Assembly: GCA_951406725.2 (NCBI GenBank)
Contig: OX597819.1
Location: forward strand, 55,924,001-55,988,000
Direction: 5' to 3'
From: Octopus vulgaris
Lineage: Eukaryota
DNA length: 64,000 nt
A program made the position numbers and the translations under genes. Positions 1-64,000 of this stretch are shown in pieces (the stretch's first letter is position 1; every line of letters begins with the position of its first letter). Under the pieces are notes generated by a model, which worked only from the letters and a program-made list of their open reading frames with translations, was not told where the DNA came from and ran no database searches.

Positions 1-673
1 GTCCTACTTTGTGTTCTTTCTGCCACTGCTTTTTTTTCAAAAGATACAGGGTAGATTTAACTGCTAATTGTAACAAGTCAAGCGACTCATCTAGACGTTC
101 CGTGAACCCTATACTTTTTATGTAATGGTGGTAGGCAACGTGAGCTGAGCTAAGGCAACAGGTCCTGGGGGATTACATTTAACAAGGAGGAACGTTTAAA
201 TAAAGCGTCTATTATAAGACATTGTTGGGTGGCCAGAAGAGAAGAGGCAATAATTTCAAATAAATTTCAGTGTGGACAGTACTCTGTTGCAATGTTTAGC
301 ATCAGAAGAGCTAAACATTGTCAAGTAGCAGGTGTTTTGATAGAATACTGTAGAATAAGCTACCGTTTATAGACACAGATATATGTGTACACAAAACACA
401 CAGGTCAAGTGTAGGTGTCGGTTTGTGTCTATAGTGAGATATGTCTGAGTAAAATTTCTAGAAGTGCGTATTAATGCCATAGACACCCCGTTGTCTATGC
501 GTGCTTCTGTATATAACCTTGCACCTGCGCATACGATTACACAAATCTGGCAATGGTAAACTCAGAAAGATTTCGATATAATATTCATGCATAGAGCACA
601 GACACGCGTAAGCGCAGACGCACGTTCACACTTGCATATGCGTACGTGTTTAAATGCATGGAATATGTATTTG

Positions 674-912
<239 letters not shown>

Positions 913-1074
913 AGTCGTAGGAGTGGCTATGTGGTAAGTAGCTTACTTACCAACCACATGGTTCCAGGTTCAGTTCCCACTGCGTGGCACCTTGGGCAAG
1001 TGTCTTCTACTTTAGTCTCGAGCCGACTAAAGCCTTGTGAGCGGATTTGGTAGACGGAGACTGAAAGAAGCCCG

Positions 1075-1144
<70 letters not shown>

Positions 1145-1596
1145 TTGTCCTTCCAACATCGCTTGACGACCGATGCGGGTGTTTTTAGTCCCCGTAACTT
1201 AGCGGTTCGGCAAAAGAGACCGATAGAATAAGTATTAGGCTTACAAAGAATAAGTCCTGGGGTGCTCCAGCATGGCCACAGTCAAATGACACACACACAT
1301 ACACACATAAATATGCATGTACGTATGTCTGTATCCGTCTCTTCTTTCCGTATCACTCTCTCTCTCTCTCTGTCTATAAAACTATCTATTATTGGATTGA
1401 TTTGAAAGAAAGGCCTGTAATCATGGTTTCAGGGGCCTCTCCTCTACCATGAAATTGGTGCCGTCAACTTATCTCATGAATTGCTACAAGAAATTACGGA
1501 GATGTACTTGCATAGCAAGTGATTTGATCTGAGATCGTGTGCTGAAACGAAAACAATTGCAGCGTGGAAGGTGTTTGTAAGCCATTTAAGAAACAC

Positions 1597-1814
1597 ACAA
1601 AAGCCGTTCGATTCACTTCAACATTTAAGTTTAATTTGTCAAAATATTTTCGTCGCTTTAAGACCGCGACCTGTTCACTGACAAAAAACCCGTGCTGCAT
1701 CACAATAGGTGATGCAGCACGGATTTTTGTCAGTGAACAGGTTGCGGTCTTAAAGCGATGAAAATATTTTGACAAATTAAACTTAAATGTTGAAGTGAAT
1801 CGAACGGCTTTTGT
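1597..1814. repeat. Near-perfect palindrome (about 107-bp arms, 5-nt loop)
   Basis: ACAAAAGCCGTTCG...GCATCAC aatag GTGATGC...CGAACGGCTTTTGT. The left arm belongs to a repeat starting near 1494 that recurs near 55312-55470. Confidence 0.92.
1635..1685 (-). ncRNA. Minimal hammerhead-like motif, G3-C8 variant (inverted copy at 1726-1776; partial copy near 55418-55457)
   Basis: Minus strand: TTTGTCA GTGAACA G GTCGC GGTCTTAAA GCGAC GAA AATATT T TGACAAA; 7-bp stem I, 5-bp stem II, palindromic stem III. Confidence 0.58.
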
Positions 1815-4199
1815 TACAAGAAAACATACGCAAAAAGGGAATTCCGGAGGACTGATGCCATGCGCGGTGACAGAACTGGACATAGCCGAGAGTGTTTAAA
1901 TGGAAACTGGCATGAGAGCAGTCAGTTAGCTTCGAGGAGGGAGCAGAGACTGCAGAAATGGTGTTATAATATGCAGCGAGAGGAGATAGTAGATCTATGG
2001 ACCTTTGGTTGTAGTGTGTTTATGTGGGTTATTCTACTCATTTGTGTGGCCTCTCTATGGATGTGATCTAGGGATATCTGTGGATGTAGTAGCAGCATCG
2101 TCATCTTTGATATAAGAACAGCACTCCACTGTGGATATCACCTGAAGTTTGCAGAGGACTAGTAGTTGTTGAGCATCTAAAATATGTTCCTGGATCTGAA
2201 CAGCAAGGCTAGTCTTTGCTTTGTTCAGGATACGTTCACTAGCATGTGCGTTCACTACAACGCGTGTTCACTACGATGTGCGTTCACCAGGATGTGTATT
2301 TGCCAGCATGTGTATTCATCAGGATTTGCGTTCACCATTTTCAGTGATGACAAAGTAAAGCAATTAAACCTATTGTGAGGACCTTATATGTGTGATGTTC
2401 ATCTAAAAATGCGATTGTGACGTGCAGTAATGTTTCTTGTGAGTATTGGTTGTTTCTTTTCAAATGATGAAAGAGTCAAGATTTGTATGACTCCACTAGA
2501 AAATGTTTCGAGGTTTCTGCTTATGGAGGAGTCTGTACAGATTTCACGTGGGGTGTGTAAATTACATATGGAAGACACTTTGGTGAAGATTAGTGAGGAA
2601 TAGAGAGTGGTATAAGTTTTGTAAGGGTTAAGAGTGTGCGTTGTTAGAGGTTACTATGTGCAGGATGCTGATGTATGAGTATTGAAGGTGAACGGACCCT
2701 TGGATTCATCAGTGTCAGTAGAGTATGGAGACCTTCTTCAGACACTAAGCTAGGAAGTTACCGGTCCAATAGCCGACAGACGGGAGCTTATAGCTTGGTA
2801 ATTCATCTTGCAGGTTTTTGTTCTCAACACAATTGAAACCTTTGCTGATGTCGAGGGCAACAATACTGCTTTCAAACAATTTCTCAAAGGTGAGAGCCCG
2901 CTGGTACATTAAATGGAAAAGTAGATCTTCAGTCGCTATGGCTTTACGTGAACCTTAGTGGTGGTCATTAAGGAGGAAGAAAAATTCAAAGTGTTGGAGA
3001 ACATTGTTGTTAATGGCTGTATCCATGACTTTTAAAATGCTAGAAGTGAGTGCGATAGGACGGTAGTTGACTTGGTCAGTGGAATTACAGTTCTTGAGAA
3101 TGGGACAGACTGTAGCATGTTTTTAAAGGTCAGAATATATTCTTGCAGAAAAGAAAGATTGAATAATTTAATGAGGATAAAATTTAGCTTTGTGGCACAT
3201 GATGGATAAGTGGAAGAAGGAGAATTTTCGAATATTCTTTGATATTCTTTTGTCACGGATAGGTCGCACCTTTAGTTTGGGGTTGTCAAAGTAGATATTT
3301 GCCTTTAACTCGCAGAGAGGCCGCACTATAATCTGGGGAGTTACAATGACCTCTTTATAACGTAAATATAAATATTTACTCGTTTACTCTTTTACTTGTT
3401 TCAGTCATTTGACTGCGTCGGCCATGCTGGAGCACCGCCCAGCATAATATATATATTATATATATTAGGCAGTGATGAGGGAGAAACACAAAACACACGC
3501 AGACTTAACATATACATATATATACGATTGATTTCTTTCAGTTTCTGTCTTCAAAATCCACTGATAAGGCTTTGGTTGGTCTGAGGCTATAGCAAAAGAC
3601 ACGTGCCAAGTTACCACACAGTGGGACTGAACCCAGGACCATGTGTTTTGGAACGAAGTTTGTTACCACACAGCCACACCAGCACCTATGTATGTGTGTG
3701 TGTATGGGTGTATATATGTATGCATGTATATATGTGAATATATATGTGTACATATTACAAGTACATCTATATATATATACATCTACACGTATACATGTAT
3801 ACATATACATCTATATGTATAGAAATAAATGTATGCATATAAAGCTATACACACACACACACATACATAGGTGCAGGTGTGGCTGTGTGGTAACAAACTT
3901 CGTTCCAAAACACATGGTCCTGTGTTTAAATTTAAATTTACAATAATAAGGGTGAGAAATTGAATATTAATATGATTCGATTAATATGATTAATATGAAT
4001 CGAAAACCAGTGGTGTAGCATATAAGACCATAGCGGATCTTCTAGCAAAATGGATGTCCACTGTTAATAGTTCATCTCTCTTATATAATAGTTTAACTTT
4101 AATAGTTTCAGTATTAAAGTGAAAGTATCTGACATTACAATAGAGAGATGTTTTTGTATCACTTTTAACACGTAATACTGAAATAGTGGAGAAGATATG

Positions 4200-4376
4200 A
4201 TATTGCTGTGGGCACACCCTAGGCAAGAAGTTAGAGATGTTTTTGCCCATGACACTACATGGACCCTAAGTAAGGCATGTGTAAAATTTGAATGAATTTG
4301 GTTGTGTAGTTCTCAAGTTTTAGGGAAACAGACAGACAGACACACACACACACACATTCTCAGTTTTATATATATA

Positions 4377-4378
<2 letters not shown>
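4200..4378 (+). mobile_element. Helitron/Helentron-like non-autonomous element end
   Basis: AAAATTTGAATGAATTTGGTTG..AGTT..ACAGACAGACAGAC..TTTTATATATATAGA terminal architecture. Confidence 0.45.
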
Positions 4379-4429
<51 letters not shown>

Positions 4430-4450
4430 AACACGCACACACACACGCAC

Positions 4451-4492
<42 letters not shown>

Positions 4493-4586
4493 GCAAACAA
4501 ATATAACATATCTAGACACAAATGTAAATTTTATATATATATATATACATATGTGACACAAATGTAAATTTTATATATATATATAT

Positions 4587-4650
<64 letters not shown>

Positions 4651-5022
4651 GTGTGTGTGTGTGTGTGTGTTTACATATGTATTCGTGCATAAACACACAC
4701 ACTCACAGACACACATGTATGTACACACATTAATATAAACTGTGTTCTATACACCATAAGAATATGTGCTCACAAATGAATAATAATTTGTTACATAGGT
4801 CAAACGATCACCGAAAACCCAGTCAAAACACACACACACACACGCACAAGCACTACAGTATCAGCACGTTAGTTAAAAGTACATTTCTCTGTACAAGCTA
4901 AAAGTATGGATATAAGTTGGTGCATGCTTGCGTTCACATGCAGGTGTATATGCTTGTGTGGGTATGTGTGGGTACGTATGTGCATTTGTATGTCTGATTG
5001 TGTGCGTGTGTGTATATATATG

Positions 5023-5080
<58 letters not shown>

Positions 5081-5276
5081 TATCTTCACCTGTGCTAAGA
5101 ATGAAAATAAATGTCCTCTCCCCATTTCTATGTCTGATTATCTGCAAAGCATTGCATTTGTTTTCATAGAATGAATTCTTGTTTAGACAGCTGTTTGCAT
5201 AGTATAACAAACACGACAGAGTACAATTCCGTTTAAGCGGTAACAAAAGGAATAAAATCGTTACTTATTCTTACAG

Positions 5277-5366
5277 GTGAGCGCCAGCAGGAAGCTGCAG
5301 TTGCTAAGCGGAAGAAGAGAAATATGTGTTGCAAGCCGACGACGGAGCACTTGTGTTGTCGTCTAA
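5277..5366 (+). CDS. Possible short terminal exon
   Basis: TTACTTATTCTTACAG acceptor; phase 0 gives VSASRKLQLLSGRREICVASRRRSTCVVV*. No partner exon identified. Confidence 0.22.
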   Translation: MSASRKLQLLSGRREICVASRRRSTCVVV

Positions 5367-5557
5367 GCTTGTTAGAAAGTCTAATACAAAGGAAAGAGTG
5401 GCAAACCTGGTTATTTGATATAAAAGTTTGCTTCTCAACCGCTTAGTTCCATGTTTGATGTAAATATGCGTTAACTTGGGCAAGTGTCTTTCGCTATAGG
5501 TTCGGATGGACCAATCCATTGTGAATGAAATCCGTTTGACCAAAACTACATGGGTGC

Positions 5558-5649
<92 letters not shown>

Positions 5650-5681
5650 TCTCCGGCGTTCTAACGATTCTTCAGTTCGCC

Positions 5682-5749
<68 letters not shown>

Positions 5750-5956
5750 ATATTATACATAATACATATATGTATATATATATATGTGTGTGTGTGTGCG
5801 CGCGTGTGTGTGTGTGTAGTGAAACTTATAGAAAAACAGAAGACGAAGATAGGTGTATGAACAACAAGCAAGTGTATTAGTTTGACGTTCGAGAAAAGGA
5901 AAAGGTCTTTTATGTTTCGAGTCTACGCTCTTCAATAGAAAGGAATACGAGAAAAT

Positions 5957-6026
<70 letters not shown>

Positions 6027-6084
6027 AAAAACTTGTAAATTTCAGCGGTCCGTGTGTGTCTATCTGTCTGTCTGTCTCGGCGTT

Positions 6085-6452
6085 GTTCGGGTTTGTTTCT
6101 ACCCTTTAGAATTGGAATTTTTGAAAAGTAAAAACTTTGCATTATGTAGCTTGTTATTCTCTTTAAGTGAACATTTTCTGGTTGAAATACATCGAAAAAC
6201 GGCGACACAGCAGTCAAAAAGTCGCAAAAAATAGGGATTTTCATAGAAAAAAAGCACCTTTTTGATGTAAATAATATTTGATGTTAACATGGTCCGATTT
6301 GAATTTTTTCTTCTACGAAAGGAAGAGCAAGCCTTCTTCTATCATACTTTCAATTTTGGTCAACTTGCGCCGCAGGATCTCGGAGGAGATAGTGTTAGTT
6401 GAAGGCTACCAAACTTGCCATACACAGACAACTTCAACTTTATATATAGAGA
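6085..6452 (+). mobile_element. Helitron/Helentron-like non-autonomous element
   Basis: Same terminal architecture as 4200-4378 (..AATTTTGGTCAA..GGAGGAGAT..ACAGACAACTTCAACTTTATATATAGA). Confidence 0.4.
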
Positions 6453-6455
6453 GAT

Positions 6456-6519
<64 letters not shown>

Positions 6520-9500
6520 GTGTGTAAGTGTGTGAGTGTGTTTGTGTCAGTGTGTTTTCATGCATGCATTTATATATCTACATAATTTCATTACTGAATT
6601 TGTTTTGTAAGAATGTTAAAGTGAAACGGAAATATATGTACCTCGGTGAGTCATTTTGCCGACACACACACATACAGAGTTTGTCAATCTTACAATTAAC
6701 TAATCGATTTTTTAAGGCCATTAATAATTTCCACTGCAATCTATGGGTGCGAATCATGGTAATCAAAATGCTGAAAAGTAAGGAAAAAAATCTCCGATTT
6801 AGAAATGAAATGTTATAGGATTCATATTATCCTGTCTAACTGAATTAATAATAGTGTTGTGAAGAAACTATTGGAAGGCTGCTAACAAAAAATATCCCTG
6901 CCAAATGTCATACAAATTTAGACACTTCGAGAGAGCATAAAATAATTTTTCCTTTGGAACGGTTCAACTCCAAGCAGCGTCTACTATAAAACAGTTGCAT
7001 GTAAACATTGGATCGATTAAGTTGAAAGCTGCACGTGAGACACGAACTCTTGCCTTCTGTAAACATGACAACGGTTCTGCCATTGGCCCATAGCAAATCT
7101 TCGCATTTCCCTATCCAGTTTAGAAACTTTATTCTTACCAGCTAAAATTGTATGTTGCTGACATCATAAGAATTTAGAAACTTCGAGAGAACATGAAATA
7201 ATTCCTTTTTTTTGGAACGGTTTTACTCGAAGCAGATAAAGTTATGAATAATAGTGAGTAAAAATTATGTTAGAAATACTTTGGATTAAAGAAACCGGCA
7301 GTAGTCGACCTTTCCTATTCAAAGTTATTTTACGCCCAATATTCACACGCTATTATTTATAGCACTATCTTATTTCTTTATTGCTCACAAGGGGCTAAAC
7401 ATAGGGGGGACAAACAACGACAGACAAAGGGATTAAGTCGATTATATCGACCCCAGTGAGTAACTGGTTCTTAATTTATCGACCCCGAAAGGATGAAAGG
7501 CAAAGTCGATCTCGGCGGAATTTGAACTCAAAACGTATCGGCAGACGAAATACCTATTTCTCTACTACCCACAAGGGGCTAAACACAAAGAGGACAAAAC
7601 AAGGACAGACAAATGGATTAAGTCGATTATATCGACCCCAGTGCGTAACTGGTACTTATTTAATCGACCCTGAAAAGATGAAAGGCAAAGTCGACCTTGT
7701 CGGAATTTGAACTCAGAACGTAACGGCAGCCGAAATACCGCTAAGCATTTCGCCCGGCGTGTTAATGTTTCTGTCAGGTCGCTGTTTTATAGCTATATCT
7801 GCTTCGAGATCCACTGCTGCTGCTGCAAAAAAAAAAAAAAAAGAAAAAAAGAAAAAAAGGATCACTTCTGTTAGATTTATTTAGTAGTGGCCATATAATT
7901 GGTTTGATCATATAACACTTCACCAAGACACACACTCTCTCTGATGGATTAGTGAAGAGGTGCGGGTACAACACCGAACTTCAGGATACTGATCGTTCGG
8001 AATCTCTTGTAATCCGCACTAATTTACGAAAAGGAAATTTAATATCCCGCGATCACCAGACTAGTTTACGGGTAGCTTGCACACACTAGTGCCTTTCTAT
8101 TAAAGACACAAGGCTTGAAATTTTGGGGGAGGAGACATATCGATTACATCAACTCCAGTACATGACTAGTACTAAATTTATCGATCTAGAAAGGATGAAA
8201 AGCAAAGTCGACCTCGGCGGAATTTGAACTCAGAACGTAAAGACAGACGAAATGCAGCTAAAAATTTTGCCCGGCGTGCTAACGATTCTTTTCTACTCTA
8301 GGCACAAAGCCCGAAATTTTTGGGGAGGGGACTAGTCGATTATATTGACTCCAGTACGCAAGTGGTACTTAATTTATCGACCCCGAATGGATGAAAAACA
8401 AAGTCGACCTCGCCGGAATTTGAACTCAGAACGTGAAGAGACGGACGAAATGCCGCTAAGCATTTCGCCCGGCGTTCTAACGATTCTGCCAGTTCACCGC
8501 CGTGTATCATTTACTATCATGTGCTAGTACTTTCCATTTCATGGAATTATTTAAGTAAACTTAATATTTGTTTGATTTAAGGCGGCGAGCTGACAGAATC
8601 GTTAGCACGCCTGGGAAAGTTCTTAGCGGCATTTTCTCATCTTAATCGTTAGCACGCCGGGAAAAGTGCTTAGCGGTATTTCGTCTGCAGCTACGTTCTG
8701 AGTTCAAATTCCGCCGAGGTGAACTTTGCCTTTCATCCTTTCGGGATCGATTAAATAAGTACCAGTTACGCACTGGGGTCGATATAATCGACTTAATCTG
8801 TTTGTCTGTCCTTGTTTGTCCTCTCTGTGTTTAGCCCCTTGTGGGTAGTAGAGAAATAGGTATTTCGTCTGCCGTTACGTTTTGAGTTCAAATTCCACCG
8901 TTAATCTGTTTGTCTGTCCTTGTTTGTCCTCTCTGTGTTTAGCCCCTTGTGGGTAGTAAAGAAATAGATAATTCATTCAAATTTACATTCTGAGTTCAAA
9001 TTCCGCCGAGATTTAGTTTGCCTTTCATACTTTCGAAGTCGATAAATCAAATACCAGTAAGTCGATGTAATCGACTTACTCATCTCACCAACCTGCTGGC
9101 CTCGTGCCTAAATGTTAAATCAATGTTTGTTTAATTTAGAGTGTGTTGACCAAAAGTGACATGGACGGTTTTGGTGAAATTAGAAAAGGCTTTTGAACCA
9201 GAAGTTTTGGAAAAATCGATGCTGTATGTGTATGGGAATATCACAAAATGAACGATTGTGTAATGCCAAAGGATGAGCGGAGAAATATGATGGTGGATAA
9301 GATAGCGGGAGAAGATTGTGTCACTTGTTGTGCATATAAGGACGCTTTTTGTTACACTAAGGATTTAGCTAGGATTGAGCTAGGATTGCCATAATATTAG
9401 TTGCAAATCTAAGAATCTTGCTAGCTTATTAAAAAAAAAAAAAGTAACAGCTTCAACGTTATAATTTTGCTCTTGTGCTAAATCTTACATGAGCAAATGT

Positions 9501-9558
9501 CACTATAAATCTTTGTTAGATTCACACGCACACACGCACGCACGCACACACACACACA

Positions 9559-9603
<45 letters not shown>

Positions 9604-9604
9604 C

Positions 9605-10072
9605 TGTCGGAGCTATGAGGACTGTATAGTCATCAGTAAGATGACTGATGACCTGCACGGTGACTTTCTTTAAAGTGAATAAGAGTTGCGTCTCGTTGAC
9701 CTCATTATCCCGTTTCCGACCATCTCCACTCCGTGACAAAAACCGGATCGAGACGATTGAGAATGAAGATGAGTGAAATGGATGACCATAATGTCTTACT
9801 CGTACTTGCGTCTCATCCTGTTCTCAGTACTCTACAATGCGTTGCTGTAAACGTCTTCTCCGTTGAACCATGAAGGTTTCTTCCGCAGACTCTACTGGAA
9901 CCAGTCTTCACACGTGTACATAGGTAAGCCCTAATATGCTAATTTACCATATAAGGGCGGGGGTACCCTGACAAGTGCTATTATTCCAGGTTAGAGTAGG
10001 TCTGTGAACAATAGTGCCTAAGATGTGGTCCTACGCTCCTCAAAATCCTGTCGGGTGACTTTGGGCCAACCC
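9605..10072 (-). mobile_element. Tc1/mariner-like remnant with one terminus
   Basis: Minus-strand TA|CAGGGTTGGCCCAAAGTCACC terminus at 10072; only weak resemblance of the internal translation to the WPPxSPDLNPLD region. Confidence 0.5.
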
Positions 10073-12227
10073 TGTATATATATATATATATAAGGAGAGA
10101 GAGAGAGACAGACAGAGAGGGAGAGACGGACAGACAGACAGAGAAGGAGAGAGAGAGAGAGAGACAGAGAGCTATTTCGCGCACACATTCTCTTTATTAT
10201 AAGCTGTACAAAGTCATTTTTCAATGGTCTTAGAAAGGGGTTTCTTTGAATTGAAACAAAAATAGTCTTGTACATACTGGTAGAACAATTGTAACTGTGA
10301 TGACGACAGTGACTAAATATATTAAAATTTCGTTTTCTCAAAAACATAGACGAAACCATTTCATTAGTCTTTAGAGACGAAATCCACAAAAGGCTTTTTT
10401 AAAAAGAACACCAAGTGATGTAATCAATGTTTAAACAGACTGACAAATACGTGGCCTTGTATACGGACTTTGTTAAGATCCAGTAATGCCAGGAATTCAT
10501 TAGAGATCACGCGGAGAATATATCTCGTTTGTTTGTCATGTTTAACTTGATCACAGTTTTGGAGAGTGGACACAACTTCTACTTAGAGACATTAGATTCA
10601 ATAATACAATAGGCTAATAAAAATATTCCGTTACACAAAAGTCACGAAGACTATTGAATATTTCATATTTATTTTGTATGTCAAGAGGAGAAAGTAAACT
10701 TCTGTGTGTGATAGTGGTGGTGGTGGGAGAAGGTTTCTTTAAATTGCTGGCAACTATACTAGCTGAAATAACTAGCAGCTGAAATAACAAGAGTCAGTCG
10801 TTAGTGATAGTGAAAAAAAAAAAAAAGACACAAACAAAACAAAATAATCACTAATATATATGAAGTGAGGAACAGCGACTATAAGCCTTAATGACCGAGA
10901 CTATCTTAATTTGAATTTTGAAATTATTGGTGACAACTCCAGTCATGTTCCGGTCTTATTTGACCTTCTCAACCAAACATAACTCTAACCGTTATTATTA
11001 ATGATCCATTATCACTTATTTGGGTGGAGGTGCGTTGCTTAGTGGTTGGGGGTGTCAGCACCAGGATCGTAAGATTGGGGTTTCGGTTCCTGGATCGGGC
11101 GACGCGTTGTGTTCTTGAGCAAAACACTTCATTTCACGTTGCTCCGGTCCACTCAGCTGGCAAAAATGAGTAACGCTGCGATGGACTGGCGTCCCGTCCA
11201 GCTGGGGAACACATACGCCATAGAAAGAAACCGGTCCCATGACCCTGGCTAGGCTTTGAAAGGGCGCATTTATTATTTTATTATCACTTATTTGGTAAGG
11301 TGACAAATTGACATAGTCGTTAGAACATCGGATGAAACGTCATAGGGCATTTTATCCGTCTTTATGCCCTCTGAGTCAAACTTCTGTCGATGTAAACTTT
11401 GCTTTGCATCCTTTCTAAATCGAAATAAAGTACCTATTCAGCAACTGGGTCGATTCTTCTCTTCCCCTCTGTCTATCCTTCTTGAAAGAAACCAGCCGTG
11501 TTCAGGCTAAAAGAGGGATGGGCTTCGTTAAGTTTTAAGTACACAAGACGCACCGAATAGTCAAACAGCGTTGCTACGATTCCACTAGGAATGGAGGGAC
11601 AAAGGAAAGGAGAATTTCGGCAAATACGGCGAAGAAAGCAATGTTTCGCTGATGTGACCTCATAAGACATAAACATGTCCTAAGTTGTTACACATGATTT
11701 TCACAGTAAAACTGAAATAATGAGACAAGTCATTGAGATAAGGGTTTCTTCCATTTTCAAATAGAAAGTATTAGTCATTAATTAAATTTCCTTCATCACT
11801 ACATTAAGTATGACACTATCTTAACGAGAGACACGCTTGATGGTGAAATTCTATCCATTAGCAATTAGTTCCTAAATGAAATTCACTCAGCTGTTATAAA
11901 TCCACAACATACAGTTGTTACTGCATTAAATTGGAGCCTGTGTATGTTAATGTATGTTGTTCATCATCTTGACATCTTTGTGGTGTTACACATACAATTG
12001 AAATATTGTTTTCCGTTCATTTCTTTTTTATTGTCGGGAATAAAATTACAACAGTCGTATGATACTATCTTCTAAATAAATAAATAAATAAATAAATAAC
12101 TACTGTTAGGGAGCAGAAGATAGCCACAACAGTAAAGAACCGTAGTTACGTAGATTCGGAACCTCACTGTTTGTGTTCAATATCTGTTGGAATTAACTAG
12201 ACCTTTCATCTATCTGTGGTCGTTTAA

Positions 12228-12283
<56 letters not shown>

Positions 12284-12404
12284 TTTCTAAATTGAATTCT
12301 TTTTCCATGTAAGTTTGGATTTTATTCCCTCAAATAATAATTATACATATACACATATATAAATGAAAAGTCCATTAAATACTACAAAACATACACGTAG
12401 GACA

Positions 12405-12587
12405 GACACAAAGACCCTGATGCTTCGTCAGTTATCGACCAAAACTACTAATACCCAGTTTCGTGCCCTTAACGATAAAACTGGGAACTTCGTATTGCGG
12501 CGGCTCCCGTAATATTTGCGTAGAATTAGGACTCGAAGTATTAGTATTTTTGGCCGATAACTGACGAAGCATTAGGCTCCTTGTGTC
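12405..12587. repeat. Inverted repeat (about 50-bp arms)
   Basis: GACACAAAGACCCTGATGCTTCGTCAGTTATCGACCAAAACTACTAATAC versus GTATTAGTATTTTTGGCCGATAACTGACGAAGCATTAGGCTCCTTGTGTC. Confidence 0.85.
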
Positions 12588-12836
12588 AGGAATAGAAATA
12601 GAAAAAGTCTTTTACGTTTCGAGCCTACGCTCTTCGACAGAAAGATACACAGAAAAAACAAGGAGAGAAACAAGGAGAGAAAAAAATGCGTGTAGGAGCT
12701 AACGATCTATCATGGCGTCCTGACTTCGGACAATGGTCAGACGTAAGAGGGACAGTAGGGGAGATAACAGGGTCAAGTGACTTCCAATACGAAGGTGCCC
12801 CCAACACAAAAGTGCGTGTGTGTATAAGAGAGTATA

Positions 12837-12888
<52 letters not shown>

Positions 12889-12953
12889 TATATGTATATT
12901 TCAGAACATGAGTTCTACACCAGTTTATTAGTCTCGCAATGCCTAAGCGAAAC

Positions 12954-12999
<46 letters not shown>

Positions 13000-13771
13000 G
13001 ATTTTTATCACTGTATCGACAAGACCGTCGAATGTTGTTATACGTCGCTGATCACAATGCGCTTCCTCGCAATTTCTTTAGCTTTCCAATGATACCATCC
13101 CGTTGATTAGGCATTATATATATATATTCCGAAATATATTATGGACCATATATTTAATACAACGTGTGTTTCTAGATTAGCCCAAGGGCTGATGATGTAC
13201 TCATTTGGGGTCAGTTAATTGTATACATAACCTGAAAATCTTTCTGTCTGTACTTCGGTACCAATGTTAATATTCGTCTATAGTTGCTGTGTATTCATTT
13301 CAATTTTGACCCGACTCGGTGCCTTACCATTTAAGCGCCTTAGTCACCCGAAGCTTAATGTATTATATATATACATGTTGTCTTTCTTGGCTCATACTGT
13401 ACATGAAAAATATCTCACCTCTCCATCTCACCAACTTCGATGCATCTAAATACTGCTGTGTAAGCGTTACTTTCAGAAAGCAGAAAGCCGATGCTCTGTG
13501 TTCTGAAGCCATTGTAATCGCATCACGACCAAACCTCATAAAAATTCCAACGACCACCGCCATGGACAGCGAATTCATAAACATATATATAATAATATAT
13601 ATATATATATATATATATAGGTTGGTATATATATGTATGTATACATATGCACACACACACTCACACATGTACATGCATACAGGTATATGTATGTACATGT
13701 AAATGTATAAATGAATATATATTTGCATGCATGTTTGTATATATACGTACATATATATATATATATATGCA

Positions 13772-13816
<45 letters not shown>

Positions 13817-13822
13817 ATGTAA

Positions 13823-13921
<99 letters not shown>

Positions 13922-14086
13922 TGTTTATGTACACCGAATCTTTCATCTCACAAGTCTGTCAGTTTTCCCTGTAATATATAATTCAGTGTTGAATTCTGAC
14001 TCATTTGTAGGGCAGTTTCTACTCGTATCTATGCAGTGGAATGCATATAATATTGTACTTACATACACTACCCGCCTCCTCCACAC

Positions 14087-14167
<81 letters not shown>

Positions 14168-14942
14168 AATATAAACGACGAAAATAATATGGAAGACAAA
14201 GTGAAAAGGAGTTGTAATTATTAGTTTGAAGCTAGCTTAGCTGTCAGTAGCAATATAAAGTGTATACCTTATATTACTTGTCTGTAGGAATAACGTATGC
14301 GTGGCAATATGTATGCAGGTTATGAATACAGGCATACGTACATATATGCATCTATGTATGGACGTATATGTATATGTACGTGCATGTATGCGTGGACGTA
14401 TATGCGTGTGCATGTAAGTAGTTATACATCGTTGTCATATCCAATTTTAATAAACGTATAATTCGTCTCCTTGAGGAAATAGGTCACGTGGTTAAACCGC
14501 AGGGCTTTCGTCAGCCTCTGAGTGATTATTGAACCGTGCTAGTTTCATGGCATACCAGGATGCGCTTACGTCACCCGTCTTCCTATGCGTGCAGTCGAGC
14601 GTTTGCACACGCGTGAATTTGGTTTACGTGCATACGCGCACACGCTCATTCGCACATTCAACCCGCGCGCACGCACACACACACACACACAGAGGCACGC
14701 TCACAAACACACACGCACATATTTGTGGTTTCCGCGAATCCATGCAATAATCATAACGCCTGCTTGTTTGTGTCTGACTGACTCTCCATATAGAGGAATG
14801 CATGTACGTGCAGGAATTTCTCATGCTCACATAAATACAAAAATTTCCATACATGTATAGCAACTTGTGTTCGAAGAAATACGACGACGAGCATACAGGA
14901 ATCTCTCTCTCTCTCTCACACACACACACACGCACACACACG

Positions 14943-14988
<46 letters not shown>

Positions 14989-15227
14989 CATACACACGCA
15001 CACACACACACACACAGAGTCACACACAGAGGCGCACCAGCGTTCATCTTATCGATGTACGTGTGTGTGTGTGTGTGTGCGTTTGTATTTGTGTTTGTCT
15101 GTGCGTCTGTGTATGTGCGCGCGCATATATTTGAGTGCGTGCCTCTGTGTGTGTGTGTGTGTGTGTGTATGTGTGTATGTGTGTGTGTGAGTGGAGTATG
15201 ATCACCGTGTGTCTGCAAGTACAAATT

Positions 15228-15276
<49 letters not shown>

Positions 15277-15369
15277 GAAGATTCTCGCACGTACATAAAA
15301 TTCGTCAAAATGGAAAGACAGACACAAGCAGAATTTATGAATTTCCATTTTGTGTGCGCATAAATATAC

Positions 15370-15404
<35 letters not shown>

Positions 15405-15710
15405 TGTGTCTGTGTACGTACCTCTATGTGTGTGTGCCGCTGTGTACATGCCTCTGTGTATGGGCATATTTCTTTATATGTGTGCTTATGTGTGTAGACG
15501 TTTATACACTTAAAAAAAGGATAGGCTTGTCTATCCATTTGTGCATGTTTTTGCGAACGTGTACATCTCGTGTGCATAGGTATGTGAGACGAGAACCAAA
15601 AGCTAGAGAAGAGAACAACACCTCAACAAGTCGTTACGCAAAATCATTTCAGCATGATGAAGCCGGTTACTGCTACATCCATTTTGATTGTGTGTGTAGG
15701 AGGTGTGTTT

Positions 15711-15763
<53 letters not shown>

Positions 15764-15893
15764 AATGTGTGATGCATAACTGGAGGGAAAACACGTGTGA
15801 TACAGTATGAGTCAAGAAACCTGATTTTCCTCTTCAGCATCAATACTTTTCAAGACTGCTGGAGGGAACGACACACACACACATACACACACA

Positions 15894-15928
<35 letters not shown>

Positions 15929-16036
15929 TCTCACACACACACACTCACTCACTCACTCACTCACTCATTCACTCACTCATTCACTCACTCACTCGCTCAC
16001 TCACACACGAACACACACAGACAAGCAACATGCACG

Positions 16037-16082
<46 letters not shown>

Positions 16083-16714
16083 TACACTCACTCCCACATG
16101 AATTGCGCTTATATACGTATATTTCTGTGGGTATATATTTCTTTTGTATATATTTCTAGCAGAAAAAATACTGTCCGAAAGTACTGAAATCGTCATGATC
16201 TTTAGACGACAGCTGATGCAGGGCAGTGTGTTTTTGAGGTGGACTTTACATTTACGCACGCACATATACACATCCATCGCGCATGCGCATACAAACACAC
16301 ATCCGTGTAGTTAAGATTTTCGCTTCATATCTCACGAGTTCCGATTTAATCACATTCCGCGGTACTTGGTCAAGTGTCTCCTTCTACAGTTCTAAAATAA
16401 TTAACGCTTTATAAGGGAATTTATTAGACGGAAACTGTGTGGAAGTCCATCGAATATACATGCATATATACACACACGCACATACAAATGTATATTTGTT
16501 TGCGTTTGTCCTTTTACCGCTGACAACCAGTGTTAGTTTGTTTACATCCCTGTAAGTAGCGGATTGGTAAGCATAGACCAATAGAATAAGTCTCACAATT
16601 CAGATGGGAAGTACTGTGCTCAAATTGTTTGACTAAAGCCTTCAAGGCGGTGCCCCACTTCGACCGCAATCCAAATACACACACACACACACACACATAT
16701 ATATGTATATATAT

Positions 16715-17238
16715 ATACTTAATCATGTCAAATGGAAATGGAAATTTATAGAAATTTTCATTTCAAGTGGTCTAATGTGTAACAATTTAGTCCAAAGACT
16801 ATGTATTAGTCGTGTGCATTTAAACACATAAGGAATCCACTCGTGGGATTCAACACGCTAGAAAGAACAGCTAGGTTCTATAACCACAAAATTAGGGATA
16901 AAATTCGACGGGAACGAAATGAAAAAATAAAAACATTTTACCATCTAGTTTCCTGGACCAATTGGTTTCTGATTTTAGTTTAGCAAGTAAATAACATTTA
17001 CTCGCGAGGTGAAATCATTTTCAACAGGTATACCTTAGATTAAATATATAAAAACGAGGTGATCAACGATGTGCCTCTTGTTTATACATCCTAGTTTTTT
17101 CAAAATCTACTGTGCAGGATTCCTTATGTGTTTAAATGTACACTGTATACATGGTCTTTGGACTAAATTGTTACACGTCAGACCACTGGAAATGAAAATT
17201 TCTATAAATTTCCATTACCCTTTGACATGATTAAGTAT
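16715..17238. repeat. Inverted repeat (about 120-bp arms) around a spacer that contains a hammerhead
   Basis: ATACTTAATCATGTCAAA..CACATAAGGAATCC versus GGATTCCTTATGTG..TTTGACATGATTAAGTAT. Confidence 0.88.
16952..17028 (-). ncRNA. Type I hammerhead ribozyme, U3-A8 variant
   Basis: Minus strand: CCTG TTGAAAA TGATTT..GCGAGTAAAT GTT ATTTACTTGC..AAATCA GAA ACCAATTGGT C CAGG; perfect palindromic stem III, GUC triplet. Confidence 0.75.
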
Positions 17239-17500
17239 TGTTAGTTTTTGGATAATCTTGGGGTTTTAACAGTTGGCATTTTTTCTATTGCCGGCGAAGG
17301 GCTGCGTCTGCGCAGTAGATTTTCAGTTTCCGTCTACCAAATCCACTCACAAGGCTTTGGTCGGCCCGACGCTATAGTTGAAGACACTTGTCCAAGGTGT
17401 CACGCAGTGGGACTGAACTCGGAACCATGTGGTTGGTAAGCAAGCTACTTGCCACACAGCCACTCCTGCGCCTATATACATATATATATACATACATACA

Positions 17501-17572
<72 letters not shown>

Positions 17573-17717
17573 ACGTGCTTCTTTCGGTTCCCGTCTATAA
17601 AATTCACTCACAAAGCTTTGGTCGGCCTGAGGCTACAGTAGAAACACTTGCCCAAGGTGCCGCATAGTAGGACTGATCCCATAACCATGCGGTTGGGAAC
17701 CTATATATATCTGTGCA

Positions 17718-17947
17718 AGGCGGCGAGCTGGCAGACACGTTAGTGCGCCGGGCGAAATACTAAGCGGTATTTCGTCTGTCGTTACGTTCTGAGTTCAAAT
17801 TCCGCCGAGGTCGACTTTGCCGTTCATCCTTTCGGCGTCGATAAATAAAGTACCAGTTTCGCACTGGGGTCGATATAATCGACTTAATCCGTTTGTCTGT
17901 CCTTGTTTGTCCTCTCTATGTTTAGCCCCTTGTGGGCAATAAAGAAA
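17718..17947 (+). mobile_element. tRNA-derived SINE family B monomer. Other monomers or remnants at about 8095-8500(-), 19321-19510(-), 22770-22979(-), 38660-38888(+), 39855-40180(+), 44830-45450(+), 48795-48950(-)
   Basis: GGCGGCGAGCTGGCAGA..GTTAG..GAGTTCAAATTCCGCC head; central GCCTTTCATCCTTTCGGGGTCGATAAA..AAGTACCAG domain; two alternative tails (B1 ..AGCCCCTTGTGGG..AAAGAAATA; B2 ..GGCCTTGTGCCTAGAGTAGAAAAG). Confidence 0.88.
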
Positions 17948-18690
17948 AATATATATATCTGTGCGCGCGCAATCATATGTTATTTTAAGCGTACGTACGT
18001 ATGTATATATGTATTCAGTGCTTATGCGCTCGTAGGTTCGTATGTACATATGCCTGTATGTGTGCGTGATAGTTGTACATGCGTGCATGCATTCGTGTTC
18101 ACGTGTGTGTCGCGCCTGCATGCTTGCTTTGCATGTGTTCGTGAGCGAGTGAGTTATGATTGTTGTATTCACGAGTTATTATTGCCTGTTGGTGAGAAAC
18201 GCCCGCGCGCATGCGTGTTGTGCAATTGTGACTGCAGTTTTCTAAAAAAAACAAAATTTTGTATGAATGAATGAATGAATGAATGAATGAAAACAGAACT
18301 GGACACGCGAGGAGTGTAAATATGTGTGAGAGTATGCATACGTGCGAGCGTGTGTCTGTGTGTGCGTTTGAATATGTGTATATGGGTAGTTAACTGAACG
18401 TGTTTTGAGTGTGAATACGCGAACGTGTGAATGCGTGAATGCATTTTGTGTATCTGTCTGTCTATGAGTGACTCAGTGCCCAATGAATGTGTTTGCGTTT
18501 TATATGTGTGCGCGTGTGTGTATATATGAGTCACTGCCCCACTGTATGTGTGTGCGTATGCCAGAGCATATTTATATATGTACACACACATACACACACA
18601 CACACATACACATATATATATATGTAGCGAGTTAACACTAGTTGGTGGATAGGAGGTAGAAGTGACAGCAGCATGAAGGAGAGTAAGAAG

Positions 18691-18728
<38 letters not shown>

Positions 18729-19272
18729 AAGAGAAAGTGAAAGACGAGCGGGATATTCTGACAGGTGACGCTGGTGGCGGCGGAGGTGGTGATACGCGAG
18801 CTGTCAGGTTGTTGTTGCTGGATTTCCTCTTTCTGACAAGTCTTCTCTCCCCGCCCCTCTCCGATTTATCTTGTGTCACCGCCTCCCCTTCCTCTGTATT
18901 TGTTACCACAGCATCTTCGTCCTCGTCGACCTCGTCGTCCCCGTCGTTATCATCGTGAAGACGACAATCGCCACCGGGTTACTCGCCTTGCTGCGCTAGA
19001 AATAGCAGCCGAATTTTTTTCTTTTAGTCAAGTTACAGGGACCTCTGAGATTTGTTGTACGGGTGGGTAGGTAGGTAGGTAGGGAGCGCGGTATCCTCAA
19101 ACCGGAGACAAGTGGATTCTGTCTGGTGGTGTCGGTGATATTAAATCTGACCAAGGTGAGATTTGAATGCAGAAAGTAAACAATCGGAACAAACACCGCA
19201 AGGTATCAGGTCCGACATTGTTACTATTTAGACTAATCCACCACCCTGGATTAGATCTTTCTTTATTGATAG

Positions 19273-19303
<31 letters not shown>

Positions 19304-19511
19304 AATAATAACGATAATAATTTTTCTATTATAGGCACAAGGCCTGAAATTTTAGGGAGAGGGAATGAGTCGATTACATCAGCGACCCCAGTGCGTAACT
19401 GTTACGTATTTCATAGACTTCGAACGATGAAAAGCAAACTCAACCTTGGCGGAATTCCAACTCAAAACGTTAAGACAGACCAAGTACCGCTAAGCATTTC
19501 ACGCGGCGTAC

Positions 19512-20653
<1,142 letters not shown>

Positions 20654-20908
20654 TGGAGGCGCAATGGCCTAGTGGTTAGGGCAGCGGACTTGCGGTCGGA
20701 GGATCGCGGTTTCGATTCCCAGACCGGGCGTTGTGTGTGTTTATTGAGCGAAAACACCTAAAAGCTCCACGAGGCTCCGGCAGGAGGTGGTGATCCCTGC
20801 TGTACTCAAAAGGCGGTGCTCCAGCATGGCCGCAGTCAAATGACTGAAACAAGTACAAAAAAAAAAAAAATAATAATGGTGATAATAATAATAATAATAA
20901 TAATGGTG

Positions 20909-20940
<32 letters not shown>

Positions 20941-20941
<1 letters not shown>

Positions 20942-21494
20942 GCCCTGATGCAGTACCAGGCAGTGGCTCTCATGGCTTCTGATCTTAACTGATTGGAAGT
21001 GTTATCATGTACATTGTTTTGTCTTGGTATAAAAGATGGGCTACAGCAAATATTCTGCTCAATACCACAGATTTGCTTGTCAGTTGTTTGACTTTAACCA
21101 GTTGAGCATGTCCCTTAGTGGCTGACGATATGTGCATCTCTGATCACGAGCAGAAGTAGTGGGGAGCATCATAGCCATGTGTTGAGAGGGATTCTTTGGG
21201 GTTTGAATAATTCACCTCTGGAAACATGGGTGGTTCTTTCAACATCCTTAAACAACCCTTACTCAGGGACCTTTTGAGTGGGATGGGCTACTCAACCTGA
21301 AGAAAATTCTAATTGGGCCCCACCTGCAAGGTCATGTGCTGTTTATCTTGATATGAGATCACCATGTCGCGCACATATGGTTGTGATGCATGTGCCTGGT
21401 GTACCTTTATCAGACGGGTAGTCATGATGGGTATATTGGGCTTCGTATATTTTACCCCAGTGTCACTTTGATGGCATGAACTGCTCTCTCACTC

Positions 21495-21495
<1 letters not shown>
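20941..21495. repeat. Unclassified interspersed repeat flanked by (AAT)n; partial second copy at 21994-22086
   Basis: TGTCTTGGTATAAAAGATGGGCTACAGCAAATATTCTGCTCAATACCACAGATTTGCTTGTCAGTTGTTTGA recurs. Confidence 0.55.
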
Positions 21496-21528
<33 letters not shown>

Positions 21529-21917
21529 GATGGATGGAAGCACTCCGTCGGTTACGACGACGAGGGTTCCGGTTGATCCGAATCAACGGAACAGCCTGCT
21601 CGTGAAATTAACGTGTAAGTGGCTGAGCACTCCACAGACACGTGTACCCTTAACGTAGTTCTCGGGGATATTCAGCGTGACAGAGAGAGTGACAAGGCCG
21701 GCCCTTTGAAATACAGGTACAACAGAAACAGGAAGTAAGAGTGAGAGAAAGTTGTGGTGAAAGGGTACAGCAGGGATCACCACCATCCCCTGCCGGAGCC
21801 TCATGGAGCTTTAGGTGTTTTCGCTCAATAAACACTCACAAAGCCCGGTCTGGGAATCGAAACCGCGATCCTATGACCGCGAGTCCGCTGCCCTAACCAC
21901 TGGGCCATTGCGCCTCC

Positions 21918-21994
<77 letters not shown>

Positions 21995-22533
21995 TCTTGG
22001 TATAAAAGATGGGCTTGTCTTGGTATAAAAATGGGCTACAGCAAATATTCTGCTCAATACCACAGATTTGCTTGTCAGTTGTTTGAACTCAGGAAGGTAA
22101 AAACAGACGAAATAACTATTTCTTTACTGCCCACAAGGGGCTAAACACAGAGAGGACAAACAAGGACAGACAAACGGGTTAAGTCGATTATATCGACCCC
22201 AGTGCGTAACTGGTAGATATTTAATCGACCCCGAAGGGATGAAAGGCAAAGTCTATCTCGGCGGAATTTGAACTCAGAACGTAGCGGCAGACGAAATACC
22301 TATTTCTTTACTAACCCACAAGGAGCTAAACACAGAGAGGACAAACAAGGACAGACAAACGGATTAAGTCGATTACATCAACCCCAGTGCATAACTGGTA
22401 CTTAATTTATCGACCCTGAAAGGATGAAAGGCAAAGTCGACCTCGGCGGAATTTGAACTCAGAACGTAACGCCAGACGAAATACTGCTAAGCATTTCGCC
22501 CGGCGTGCTAACGATTCTGCCAGCTCGCCGCCT

Positions 22534-22576
<43 letters not shown>

Positions 22577-22670
22577 GCTACTACTACTACTAGGGGACTA
22601 GTGAATTAAATCGACCCCAGTGTTTTAATGGTACTTAATAATAATAGTGATAATAATAATATTATAAGTG

Positions 22671-22724
<54 letters not shown>

Positions 22725-22979
22725 GTAATAGTAATAATAATAATAATAGTAATAATAATAATAATAATATATTTTTTTATTGCCCACAGGGACTAAACAT
22801 AGAGGTAACAAACAAGAACAGACAAAAGGTTTAAGTCGATTACATCGTCTTCAGTGCGTAACTTATTTAATCGACCCCGAAAGAATGAAGGGCAAAGTCG
22901 ACTTCGGTGGAATTTGAACTCAGAGCGTAGCGGCAGACCAAGTACAGCTAAGCATTTCGCCCGGCATGCTAACGATTCT

Positions 22980-23735
22980 TGGTCTACGCTTGATCCAGGA
23001 CTGTTGTTCCATCAATGAGACCTCGCCGTTAAGGAAACGCTAGAGATGTCGCAGCCTCTGTGCATGTCCGCGCATCATTAGCCACGGCATGCCCAGTCCT
23101 CCACTCAGCGTTTGTTAACAGCAGATGGACATTCTGACGAGTGGAACATGTCCCTGCCGTAAAAAGTGGAAGAGCAAGTGCTCCAACTTTATCAAGCACG
23201 AAGTGGGGCAAGGGACGACGGTCAGGCGGTAGTAAATGACGGAAGCGATGTGCGCATTCGCCACTCCACCCGACACTCTCTGCCCATCTCTGGGTGAAAT
23301 TAGCTACTCTGCTCGTCACATCCCCACAGTTCTTGTCCATCTGGAGGTTTGGACCAAACAAGACCCCAAACAATTTAACCGGTCCTTCCGTTCAGCGCCC
23401 TTCAACGCTGTCAGCATGGACCGGCCTATCCAGGCTCACCGACTTCTCTTGGCTGATCTTTGCTCTTGTCACCGCTTCGTATTCCCTTAGAGCAGTGCCG
23501 ATCACCTCGATTTCCGAGATGTCTGACACTGTTGCGATGACGTCGTTCTCGAAAGCCGACACGAACCTTCCCTCGAAAGATCCAGTTTCCACAGCAATGA
23601 CTCGAGAGACAGTACGTACAGATGAGGTGAGAGAGGGCATCTTTGACGGACCGACCGAGCGATGCTAAACGATTCCGATAGGTGGCCCATTTACTTTGAC
23701 CACTGAACAGATGTCGCTGAACATTGTAGTGATCC
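22980..23735 (-). mobile_element. Internal ORF2 (reverse transcriptase) fragment of an L1/Tx1-like non-LTR retrotransposon
   Basis: SVRQRCPLSPHLYVLSLESLL (RQGCPLSP motif), VSAFENDV (decayed YADD), YEAVTRAKISQEKS, GVLFGPNLQMDKN; frameshifted and internally deleted. Confidence 0.82.
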
Positions 23736-24102
23736 ATATATATATATATATATATGCGCGTGTGTGTGTGTGTGAAACTTGAGAGCAGATTTCATAAGAA
23801 TTATCAACTAGAAATACATAAGCACAAAAGTTAACATTTCCTAGAAGGGATCAATTAACCTGTCCCCTGTATTTGACTGGTACTTATTTAATCGACCCCT
23901 GAAGGATGCGAAAAGCGAACGCAATTCCGCACCCTCCCGACTGAGTTTGAACCGAAAACGATATGTAATGAAATACTGCAAAATTTTGCGTCCGATATAA
24001 GATTTGGAAGGTTTTATATTTCTCAGGAACCGTATTTTCTCTTAGCCATTTTATGATAGGTGTCTATAGCAACCCGTCATTATATATATATATATATATA
24101 TA

Positions 24103-24175
<73 letters not shown>

Positions 24176-25855
24176 TTTATCGTCTGCAGTGTTTGGCAAA
24201 ACCTGAATAATCAATATACTTTTGCAGGTTGGAATTCTGTTTTCAAAAAATACGAAATATTAAAGCCAATCTGAAATATCTTTTTCGAACATATGATTCA
24301 AGCGTTTCGTTGGAAATATTGCTATGGGGGAATACAAGTTCAGTACAAGTTCAAATTTCAATCTCATCCTGTGTGTATGTATGTATGTATGTATGTATGT
24401 ATGTATGTATGTATGTATGTATGTATGTATGCACACACATACGTATGGATACATAACCGTTAATCCATACACAATTTTCTCTCTCCATTTTTTTTTCTCT
24501 TTCTCTCGTTTTTATCTCTCTCTTTGTTTTTCTCCCTCTCAACCATTTCTGTCGACGAGAGTAGGTTCGAAATGTCAAAGACTTTTTCATTCTTCCCGAG
24601 TGTCAAACTAATACACCTGCTTATTGTTCCCTGAGGTGTCTTCGTCTTTTACTTTCTCTAAATTTGAACTATGTATGTATGTATGTATGTATGTATGTAT
24701 GTATGTATGTATGTATGTATGTATAATGATAAAGCAAATGATGAGCAGGCAGGTATTTATGGCATCAAAACATTATAAATAAGTTATATAGATATAGAAA
24801 TATAATTAACCAGGAAACGTGTCTATATTCGTCTATATTCGTAAGTAGATATTTAAAGATTTTATACAAGAAAATCAAGAAGAGAGAAGAAAATTCACGG
24901 TAGTCCTTTACCGCTGTTTCGGGGATGTGTTGTCAGAAGATGCGCAGTGATGTGCATTGTGCATACATAACTATATATGTACTGTATTGGATTTAACAGA
25001 CAAATATAAAATATTAAAAAATGCTTAAAGTTTGTCAAACGTTTATAGCAACAGGATATGCAGAAGGAAGACAGCTTTGCTCAGTGCCATAGTACCTACT
25101 GGAAAGGATAAAATGACTTCATTTCATTTGGCACACTTAAAGAAATGAGCTCTATTTCCTGGGCGCCGCAGGAAACAAAGTTGTTGCTGTTGTTTAGTTC
25201 AAGTGAAACCAAAACTCAACATACTTATGAACAAAGGAGTTTCAGCTGTAGTCAATTACTCTTTACTCTTTTACTTGTTTCAGTCATTTGACTGCGGCCA
25301 TGCTGGAGCACCGCCTTTAGTCGAGCAAATCGACCCCGGGACTTATTCTTTGTAAGCCCAGTACTTATTCTATCGGCCTCTTTTGCCGAACCGCTAAGTG
25401 ACGGGGACGTAAACACACCAGCATCGGTTGTCAAGCAATGCTAGGGGGACAAACACAGACACACAAACTTATATATATATATACATATATACGACAGGCT
25501 TCTTTCAGTTTCCGTCTACCAAATCCACTCACAAGGCATTGGTCAGCCCGGGGCTATAGCAGAAGACACTTGCCCATGATGCCACGCAGTGGACTGAACC
25601 CGGAACCATGTGGTTGGTTAGCAAGCTACTTACCACACAGCCACTCCTGTTTTTTATTTTTATTTTTAAAACTCATAAGCATTATTGTGAGTCAGGAGTA
25701 CATTATAATAAAGATGTCTTTAAAAGACAGTGTGATTTGAGAGCGAATTGTTATCTGCTATTTATTTGATCCCGTCGAGGCCAACCTTGCTTTTTATCTT
25801 CCCGAAGTCGCTAAAATAACCAGTGTCGAGCTGAGGTTGTTGGTATCGACTAACC

Positions 25856-26775
25856 GGACCTTTTTGGTTTTCGTCACTGTTTACAATTTTGCTCCAATTG
25901 TTTTCAAATTTGGTATATGGATTAAGTTTTGTATACTAATTATAAAAATGGAATTATTTTTACCTATAAATCCATAATTAAAAAGTTATTAATCTTTAAA
26001 ATTTGCAAAATTTGGGTATTTTAGTCTATTTGAAGCGAGTATTTTACACAACACCGCGGCGAAAAGATCTATTTCCATAGTAACCAAAGATGCTGCGCAT
26101 GCGCACAAGGAGGAGAAAAAGATACGAGAGAAGATAATCTTCATATACTATAACAAAGGAGTTTTTCTCATGTGTTTTTCTCGTGTTTTTCTCTCGTGTT
26201 TTTCTCCGTCACAACATATGAGTAAGGAAGGGTGATCGATGAACGAGAAAGGGATAATAGATGAATAAGGAAGGAAGGGGTAATGGCAAACTGGTAGTGA
26301 TGAATATTTCAACTCTGTGTGAGTATATGTGTGTGTATGTAAAAGGGAGGTATGTGAATGTGTGCATTTGCATGTGTGTGTGTGTGCGTTTTGTGTGTGT
26401 GTGTGTGTGAGCGCAATGGAAGTGGGATGGTGAACATTCAACGCTGAAGAGAAAAATCAAACAGCGTTTCAACTTTGTGTGAGTATATGTGTGTATGTGT
26501 GTGCACGTGTTCAAGGGAAATAGCAATGTTTTGAAATGCCGATGTTCCCCCCACCCCACACCGATGATGGAAGAGGCAGCGAACGCGCTGTTTTCTGATT
26601 GGCTGAAAATGCTGGAAATTATCAAACTTTGAACACCAGTAATATTTTTGCAAAAATTTTCTGGAATAAATGAATGACAAATTCGGATTCAGCGTAAAAA
26701 TTACATCTATATGAACATAAAAAAGACAATTTTTTTAAAGATAATTGTAAACAGTGACGAAAACCATATAGATCC
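25856..26775. mobile_element. Non-autonomous DNA transposon (Merlin-like) with TIRs and an 8-bp TSD
   Basis: 33-bp TIRs GGACCTTTTTGGTTTTCGTCACTGTTTACAATT / AATTGTAAACAGTGACGAAAACCATATAGATCC; exact TSD GACTAACC at 25848-25855 and 26776-26783; inserted in an old SINE. Superfamily inferred from GG termini plus 8-bp TSD. Confidence 0.8.
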
Positions 26776-27456
26776 GACTAACCTCTTCCCATTATTATTA
26801 GCTAACCTTGTGCCTAAATCAGAAACAATTTTTACTAGCAGGCGATTGACTGAGTAGAGGCTTCCTCGTTGGCCCAAAGGAAGAAAAAGTTTAATGGTCT
26901 GATTGAGAAACACCGCGTTTAAGATATTTCCTGTGCCTCCTGGCTCTGATGTAAACTGGAAATTTTAACTGTATTGACCTATTTACTTGTAAGTTAGGAC
27001 GATTTTCTCCAAGTGAATCTCCCATCAGTAATATCTACCTCTCTTTGTTGCCGTCTTGTGTATAGGGTTTAGGGATGTGCGTAATATTTAATGTAGGTTT
27101 GTTCTTGTTATCGGCTGAGATCCCCTTTAGGTGCCCTTGTTTATATAAAGAAAATATTAAACTCGTGCAGAATGTAACTTATTCGTTTTTTTCGTAATAT
27201 AATAACTGCCGATAGTATTAAATCCTCCAGGTTCAGAATCACATGACTATATTGAATAAAATTCAATAACATTCACAAGATGAATGTCACTCCTAACTCA
27301 AAACAGATATTAATAACAATATGAAACTAACACTGAAGGAATAAATAAACCTCATAAGCTTCAAAGATGCGAGTGTGTGCGTGTGTGTGTACGTATATAC
27401 ATACACATACATACATACATACATACATACATACATACATACATACATACATACAT

Positions 27457-27516
<60 letters not shown>

Positions 27517-27743
27517 GTCACCTTGATCACCTTGACCGACCAGTCCGTCGGGTATCCATTTGACACAGCTAGCCACAGCACGCTGTCCACTCCTCTCTAG
27601 ATCGTGCTTTCCTCATCCACGTGATCTCAATCGCCCTCGTGAAATCATAACTCCACCGTCGTGGAGGCCTTCCGAGTGGTCATCATATATATATATATAT
27701 ATATACACATATATATATACATATATATATACACACACATATA

Positions 27744-27820
<77 letters not shown>

Positions 27821-28795
27821 GGTAAAGACCCCCTTCGGTCATGAATGACCATGGGATTGCACCTAGAAAGTTACCCTTCTAGACACAAGTCCGGGCAAGG
27901 TTGTTTATGGAAGACCAGCAGTCGCCCATGCATACCAGCCTCCCCTCTCCACGCCACCAGTGTTATCCAAGGGAAAGACAAAGGTGGATACAGCTTGGCA
28001 CCAGTGACGTCGCAACTCATTTCTACAGCTGAGTGAACTGGAGCAACGTGAAATAAAGTGCCTTGCTCAAGAACACAACGCGCAGCCCGGTCCGGGATTC
28101 GAGCTCACAACCTCACGATCGTAAGCTCGACGCTCTAACCACTGAGCCATGCGCCTTCACATATATATATATATATATATATGATGAATGCAACTCGAGC
28201 GATGCCACTGCTTGTTCGTTCTCTTAAAGCAGTACGATTGTGGCTATTCAATTTTGTTTATGATAACTGCAAAAATAGAATATGGAGTTTCAGTTTAAAT
28301 TTACGGTTTTGTCCTCATCAAGAGGTGAACATTATCTTTCTTTTCCTCCACATGTTGTTGACGTCACAAAAGTGCTGATAACAGCTTGTCCGTCTTGATC
28401 TAGGTTCTCTCTCGTAAATCCAGGATGACATGGCAAAAAGAAAATTTATTTTCGCATACCTACATACCTACCTACCTACCTACCTTCATACATACATACA
28501 TACATACATACATACATACATACATACATACATACATACATACATACATACATACGTCCATCCACACATACCTACATACCTACATACATATTTAGGTGCA
28601 ACCTTCACAACCACAGGGTCTTGAGATCAGTCCCACTTAGCGTCACCTGCTATTATTGCTCAACCAAAAGCTTTGTCAATTTTATTTGTAGACGGATAAC
28701 AGAAAGAAGTGTATTGTGGTGCTCCAGCATGGCCGTAGTCAAATGACTGAAACAAGTAAAAGACTAAGAAATGTGTGTGTTGTTTGTGTGTGTGT

Positions 28796-28843
<48 letters not shown>

Positions 28844-29358
28844 ATATATGTGTATGTGTATGTTTGTGCGTGTGTCTGCCTTTCAGCTTGTGTTTGTCCC
28901 TCCTCACCGCTTGACAACCGGTGTTGGCTTGTTTACGTTACCGTAACCTAGCAGTTCGGTCAGTCACCCAATAGAATACGTACTAGGCTTCAAAAATAAG
29001 TGCTGCGCACGTTTTATCCCGCTAAACGCTTGCAGTCGGTGCTCTACCATGACCGCAGTCCAGTGACCGAAACAAGTAAAAGATAAAAAAACAAAACAAA
29101 ACAAAAGATACATATTTGCGTATATACACGCGTATACATAAATACATACATAAATACATACATGCACACATATAAAAACATACGAGGCACATGCTCATAC
29201 ACAGACAAGTTCACAAACAACATCGATGTAGGTACATACACATACACACATGAAGACACCAACACAACCACATATTTACAAACCCCGGGAACTCTCTTAA
29301 CTAAGAAAGTCTCGTCACTTGAGCTTCATTTAGAAGAAATAAAATAAACCCCCTAAAA

Positions 29359-29424
<66 letters not shown>

Positions 29425-29516
29425 TTATATATGAGGATAATATCGATATTTAAGTGTCGAAATTATCAAGTGGCCAGCATGAAAGAAATACCTTACAAAG
29501 GTAAAAAACTTTTAAC

Positions 29517-29734
29517 AATTAAAAATGAGGGTCTCTAAAGACACCAACATGCCGAAAATAGCAGTCGAAACACTGACTATAGTACCACGTTAAATGTTCA
29601 TATCGCACCATGAGGTAAAGCGGAGGGACAAAACATACAAGCAAAAATTATTGAATAATTCAAGATCCAAGGATTTCTGGTTCTGCTTTAGATAAGCTTT
29701 ACCGTCATCAATTGAATATATCAATGGTACATAA

Positions 29735-29774
<40 letters not shown>

Positions 29775-30001
29775 GCATATATATATCTGTATTTATGTAC
29801 CCTTGATATATTCAATTGATGACGGTAAAGCTTATCTAAAGCAGAACCAGAAATCCTTGGATCTTGAATTATTCAATAATTTTTGCTTGTATGTTTTGTC
29901 CCTCCGCTTTACCTCATGGTGCGATATGAACATTTAACGTGGTACTATAGTCAGTGTTTCGACTGTATTTTCGGCATGTTGGTGTCTTTAGACACCCTCA
30001 T

Positions 30002-30009
<8 letters not shown>
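29517..30009. repeat. Large inverted repeat (about 220-bp arms) with a (TA)n-rich spacer
   Basis: AATTAAAAATGAGGGT..GTACATAAATA versus TATTTATGTAC..ACCCTCATTTTTAATT; only a few mismatches seen. Confidence 0.93.
29810..29869 (+). ncRNA. Hammerhead ribozyme-like motif, U3.G8 variant (inverted copy at 29658-29717)
   Basis: ATTCAA TTGATGA CGGT..GCTT ATCT AAAGC..ACCA GAA ATCC TT GGAT C TTGAAT; 6-bp stem I, AUC triplet. Confidence 0.68.
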
Positions 30010-30046
<37 letters not shown>

Positions 30047-30248
30047 AAATAGAAAGATGAATAATCTTGTAGCAGATTAATCAAAAGTTTAACCGTTACC
30101 TTGGTAGCAAAAATCACAGCAGAAGACAGCACGGTTGGAGGTACAACCATATGGTGTTGCAACCGTGCGTTGGTGCGGATAATTGAATATTAATATTATT
30201 AGTGAATTGAAGAAATGGAGCTGAACGAAGATTGAACAGAGATCGTTT

Positions 30249-30341
30249 TATTTCATTCTACACGTGTTTCGAAAGGCACAATTTACCAAAATCCGATTGA
30301 ATAATGAGACCATATTGTGTCTTTCTCTTCAGGAAGAAATA
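30249..30341 (-). ncRNA. Type I hammerhead ribozyme with canonical core
   Basis: Minus strand: TATTTCTTC CTGAAGA GAAAGACACAAT...ATTGTGCCTTTC GAA ACACGTGT A GAATGAAATA. Stem I, CUGAAGA, 12-bp stem II with one mismatch, GAAA, palindromic stem III, GUA triplet. Confidence 0.85.
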
Positions 30342-30420
30342 GGAAATCCGTTGGAAAAAAACAAAAACAGAACAGAGGCGGAGCAAAACAAATCGAACTA
30401 GGCCATATATATATAAAGTT

Positions 30421-30755
30421 GTGAAGGCGCATGGCTCAATGGTTAGAGCGTCGAGCTTACGATCGTGAGGTTGTGAGCTCGAATCCCGGACGGGGCTGCG
30501 TGTTGTGTTCTTGAGCAAGACACTTTATTTCACGTTGCTCCAGTTCACTCAGCTGTAGAAATGAGTTGCGACGTCACAGGTGCCAAGCTGTATCGGCCGT
30601 TGCCTTTCCCTTGGATAACACTGGTGGCGTGGAGAGGGAGACCGGTATGCATGGGCGACTGCTGGTCTTCTATAAACAACCTTGCCCAGACTTGTGACTA
30701 AGAGGGTAACTTTCTAGGTGCAATCCCATGGTCAGTGTCGTGACCGAAGGGGGTC
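30421..30755 (+). mobile_element. tRNA-derived SINE family D; other copies at 27827-28160(-), 11025-11270(+), 37050-37210(-, decayed), 48550-48620(+, head only)
   Basis: GTGAAGGCGCATGGCTCA.TGGTTAGAGCG..CTCGAATCCCGG head; TGTGTTCTTGAGCAAG.CACTT core; the 27.8-kb and 30.4-kb copies are near-identical and inverted. Confidence 0.85.
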
Positions 30756-31334
30756 AACAACAACAACAAATATAAAGTTAATCCAAACAAGAAAGCACAA
30801 AAGACACAACAACGCGAGGACGTGGGGACGCTCAGGAAAGAAGGAGGGTTTAACGTTTCGAGCGGAGCTCTTCGTCGGAAACATAGAAGGGAAGACAGAG
30901 GGGAAAAAATCGCCAACGGTACACACGCGGTCACATTTTATTTATATATATATATATATATATATGCATGCACACACGCGTAAACACACGCACATATATT
31001 AATGCCCTTTTTCTTAGCTAAGAAGAAGGGGAGGGAGGCACATGGACAAGTGGTTAGAGCAGCGGATTCGCGGTCGAGGGATCGCGGGTTCTAATCTCAG
31101 ACCGGGCGATGTGTATGTTTATGTGCAAAACACCTAAGCTCCACGCGGCTCCGGCAGAACGTAGTGACGAACTTCCGCTGACTATTTCGCCACAACTTTC
31201 TCTCACTCTTTCCTCCTGCATCTTGCAGCTCACCTGCGACGGACCGACGTCCCGTCCAGGTGGGGAACCTATACGCCAAGGAAACCGGGAAACCAGCCCC
31301 TATGCTCCACAAGGGGCAAAAAGGATTAAGAAGA

Positions 31335-31380
<46 letters not shown>

Positions 31381-31496
31381 TGAATAAGGGTAGAAATTGA
31401 TATTAATCAATCAAAACCAGTGGCCTAGCATATTAAAAAAATCCGAAGATTAAAATATTTTTACATACAAAATTTAAAGGACTGACCACTAAAAGT

Positions 31497-31565
<69 letters not shown>

Positions 31566-31569
<4 letters not shown>

Positions 31570-31811
31570 GGGTCTGTGGGAAAACTCATTGAAATATAAG
31601 GGTTGGGAACCGCTGTTGGGCACCACTGGCTTAGAAGTAGCTATTTTTTTTCGCCCTCTATACATTTCTCAGTAACACACAGAAGCATTTGTCACGGAAG
31701 TAGACACTTTTGGACTTCGTTCAAAATTTGGATCTGGTGCTTAAAAAATAAACTCGTAAATCCTGGGGACTCGTAAAGCGGATCCTCGTAAAGGGAGGTA
31801 TTATTGTATAT
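31566..31811. mobile_element. Adjacent DNA-transposon ends (hAT-like and pogo/Tigger-like)
   Basis: AAGGGTTGGGAACCGCTG (hAT-type end) near 31600-31615; CTCGTAAA repeats followed by GAGGTATTATTG|TA near 31797-31810. Confidence 0.45.
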
Positions 31812-32165
31812 AGAAATGGTTTAACGCACATTAGGCTAAATTTAGGTAGGTCTTTGAAATGACTTATGCAATTAGCAAACATTTAAATAGTATATACTTG
31901 TTTGTCGTGTTCTGTTTGAAATGTAGGAATAATGAGTTCCTGAATTCCATGGAGAGTGTTTTTATTATACTCTTTACTCTTTTACTTGTTTCAATCATTT
32001 GACTGCGGCCATACTGGAGCACCGCCTTTAGTCGAGCAAATCGACTCCAGGACTTATTCTTTGTAAGCTTAGTACTTATTCTATCGGTCTCTTTTGCCGA
32101 ACCGCTAAGTTACGGGGACATAAACACACCAGCATCGGTTGTCAAGCGATATTGGGATGGAGAGA

Positions 32166-32233
<68 letters not shown>

Positions 32234-32467
32234 TATACATATACATATATACGTCAGGCTTCTTATATACATATATACGTCGACCCGAGGCTATAGTAGA
32301 AGACACTTGCCCAAGGTGCCACACAGAGGGACTGAACCCGGAACCATGTGGTCCGTAAGCAAGCTACTTACCACACAACCACACCTGCGCCTATATAAAG
32401 TTATTTGCAGTTGTTCCTACATTAGTTTTTTCCAGTATCTTGGTCACTGTATAATAAATCTAATGTT

Positions 32468-32680
32468 TAATCTTTTCGCATTTAAACCGGCCATATCAGG
32501 GCCAAATCCTCTATCTGAATTATGCTCAAACTAACCAGATCCTACATCTCACACCTATCCGACAATGTCATTCTAAAATTGTACAATCTCAGTACTACGA
32601 GATAAAGCGTGATTAATTCAAAATAATGTGAATAAATAAGCATTACATTTGACAGAGTAATGTGAACGCTAAAGGGTTAG
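32468..32680. mobile_element. piggyBac-like MITE (degenerate)
   Basis: TTAA|TCTTTTCGCATT ... AACGCTAAAGGG|TTAG ends. Confidence 0.5.
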
Positions 32681-33406
32681 ATATGTTGAATAGCTTCGAT
32701 TTTTAGCAGGGGGCCAACGATTTTGAGTCGATTACATCTATCCCCAGTGATTCACTGGTAATTAATGAGGATGAAAGGCAAAATCAAATTCAGTGGAGTT
32801 TGAGTTCAGAACGTGAAAGCCGGACGAAACAGTGTTAAGTGTTTTCCCACCAGGTCACCGCCCTCGCAAGTTGAAATATAATTCCTATTTTCAAGTGAGT
32901 TGGAATGTTTTCGAGTAGTGTACGAGTTTTTTCTATTCTAGTCAAAATAGCGATTAAGAATAGACAGGAAATTATGACGGAATGGCGTGTGTGTGTGTGG
33001 ATTTGTCAGAGAGAGGGAGAGAGAGAGAGAGAGAGAAAAGGAGAAAGGAAGAGAGAGAAAAGGAGAAAAAGAGAAAGGAAGAGAGAGAGAGAAAGAGAAG
33101 AAAAAGGAGAGAAGAGAGAGAGAGAGAGAGAGAGGGAGACAGAGAGACTAATTGAAAGACTTTTATCACGCAATGCACTCACCAAACATCAAATCAAATG
33201 CTTTCTAATATAACAGCGTACACATCTATCATTATTACGATAATTTACTGGAAGTATATTCAGTTTCATTCGTAAAGTCAACTGATACGCTAAACAAAAG
33301 GCGAAAGGCAGGTTTTCCTATTACTTATTAATTAATTTATTTGAATATGTGAGCATGTGATTCGTGTCACCATTTATTTCACGTCTGTATTAAAGAAACA
33401 AGTATA

Positions 33407-34021
<615 letters not shown>

Positions 34022-34131
34022 CACAGGTGTGGCTGTGTGGCAAGAAGCTTGCTTCCTAAACCCATGGTTACTGGTTCAGTCCCACTGCATGGTTATGTGT
34101 GTGTATGTATGTGCGTAAATGTGAATGTGCT

Positions 34132-34183
<52 letters not shown>

Positions 34184-34199
34184 GATGTGAGTATGTCTG

Positions 34200-36360
34200 T
34201 TACGACTGTTCTCTCGTATCCAAAGAAGACTACAGAAAGAATTCTTTTGTCAACAACGCATCTTCAGACCTCTTCAAACACCAGATGATTATCTCCCTTT
34301 GCCATTTTTCATCGGTATTCGGCCGCGCCTCCACCTTATGATCATCAGAAAATCTCGAAGGTAAACGATTCTCTCCCTTCGGCCTAGAATGCAAGCATGG
34401 TTCGAAAATCTTCGTCCTGGAGTTCTCGACCGAGTCTGTAAGGATTCTCGTGCGTTCGGTAATGCATAATTCGCAACGTTTCGTCCCGTTGATGTAGCAG
34501 CCTGGGTCCTCGAGTATTTTCCATACGATCGGGTATGGCATCCCTTCGTCTCTTAGTTGCCAGATATGTCTGGCCAGTGATGACACGTATCTCATTTCGG
34601 AGACTCGGAAGGAAGACAGATGATTGTAAAGACGCTGTTTGAGAGAATTTCCAGTGCATCCCAGTATTTCTGTGGGCACGTGATGTCGGTGTGCTTGTTG
34701 TTGTAGGTGCTGTTGTTGCTGTTGCTGATACTGCCGGTGGTGTAGTCACTGATGGAGATGAGGCAGCTACTGTTGGTGTTAGTGTTGGCGTCGCCGAGGA
34801 TAGTGGTGGTGGTGGTGATGGTAATATTTTCGCCCCTGCGCATGTTTCCTGTACTGCAGTCGTTGCTATTGCTGCTGCTGTTGTTGTGGCTGTCGCTGCC
34901 GCTGGCACTACTGCAGATGCTGTTGTTCTTGATGGGGTCGGGGATGCTGGTATTGTCGGAGCCGGGGTGGTGCTGGCGATGGTGGAGGTGGTGGTGGCGA
35001 CGGTAATGCTATCGACACTGCTCATAATGGAGGAGTCGCTGTTGTTATTAATAATGCTGCTGCTGTTGTTGCCGTTATAGCCAGTGATGGAACTGGGCCT
35101 GTTGCTTCTGCTACTACTACTATAGTGGCAAACAGGTGTCGCATCGTGGACGTTGGGGAAGCTATTGGTAAGGCTGGAGTTGGTGGCGATGGTGCTGTGG
35201 ATGTCGGGGAAGCTATTAGTAAAGCTGGATTTGGTGGCAATACCGCTGCTGTTGTTGTTAGCGATGTTGCCATCCATTGTAGCGATGGTGGTGGCTGTGT
35301 TACTGACTCTGTTCTCATGCATACGGCTGTTAATGGTTTGTCCTGTTGGAACCTCGGCTTGATAGACGACCTCTTAGGTTTTGCAGCAGCCTCCTACCAG
35401 CCAACTGCTTCGGATCCTGCATGAACAACGCACTTCTTCCAGTGTCTTAGGGGCTAACTAGGATGCTCTTAATGTTGGGGTCGCAGTTAAACGAGACCCT
35501 AACGTTGTGCCTGTTGAAGATGGACCCGTATCTACAGGAGCTAATGAAATGCTTATCTATTAATTTAAGGAATAGTCTACCTACGAGTGTTATTGTGAAA
35601 AGGGAGTAGGGGGAGCAGACCAAATTTTAATTCTGCAGCACTTCCTTCTACGGCTGTTGGGTTCTGGAATGTAGGAGATGCGGATCCTAAACACGCTGGC
35701 AGCTAGGGCCTCATTATATTACGGGGCTGCTGCGTCGAAGGTTTCTTGACTAGAAGAAAGGTTCGAAATCCTCTTGCTGACGCTCTTTACCAGGTTCTTG
35801 AATACTATGGGTGGGTGACAGGAGGCTGTGTCACACAGCCTCTCGTTAGGTTTGCGGTAAGGCCTGTTAGAGCCCAGGTTGAGCGTGACGTTTAAGAAGT
35901 CCGCTGATGAGAGGTTGGCTTCTATGGTGATCTTCAATCCCATGGAAACAAACGCGCTTATTAAGTCTTTCCTAAGTTTATCAAGTGTATGGCCGCTTGT
36001 TCCTCTAGAGATGACGAGGGCGTTATATCTGTAGAGTCCAAAGAGGACAGGCTCCCATCGCTACGTCCTAGGAGCCCGTGGGGTCGGATTGTTTGACCCA
36101 TGCCAAGCCTTTGTTGAACAGCACTGTCTTCCTGGCCTATATGATAATCTCTACATCTTTGTCGCTAATGCTAGTGGAGCCCCTAGCTAAAGAAAGCGCC
36201 TTGATCAGTAGCCTTTTTGATACAGTCAGGTAAAAATCGAGTATATCAAATTGGGTGAACCTTTCCCTGCCTCTGCCTTTGTTCGCATCGAACTATGCGG
36301 TCACCTCGTTGGTGCTGCGTCACAGGGAAAGGTTCGTGTCTCTTCGTATCGGAGAAGTTG
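34200..36360 (-). mobile_element. Penelope-like retroelement, decayed (RT, thumb, linker, C-terminal GIY-YIG endonuclease)
   Basis: Minus-strand translation across frameshifts: QFDILDFY..LLIKALS..ARKTVLF..WVK; GLYRYN (decayed YRDD); GLKITIEAN..DFLNVTL..PYRKPN..HPP..RISNLSS; FNRHNVRVSFNCDPNIKSI; GCTGNSLKQRLYNHLSSF..LARHIWQL..W.IL..CELCITE..CLH. Clade not assigned. Confidence 0.9.
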
Positions 36361-39300
36361 GATAGTGTATTCCTAGATATATATTTTGGATAAAAGAGAG
36401 CCGGTCATGACGAGAACGCCTCTTATTACATTACAAATCTTCTCGATCGTTGATGACCTGGGGCTAAATAATTTCAACAAAATTAATTCATTACGCTGTA
36501 TTTAATTCTTTTACATCGACAAATAAGTGGAAATATTAATTTCCTCTATTTTAAGACTACGGTTTATAATGTTTGCAAAATATTTAAAATATTTAAGGTC
36601 TTTTAATTATTTCGGTTTCAAAGACAGATATTTGAAATGTCCATCTGGAAAGATGAACGTATTCTGTCAGTCTGTCGAATAAAGGCTTGCTCGTTAAATA
36701 TTCATTTTAAAGGAATTATAAAAATCTCACGAAGCTACATTTATTCTGCTTGTCTCTTCATTTATCTAAAGCAAAGCAAACTCTGCATTTCTGTTATTAA
36801 GAAAATTGGATTCTTTTAAAATCAAATAAACATCCATTAATATTTAATTCCTTTGGCGTAATTGATGTGGAAAGGGGAAAATGTTCTATATGGATAGGGC
36901 GGTCACCTTTCAAGGCTAATTTGCTAAGGATCGAACCCGCAGGTTGTAGTTTATTCATAACACGAGAACAGATCTTTTCCGTATTTTCAAAGTGTTTAAG
37001 ATGAGGGCACAAGACTCCGCCAACTTGAACGGACGTTAGTGTTAATCCCAAGGTAGAATTGGTGCTCATTTTATATAACAGTGTGAGCTGTAGCAACATG
37101 AAATGAAGTGCCAGTTTTCAAAGACACAACACGCTGTCTGATCCGAGAATCGAACCCATTACCTTAAAGATCGTGAGCTCAACATTTTAATCACTGGGGC
37201 GATGCATCTTCTAGGTATTTTAAACTTGGCATTTATACATAAATATTATGTGAACTGATGTAGTGTATAGCATGTGTGGTTTATCTAAAAACAACAACAT
37301 AGTTATAGGGGATTTGAAGATCACAAAAACAATACACAACGACCCTGACAAAGCAAGAGCAGAAGAAAGAAAGGGTTTGATAAAAATAAGTAACGGTAGC
37401 AAATCTGTGAAATAGGTAATAGGGGTCACGAAGGTGCAAGAAAAAAGTGGAAAATGTCCGGGGATGTGAAGAAAGAAAAACCCCTCAAAACTTAAAACGC
37501 AAACTATATCGGCAGTCGCCATGATAGATCGGTAGCCACACATTTTTTTCTCTCCTTGTTTTTATTCTGTGTCCCTTTCTGTAGAAGAGCGTAGGCTCGA
37601 AACGTAAAAGACTTTTTTCTATTCCTGAGCGTTATATTAATACATCTGTTTGTTTGTACACCACCTGCCTTCGTCTTTTGTTTTTTTCGGGAACTCTCCC
37701 CCTATATACATAAACCCCAAGGTGAACGGTTTTTGATCTGGAAGCCAAGTTGTTAATGCTGCACTTGTTTAGCCACAGGTCAGATGCGAAAGAGCAGATC
37801 TATGGTTAAAGTCCTTTCAGTTATGACCGTCGCATATTTTTCACACTTGGTATACCGGGAATTATGTGGATCCAATGTGTCTTTCTTTTTCCTTAAGATT
37901 GCAGGAAAGTTTTTAGATGCCATTTCTAATACTTGGAGTGCCCAGGTGGATGCCTCCTCTCCTCTCTCTTTCTTGACTTCTCAAGTCAAGCTTTTTGTTC
38001 CATGGGTGCAGCAGAAACAACGAAACATTAAATAGCTATAATGAATTCGAAAATTGTAGGTGATATATGCTTAAAACAGTCAGAAGTCTCAACTATACAC
38101 ACTTCAGTAGAAGGAAAGACAGGTTGGATAAAGGTAATTAGGAAGTTTGGCAATAAAAGTTTTGGAAGGTGAAGAGAGAAGGTTTGTATGAAGGTAGGAA
38201 GGGAAAAGGTTCACTTAAAAGAAAACCTTATGAAGCACAATTTCAAGGATTTTCGTATCAGGTTTATGGCCACTTTTGTTGGTGTGTGTGTGTGTGTGTA
38301 TGAGCGTAAGTATGGGTACGTATGTATGTGTGTGTGTGTGTGTCTGTGCGTACTTACGTACGTGTGTGTGTGTTTGTGTGTGTGTGTGTCAGTATTTGAT
38401 ACAAGCTTTAAGATAAGCAACAGACAATATTTGAATTTATGGGATTCACAGAACAACCTTCCAAACTGAATCGGATTATGAATATAGTGAAATTGTCGGT
38501 AGAAGTTCTCATGTCAAAAATTCGCTCGTAAAAACGATCTTTTCCATTTGTGTTCAGGATGCAGAAAATTAAAATAAGAGGAATAAAACGAAACAGAAAT
38601 AACTAGAAAAAGAAATGTTGTTGTTGTTGTGGGAATTCAAGCTACTGAGAGAGAAGTGCAGGCGAGCTGGCAGAAACGTTAGCACGCCGGGCGAGATGCT
38701 TTGTGGTATTTCGTCCGCCGCTGCGTTCTGAGTTCAAATTCCGCCGAGGTCGACTTTGCCTTTCATCCTTTCGCGGTCGATAAATTAAGTACCAGTGAAA
38801 CACTGGGGTCGATGTAATCGACTTAATACCTATGTCTGTCCTTGTCTGTCCCCTCTATGTTTAGCCCCTTGTGGCTAATAAAGAAATAGGTTTAACTGGA
38901 TAGCACGACTAAGATGGCGCTCTTTCCCCTCAAAATTGTTGAGATAGCTACACGTTACGCAGCTCGTTGGATAAAATCTGAGGATAAAATCTATGGTTTT
39001 GCGGTTATCCAGTGAAATTTGAGAAACCAAGGAAAATACATGGCAGTTGTAATGCAAGGAGCCCCCCGAAAAATACAGAATCCCTTTAAACATGTCATGC
39101 AATGTGATATATCTCACTTGAACTCTTATATTCTGTCATTATTATGTTACTACTAATTTAAAGAGTAACTGCGAATCATGTTTTTTAATTGCTTACTTTA
39201 GAGTAAAATTGGAATTAATCTTTTACTCTATTTTACTCTTTTACTTGTTTCTGTCATTTGACTGTGGCCATGCTGGAGCACCGCCTCTAGTCGAGCAAAT

Positions 39301-39504
39301 CGATCGACCCCAGGACTTATTCTTTGTAAGCCTAGTACTTATTCTATCGGCGGTTTCTTATGCCGAACCGCTAAGTTACGGGGACGTAAACACACCAGCA
39401 TTGGTTGTCAAGCGATGTTGGGCGACAAACACAGACACACAAACATATATACATACATACATACATACATACATACATCCATACATACATCCATACATAC
39501 ATAC

Positions 39505-39577
<73 letters not shown>

Positions 39578-40713
39578 TACGATGGGCTTCTTTCAGTTTC
39601 CGTCTACCAAATCCACTCACAAGGCTTTGGTCGGTCCGAGGCTAAGTAGAAGACACTTGCCCGAGGTGCTACGCAGTGGGACTGAACCCGGAGCCACTCC
39701 TGCGCCTATAAAAACTAAAAACTAACTAATGCACATTAAAAACTAACCAAACATTGATATCAATCAGCAACTCTTGTTCCAACTGCAATGCAATCGTCAA
39801 TAACTTAACTCCTGATAAAAATTACACATTTCATCGACATTATTATTAACAATGCACGCTGGGCAAAAAGTTTAGCGGTATTTCGTCTGCGCTACGTTCT
39901 GAGTTCAAATTCCGCCGAGATCGACTTTGCCTTTCATCCTTTCGGGATCGATAAATTAAGTATCAGTTGCGTACGGGGTTCGGGCTAATCGGCTGGCCAC
40001 TCCCACCAAAATTTCAGGCTTTGTGCCTAAAGTAAAAAAGAATGCTTAGGCGGCGAGCTGGCGTCTTGCCTTTCATCTTTTCGGAGTCGATAAAATAAGT
40101 ACCAGCTGAGCATTGGAGTCGAGTTAATCAACTTACTTCCTCTCCTAGTATGGCTGGTCTTGTGCCAAAATTTGAAACCATTATGATTAACAATGATAAG
40201 GCGGCGAGCTGGCAGAATCGTTAGCGCGCAGGGCGAAATGCTTAGCGGTATTTTGTCTGCCGCTACGTTCTGAGTTTAAATTCCGCCGAGGTCGACTTTG
40301 CCTTTCATCCTTTCGGGGTCGATAAATTAAGTACCAGTTACGCACTGGGGTCGATGTAATCGGCTTAATCCGTTTGTCTGTCCTTGTTTGTCCTCTTTGT
40401 GTTCAGCTCCTTATGGGTAGTAAAGAAATAGGTATTTCGTTTGTCTTTACGTTCTGGGTTCAAATTCCGCCGAGGTCGACTTTGACTTTCATCTTTTTGG
40501 GGTTGATAAATTAAGAACCAGTTACGCACTGGTGTTGATGTAATCGACTTAATCCCTTTGTCTGTCCTTGTTTGTCCCATCTATGTTTAGTCCCTTGTGG
40601 GCAATAAAGAAATGACTACATACTGTCCAAAAAGTAACCCTGGTATTATTTAATATGCTGGCCATTGATAAAATTTTTTTTCGAAAAATGTTATCCTATA
40701 TTATATATATATA

Positions 40714-40763
<50 letters not shown>

Positions 40764-40804
40764 CATACATATATATAAATACATACATATATATATATAC
40801 ATAC

Positions 40805-40848
<44 letters not shown>

Positions 40849-41008
40849 GGGGAGAGAGAGAGAGAAAGAAAAAGGCAGAGAAAGAGAGACAGGGAAAGAG
40901 AGAGAGAGAGAGAAAGAAAGAGAGAGAGTTGTCATCTACTTTTATAGTATAGAGCACAATATAAATGTACTGATGGTTGTGACGATAGTAATTGTAGTAC
41001 TTGTATAA

Positions 41009-41061
<53 letters not shown>

Positions 41062-41823
41062 GTAGTAGTAGTAGTAATAGTAGTAATAGTAGTAGTAGTA
41101 GTAGTAGTAGTAGCTGTAGTCAGTCTGAATAGGTTACTTTAAAATCTAACTGCAGTTTTCTCTCATTAAATCTGTTTGTCCCTTTTTCTAAACATGTACC
41201 GACTTGTCGCTAGAAAGGCGGCAATTTCAAGTCTATCGGATTTTTACTCGAACGATTGTGAAAGAAAAACTAAATATACATACATGTTTAATTTTTGGTT
41301 TTCGTTTCCATTCAGTATTATTCTGTCTTTAAGATCTATTAAAAACGATAGATTTTTCCGAATCAATAAATGTATAACACATGAGCAAATAATTTTTTTC
41401 TCTGTTGCACCCCAAAATATCTTCTCACTTCGTTTTCAATCTACTTTAATTGTGTTCTGGTTTTATAGAGGTGAATTAGGGGATTGATATTTTGAGGACA
41501 TGAAAAAGTTGGAAGGGTGGTTGAGAGATAGAAGAGGATTGAAAGCTGTGAAAATAAGTTACGTTAGGTTATGCTGAGATATTTTCGTTGTTGGTACATT
41601 TATCAAACATCTGCTTTTCGCAATCTTTCTTCTGCACCTCATTTCTTAATGTATGATTGTATCCCAGTACTTGTATATAGATACACACACTGGTTGTGTG
41701 GTAGGAAACTTGCTTCCCAACCACATGGCTCCAAGTTCACTCCCACTGCCTGACACCTTGGGTAACTGTCTTCTACTATAACTTCGGGCTGATTTGGTAA
41801 ACGGAAACTGAAAGAACCCCGTC

Positions 41824-41873
<50 letters not shown>

Positions 41874-42474
41874 GTATTTTATATATATATATATGTATAT
41901 GTGTACACAATATATATATATATATAATACATATATATATATACATATATATATATATGTATATATATATGTATTTTATATATATATATATATGTATATA
42001 TGTACACATATATATATATAAGATACATATATATATATACATATACATACATACATACATATATATATATATATCTGTGTGTGCGTGCGTGTTTTTATGC
42101 CAGTGTTTATTGCCCGCCGCCGCCGCTTGACAACAGGTGTTGGTGTGTTTACGTCCCCGGGACTTGGCGGTTCGTCAAAACAACAGACTTATAGTGTTAT
42201 GGTGTTATATTGTTATGCACAGTTAGTCGCAATGCGTTTCCTTGCATTGTTGGGGCTTTTGACGGATTCCCCACCGCTGGCTCGGCAGGCAGACCCAACA
42301 TTACCTTGAGCAGAACGCCCGTCCATTACAGGGTTATCCATTCAAAGGGAAATAAAATGTCTTGCACAAGAACACAGAGCACAGCCGGAAATCAAAACCA
42401 TGACGGTGCAATCGTAAGTGCAACCAACACTCATTACGCATGCTCACGAACACTCACGCGCACGTACACATCCA

Positions 42475-42589
<115 letters not shown>

Positions 42590-42983
42590 ATGTCTGCCTG
42601 TCTGTCTGTCTGTATGTCAGTTTGTCTGTCTGTCTGTTTGTCTGTCTATGTACACATTTACATTTACTTATCTACGGGCTTGTACACGCATACATACATA
42701 TATATACATAGGTGTGTACCGTTGGCGATTTTTTTCCCTAGTCTTCCCTTCTCTGGATCTTTCCTTCTCCTATGTTTCCGACGAAGAGCTCCGCTCGAAA
42801 TGTTGAACCCTCCTTCTTTCCTTCTTTCCTGATACTTCTTTCCAATAATACTATATTTGTTCCACGTCCTCGCGTTATTGTGTTTTTTTTGTGCTTTCTT
42901 GTTTGGATCAACTTTAACTATATATACATTGATATATGCATACAAACACACACGCGCGCGAGAGTTAATAAGCCGCATACACT

Positions 42984-43043
<60 letters not shown>

Positions 43044-43169
43044 CATGTGTGTGTGTGTTTGTCCCCCACCACCATTTGACGACTGGTGCTGGGGTTGTAG
43101 TAAAGCATCACCGTACCAAACCTTACTTCTTTAAGATACCTAGAATATACTAAAACACAGTAGTATATC

Positions 43170-44350
43170 TACAAAGTACCCGAATTATCTTAGGAGTTTG
43201 GGTCAACGAAAGAAAATGTAACAAACTATTTAGAGTGTTACCTGAATTAACATACATCCTTAACTAGGCGCAAACATATATCTAAATGAAAGCAAAACTT
43301 CAAAGCGAGAGTTTTAAATTGATGGTCTTGCTTTATGAAAAGGAAAGACTTGGTATTGTAACAGAAGACAAAAATTGTGCACAAACTCCCGACAGACCTA
43401 GCAGCAAAAATCACAAATTTCTATAGATATATCATTATATTGAAGAAGTAATATGGCTACATTGTCAGATCGGTAATATGGATAAAACATATTGCTTTTT
43501 TTAAAAAAAAAATATGATTAGCAATAAAACTGTTGACATCAAAAGTAAAAGAAACAACAATCCAAACACGAAGCATAAAAATCAAACTATTCTAATAAAA
43601 AGTTTAGGTCATGAAAAGATTATGTTCGCTGTTGTATTAAGTTACCTTGCAGACGGAATCAAATTAAAAGTAATGTTTATTTTTGAACAAAAACTACATC
43701 AAATATAAAGTTCCTTCCAGTTTTTTTTATTGGCGTCCATGAAAAAAACCCAAAAAAAACAACAACAAACAAAATTACATGAAAAAAGCTGGAGTGTATG
43801 TATGGATTGGAATGTGTGGGAAGGCGCCTGCGTTAAGAAATGAAAACAAACAAACACACAAACAAACAAACAAAAGAAAAAACAGCTTGTTGGCATGGGA
43901 TATGTTAAAATCATCCATGTAAGAAACAATGTAAGGAAGCATCTAGAAAGAAATAATAACTGCTGTTATTCCATTGAGAACAACATATACACTTTGGCTT
44001 TTCGATGTAAACCGAGATTAATCTTTTAAAGAGAATAAGAATTTCTTTTTGTTTTGGAATGGAACAAATGGATGGTTGATGGAGAAAAATAATTCACAAA
44101 GGGTGGTCATGTGAATGTTCCACGACTTGACGTATCGTGTAACTTTGTAATAAAATACTGCGACCGTCTTTAATGTCAAAAGTGTTGTAAAATCATTAAA
44201 ATAGATGAGGATTTTCAAATGTAAGGAAATAAGGAAGGAGACATTTTGTTGTTGTAAGGAAGTGACTTGGTGAAAGGATGTGAAAATTGCCAGAAAGTAG
44301 GAACTTTCCATTGATTCAGATTTGTTTGCAGGTTCCTTTACTCCAAATGA
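43170..44350 (+). mobile_element. Decayed pogo/Tigger-family (DDE_1) transposase
   Basis: FMKRKDL..KTKIVHKLP (CENP-B-type HTH end), IGNMDKT, TVDIK..ILIKSLGHEK..VVLSYLADGIKL..FIF, LLAWDM, AVIP, WMVDGEK.FTKGG, with many stops and indels. Confidence 0.82.
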
Positions 44351-46440
44351 TGAACAGTATTATAGGCGCAGGAGTGGCTGTATGGTAAGTAGCTTGCTTA
44401 CCAACCACATGGTTCCGGGTTCAGTCCCACTGCGTGGAACCTTGGGCAAGTGTCTTCAACTATAGCCTCGGGCCAAGCACAGCCTTGTGAGTGAATTTGG
44501 TAGACGGAAACTGAAAGAAGCCTGTCGTATATATGTGTGTAGTGTATGTGCGTCTGTATTTCTCCCCCCACCATCGCTTGACAACCGATGCTGGTGTGTT
44601 CATGTCCACGTAACTTAGCGGTTCGGCTTAAGAGACCGATAGACTAAGTACTAGGTTTACAAAGAATAAGTCCTGGGGTCGATTTGTTCGACTAAAGGTA
44701 GTGCTCTTGCCTGGCCGCAGTCAAATGACTGAAACAAATAAAAGAATAAAAGAATAAAGTATTTACAAGATTTTGAAGGATTTAAAAGTTTAATCATACG
44801 TGTTTCTATTATCTAGGAAATAAAGGTTGATGAGCTGGCAGAACCGTTAACAGGTCAGACAATAAGCTTAGAGGATATACGTCCGTCTTTACGTTCCGAG
44901 TTCAAATTCTTTCGACATTCTTCCTTTTGGGGTTAATAAAGCAAGTACCAGTCAAGTACTGGAGTCGATTTAATCGACTTCTCCCTCAAAAGCTACTACC
45001 CCTAGGAAATATAAACCGGTGAGCTAGCAGAACCCTTAGCGCGCCGGAAAAAATGCTCAGCGGCATTTCGTCCATTTTGTGCTCAAAGTCCACCGAGGTC
45101 GGCTTTGCCGTTCGTTCTTTCGGGGCCGATAAAATAAGTAGCAGTCAAGTACTGGGGTTGATGTAATCTACTTCTTCCTCCCTTGAAAAACTGTTGGTCC
45201 GGTACAAAAATATGAAACCATTATCTCACAAATATACTTGGCGAGCTGGTTGAATCATTAGTATATCAGATAATACAAAGCCTCATTTCTTCCTCTTTAC
45301 CATTACGTTCTAATTCCACTGAAGTTGACTTTGCTCTTCATTCTTACAGGATCGACAAAATAAAGTACCAGTCAAGTAGTGGAGTCGATGGTACCGGTTA
45401 ATCCCTCCTCTCAGAATCGTTGGCTTTGTATCAAAATTTGAAACTATTATCTAGAAAATATGAATCTTTGGTATCATTAACTTTGGAGTTTAGATTTATG
45501 ATATAGGAGTTAAGGTTTTCGAAATTGCCGTATCTTATCTAAACTTTTAATTGTCAGTAACAGCTTCCAAGCCACATTTATTTGAGGAGCTGTACAAGAA
45601 TGTGCAATAACAATGTCAGAATGTCTGGATATTCAATAGAATACTGTTATTTATCATTTAACTGCCATTTTGCCCATAGTGTAAAGTGTAGGTCATGATT
45701 ATCTGCAGGTCAGAATTACGGTACACTAGCCACAAACGAAACATGCAAATCTTGCACATTAACTAAATTTTATGGTAAATATTATTTTCCGTGACAGCCA
45801 TTCATCATAAATACTTGTATTCCTGTGAATTCATTACTATCCTATCACGAAATTCCTCAGACAACACGCATATTGCAATTGTCTAACGGTTCGCACGTGG
45901 TGTTGTGGTCAGCGTTTACTACTGGTGTATCAGTTGTTGGAAACAGTGTGAGCTATCATGTTAGCAGTACACCCGCCCTGTATGTATGTATGTATGTATG
46001 TATGTATGTATGTATGTATGTATGTATGTATGTATGTATGTATGTATGTATGTGTGTATGTATCTATGTATGTATGTATGCATTATTGAAACTGAAACAG
46101 CTTTCAGTCCACTGCGATCACACTGGAGATCGCAGTAGCATGAAACTTGAGCTGCGAGCGAGACAAACACTTCGCTTCTGTTTCAATAAAGATAACATAT
46201 CAGTCAAGTACTGGGGTTGATGTAATCTACTTCCTCCTCCCCTGAAAAACTCTTGGTCCGGTACCAAAATATGAAACCATTATCTTGCAAATATGAGGTG
46301 GTGAGCTGGCAGAATCAGTGTATCAGAAGAAATGCAAAGCGGCATTTCTTCCTCTTTACCATTAGGTTCTGAGCTCAAATTCCACTGAAGTTGACTTTGC
46401 TTTTAATGTATTGAGTACTCTTTCGACATTAAGCAACGTA

Positions 46441-46474
<34 letters not shown>

Positions 46475-46574
46475 AGCTTAGCAATGGTCTATCCAAAGCA
46501 CTTACACAGCATTACTTGACACCTTTAGGTCTTACTGACACCATTACCTCTCATAAGCTGTATATATATATATA

Positions 46575-46878
46575 TATATATTAGAAGAAATGAGGTAATC
46601 AGAAGATCGGATGGTTTATATTTACAGATATTTATTTATATATTACATTTTTTACATATATATCATATCACTTAGATCATTAGCGCTTTCTTCCATTCTA
46701 GTGGGGTTCTCAAATCAAAATAATGGTCGTTATTTTGATTTGAAAACCCCACTAGAATGGGAGAAAGCGCTAATGATCTAAGTGATATGATATATATGTA
46801 AAAAATGTAATATATAAGTAAATATCTGTAAATATAAACCATCCGATCTTCTGATTACCTCATTTCTTCTAATATATA
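46575..46878. repeat. Near-perfect palindrome (about 150-bp arms) set in (TA)n
   Basis: TTAGAAGAAATGAGGTAATCAG..CAAAATAA tggtcg TTATTTTG..CTGATTACCTCATTTCTTCTAA. Confidence 0.93.
46737..46775 (+). ncRNA. Minimal hammerhead-like motif, U3-A8 variant (inverted copy at 46678-46716)
   Basis: GAT TTGAAAA C CCCA CTAGAA TGGG A GAA AGCGCT A AT; stem I is only about 2 bp. Confidence 0.5.
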
Positions 46879-46903
46879 ATACCTGTACATCATCTCCAAA
46901 CCT

Positions 46904-46940
<37 letters not shown>

Positions 46941-47166
46941 GGTAACGTTTTTTACCACTATAAAATAGCTGTTCTATAAAGAACTATGTTACTACATTTT
47001 AACCCTAGTAAAACGACCTCTAGAGGGGAGTGATTTGCTCTCTTACTCACAATATATTGGATACAAATCGTGTGTCGTTAACCAGCCGGAAAAGACGATT
47101 TGCTGAGGTTAAAATGTTGTAACAGTTTTTTTTATAGTTATGTCATAGCGGCAAAAAAACGTTACT
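46941..47166. mobile_element. MITE-like element with long degenerate inverted arms
   Basis: GGTAACGTTTTTT..GTTACTACATTTTAACC versus GGTTAAAATGTTGTAAC..AAAAAAACGTTAC; no clear TSD. Confidence 0.55.
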
Positions 47167-47518
47167 ATCTAATAACTACTTATATCTTGCTTAGAGATTT
47201 TAGAACTAGCTATTTTGGTCCTTATATATATATATCATTATGGTTTCGACACCTGGGCAGTAACATTCAATCCGGGCAGTCTCGACAGCACTAAAGTAAG
47301 TGTTGTTCGGGAACATATATATATGTATTATTTGAACGGTAGCAGGCGTGGGTGTGTGGTAGGAAGTTTGCTTTCCAACCACACGGTTCAATTCCATTGC
47401 GTGGCACCTTGAGCAAGTGTCTTCTACTAAAGCCTCGGGCCGACCAAAGCTTTGTGACTGGGTTTGGTAGATGGAAACTGAAAGAAACTCGTCATATATA
47501 TATATGTGTGTGTGTGTA

Positions 47519-47550
<32 letters not shown>

Positions 47551-48490
47551 TGTGTGTGTTTATCCCTCCACCATCACTTGACAACCGATGCTGGTGTGTT
47601 TATGTCCCCGTAACTTAGCGGTTCGGTAAAAGAAACCGATAGGATAAATAGTAGGATTACAAAGAATAAGTCCTGGGGTCGATTTCTACGACTAAAACCC
47701 TTTAAGGCGGCGCTCCAGCACAGCCTCAGTCAAATGATTGAAACAAGTAAAAGAGTAAAAAAGAAGGTAGTCTATATATTAATTAAGGTTCACCGATGTT
47801 CTTCTTTACTTTTAGATACTTGTTGAAATTTTGTATGACTCCGGTACGCGGTGCACAGTTATTGTTAAAAACTCTGTTGCACATGATTACCCCAAGCCTT
47901 GCCCATAAGTCTATCCTCTTTCTTTTTATAACTTTAAAACAATGTCTGTAAACCGGATTTTGTGGTATACATGCATAAATGTATGTGTGTGTGTGTGTGT
48001 GTGAGAGTATTAGGTGCGCTTGTGCGCGTGTGTATCCATGTGCGCGCAAGCATGTAAAGAATTAGAGTTCTCAATACTTGAAATATAATTATATATCTGT
48101 TGCATTTGAAACTTCCTTCCTTTCTGTATTCTTGCTCTGTTATCTTCTTTTCTTCCACTTTCTTACCTTCCTTATTTACTGTCTATTGTCATCCCCCCCC
48201 ACTCTTTTTGTTCTTTTTCTCTTCTCGATAATATTTCCCTCTTTTTCGTTCTCTTTTTTTTTTATGCCTTTGCGCTTTCTTACGATGCGTGATGGATGGT
48301 GAAATCTCCATGAATTTTTATGAATGAATTGCTGTAGCATTTTAAAGAAGATAAAATTCACAAATATTTTTGCTCGGCTTTTTTGTTATTCCTAGCACCC
48401 TTACTTTCTCCTATTCTTTCTTTCTTTCTTTCTTTCATTCTTTCTTTCATTCTTTCTTTCTTTCTTTCTTTCTTTCATTCTTTCTTTCAT

Positions 48491-48534
<44 letters not shown>

Positions 48535-49239
48535 TATTTCTTTCGTTATGGAAGCACGTGGGCTTAGTGGTTAAAGTGTTAGACACAAGATCCTAAGATT
48601 GTAGTTTCGAATCCCGGATGGATTTCGACCCTTACTTTTGCGTATCTTTTCGCCTATAGCCAATCAAAAGCTTTCTCGCTGTCTTTCCTTATGTCGTACG
48701 TCTATAGTAAAGGTTTTCCGGTTGCATTCTTCAAAACTTGTTCGATGTTTAGAAAACTAGAACTTTCAGCTACGAAGTTTTGAAGTTTCTGTTACATCGA
48801 CCCCAGTGTTTCACTAGTACATAATTTATCGACCCCGAAAGGATGAAAGGCAAAGTCGACCTCGGCGGAATTTGAACTCAGGAATGTATAGACGGGCGAA
48901 ATGCCGCTAAGTTATTTTGTCTGGCGTGCTAACGATTCTGCCAGCTCAACTCCCTAAGACTAATATAAATAGCGCGAGAAGAAAAAAAAACTTTTCAAAA
49001 TGTTATACAGAATACTACGCTTTCACTATTCTTTATAGAGATATTGGTTTTCAAAGCCAGCAATTTTTTTTGGTGGGTGGGGGTAAAGTCGATTGCATTG
49101 ACCCTAGTGTTCAACTGGTGCTTATTTTATCAATCCCTAAAGGATGAATAACAAAGTTGGTCCCGGCAGAATTTGAACTCAGGACGCACAGTCGGAAAAA
49201 ATGTATCTAAGCAATTTTTCCGGTGCAGTAACGATTCTT

Positions 49240-49980
49240 TTCTTTTTTACTCTAGGCACAAGGCCCAAAATGTTGGGGGAGGGGGCCAGTCTATTAGGTC
49301 GATCCTGTACTCAACTGGTAACTAATTTATCGACCCCGAAAGGATGAAAGGCAAAGTCGACCTCGGCGGAATTTGAACTCAGAACGTAACGGCAGACGAA
49401 ATGCCTATTTCTTTAGTACACACAAGGGGCTAAACACAGAGAGGATGAACAAGGACAGGAAAACGGATTAAGTCGATTATATCGACCCCAGTGCGTAACT
49501 GGTACTTATTTAATCGACCCCGAAAGGATGAAAAGCAAAGTCGACCTCGGCGGAATTTGAACGCAGAGCGGAAAAAACAGACGAAATACCTATTTCTTTA
49601 CTACCCACAAGGGGCTAAACACTGACGGGACAAACAAGGACAGACAAACGGATTAAGTCGATTATATCGACCCCAGTGCGTAACTGGTACTTATTTAATC
49701 GACCCCGAAAGGATGAAAAGCAAAGTCGACCTCGGCGGAATTTGAACGCAGAGCGGAAAAAACAGACGAAATACCTATTTCTTTACTACCCACAAGGGGC
49801 TAAACACTGACGGGACAAACAAGGACAGACAAACGAATTAAGTCGATTATATCGACCCCAGTGCGTAACTGGTACTTATTTAATCGACCCCGAAAAGATG
49901 AAAGGCAATGTCGACCTCGGCAGACGAAATACTGCTAAGCATTTCGCCCGGCGTGCTAACGATTCAGCCAGCTCGCCGCC
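49240..49980 (-). repeat. SINE B concatemer, 185-bp period (one head + 3 B1 bodies + B2 body). Similar arrays at 7370-7775, 8580-8968, 22085-22533, 40200-40612, 51408-51972, 52517-52888
   Basis: CCTATTTC junctions begin at 49404, 49589 and 49774 (spacing 185). Confidence 0.9.
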
Positions 49981-50130
49981 TCATTCTTTATGCGAATGTT
50001 AAATTTTGATTTGAATAGAAGGAAAAAAACATTATTCGAAGCAGAATAATATTTTATCGACAGAAAAATATTAGATTTCATTCAAATGTAGGAACTCAAA
50101 ATACGGAGATGTTTGGTCATGTCCCTGACC

Positions 50131-50785
50131 ATGTATGTATGTATGTATGTATGTATGTATGTATGTATGTATGTATGTATGTATGTATGTATGTATGTAT
50201 GTATGTATGTATGTATGTATGTATGTATGTATGTATGTATGTATGTATGTATGTATGTATGTATGTATGTATGTATGTATGTCTGTATGTATGTATGTAT
50301 GTATGTATGTATGTATGTATGTATGTATGCATGTATGTATGTATGTATGTATGTATGTATCTATGTATGTATGTATGTATGTATGTATGTATGTATGTAT
50401 GTATGTATGTATGTATGTATGTATGTATGTATGTATGTATGTATGTATGTATGTATGTATGTATGTATGTATGTATGTATGTATGTATGTATGTTTGTAT
50501 GTATGTATGTATGTATCTATGTATGTATGTATGTATGTATGTATGTATGTATTATGTTTGTATGTATGTTTGTATGTATGTATGTATGTATGTATGTGTA
50601 TGTATGTATGTATGTATGTATGTATGTATGTATGTATGTATGTTTGTATGTATGTATGTATTTATGTATGTATGTATGTTTGTATGTATGTATGTATGTA
50701 TGTATGTATGTATGTATGTATGTATGTATGTATGTATGTATGTATGTATGTATGTATGTATGTATGTATCTATGTATGTATGTAT
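50131..50785. repeat. (ATGT)n microsatellite, about 650 bp
   Basis: Direct reading. Confidence 0.97.
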
Positions 50786-51140
50786 GCTTGTGTGTGTATA
50801 TATGCATGTATTATATGTGTTTGTGCATGTACGTATCACATATATGACGTATTATATATATACACACATACACGCACATACATATATTTACTCATTTATA
50901 TATCTTCAATTATGTGTGTATGTATATATATACATATATATTTCAATATATCAATATATCGATATATATTTTTAAATATTTATCATAATTATCTATCTAT
51001 CTCTCTCTCCCCGCCTCTCTCTCTGTGTATAACTTTGCATAATATTATTATAACATCAATATAAATATGTATAAATCTTTATATTTATCTCTTTCTCCAA
51101 CCAGCCACCCATATATGTGTATATATGTATATATATATAT

Positions 51141-51203
<63 letters not shown>

Positions 51204-54079
51204 CAATATATGTATCTTAATTGATATATTTACATTTACATATTCATGTATATATTCATTTATCCATATACATTGATATAAATTTTCATCTCCAAATACA
51301 TTTGTACACATACATACACACACACACACAATAAAAAATAGACGAATGAGTTATCTGGCATTGCTACAGTTGTTTCACTAGAAGTCTATTGTACTAAAAG
51401 CATAGTCTTTTCTACTCTAGGCACGAGGCCCGAAAGTTTTGGGGGAGGGGGCCATTCGATTAGATCGATTCCAGTACGCAAATGGTACTTAATTTATCGA
51501 CCCCAAAAGATTGAAATGCAAAGTCGACCTCGGCGGAATTTGAACTCTCAACGTAAAGACAGACGAAATACCTGTTTCTTTACTGCCCAAAAGTGGCAAC
51601 ACACAAAGGGGACAAACAAAGATAGACAAACGGATTATCGACCCCAGTGCGTAACTGGTACTTATTTAATCGACCCCGAAAGGATGAAAGGCAAAGTTGA
51701 CCTAGGCGGAATTTGAACTCAGAACCTAGCGGCAGACGAAATACCTATTTCTTTACTACCCACAAGGAGCCAAACACTGACAGGCAAACAAGGACAGACA
51801 AACGGATTAAGTCGATTATATCGTTCCCACTGCATAACTGGTAATTATTTGATCGACCCCGAAAGGATGAAAGGCAAAGTCGACCTCGGCGGAATCTGAA
51901 CTCAGAACGTAACGGCAGATGATATACTGCTAAGCATTTCGCCCGGCGTGCTAACGTTTTTGCCAGCTGGCTGCCCTGTTGATAGAAGCATAATACAATT
52001 GGTTAGATTGCGTAATATGTCGCGTAACTCCCAACGCATCATGCTACCAAATAAAACCAAAAAATATTGTCTTGGTTACTGAACAGATCAACAAGTGAAA
52101 TTTTAAATTAGAATTACCAATAGCTGATAAATATAACTTGGACTTGTCTCGAGGGGTGGATAGCTGAATATGGTTGTAAATATAAGGAATAAATATAAGG
52201 AGTTAAAGGTGTTAATAACCTAAAGGTGTTAATAAGCCTAGTGACCTCGTCTCCAAAGGGCAATAGTGGCAGAACATTCTTGAATACAGCAGATATTAGA
52301 TGCCAAGTAAAACATTTGACCGTATCAAATGCAGTTGCCGACGTTGCTCTAAAAACCTTTTATTGTACTATATTACAGTCAGCCTTCATTTTTCATTCAC
52401 TCGACTAAACTTGATAAAAGTCTTCCGAATTAATAGAACATTAGCATAATCTAATGGAGATTCAGCCAACCATAAATCCGAGAGAATCTAACCAATTCTG
52501 TTATGTTTATGTCACAAGGCGGCGAGCTGGCAGAAACGTTAGCACGCCAGGCGAAATGCGTAGCCGTATTTCGGCTGCCGCTACGTTTTGAGTTCAAATT
52601 CCGTCGAGGTCGACTTTGCATTTCATCATTTCGGGGTCGATAAATTAAGTACCAGTTACGCACTGGGTCGATGTAATCGACTTAATCCGTTTGTCTGTCT
52701 TTGTTTGTCCCCTCTGTGTTTAGCCCCTTGTGGGTAGTAAAGAAATAGGTATTTCGTCTGCCGCTCCGTTCTGAGTTCAAATTCCGCCGAGGTTGACTTT
52801 GCCATTCATCCTTTCGAGGTCGTTAGGGATCGAAATAATCGACTGGCTCCCCACTCAAAATTTCCGGCCTTTTGCCTATAGTAGAAAGGATCGTGCTTAT
52901 TACACAGTAAATACACCGAATGAAATAATTGTAGCAATACTAACTAATCCATTCGTCTGTTTTATTGTTTTTACGCTACGCTCAAGTTTCCATTCATGGT
53001 TGGATAATTCTGGATACTTTTGGGTACGACTGTATTTGTGGATTGTGGAACAATAGTGAACTTCCCTCTTCGATGTACGTTGTGCTAAGATAATGGATTA
53101 GTTAAGTCTTATTTGCTTTATTCTGTCGAGCCGATTTGAGGCGTGCTTCACTTTGATATGCCTTAATCTTTTATGGATATCCTTTAATCTAGACTATGTG
53201 TGTGCGTGTGTGTATATATTTATGAGCACACACATTTGTCGCGAGAAATAACGGTAAACATTTGATGTAGTACCGATCATATTTTCTTTTAGGTGATTCA
53301 TCGAAATACTTATCTATTTAATTTCTCACAAGAGATCAGTGTCATAAACCCCAGTTTATGTATAATATTCCATAATTAGGTATTGAAGTCTTATGTGAGT
53401 TCTACTTCGATGAAAATGAATTAAGATATCATTTGTGTCGGTCATGTTAATCTCTGTGTAAGAAAGTTAATGTCCTTAAGAATCTCATTAAATCTTGTTG
53501 TGATTGTCCCTAAGATTCTCGTTAAACAATTTACGAGGTATTCACGAAGTTAATTTTAACGCGGTTGATATAACACCAACCGTTTCGGTGCGTCTGACAA
53601 GTCGGTTCAGTTTGTATTTATTCCAATGTGTTGTATGCTAACAGGCCAGAGCAAAGTACATTCTTTAGACTTCTTGGTGAAGTGGAATAAAATAGATCAA
53701 ATTTTATCCCCGTGAGAGAGAACTATAAATCTTTGTCTTACTGATGTGGGTAATTTAATAAAGATATTTCTTTTCCATTATTTTTTTCGGGACAAGAGAC
53801 TAATGCTACAACCCCAAAGTATGTATGATTATTAATAATTATTTGTTGAGATTAGGTGTAAGTTATACTTTAAGATGACTTGGGAGGTAATTGTCGAGTT
53901 TACGCAGGTTCTATTACATCACACAAAACAAAGGCACACATACAAATGCACAAAATTTATGTATATGTATTCGTGTACATACAAATGGATCTCTCTCTCT
54001 TTCTTTTCCCTATGAACCAAAAGGGAAAAAAAACGAAGGGAAAAAGAGAGCCACTTACGTAATATGTTTTCTTTTTGCA

Positions 54080-54328
54080 TGACACTGTTGCCCAAGGTTC
54101 CCGTGGTCTTTTCCGTAGGCTTTTCTATCCACGGACAAACCTAATCGGTTTTCCCTATTTACATTGACATTTCTGTGATACACGATCCCTATTGATCGGC
54201 CCCACTTTTTTTTTTCACGATCCCTTTTGATCGGAATTCGACCTTTTTTCCCCTCTTCTTCTCCAAAAGAAAAGCTCTACCTTGTATTTTGTCCCTTCTG
54301 TGTTCAGCTCTGCGTGGCCAATAAAGAA

Positions 54329-54410
<82 letters not shown>

Positions 54411-54623
54411 ACATACATACATACATACATACATACATACATACATACATACATACATACATACATACATACATACATAAACAAATATTATGTGTTATAT
54501 ATTATGTTTTCACGATCCCTTTTGATCGGAATTCGACCTTTTTTCCCCTCTTCTTCTCCAAAAGAAAAGCTCTACCTTGTATTTTGTCCCTTCTGTGTTC
54601 AGCTCTGCGTGGCCAATAAAGAA

Positions 54624-54713
<90 letters not shown>

Positions 54714-54781
54714 ACATACATACATACATACATACATACATACATACATAAACAAATATTATGTGTTATATATTATGTTTT
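54080..54781 (+). repeat. LINE-like 3' end followed by (ATCT)n(ACAT)n, with a 295-bp tandem duplication
   Basis: CACGATCCCTTTTGATCGG starts at 54216 and 54511; each copy ends ..GTGGCCAATAAAGAAAT before the microsatellite. Confidence 0.75.
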
Positions 54782-55542
54782 ATGCATATTTACATTTGAA
54801 TGTTATATAATGTCATGCTTTTGTCGAATGAGACAAAATTAGTATGTTATTTCGGTATATCGTGTCAGTGAAATATTTTCCTTTTTTGTTTTTTTAAAGT
54901 TCTTCGGCTGATATGCCGCGACTCTTACATTACAATGCATTTCAAGAAATTATCATTTATTGGTCATACGGACTTGAATAAGCTTATAACACACTTCAAA
55001 ATATCCTTCATATTTGCATATTTCTATCATTAAAAAAGCAATCATACGCACGGAATTTAAAATTAGAAAGTGTTAATTTGAAATTTAAGGTTCACAATTT
55101 TAATCTTCATGTTGTACTCTAAAAAACATCATAAAACACATGAATAAATTTCAATATTGAATGACTTGGAAGAATATGATTGCGCAGCCATTTATGGGTT
55201 TGAATAAACAATCAGAATGCGTGTAAAACGGAAGTTAAAGATACGACTCGCAGCACTGTGTAGTCCAGGGACAGACCCAGTTTTATATTTATGAAAATAG
55301 ATTTTTTTTTATTACGGAGATGTACTTGCATAGCATGTGGCCTGACCTGAGATCGTGTGCTGGAACGAAAACAATTGCAGCGTGGAAGGTGTTTATAAGC
55401 CATTTAAGAAACACAAAATTTTCGTCGCTTTGAGACCGCGACCTGTTCACTCACAAAATTCCGCGCTGCAGCTCGTTAAATTTAAACCGAATACGTATGT
55501 ATGTATGTATGTATGTATGTATGTATGTATGTATGTCATTTT

Positions 55543-55730
55543 GGATCGTTAGCCCCTACACGCAATTTTTTTTCTCCTTGTTTCTTTTCTGTGTATCTTT
55601 CTGTCGAAGAGCGTAGGCTCGAAACGTAAAAGACTTGTTTTATTTCTATTCCTCAGCGCCATACTAATACATTGTTTGTTTGTACTCCACATGCCTTCGT
55701 CTTTTGTTTATTTTCGTAAACCTTCCCGTT
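55543..55730 (+). mobile_element. Short repeat family H1 (Penelope pLTR-like) with a minimal hammerhead, core CUGUMGAA; other copies at 5815-5960(-), 12588-12810(-), 24470-24672(+), 37516-37703(+), 59190-59347(+)
   Basis: TCTTT CTGTCGA A GAGC GTAG GCTC GAA ACGT A AAAGA at 55596-55633; shared flanks ..TCCTGAGCG..TAATACA..CACCTG.CTTCGTCTTTTG. Confidence 0.72.
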
Positions 55731-55744
55731 ATATATATGTATGT

Positions 55745-55791
<47 letters not shown>

Positions 55792-55797
55792 TGTATG

Positions 55798-55901
<104 letters not shown>

Positions 55902-56910
55902 TTTGTTCTCCATCTTCATGAGTGGATGCCGTCTCACCCTCCGTATTAAGTAAATACATCAGGGAATCGGTTTAGCAGCGGGCTACTCGATCGTCGGTAG
56001 GTAGCCCTGGATCACAAGGTTACCAGTAACAGAATTCCATTAAACTGTAATATAATTAGTCTTGACCTGACATATACCATTCTTAATAATGTAAATTGCG
56101 TAAATTATTGCATAAATTATTAGCTACGGGATCGAGTACCATAAAACAAGTGTCAAACTCGTAGTAAGACAATCTGTGAGTCGGACTTAGCTTGCATTTG
56201 GATGTAGACCATTTCTCTTATGCTGCTAACGTTTTTGAAAAAGGCATGAACGTCATCTAATCTTATTATCCTCTTTTATAAATGTGTGACTGCGTACCTA
56301 AGTAAGAAATCAATATCTAATTGGAGATCGGCCAATTTCTGATGGATTGATGTTAAAGAATTAACCCAGTTATTAAGATCTTCATGTAGTCCTACAGATT
56401 TTCAATTTAAGCAATTTATTTAAAATGAGCTGGAATTATTCCAGTTTGATACTGTTCGCTTTTTATTAGATTTGTGTCTTTTTCTTTATCAATCCTTTCA
56501 GAAACAAAGATTATGGGTTTTTGTATTTTATATTGCCTTTTCAGAAAGTTTCAACTTCCGTAATTGAAAGTTGTCTGATTTTGAATTGTTGTCTTATTTT
56601 ATTTAAATTCTATTTCATTTTGAATTCTATTTTGTTGTAGAAATGCTTTTTGTTCTAGTCCGAAATATTTTGTTCTGTCAAAAATTTTAATGTATTTTAT
56701 CAGTCTTTCTCATTGGTTGAGCTTTTATATGAATTAAATAACACAAAGACGCCATTCGTATGAAGAAACAGCAGCAGCAGCAATTACAACAAGAAAAACA
56801 ACAATAGTTAAGTTATTGTTAACTTAATGCAGGGAGCTTCAAAATACTAATCAGAAATAAATACGCAGTGGAAGAAAAACAAAATAATTAAAAAATAAAA
56901 TAAAATAAAT

Positions 56911-57325
56911 AGGCGCAGGAGTGGCTGTGTGGTAGGTAGCTTGCTTACCAACCACATGGTTCCGGGTTCATTCCCACTGCGTGGCACCTTGGGCAAGTGT
57001 CTTCTACTATAGCCTCGGGCCGACCAAAGCCTTGTGAGTGGATTTGGTAGACGGAAACTGAAAGAAGCCCGTCGTATATATGAATATATATATGTATGTG
57101 TGTATATGTTTGTGTGTTTGTGTTTGTCCTCCCCCGCCAACATCACTTGACAACCGATGCTAGTGTGTTTACGTCCCCGTAACTTAGCGGTTCGGCAAAA
57201 GAGACCGATAGAATAAGTAAGAGGCTTACAAAGAATAAGTCCCGGAGATCGATTTGTTTGACTAAAGGCGGTGCTCCAGCATGGCCACAGTCAAATGACT
57301 GAAAATAAGTAAAAGAGTAAAAGAA
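56911..57325 (+). mobile_element. tRNA-derived SINE family A (internal microsatellite slot). Other copies at about 914-1290(+), 3376-3688(-), 16290-16670(+), 17320-17700(-), 25256-25649(-), 28590-29085(+), 31968-32393(-), 39221-39708(-), 41690-42180(+), 44364-44758(+), 47345-47762(+), 58690-58830(+), 60036-60330(+), 61060-61510(+)
   Basis: Head GGCGCAGGAGTGGCTGTGTGG (A box)..GGTTCAGTCCC (B box); body ..GAAAGAAGCCCGTCG-(TA)n(TG)n..; tail ..CAAATGACTGAAACAAGTAAAAGAGTAAAAG. Confidence 0.88.
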
Positions 57326-57809
57326 GAAATAAGTCAATGATGAATATTATTTTCATTTTCCCGACAAGTTTAGTCGTCAAACGTGTTTCGGTATTATTCT
57401 GATCTCGTCCGTAAGAGATAACATTCACTGTTACAGATAAACCGCAAAGAAAAACAGACAAGATTGCGTATTTATTGGTATAGGTATATATTTATTGGTA
57501 TAGAAATGTTTAGAGATTAAATAAGCCAAATTTCCCATTCGTAAGAGAAACGATATAAAAGTCTGTGTTAACGTATTACACACACGATATTTGTCCGTTA
57601 CTAGTTCGGCATAGATATCAGTAAAGGTTAAATTACGATGAGGAAGAGGTAGAAATTAGACGGAGACTTTCCGGAAAAATTCAGACAATATCATAGTGGG
57701 TGTGCAAAAGCAGTATTGCGAATATACAAACATTGAGATCAGTTCAAACGTTTGAGACATATTTTGACATGTGCAAAGGCTGTGTTTCATTGTGTTTCAG
57801 TTATTTCAA

Positions 57810-57824
57810 AGCGCCCTCTAGCGG
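57810..57824 (-). promoter_or_regulatory. CTCF-like motif
   Basis: Minus strand CCGCTAGAGGGCGCT resembles the CTCF core consensus and lies in non-repetitive sequence. Confidence 0.35.
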
Positions 57825-58835
57825 AATCGGTGAATGCCGATTTTGTAGCTTCTTGTTTAACGTGAGCCCCGTGTACCGCAAGAGAGATAACCCTGAAATA
57901 TCTATCATTGAATAATAACAATTCGCCCTCTCCTCCGTAGCTAACTTTTAATGCTTCTTGTATTTTACCTTTTATATGAATTATTTACTTTATAATCTCT
58001 CATATTCCTATTGAGATGCTTGCTTGCCTCTTATGTTATTTTTGTCTTACTGATTATAAGGCCCCTTAAGGAATTGAGTAGTATAATCAGTACGCTACTT
58101 TAAGAGCTACAATATCTCTGGAGAGTTTTTAAATTTCTAAGTAATCATTTCAATAGAAGAATCTTCGTTTCTGCTTCTTTTTTTTCCGCCATTTCCTAGC
58201 ACTTCGTTTTCTTATAATAATATACCAACTGCAGCGGAGTATTCTTGTTTAGCTAATGCAGTTATGGGATTAAGCTTCATTTTCAGCGAGACTTTGAACG
58301 ATACACTGCATTTTTCTACTGCTCATTATAGGAGATTATTATTGAGGTTCATGATATGTTTCTTATGTCAGAGTGCTTTCCTTCACTAAGTTTACTTTAG
58401 CTTTATTTAATCTTATCTCAGTTCTAAAAAAACACAAAACAAAACAAAACAAAAATACAAAAAAAAAAAACCCCAACCAAACAAACAAAAAAAAACCCCA
58501 AACCAAAACGAAACAATCAGTTATTTGTTGCTTGTATCCAAGAAACCCATTTTTAAAATTGTCTAATTCAATACTCCCCGACACCGCCATTTCACAGCAT
58601 CTTTCCTTGGTTGGTTTAATCAAATTCAGCAGATCAACATTTTTAGATACCATTTAATTTCATTTGCCTCTTGGAAAATTTTCATTCGCAGTGTGGTAAG
58701 AAGTTTGCTTCCTAACTATGTGGTTCCAGGTTCAATACCCATAGCACGCGGCTGCTATACCGTAGGCCCAAGCCGACCAAAATCTTTTGAGTGGATTTGG
58801 TAGATGGAATCTGAGAAAGGCTCGTTGTATATGTG

Positions 58836-59145
<310 letters not shown>

Positions 59146-59152
59146 TATATAT

Positions 59153-59192
<40 letters not shown>

Positions 59193-59345
59193 TCTCTCCT
59201 TGTTTTTTCTGTGTACCTTTCTGTAGAAGAGCGTAGGCTCGAAACGTAAAAGACTTTTCTATTCCTGAGCGCTATACTAATACATCTGTTTTTTTTTTGT
59301 ACACCACCTGTCTTCGTCTTTTGTTTTTTTTTCGTAAACTTTCCC

Positions 59346-59406
<61 letters not shown>

Positions 59407-59692
59407 GGATAGACTGAGCATGTGTACCTGCCGGAAATAACAGTCTAAACTCTTATTAAAACTGCCGAAAAAAATTACTGACAATAACCACAGATATCAA
59501 CCGTCTGCGAGCATACATTCATTGCTCAACCTGCTGACCAGCGTTCCTTAATCGTTTCTGTCGGCGTTAATATTGGATTCAAACTCTGGTTTTGATTAAA
59601 GAGTTTGTAACTCAGCTGGTGTGTAAACAGTTCATTCCAAACTTAAGTCATAACAACCAGGTGACAAACACCAGGTGTGTATTACCCCAGAT

Positions 59693-60026
59693 CAGTTTTT
59701 TCTCAACCTTTTTACCCTTGCGTAACCCTTACAATAAATTACATGTCTTAAGGAACCTCTATACAAAAAGTAATATACCATAACTTTCTCATATTTTCAG
59801 CGTAGTTCACGGGGTAAATATATTCGTTATATTTTTTTGATAACAGAATAGGTTAAATCGGATGATGTTTATATTACAATATTACAATAGCCAATAATGT
59901 ATTGTGCTTGTATAGTAATATTATGATCATGAAATTAGCATTAGCTTATCTCACTCTTTTTTGCGGAACCCCTAGGAACCTTTTGCGGAACCCTAGGGTT
60001 CTGAGGAACCCCGATTGAGAAACGCT
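59693..60026. mobile_element. hAT-like MITE
   Basis: Termini CAGTTTTTTCTCAAC / ATTGAGAAACGCTG; subterminal GGAACCC repeats; flanks CCCCAGAT / ACCCAGAT (7 of 8 TSD match). Confidence 0.75.
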
Positions 60027-61224
60027 GACCCAGATCACTATAGCCTCGGGCGACCAAAGCCTTGTGAATGGATTTGGTAAACGGAAGCCCGTCATATATA
60101 TATATATTTATATGTGTGTGTGTGTGTGCGTGTGCGTGTCTGTGTTTGTTCTCCTACCATCGCTTGACAACCGATGTTGGTGTGTTTACGTCCCCGTAAC
60201 TTAGCAATTCGGTAAAAGAGACCGATAGAATAAGTACTAGGCTTATAAAGAATGAATAAGTCCTGGGGTCAATTTGTTCGACTAAAAACGGTGCTCCAGC
60301 ATGGCTGCAGTCAAATGACTGAAACAATTAAAAACAAAAAAACAATAAAAAATATATATGCATATATGTTATTTATACACACCCATACATATATATATAT
60401 GTATGGGTGTGTATAATTATATATGCATATATGTTAATATAAATATTTTTTAATATATATATATTAAAATATATATACATATATGTTAATTATACACACC
60501 CATACATACACACACATATGCATTTGTGTGTATTATATAAATATACATATATATGTGTATGTGTGTATGTGTGTGTATGTATATAAATATGTATATATGC
60601 TATTAATGCTTGTAAATACCACGGGCGGTAGGTTGGCAGAATAGTTCCTTTGTGCATCGGCCATATTTTCTTGTGGTATTTGTTCCGGGAGGTCAGCTTT
60701 ACATTTCACCCTTCCACGATCGATAAAATACCGCATCAGGGAAGTAAAGGGGTCAAGCTAATCGAGTAAGGTTCCCCCCCCCCCCACTTCCCTCCAAATT
60801 TCAAGCATTGCCCCTTTTTGCTAAAAAAAATGTCACAGGCAGCGGATTGGTTGTATCGTTAAAGCATCAGAAATTTTCTCTTCAGGTATTCGTTGTAATT
60901 TTCTACATGTTCTGAGTTCACATCCCGTGGACGTCAACTTTGCCTGTCATGCTTTCAGAACTGATAAAAAAAGAGTTCTGGTCAAGTACTAGGGTCGATG
61001 TAATAAATTGTTTTCCTTTATAAAATTGGTGGTCTTTCCCATAAATTAGAAATTATCAAAGGCGTAGGAATGGCTCTGTGGTAAGTAGCTTGCTCACCAA
61101 CCACATATGGTTCCCGGTTCAGTCCCACTACGTGGCACCTTGGGCAAGTGTCTTCTGCTATAGCCTCGGGCCGACCAAAGCCTTGTGAGTGGATTTGGTA
61201 GACGGAAACTGAAAGAAGCCAGTC

Positions 61225-61279
<55 letters not shown>

Positions 61280-61565
61280 CGTATGTGTGTGTGTGTATAT
61301 TTGTGTGTCTGTGTCCTCCCCACCAACATCGCTTGACAACTGATGCTGGTGTGTTTACGTCCCCGTAACTTAGCGGTTCGACAAGAGAGACCGATAGAAT
61401 AAGTACTAGGCTTACAACGAATAAGTCCTGGGGTCGATTTGCTCGACTAAAGGCGGTGCTCCAGCATGGCCGCAGTCAACTGACTGAAACATGTAAAAGA
61501 GTAAAAGAGTTAGAACTTAATCTCAAACAATGACATCCAAGTAAAACATGGTATACATGTTAACG

Positions 61566-61942
61566 TGGAGGCGCAATGGCCCAGTGATTAGGACAGCGGA
61601 CTCGCGGTCGTGGGATCGCGATTTCGATTTCCAAACCGGACGTTGTGAGTGTTTATTGAGCGAAAACATCTAAAGCTCCACGAGGCTCCGGTAGGGTGTG
61701 GTGTCGAACCCTGCTGTACTCTTTCACTACAACTTTCTCTCACTCTTTCTTCCTGTTTCTGTTGTACCTGTATTTCAAAGGGCCAGCCTTGTCCCACTCT
61801 GTCACGCTGAATCTCCCCAAGAACTACGTTAAGGGTACACGTATCTGTGGAGTGCTCAGCCACATGCACGTTAATTTCACGAGTAGGCTGTTCCGTTGTT
61901 CGGATCAACTGGAACCCTCAACGTCGTAACCGACGGAGTGCC
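61566..61942 (+). mobile_element. tRNA-derived SINE family C; other copies at 21535-21917(-), 20654-20807(+, truncated), 31033-31310(+, chimeric)
   Basis: GGAGGCGCAATGGCCCAGTG..TTCGATT tRNA-like head; ends ..CGTAACCGACGGAGTGC; TSD-like ACATGTTAAC at 61555-61564 and 61943-61952. Confidence 0.85.
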
Positions 61943-63213
61943 ACATGTTAACACGCATGCAGCCGCAAAGATAATTGATAAATGTATATCTGTCGTCTAT
62001 GCTAGGATGATAAATGTACTAATTTCAAACGTATTTATTAAAGGGTGACCATCCCCAGAGACAGAGTGAGAAAAAAAATTAATAAAAACGAAATTAGTTT
62101 GAACTTACAATAGAAAGAACGCAATGTTGGCTCACAGACAGAATAGTTTCCACAGTGCTTACTACGTATTTGTAGTCGATTATTATTGTCCATCCAAGTA
62201 GATAATCGTGTTGTGGACTCTTTTAATGTGGAACGATTGGTGCATAAAATCACATGCAGCTCTTTATTGGAAATAAATTAGTTTCGAATTGATTGATATG
62301 TCAGTTGACGATTCCCGTAGGTTAAATTTTTATTATTTTTAACCAGTTAATCGAAAATAAACAGAAACTAATCTAGATTGAATTCTAGTGCAAAACTGTT
62401 AACTCCCTAACGACTCAGTTTATAATCTAATCTGATACTGTATTCAACGAAATACCTTCCTGCGCTTGTTATATCAGGTCAGGTCAAACGACCGCCTTCA
62501 TCTTTGACCTAAATTAGTGAAAACAATTCGGCTTTGTCTTCGATTTACTATCGTAATTTACTCAGGTATTTGCTTCGATCTACTTTAGTACATACACACA
62601 GCTTATTAAGAATTTCATGATTTTAATTTAAACTAATCATCCCAAAATGGTTACTTAGTTCCAGGCCTGCCCTAATCAAGTTTCATTTTAAATATAGGCA
62701 TTCAGGCCTTGATGTTCTTGTCTTTGCTTAAACCTATTTTTGTTAAAATACTCTGCCTTGACTTCAACTAATTTAGAAAATCATGGAAAATCTAATAAAA
62801 TTTCCGTTATTAAGCTGTTGTTTTAAACAAATCAGAATGAAATTTTGAGGGAAGGTTTGAATTTAGATAATTTTAAAACAGAAAATTTGTATTATAGATA
62901 CAGGGTAGTTCCATGTGGATTTGAATAGTAAGAGTTAACGAGTAATGTACCCAAGATTACATTATCTTAGAAACACAAAGCTCCTGTATTTAAGATTGTA
63001 GGATGCGTACTTCGTACTTTGGGTCTTATCACTTGATGTTCACAACTGTTTGGATTTTAATTCTTATTGTTTTTGATTGCATTTTCCTAACTCAGCATTT
63101 TACTTGCTCTGTAATTACTTCATTCTATATGTTCATTTGATCTAATTAGCATTGCATTTATTAATTTCTTTGTGTACCTTATTGTATATATATATTTCTC
63201 TTTATTTTTTTAG

Positions 63214-64000
63214 ATTTGCTGCCTGCTACTTCCTCTGTCCACTACACCAATTTAAAGCGAATGATCCACCAGTCAGTGTTTCAATTGTCTTAAAGAAGAA
63301 ATGCCAGCAACCTAGAAATCACATTTTGGTTACACCAAATTCTGTAGTTAGAAAAACAGGCAAGAAAAACTTTACTGTTTGCCTCAGTCCTTTGCACTCC
63401 AACTATGACCGTATGGACGAATTGGTCGAATGGATGGAAGTCAACAAGTTATTTGGTGCCGATTATTTCATCTTCTACAACTACAGTATCAGTCGCAATG
63501 TAACTGCAATTATAAAGAAATACGCAGAAGAAGGTTTGTCAGAGACAGTTGAATGGAAAATACCATTTAAAAGTGAAGGTGGATCAGAGATTCATTATTT
63601 TGGTCAGCTCGCTGCTATAAATGACTGTCTTTATAGAAATATGTACAGGACTAAATTTATCGTGTTTATTGATGCAGATGAATTCATAATTCCGAGAAAG
63701 CATCGGAATTGGATGACTTTCATTGATAGTTTGAAACACGCCACAAATATAGGCGCATATATTTTCAGGTGTACTTTTTTTCGTAAAGAATGGGAAGATG
63801 CGAAAGAAAATTTCACCGGGAAAGACCTAGCTGAAAAATATAACATAGTGTCTTTGTTGAAACTAGATCGAGAGCCGAAAATACATCCTGCGTATATTCG
63901 TTCAAAAACTATTGTTAATCCTTTGAAAGTCGAAACAGTGGGAATTCATAATATTTGGACTTTTCGGACTGGGTATGTTGCTTCCGAAGTCGGAATTTCA
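63214..64000 (+). CDS. Exon of a glycosyltransferase family 92 (DUF23) protein, beta-1,4-galactosyltransferase galt-1-like; continues past the window end
   Basis: Polypyrimidine tract + TAG acceptor (63211-63213), then an open frame from 63215 to 64000: FAACYFLCP...FTVCLSPLH...LVEWMEVNKLFGADYFIFY...EIHYFGQLAAINDCLYRNMYRTKFIVFIDADEFIIP...RSKTIVNP...VGIHNIW. GQxxAxNDC, DxDE, RSKxIV and xGIH are GT92 hallmarks. Absent from the ORF track because there is no stop codon in the window. Confidence 0.92.

What the first reader, a model, noticed from the sequence alone, without database searches (positions are those of the whole stretch)
1597..1814. Palindrome carrying a G3-C8 'flipped-core' hammerhead on both strands
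Seen: both arms encode TTTGTCA-GUGAACA-G-stem II-GAA-AAUAUU-U-UGACAAA. The two stem II differences between arms convert G-C pairs to G.U and keep the stem. A third copy near 55418-55457 retains GUGAACAG, so the flip is a family trait. Established: swapping C3-G8 to G3-C8 is a compensatory change that partly restores hammerhead activity. Inference: a natural G3-C8 ribozyme family. Caveat: the predicted UUU triplet is a poor cleavage site, and stem I could be read in another register.
Basis: partly seen in the sequence, partly recalled or inferred. Interest (0 to 1): 0.75.

Follow-up and report, generated by a model that had tools for sequence, protein, structure and literature searches.

The report
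Flipped-core hammerhead in Penelope retroelement
This palindrome is a head-to-head insertion of two tail ends of a jumping gene with over ten thousand copies in this animal genome; its self-cutting 'hammerhead' RNA motif has its key base pair flipped throughout the family and likely still cuts slowly, which has not been tested.

Summary
The sequence is as described, but the palindrome is not a device. It is one head-to-head insertion of a Penelope-like element (PLE): window 1494-1814, between 9-bp target duplications. The ~208-nt unit has at least 10,178 copies. It is 198/208 identical to the 3' end of an RT + GIY-YIG element found here. GUGAACA (G3-C8) is the family consensus (6,174 of 6,542). 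It persists in an older subfamily with different stems and a compensatory stem I pair, while sister PLE families keep C3/U3-G8. So the flip is a real paired change in a hammerhead. Cleavage is untested. Most retrotransposed copies are uncut, and a young sister family fixed A9C. I found no natural G3-C8 core in the papers I could read; two key papers were not held. The scan noted this family before on other DNA of this genome. Verdict: new variant of a known kind, interest 0.45.

The parts
1485..1493 (+). Left target-site duplication TACAAGAAA
   Evidence: Same 9-mer at 1815-1823
1494..1703 (-). Left arm: full ~208-nt PLE 3'-terminal unit ending at the long ('tail') end
   Evidence: At least 10,178 genomic copies; 198 identities, 6 mismatches, 4 gap columns against the 3' end of the RT/GIY-YIG element L398
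1635..1685 (-). Minimal type I hammerhead motif, consensus copy: stem I 1679-1685/1635-1641, G3 1678, C8 1673, A9 1672, extra G 1671, stem II 1666-1670/1652-1656, GAA 1649-1651, palindromic stem III AAUAUU 1643-1648, U17 1642; predicted cut between 1642 and 1641
   Evidence: Sequence, descriptor, pair probabilities; cut site inferred from hammerhead numbering
1495..1553 (-). PLE 'tail' of about 58 nt between the two preferred 3' ends (unit positions ~150 and ~208)
   Evidence: 3' ends cluster at 147-153 and 208; 35 of 53 identical without gaps to the tail of sister autonomous PLE L345
1704..1708 (.). 5-nt spacer joining the two 5' ends head to head
1709..1814 (+). Right arm: same unit, ending at unit position ~106
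1726..1776 (+). Second hammerhead motif (G3 1733, C8 1738, U17 1769) with two CpG-decay changes at 1743 and 1759
1815..1823 (+). Right target-site duplication TACAAGAAA
55313..55470 (-). Third family copy; keeps GTGAACAG but lacks stem III, N17 and the stem I 3' strand (46-nt deletion)

Best explanation
The palindrome is a head-to-head insertion of two 3'-end fragments of a Penelope-like retrotransposon whose minimal hammerhead motif carries a family-fixed G3-C8 pair, and this motif likely still works as a slow ribozyme that would need a dimer or the element's protein to cut. Shown: the unit lies about 1.1 kb behind an RT + GIY-YIG reading frame; it has target duplications, AT-rich/(TA)n targets and two preferred 3' ends; sister families have the canonical pair. 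Inferred for the insertion: the element's enzyme cuts both target strands with a 9-nt stagger, each 3' end primes reverse transcription on element RNA (usually one at the far start site, one at the near), and the two cDNAs are joined 5' end to 5' end. Inferred for the RNA: two copies pair through the self-complementary AAUAUU to form stem III, G3-C8 replaces C3-G8 as the core's tertiary pair, and cleavage falls after U17. It is slow or late, because most inserted copies come from uncut RNA.
For: Family consensus: 6,174 exact GTGAACA of 6,542 matches to a pattern allowing C/G at 3 and 8 and any base at 7. In 75 loci sampled by a downstream motif, G3 stood in 81 of 84 and C8 in 88 of 90 arms. 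No other letter reached 5% at the core in contigs of 4 of 4 laid runs, from four organism labels. Parent: 574 copies carry a shared 5' extension; 5 of 30 fetched have PLE ORF sequence upstream in the sense direction; L398 has a 530-aa open frame with GIY-YIG over the Pfam cut-off (23.1 vs 22.6 bits) and 52.6% identity over 523 aa to sister PLE L345. Canonical sisters found without using the core: 14 of 16 loci keep the motif, with C3 in 11, U3 in 3, G8 in 14, G3-C8 in 0; the young sister D has C3-G8 in 32 of 32. Older subfamily B (28 copies, median 21% from consensus) keeps G3-C8 while N7, stem II length and stem III differ (AAUU vs AAUAUU, both palindromes), and one stem I pair is G-C in the B consensus and U-A in A. 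16 of 16 motif positions not fixed by the search pattern match between the consensuses, against 104 of 135 downstream (p about 0.015). In deep mutagenesis the G:C swap was the only rescue in this region (PMC9901934); the double mutant partly restores a PLE hammerhead that cleaves only with its protein (PMC11167929). 45 of 75 loci are head-to-head; 41 of 45 (36 of 40 after merging six copies of one insertion, p 2e-7) pair a long with a short end; arms share subfamily alleles at 272 of 312 sites vs 52% in shuffles.
Against: No cleavage data. Of 111 arms, 50 start at unit positions 1-7 and 1 starts at the predicted cut, and that one is explained by junction microhomology. The youngest autonomous sister family has A9 changed to C in 30 of 32 copies, so this clade can spread with a damaged core. 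One older sister group often has U3.G8 (9 of 22). The extra base is G, against a PLE consensus of H (1 of 56 rows has G). The minimum-energy fold pairs G3 with U17 and extends stem I into the core. The double hammerhead (-27.0 kcal/mol) is less stable than the cofold optimum (-32.0) or two monomers (-29.0). Inserted copies decay neutrally (core 2.07% vs 2.23% elsewhere). B's stem I covariation holds at consensus level only: 6 of 21 parsed copies show G-C, with 7 of 28 rows dropped for indels. The tree separates A+B from the sisters only weakly (69/86, 3 B rows misplaced). No full-length parent or intermediate core was found.
Confidence: 0.55

Rival explanations
1. Same element, but the motif is kept as a fold (a binding or packaging signal for the PLE protein) and no longer cuts at a useful rate.
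For: Retrotransposed copies are uncut. A9C is fixed in the young sister family. Hammerhead mutants did not affect insertion in vitro and no RNA ends were seen at the cut site for the anole PLE (PMC11167929). Naiads spread without a canonical hammerhead (PMC8557442).
Against: The 3-8 pair is a tertiary contact of the active fold; keeping it through two transversions, with G12, A13, A14, A15.1 and U16.1 intact across A, B and sisters only 46-77% alike downstream, points to the catalytic geometry.
Confidence: 0.3
2. The hammerhead died in the ancestor of A and B; the flip is a chance double change carried along by a successful master copy.
For: Copy number reflects the master's activity, not the ribozyme. 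Other core changes occur in the clade. No intermediate subfamily was seen among 39 loci with both positions changed.
Against: Of about 15 core positions only 3 and 8 differ from the canonical sisters, and they differ complementarily (roughly 1 in 165 if two core changes fell at random; my estimate). 16 of 16 unselected motif positions are kept between A and B.
Confidence: 0.1
3. The palindrome itself is the functional unit, with a ribozyme on each strand.
For: The arms are 97% complementary and both hold the whole motif.
Against: Head-to-head pairs are 45 of 75 loci, with varied junctions and often a motif cut short. Inverted 5'-truncated copies are typical of PLEs (PMC8557442). One transcript holds one sense and one antisense motif that pair into a ~105-bp hairpin. 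The arms decay independently (private changes shared at 18 of 276 sites).
Confidence: 0.03
4. A MITE or SINE with a chance hammerhead look-alike.
For: Short unit with a sharp 5' boundary; no Rfam hammerhead match.
Against: Linked to an RT/GIY-YIG frame; homologous to canonical-core sisters, also outside the motif (9.6 bits vs a shuffle maximum of 1.6 in 300; score 58.5 vs a maximum of 53.5 in 1000 shuffles). Rfam also misses the canonical sisters L111 and L345.
Confidence: 0.02

Closest known systems
Minimal type I hammerheads of metazoan Penelope-like elements (Cervera and de la Pena 2014, PMC4209133; read main text parts 1-2 of 4 and supplement file 2 parts 1-2 of 3)
   Same: Position in the element's 3' repeat, extra base between A9 and G10.1, G10.1-C11.1, short palindromic stem III, frequent U17, many solo or opposite-strand copies.
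   Different: G3-C8. The 56 rows of Fig. S3 hold 53 C3-G8, 2 U3-A8, 1 U3.G8 and no G3-C8 (their descriptor favoured the canonical core). The extra base is G; stem I is 7 bp rather than 4-5.
Poseidon element of the green anole, PAc (Frangieh et al. 2024, PMC11167929; read parts 1-2 of 4)
   Same: Two 3' ends that define a tail, AT-rich targets, uncut RNA as the main template; there the protein cleaves and extends both strands, and the C3G/G8C double mutant is partly active.
   Different: There G3-C8 is a laboratory mutant, here it is the natural consensus. The parent here has a cysteine-rich linker before the endonuclease (Neptune/Nematis type per PMC8557442) and a tail of about 58 nt.
Natural U3-A8 core variants (Perreault et al. 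2011, PMC3088659, section on core variation; also an active PLE family in this genome)
   Same: Compensatory change at the 3-8 pair.
   Different: U3-A8 needs two transitions and keeps pyrimidine at 3; G3-C8 needs two transversions and reverses the pair.
Non-LTR retrozymes (bioRxiv 10.64898/2026.07.22.740005, read part 1 of 5)
   Same: Short PLE-derived units with type I hammerheads.
   Different: Retrozymes are tandem arrays; in 75 loci here 1 had same-strand pieces, 29 were solo and 45 head-to-head.

Membership tests
Penelope-like element (EN+) | [quoted passage not shown] | tested here: met
   L398: 530-aa frame with YVDD and GIY-YIG (Pfam 23.1 bits over cut-off 22.6), about 1.1 kb upstream of the motif. 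Pfam RT match seen only in sister L345 (E 0.0024). N-terminus not found.
Penelope-like element (EN+) | Two 3' ends (tail), tail usually at one end only | tested here: met
   Ends at ~150 and ~208; 41 of 45 pairs long plus short
Penelope-like element (EN+) | Inverted 5'-truncated copies, target duplications, microsatellite or AT-rich targets | tested here: met
Penelope-like element (EN+) | Partial tandem with the repeat on both sides of a full ORF | tested here: inconclusive
   No same-strand upstream motif in the 9 of 11 oriented parent regions that held one motif; all ORF copies seen were 5'-truncated
Minimal type I PLE hammerhead | Three-way layout: stem I, stem II with G10.1-C11.1, palindromic stem III, extra base after A9 | tested here: met
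   kept with changes in subfamily B
Minimal type I PLE hammerhead | Conserved core U4 G5 A6 A9 G12 A13 A14 A15.1 U16.1 and H17 | tested here: met
   Each at 96% or more in 84-103 sampled arms
Minimal type I PLE hammerhead | Canonical CUGANGA (C3-G8) | tested here: not met
   G3-C8 in the consensus; a Watson-Crick 3-8 pair is kept
Minimal type I PLE hammerhead | Self-cleavage after N17 | not testable with these tools
   Only contigs were served, which cannot show RNA ends
Rfam hammerhead families | Covariance-model match | tested here: not met
   No hammerhead among 118 matches at E up to 10 for L001, L265 and the canonical sisters L111, L345; uninformative, since the sisters are missed too
Non-LTR retrozyme | Tandem arrays of hammerhead-bearing units | tested here: not met
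   0 tandem arrays in 75 loci

The most novel reading that the evidence does not exclude
A natural, catalytically active G3-C8 hammerhead that an autonomous retrotransposon lineage reached by crossing a two-transversion fitness valley, kept through two subfamily waves and spread to more than 10,000 copies in several related species; such cores are invisible to CUGANGA searches, so the true core rule is 'any 3-8 pair' and a hidden class of genomic hammerheads exists.
Probability: 0.4. Interest if true: 0.62.

Novelty: new variant of a known kind. Interest (0 to 1): 0.45.

Why it matters
Why PLEs carry hammerheads is open: they cut poorly in vitro and are dispensable for insertion in the one reconstituted system. 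This clade offers a natural comparison in one genome: homologous motifs with C3-G8, U3.G8, G3-C8 and C3-G8 with A9C, two of them on young elements with open frames. If the G3-C8 motif cleaves in a pair-dependent way, catalysis is what is selected and search descriptors need widening. If it does not, the fold is kept for another role. The strict long-plus-short pairing of the arms is also genomic support for priming at two RNA sites by one complex.

Tried and rejected
Rfam gave no hammerhead for the window or for canonical sisters. The active 781-aa PLE family found with GIY-YIG has a U3-A8 hammerhead and no sequence match to the unit, so it is not the parent. A pattern joining a sister upstream motif to the G3-C8 core gave 5 hits and no parent directly, but two of the listed hits showed the shared 5' extension. 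No RNA holder on record was listed; contigs cannot show RNA ends, so say nothing on expression or cleavage. The extension ends in a branch-point-like and acceptor-like sequence just before the common 5' end, but no copy joined to the candidate donor was found in the loci held and no such joint was listed (the repeat between was skipped by the tool). PDB sequence search of the sister ORF found nothing. Folding z-scores of isolated arms were unremarkable. MAFFT misplaced stem III between subfamilies, so no pair-count test was run on it. Literature searches for a natural G3-C8 core returned only laboratory mutants. Lunse et al. 2017 (about 150,000 PLE hammerhead variants, figure recalled) and Przybilski and Hammann 2007 are not held and were not seen; either could bear on novelty. 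Supplement file 1 of PMC4209133 could not be searched.

Full report
Observation. The inverted arms and both motifs are in the sequence. A descriptor allowing any 3-8 pair finds exactly these two sites in the window; 30 shuffled windows give 0.07 hits each and none with 12 or more stem pairs. The left arm extends to 1495, and the whole insert (1494-1814) sits between copies of TACAAGAAA. The two stem II differences are CpG transitions seen in 7 of 90 and 9 of 98 sampled arms; CpG sites change at 7.7% against 2.2% elsewhere. The third copy lacks 46 nt including the cleavage site.

The repeat family. The window lies in a 2.8-Gb animal genome; that it is octopus-like is my inference, not a call result. 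The core 18-mer has 6,174 exact matches, of 6,542 when positions 3, 7 and 8 may vary. A downstream 19-mer has 10,178 matches. I took the first 100 of these, which came to 75 loci after removing overlaps and two duplicates. G3 stood in 81 of 84 arms and C8 in 88 of 90. 45 loci were head-to-head pairs, 29 solo, 1 other. 3' ends cluster at unit positions ~150 and ~208, and 41 of 45 pairs combine one of each; six of these are copies of one insertion, leaving 36 of 40 (p 2e-7). The two arms share subfamily alleles at 272 of 312 sites (52% in shuffles) but few private changes (18 of 276; duplicates not merged). Many copies have duplications of about 8-14 bp in AT-rich or (TA)n targets. The window's right arm ends at position ~106, an uncommon end.

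Relatives with the canonical core. A pattern that excluded G3 and C8 gave 118 matches against 2 in the control. Of the first 30 loci, 6 were doubly mutated copies of this family and 24 belonged to older sister families with the same stem I start, extra G and stem II start. A second, core-independent pattern gave 16 loci; 14 kept the motif, with C3 in 11, U3 in 3 and G8 in all 14. Their upstream DNA held GIY-YIG remnants, which led to a young autonomous sister with frames up to 825 aa. Its motif has C3-G8 in 32 of 32 copies but C at position 9 in 30 of 32, and its tail matches ours at 35 of 53 bases without gaps and ends at the same place.

An older G3-C8 subfamily. Searching G3-C8 in other contexts gave 37 matches and revealed subfamily B (36 matches to its own pattern). 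B copies are a median 21% from their consensus, this family's 4.4%. B keeps G3-C8 with C at 7, a 6-bp stem II, a 4-nt palindrome in stem III and a G-C pair in stem I where this family has U-A. The 16 motif positions that the pattern did not fix are all shared, against 104 of 135 downstream. The tree of downstream sequence nests this family inside B and separates both from the sisters with weak support. Since C3-G8 is the general hammerhead state, the flip is derived (inference).

The parent. 574 copies carry a shared 5' extension. In 5 of 30 fetched, PLE coding sequence lies upstream in the sense direction. L398 holds a 530-aa open frame from the RT through GIY-YIG, 52.6% identical to the sister protein and 97% to a second copy; its 3' end matches the window unit at 198 of 208 with the same core. 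All such copies were 5'-truncated. The short copies mostly begin at one point just after the extension; this may be a transcription start or a splice acceptor, which I could not decide.

How it likely works. Shown: element structure, family relations, fixation of the flip, neutral decay after insertion (core 2.07% vs 2.23%). Inferred from PMC11167929, where a PLE protein cuts and extends both strands and starts at two RNA sites: each cut end primes a cDNA, one at each site, and the cDNAs join head to head. Fold-back of one cDNA would give similar junctions and is not excluded. Inferred from PMC4209133: the motif folds as a dimer through its palindromic stem III. The G:C swap is the one change known to rescue this core (PMC9901934; PMC8495972). 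A G3-C8 variant was reported more active with G17 than with C17 (PMC3884650, passage, data not shown there), so U17 may be a more permissive background than C17 (inference), although G3.U17 still extends stem I in the predicted fold. That a G inserted after A9 lowers activity is recalled, not read.

Against activity. 50 of 111 arms start at the far 5' end and 1 at the predicted cut, so the templates were uncut. The young sister's A9C shows that a core change did not stop spread. The dimer is not the lowest-energy state in a simple model. I put about even odds on measurable pair-dependent cleavage.

Comparison and novelty. It works like, and is placed like, a minimal PLE hammerhead; it fails the canonical CUGANGA test, and cleavage is untested. 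Natural U3-A8 is known (PMC3088659; PMC4209133). Fig. S3 of PMC4209133 has no G3-C8 among 56 rows. Seven searches found G3-C8 only as a laboratory mutant. Two relevant papers were not held. Other papers seen only as passages: PMC8557442, PMC6765202, PMC13282606 (the word hammerhead does not occur). Earlier scan notes describe the same family elsewhere in this genome and similar cores in other genomes; my reading was recorded before that look-up, and the parent was found afterwards by my own calls.

Verdict. Real, family-wide, derived G3-C8 hammerhead variant in an ordinary PLE insertion. New variant of a known kind; interest 0.45.

Noticed in passing
L345:5041-5090 (and 31 further copies in L318-L354): The youngest autonomous sister PLE family has CUGAUGC (A9C) in 30 of 32 copies, with C17 and a compensatory stem I change; two older copies keep A9.
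   Followed up: partly
L091-L099 (e.g. L093:2206-4551, motif near 5437): An apparently active PLE family with a 781-aa RT/GIY-YIG frame and an upstream frame carries a U3-A8 hammerhead and two 3' ends about 33 nt apart.
   Followed up: partly
L398:6340-6375 (574 genomic copies): The parent's sequence just before the common 5' end reads like a branch point, pyrimidine tract and AG acceptor, or an initiator; 12 of 32 short copies have G two bases before the shared start where the parent has C, which could be a cap-derived base.
   Followed up: partly
75 loci on contig C1 (L141-L221): Head-to-head insertions almost always pair one long-ended and one short-ended arm (36 of 40 independent; none long-long).
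   Followed up: yes
L156, L193, L194, L198, L199, L202: One palindromic insertion with its flanks is repeated at least six times over 21 Mb of C1, so it has been copied as part of a larger repeat.
   Followed up: no
window 29562-29965: A 400-bp near-perfect palindrome (97%) around a (TA)n core, unrelated to this family; no hammerhead by my descriptor.
   Followed up: no
window 7372-8950, 22093-22980, 48760-49925, 51430-51980: Clusters of a ~185-nt repeat in tandem and dispersed copies, probably a SINE family (recalled, not tested).
   Followed up: no
window 63146-64000 (+): Open frame of at least 285 aa that looks like a glycosyltransferase family 92 domain (recalled from its motifs, not scanned).
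   Followed up: no
L049 and L050, about 1570-2240 (+): Two neighbouring intronless frames resembling dCMP deaminase, each with a copy of this repeat just upstream; they look like a local duplication.
   Followed up: no
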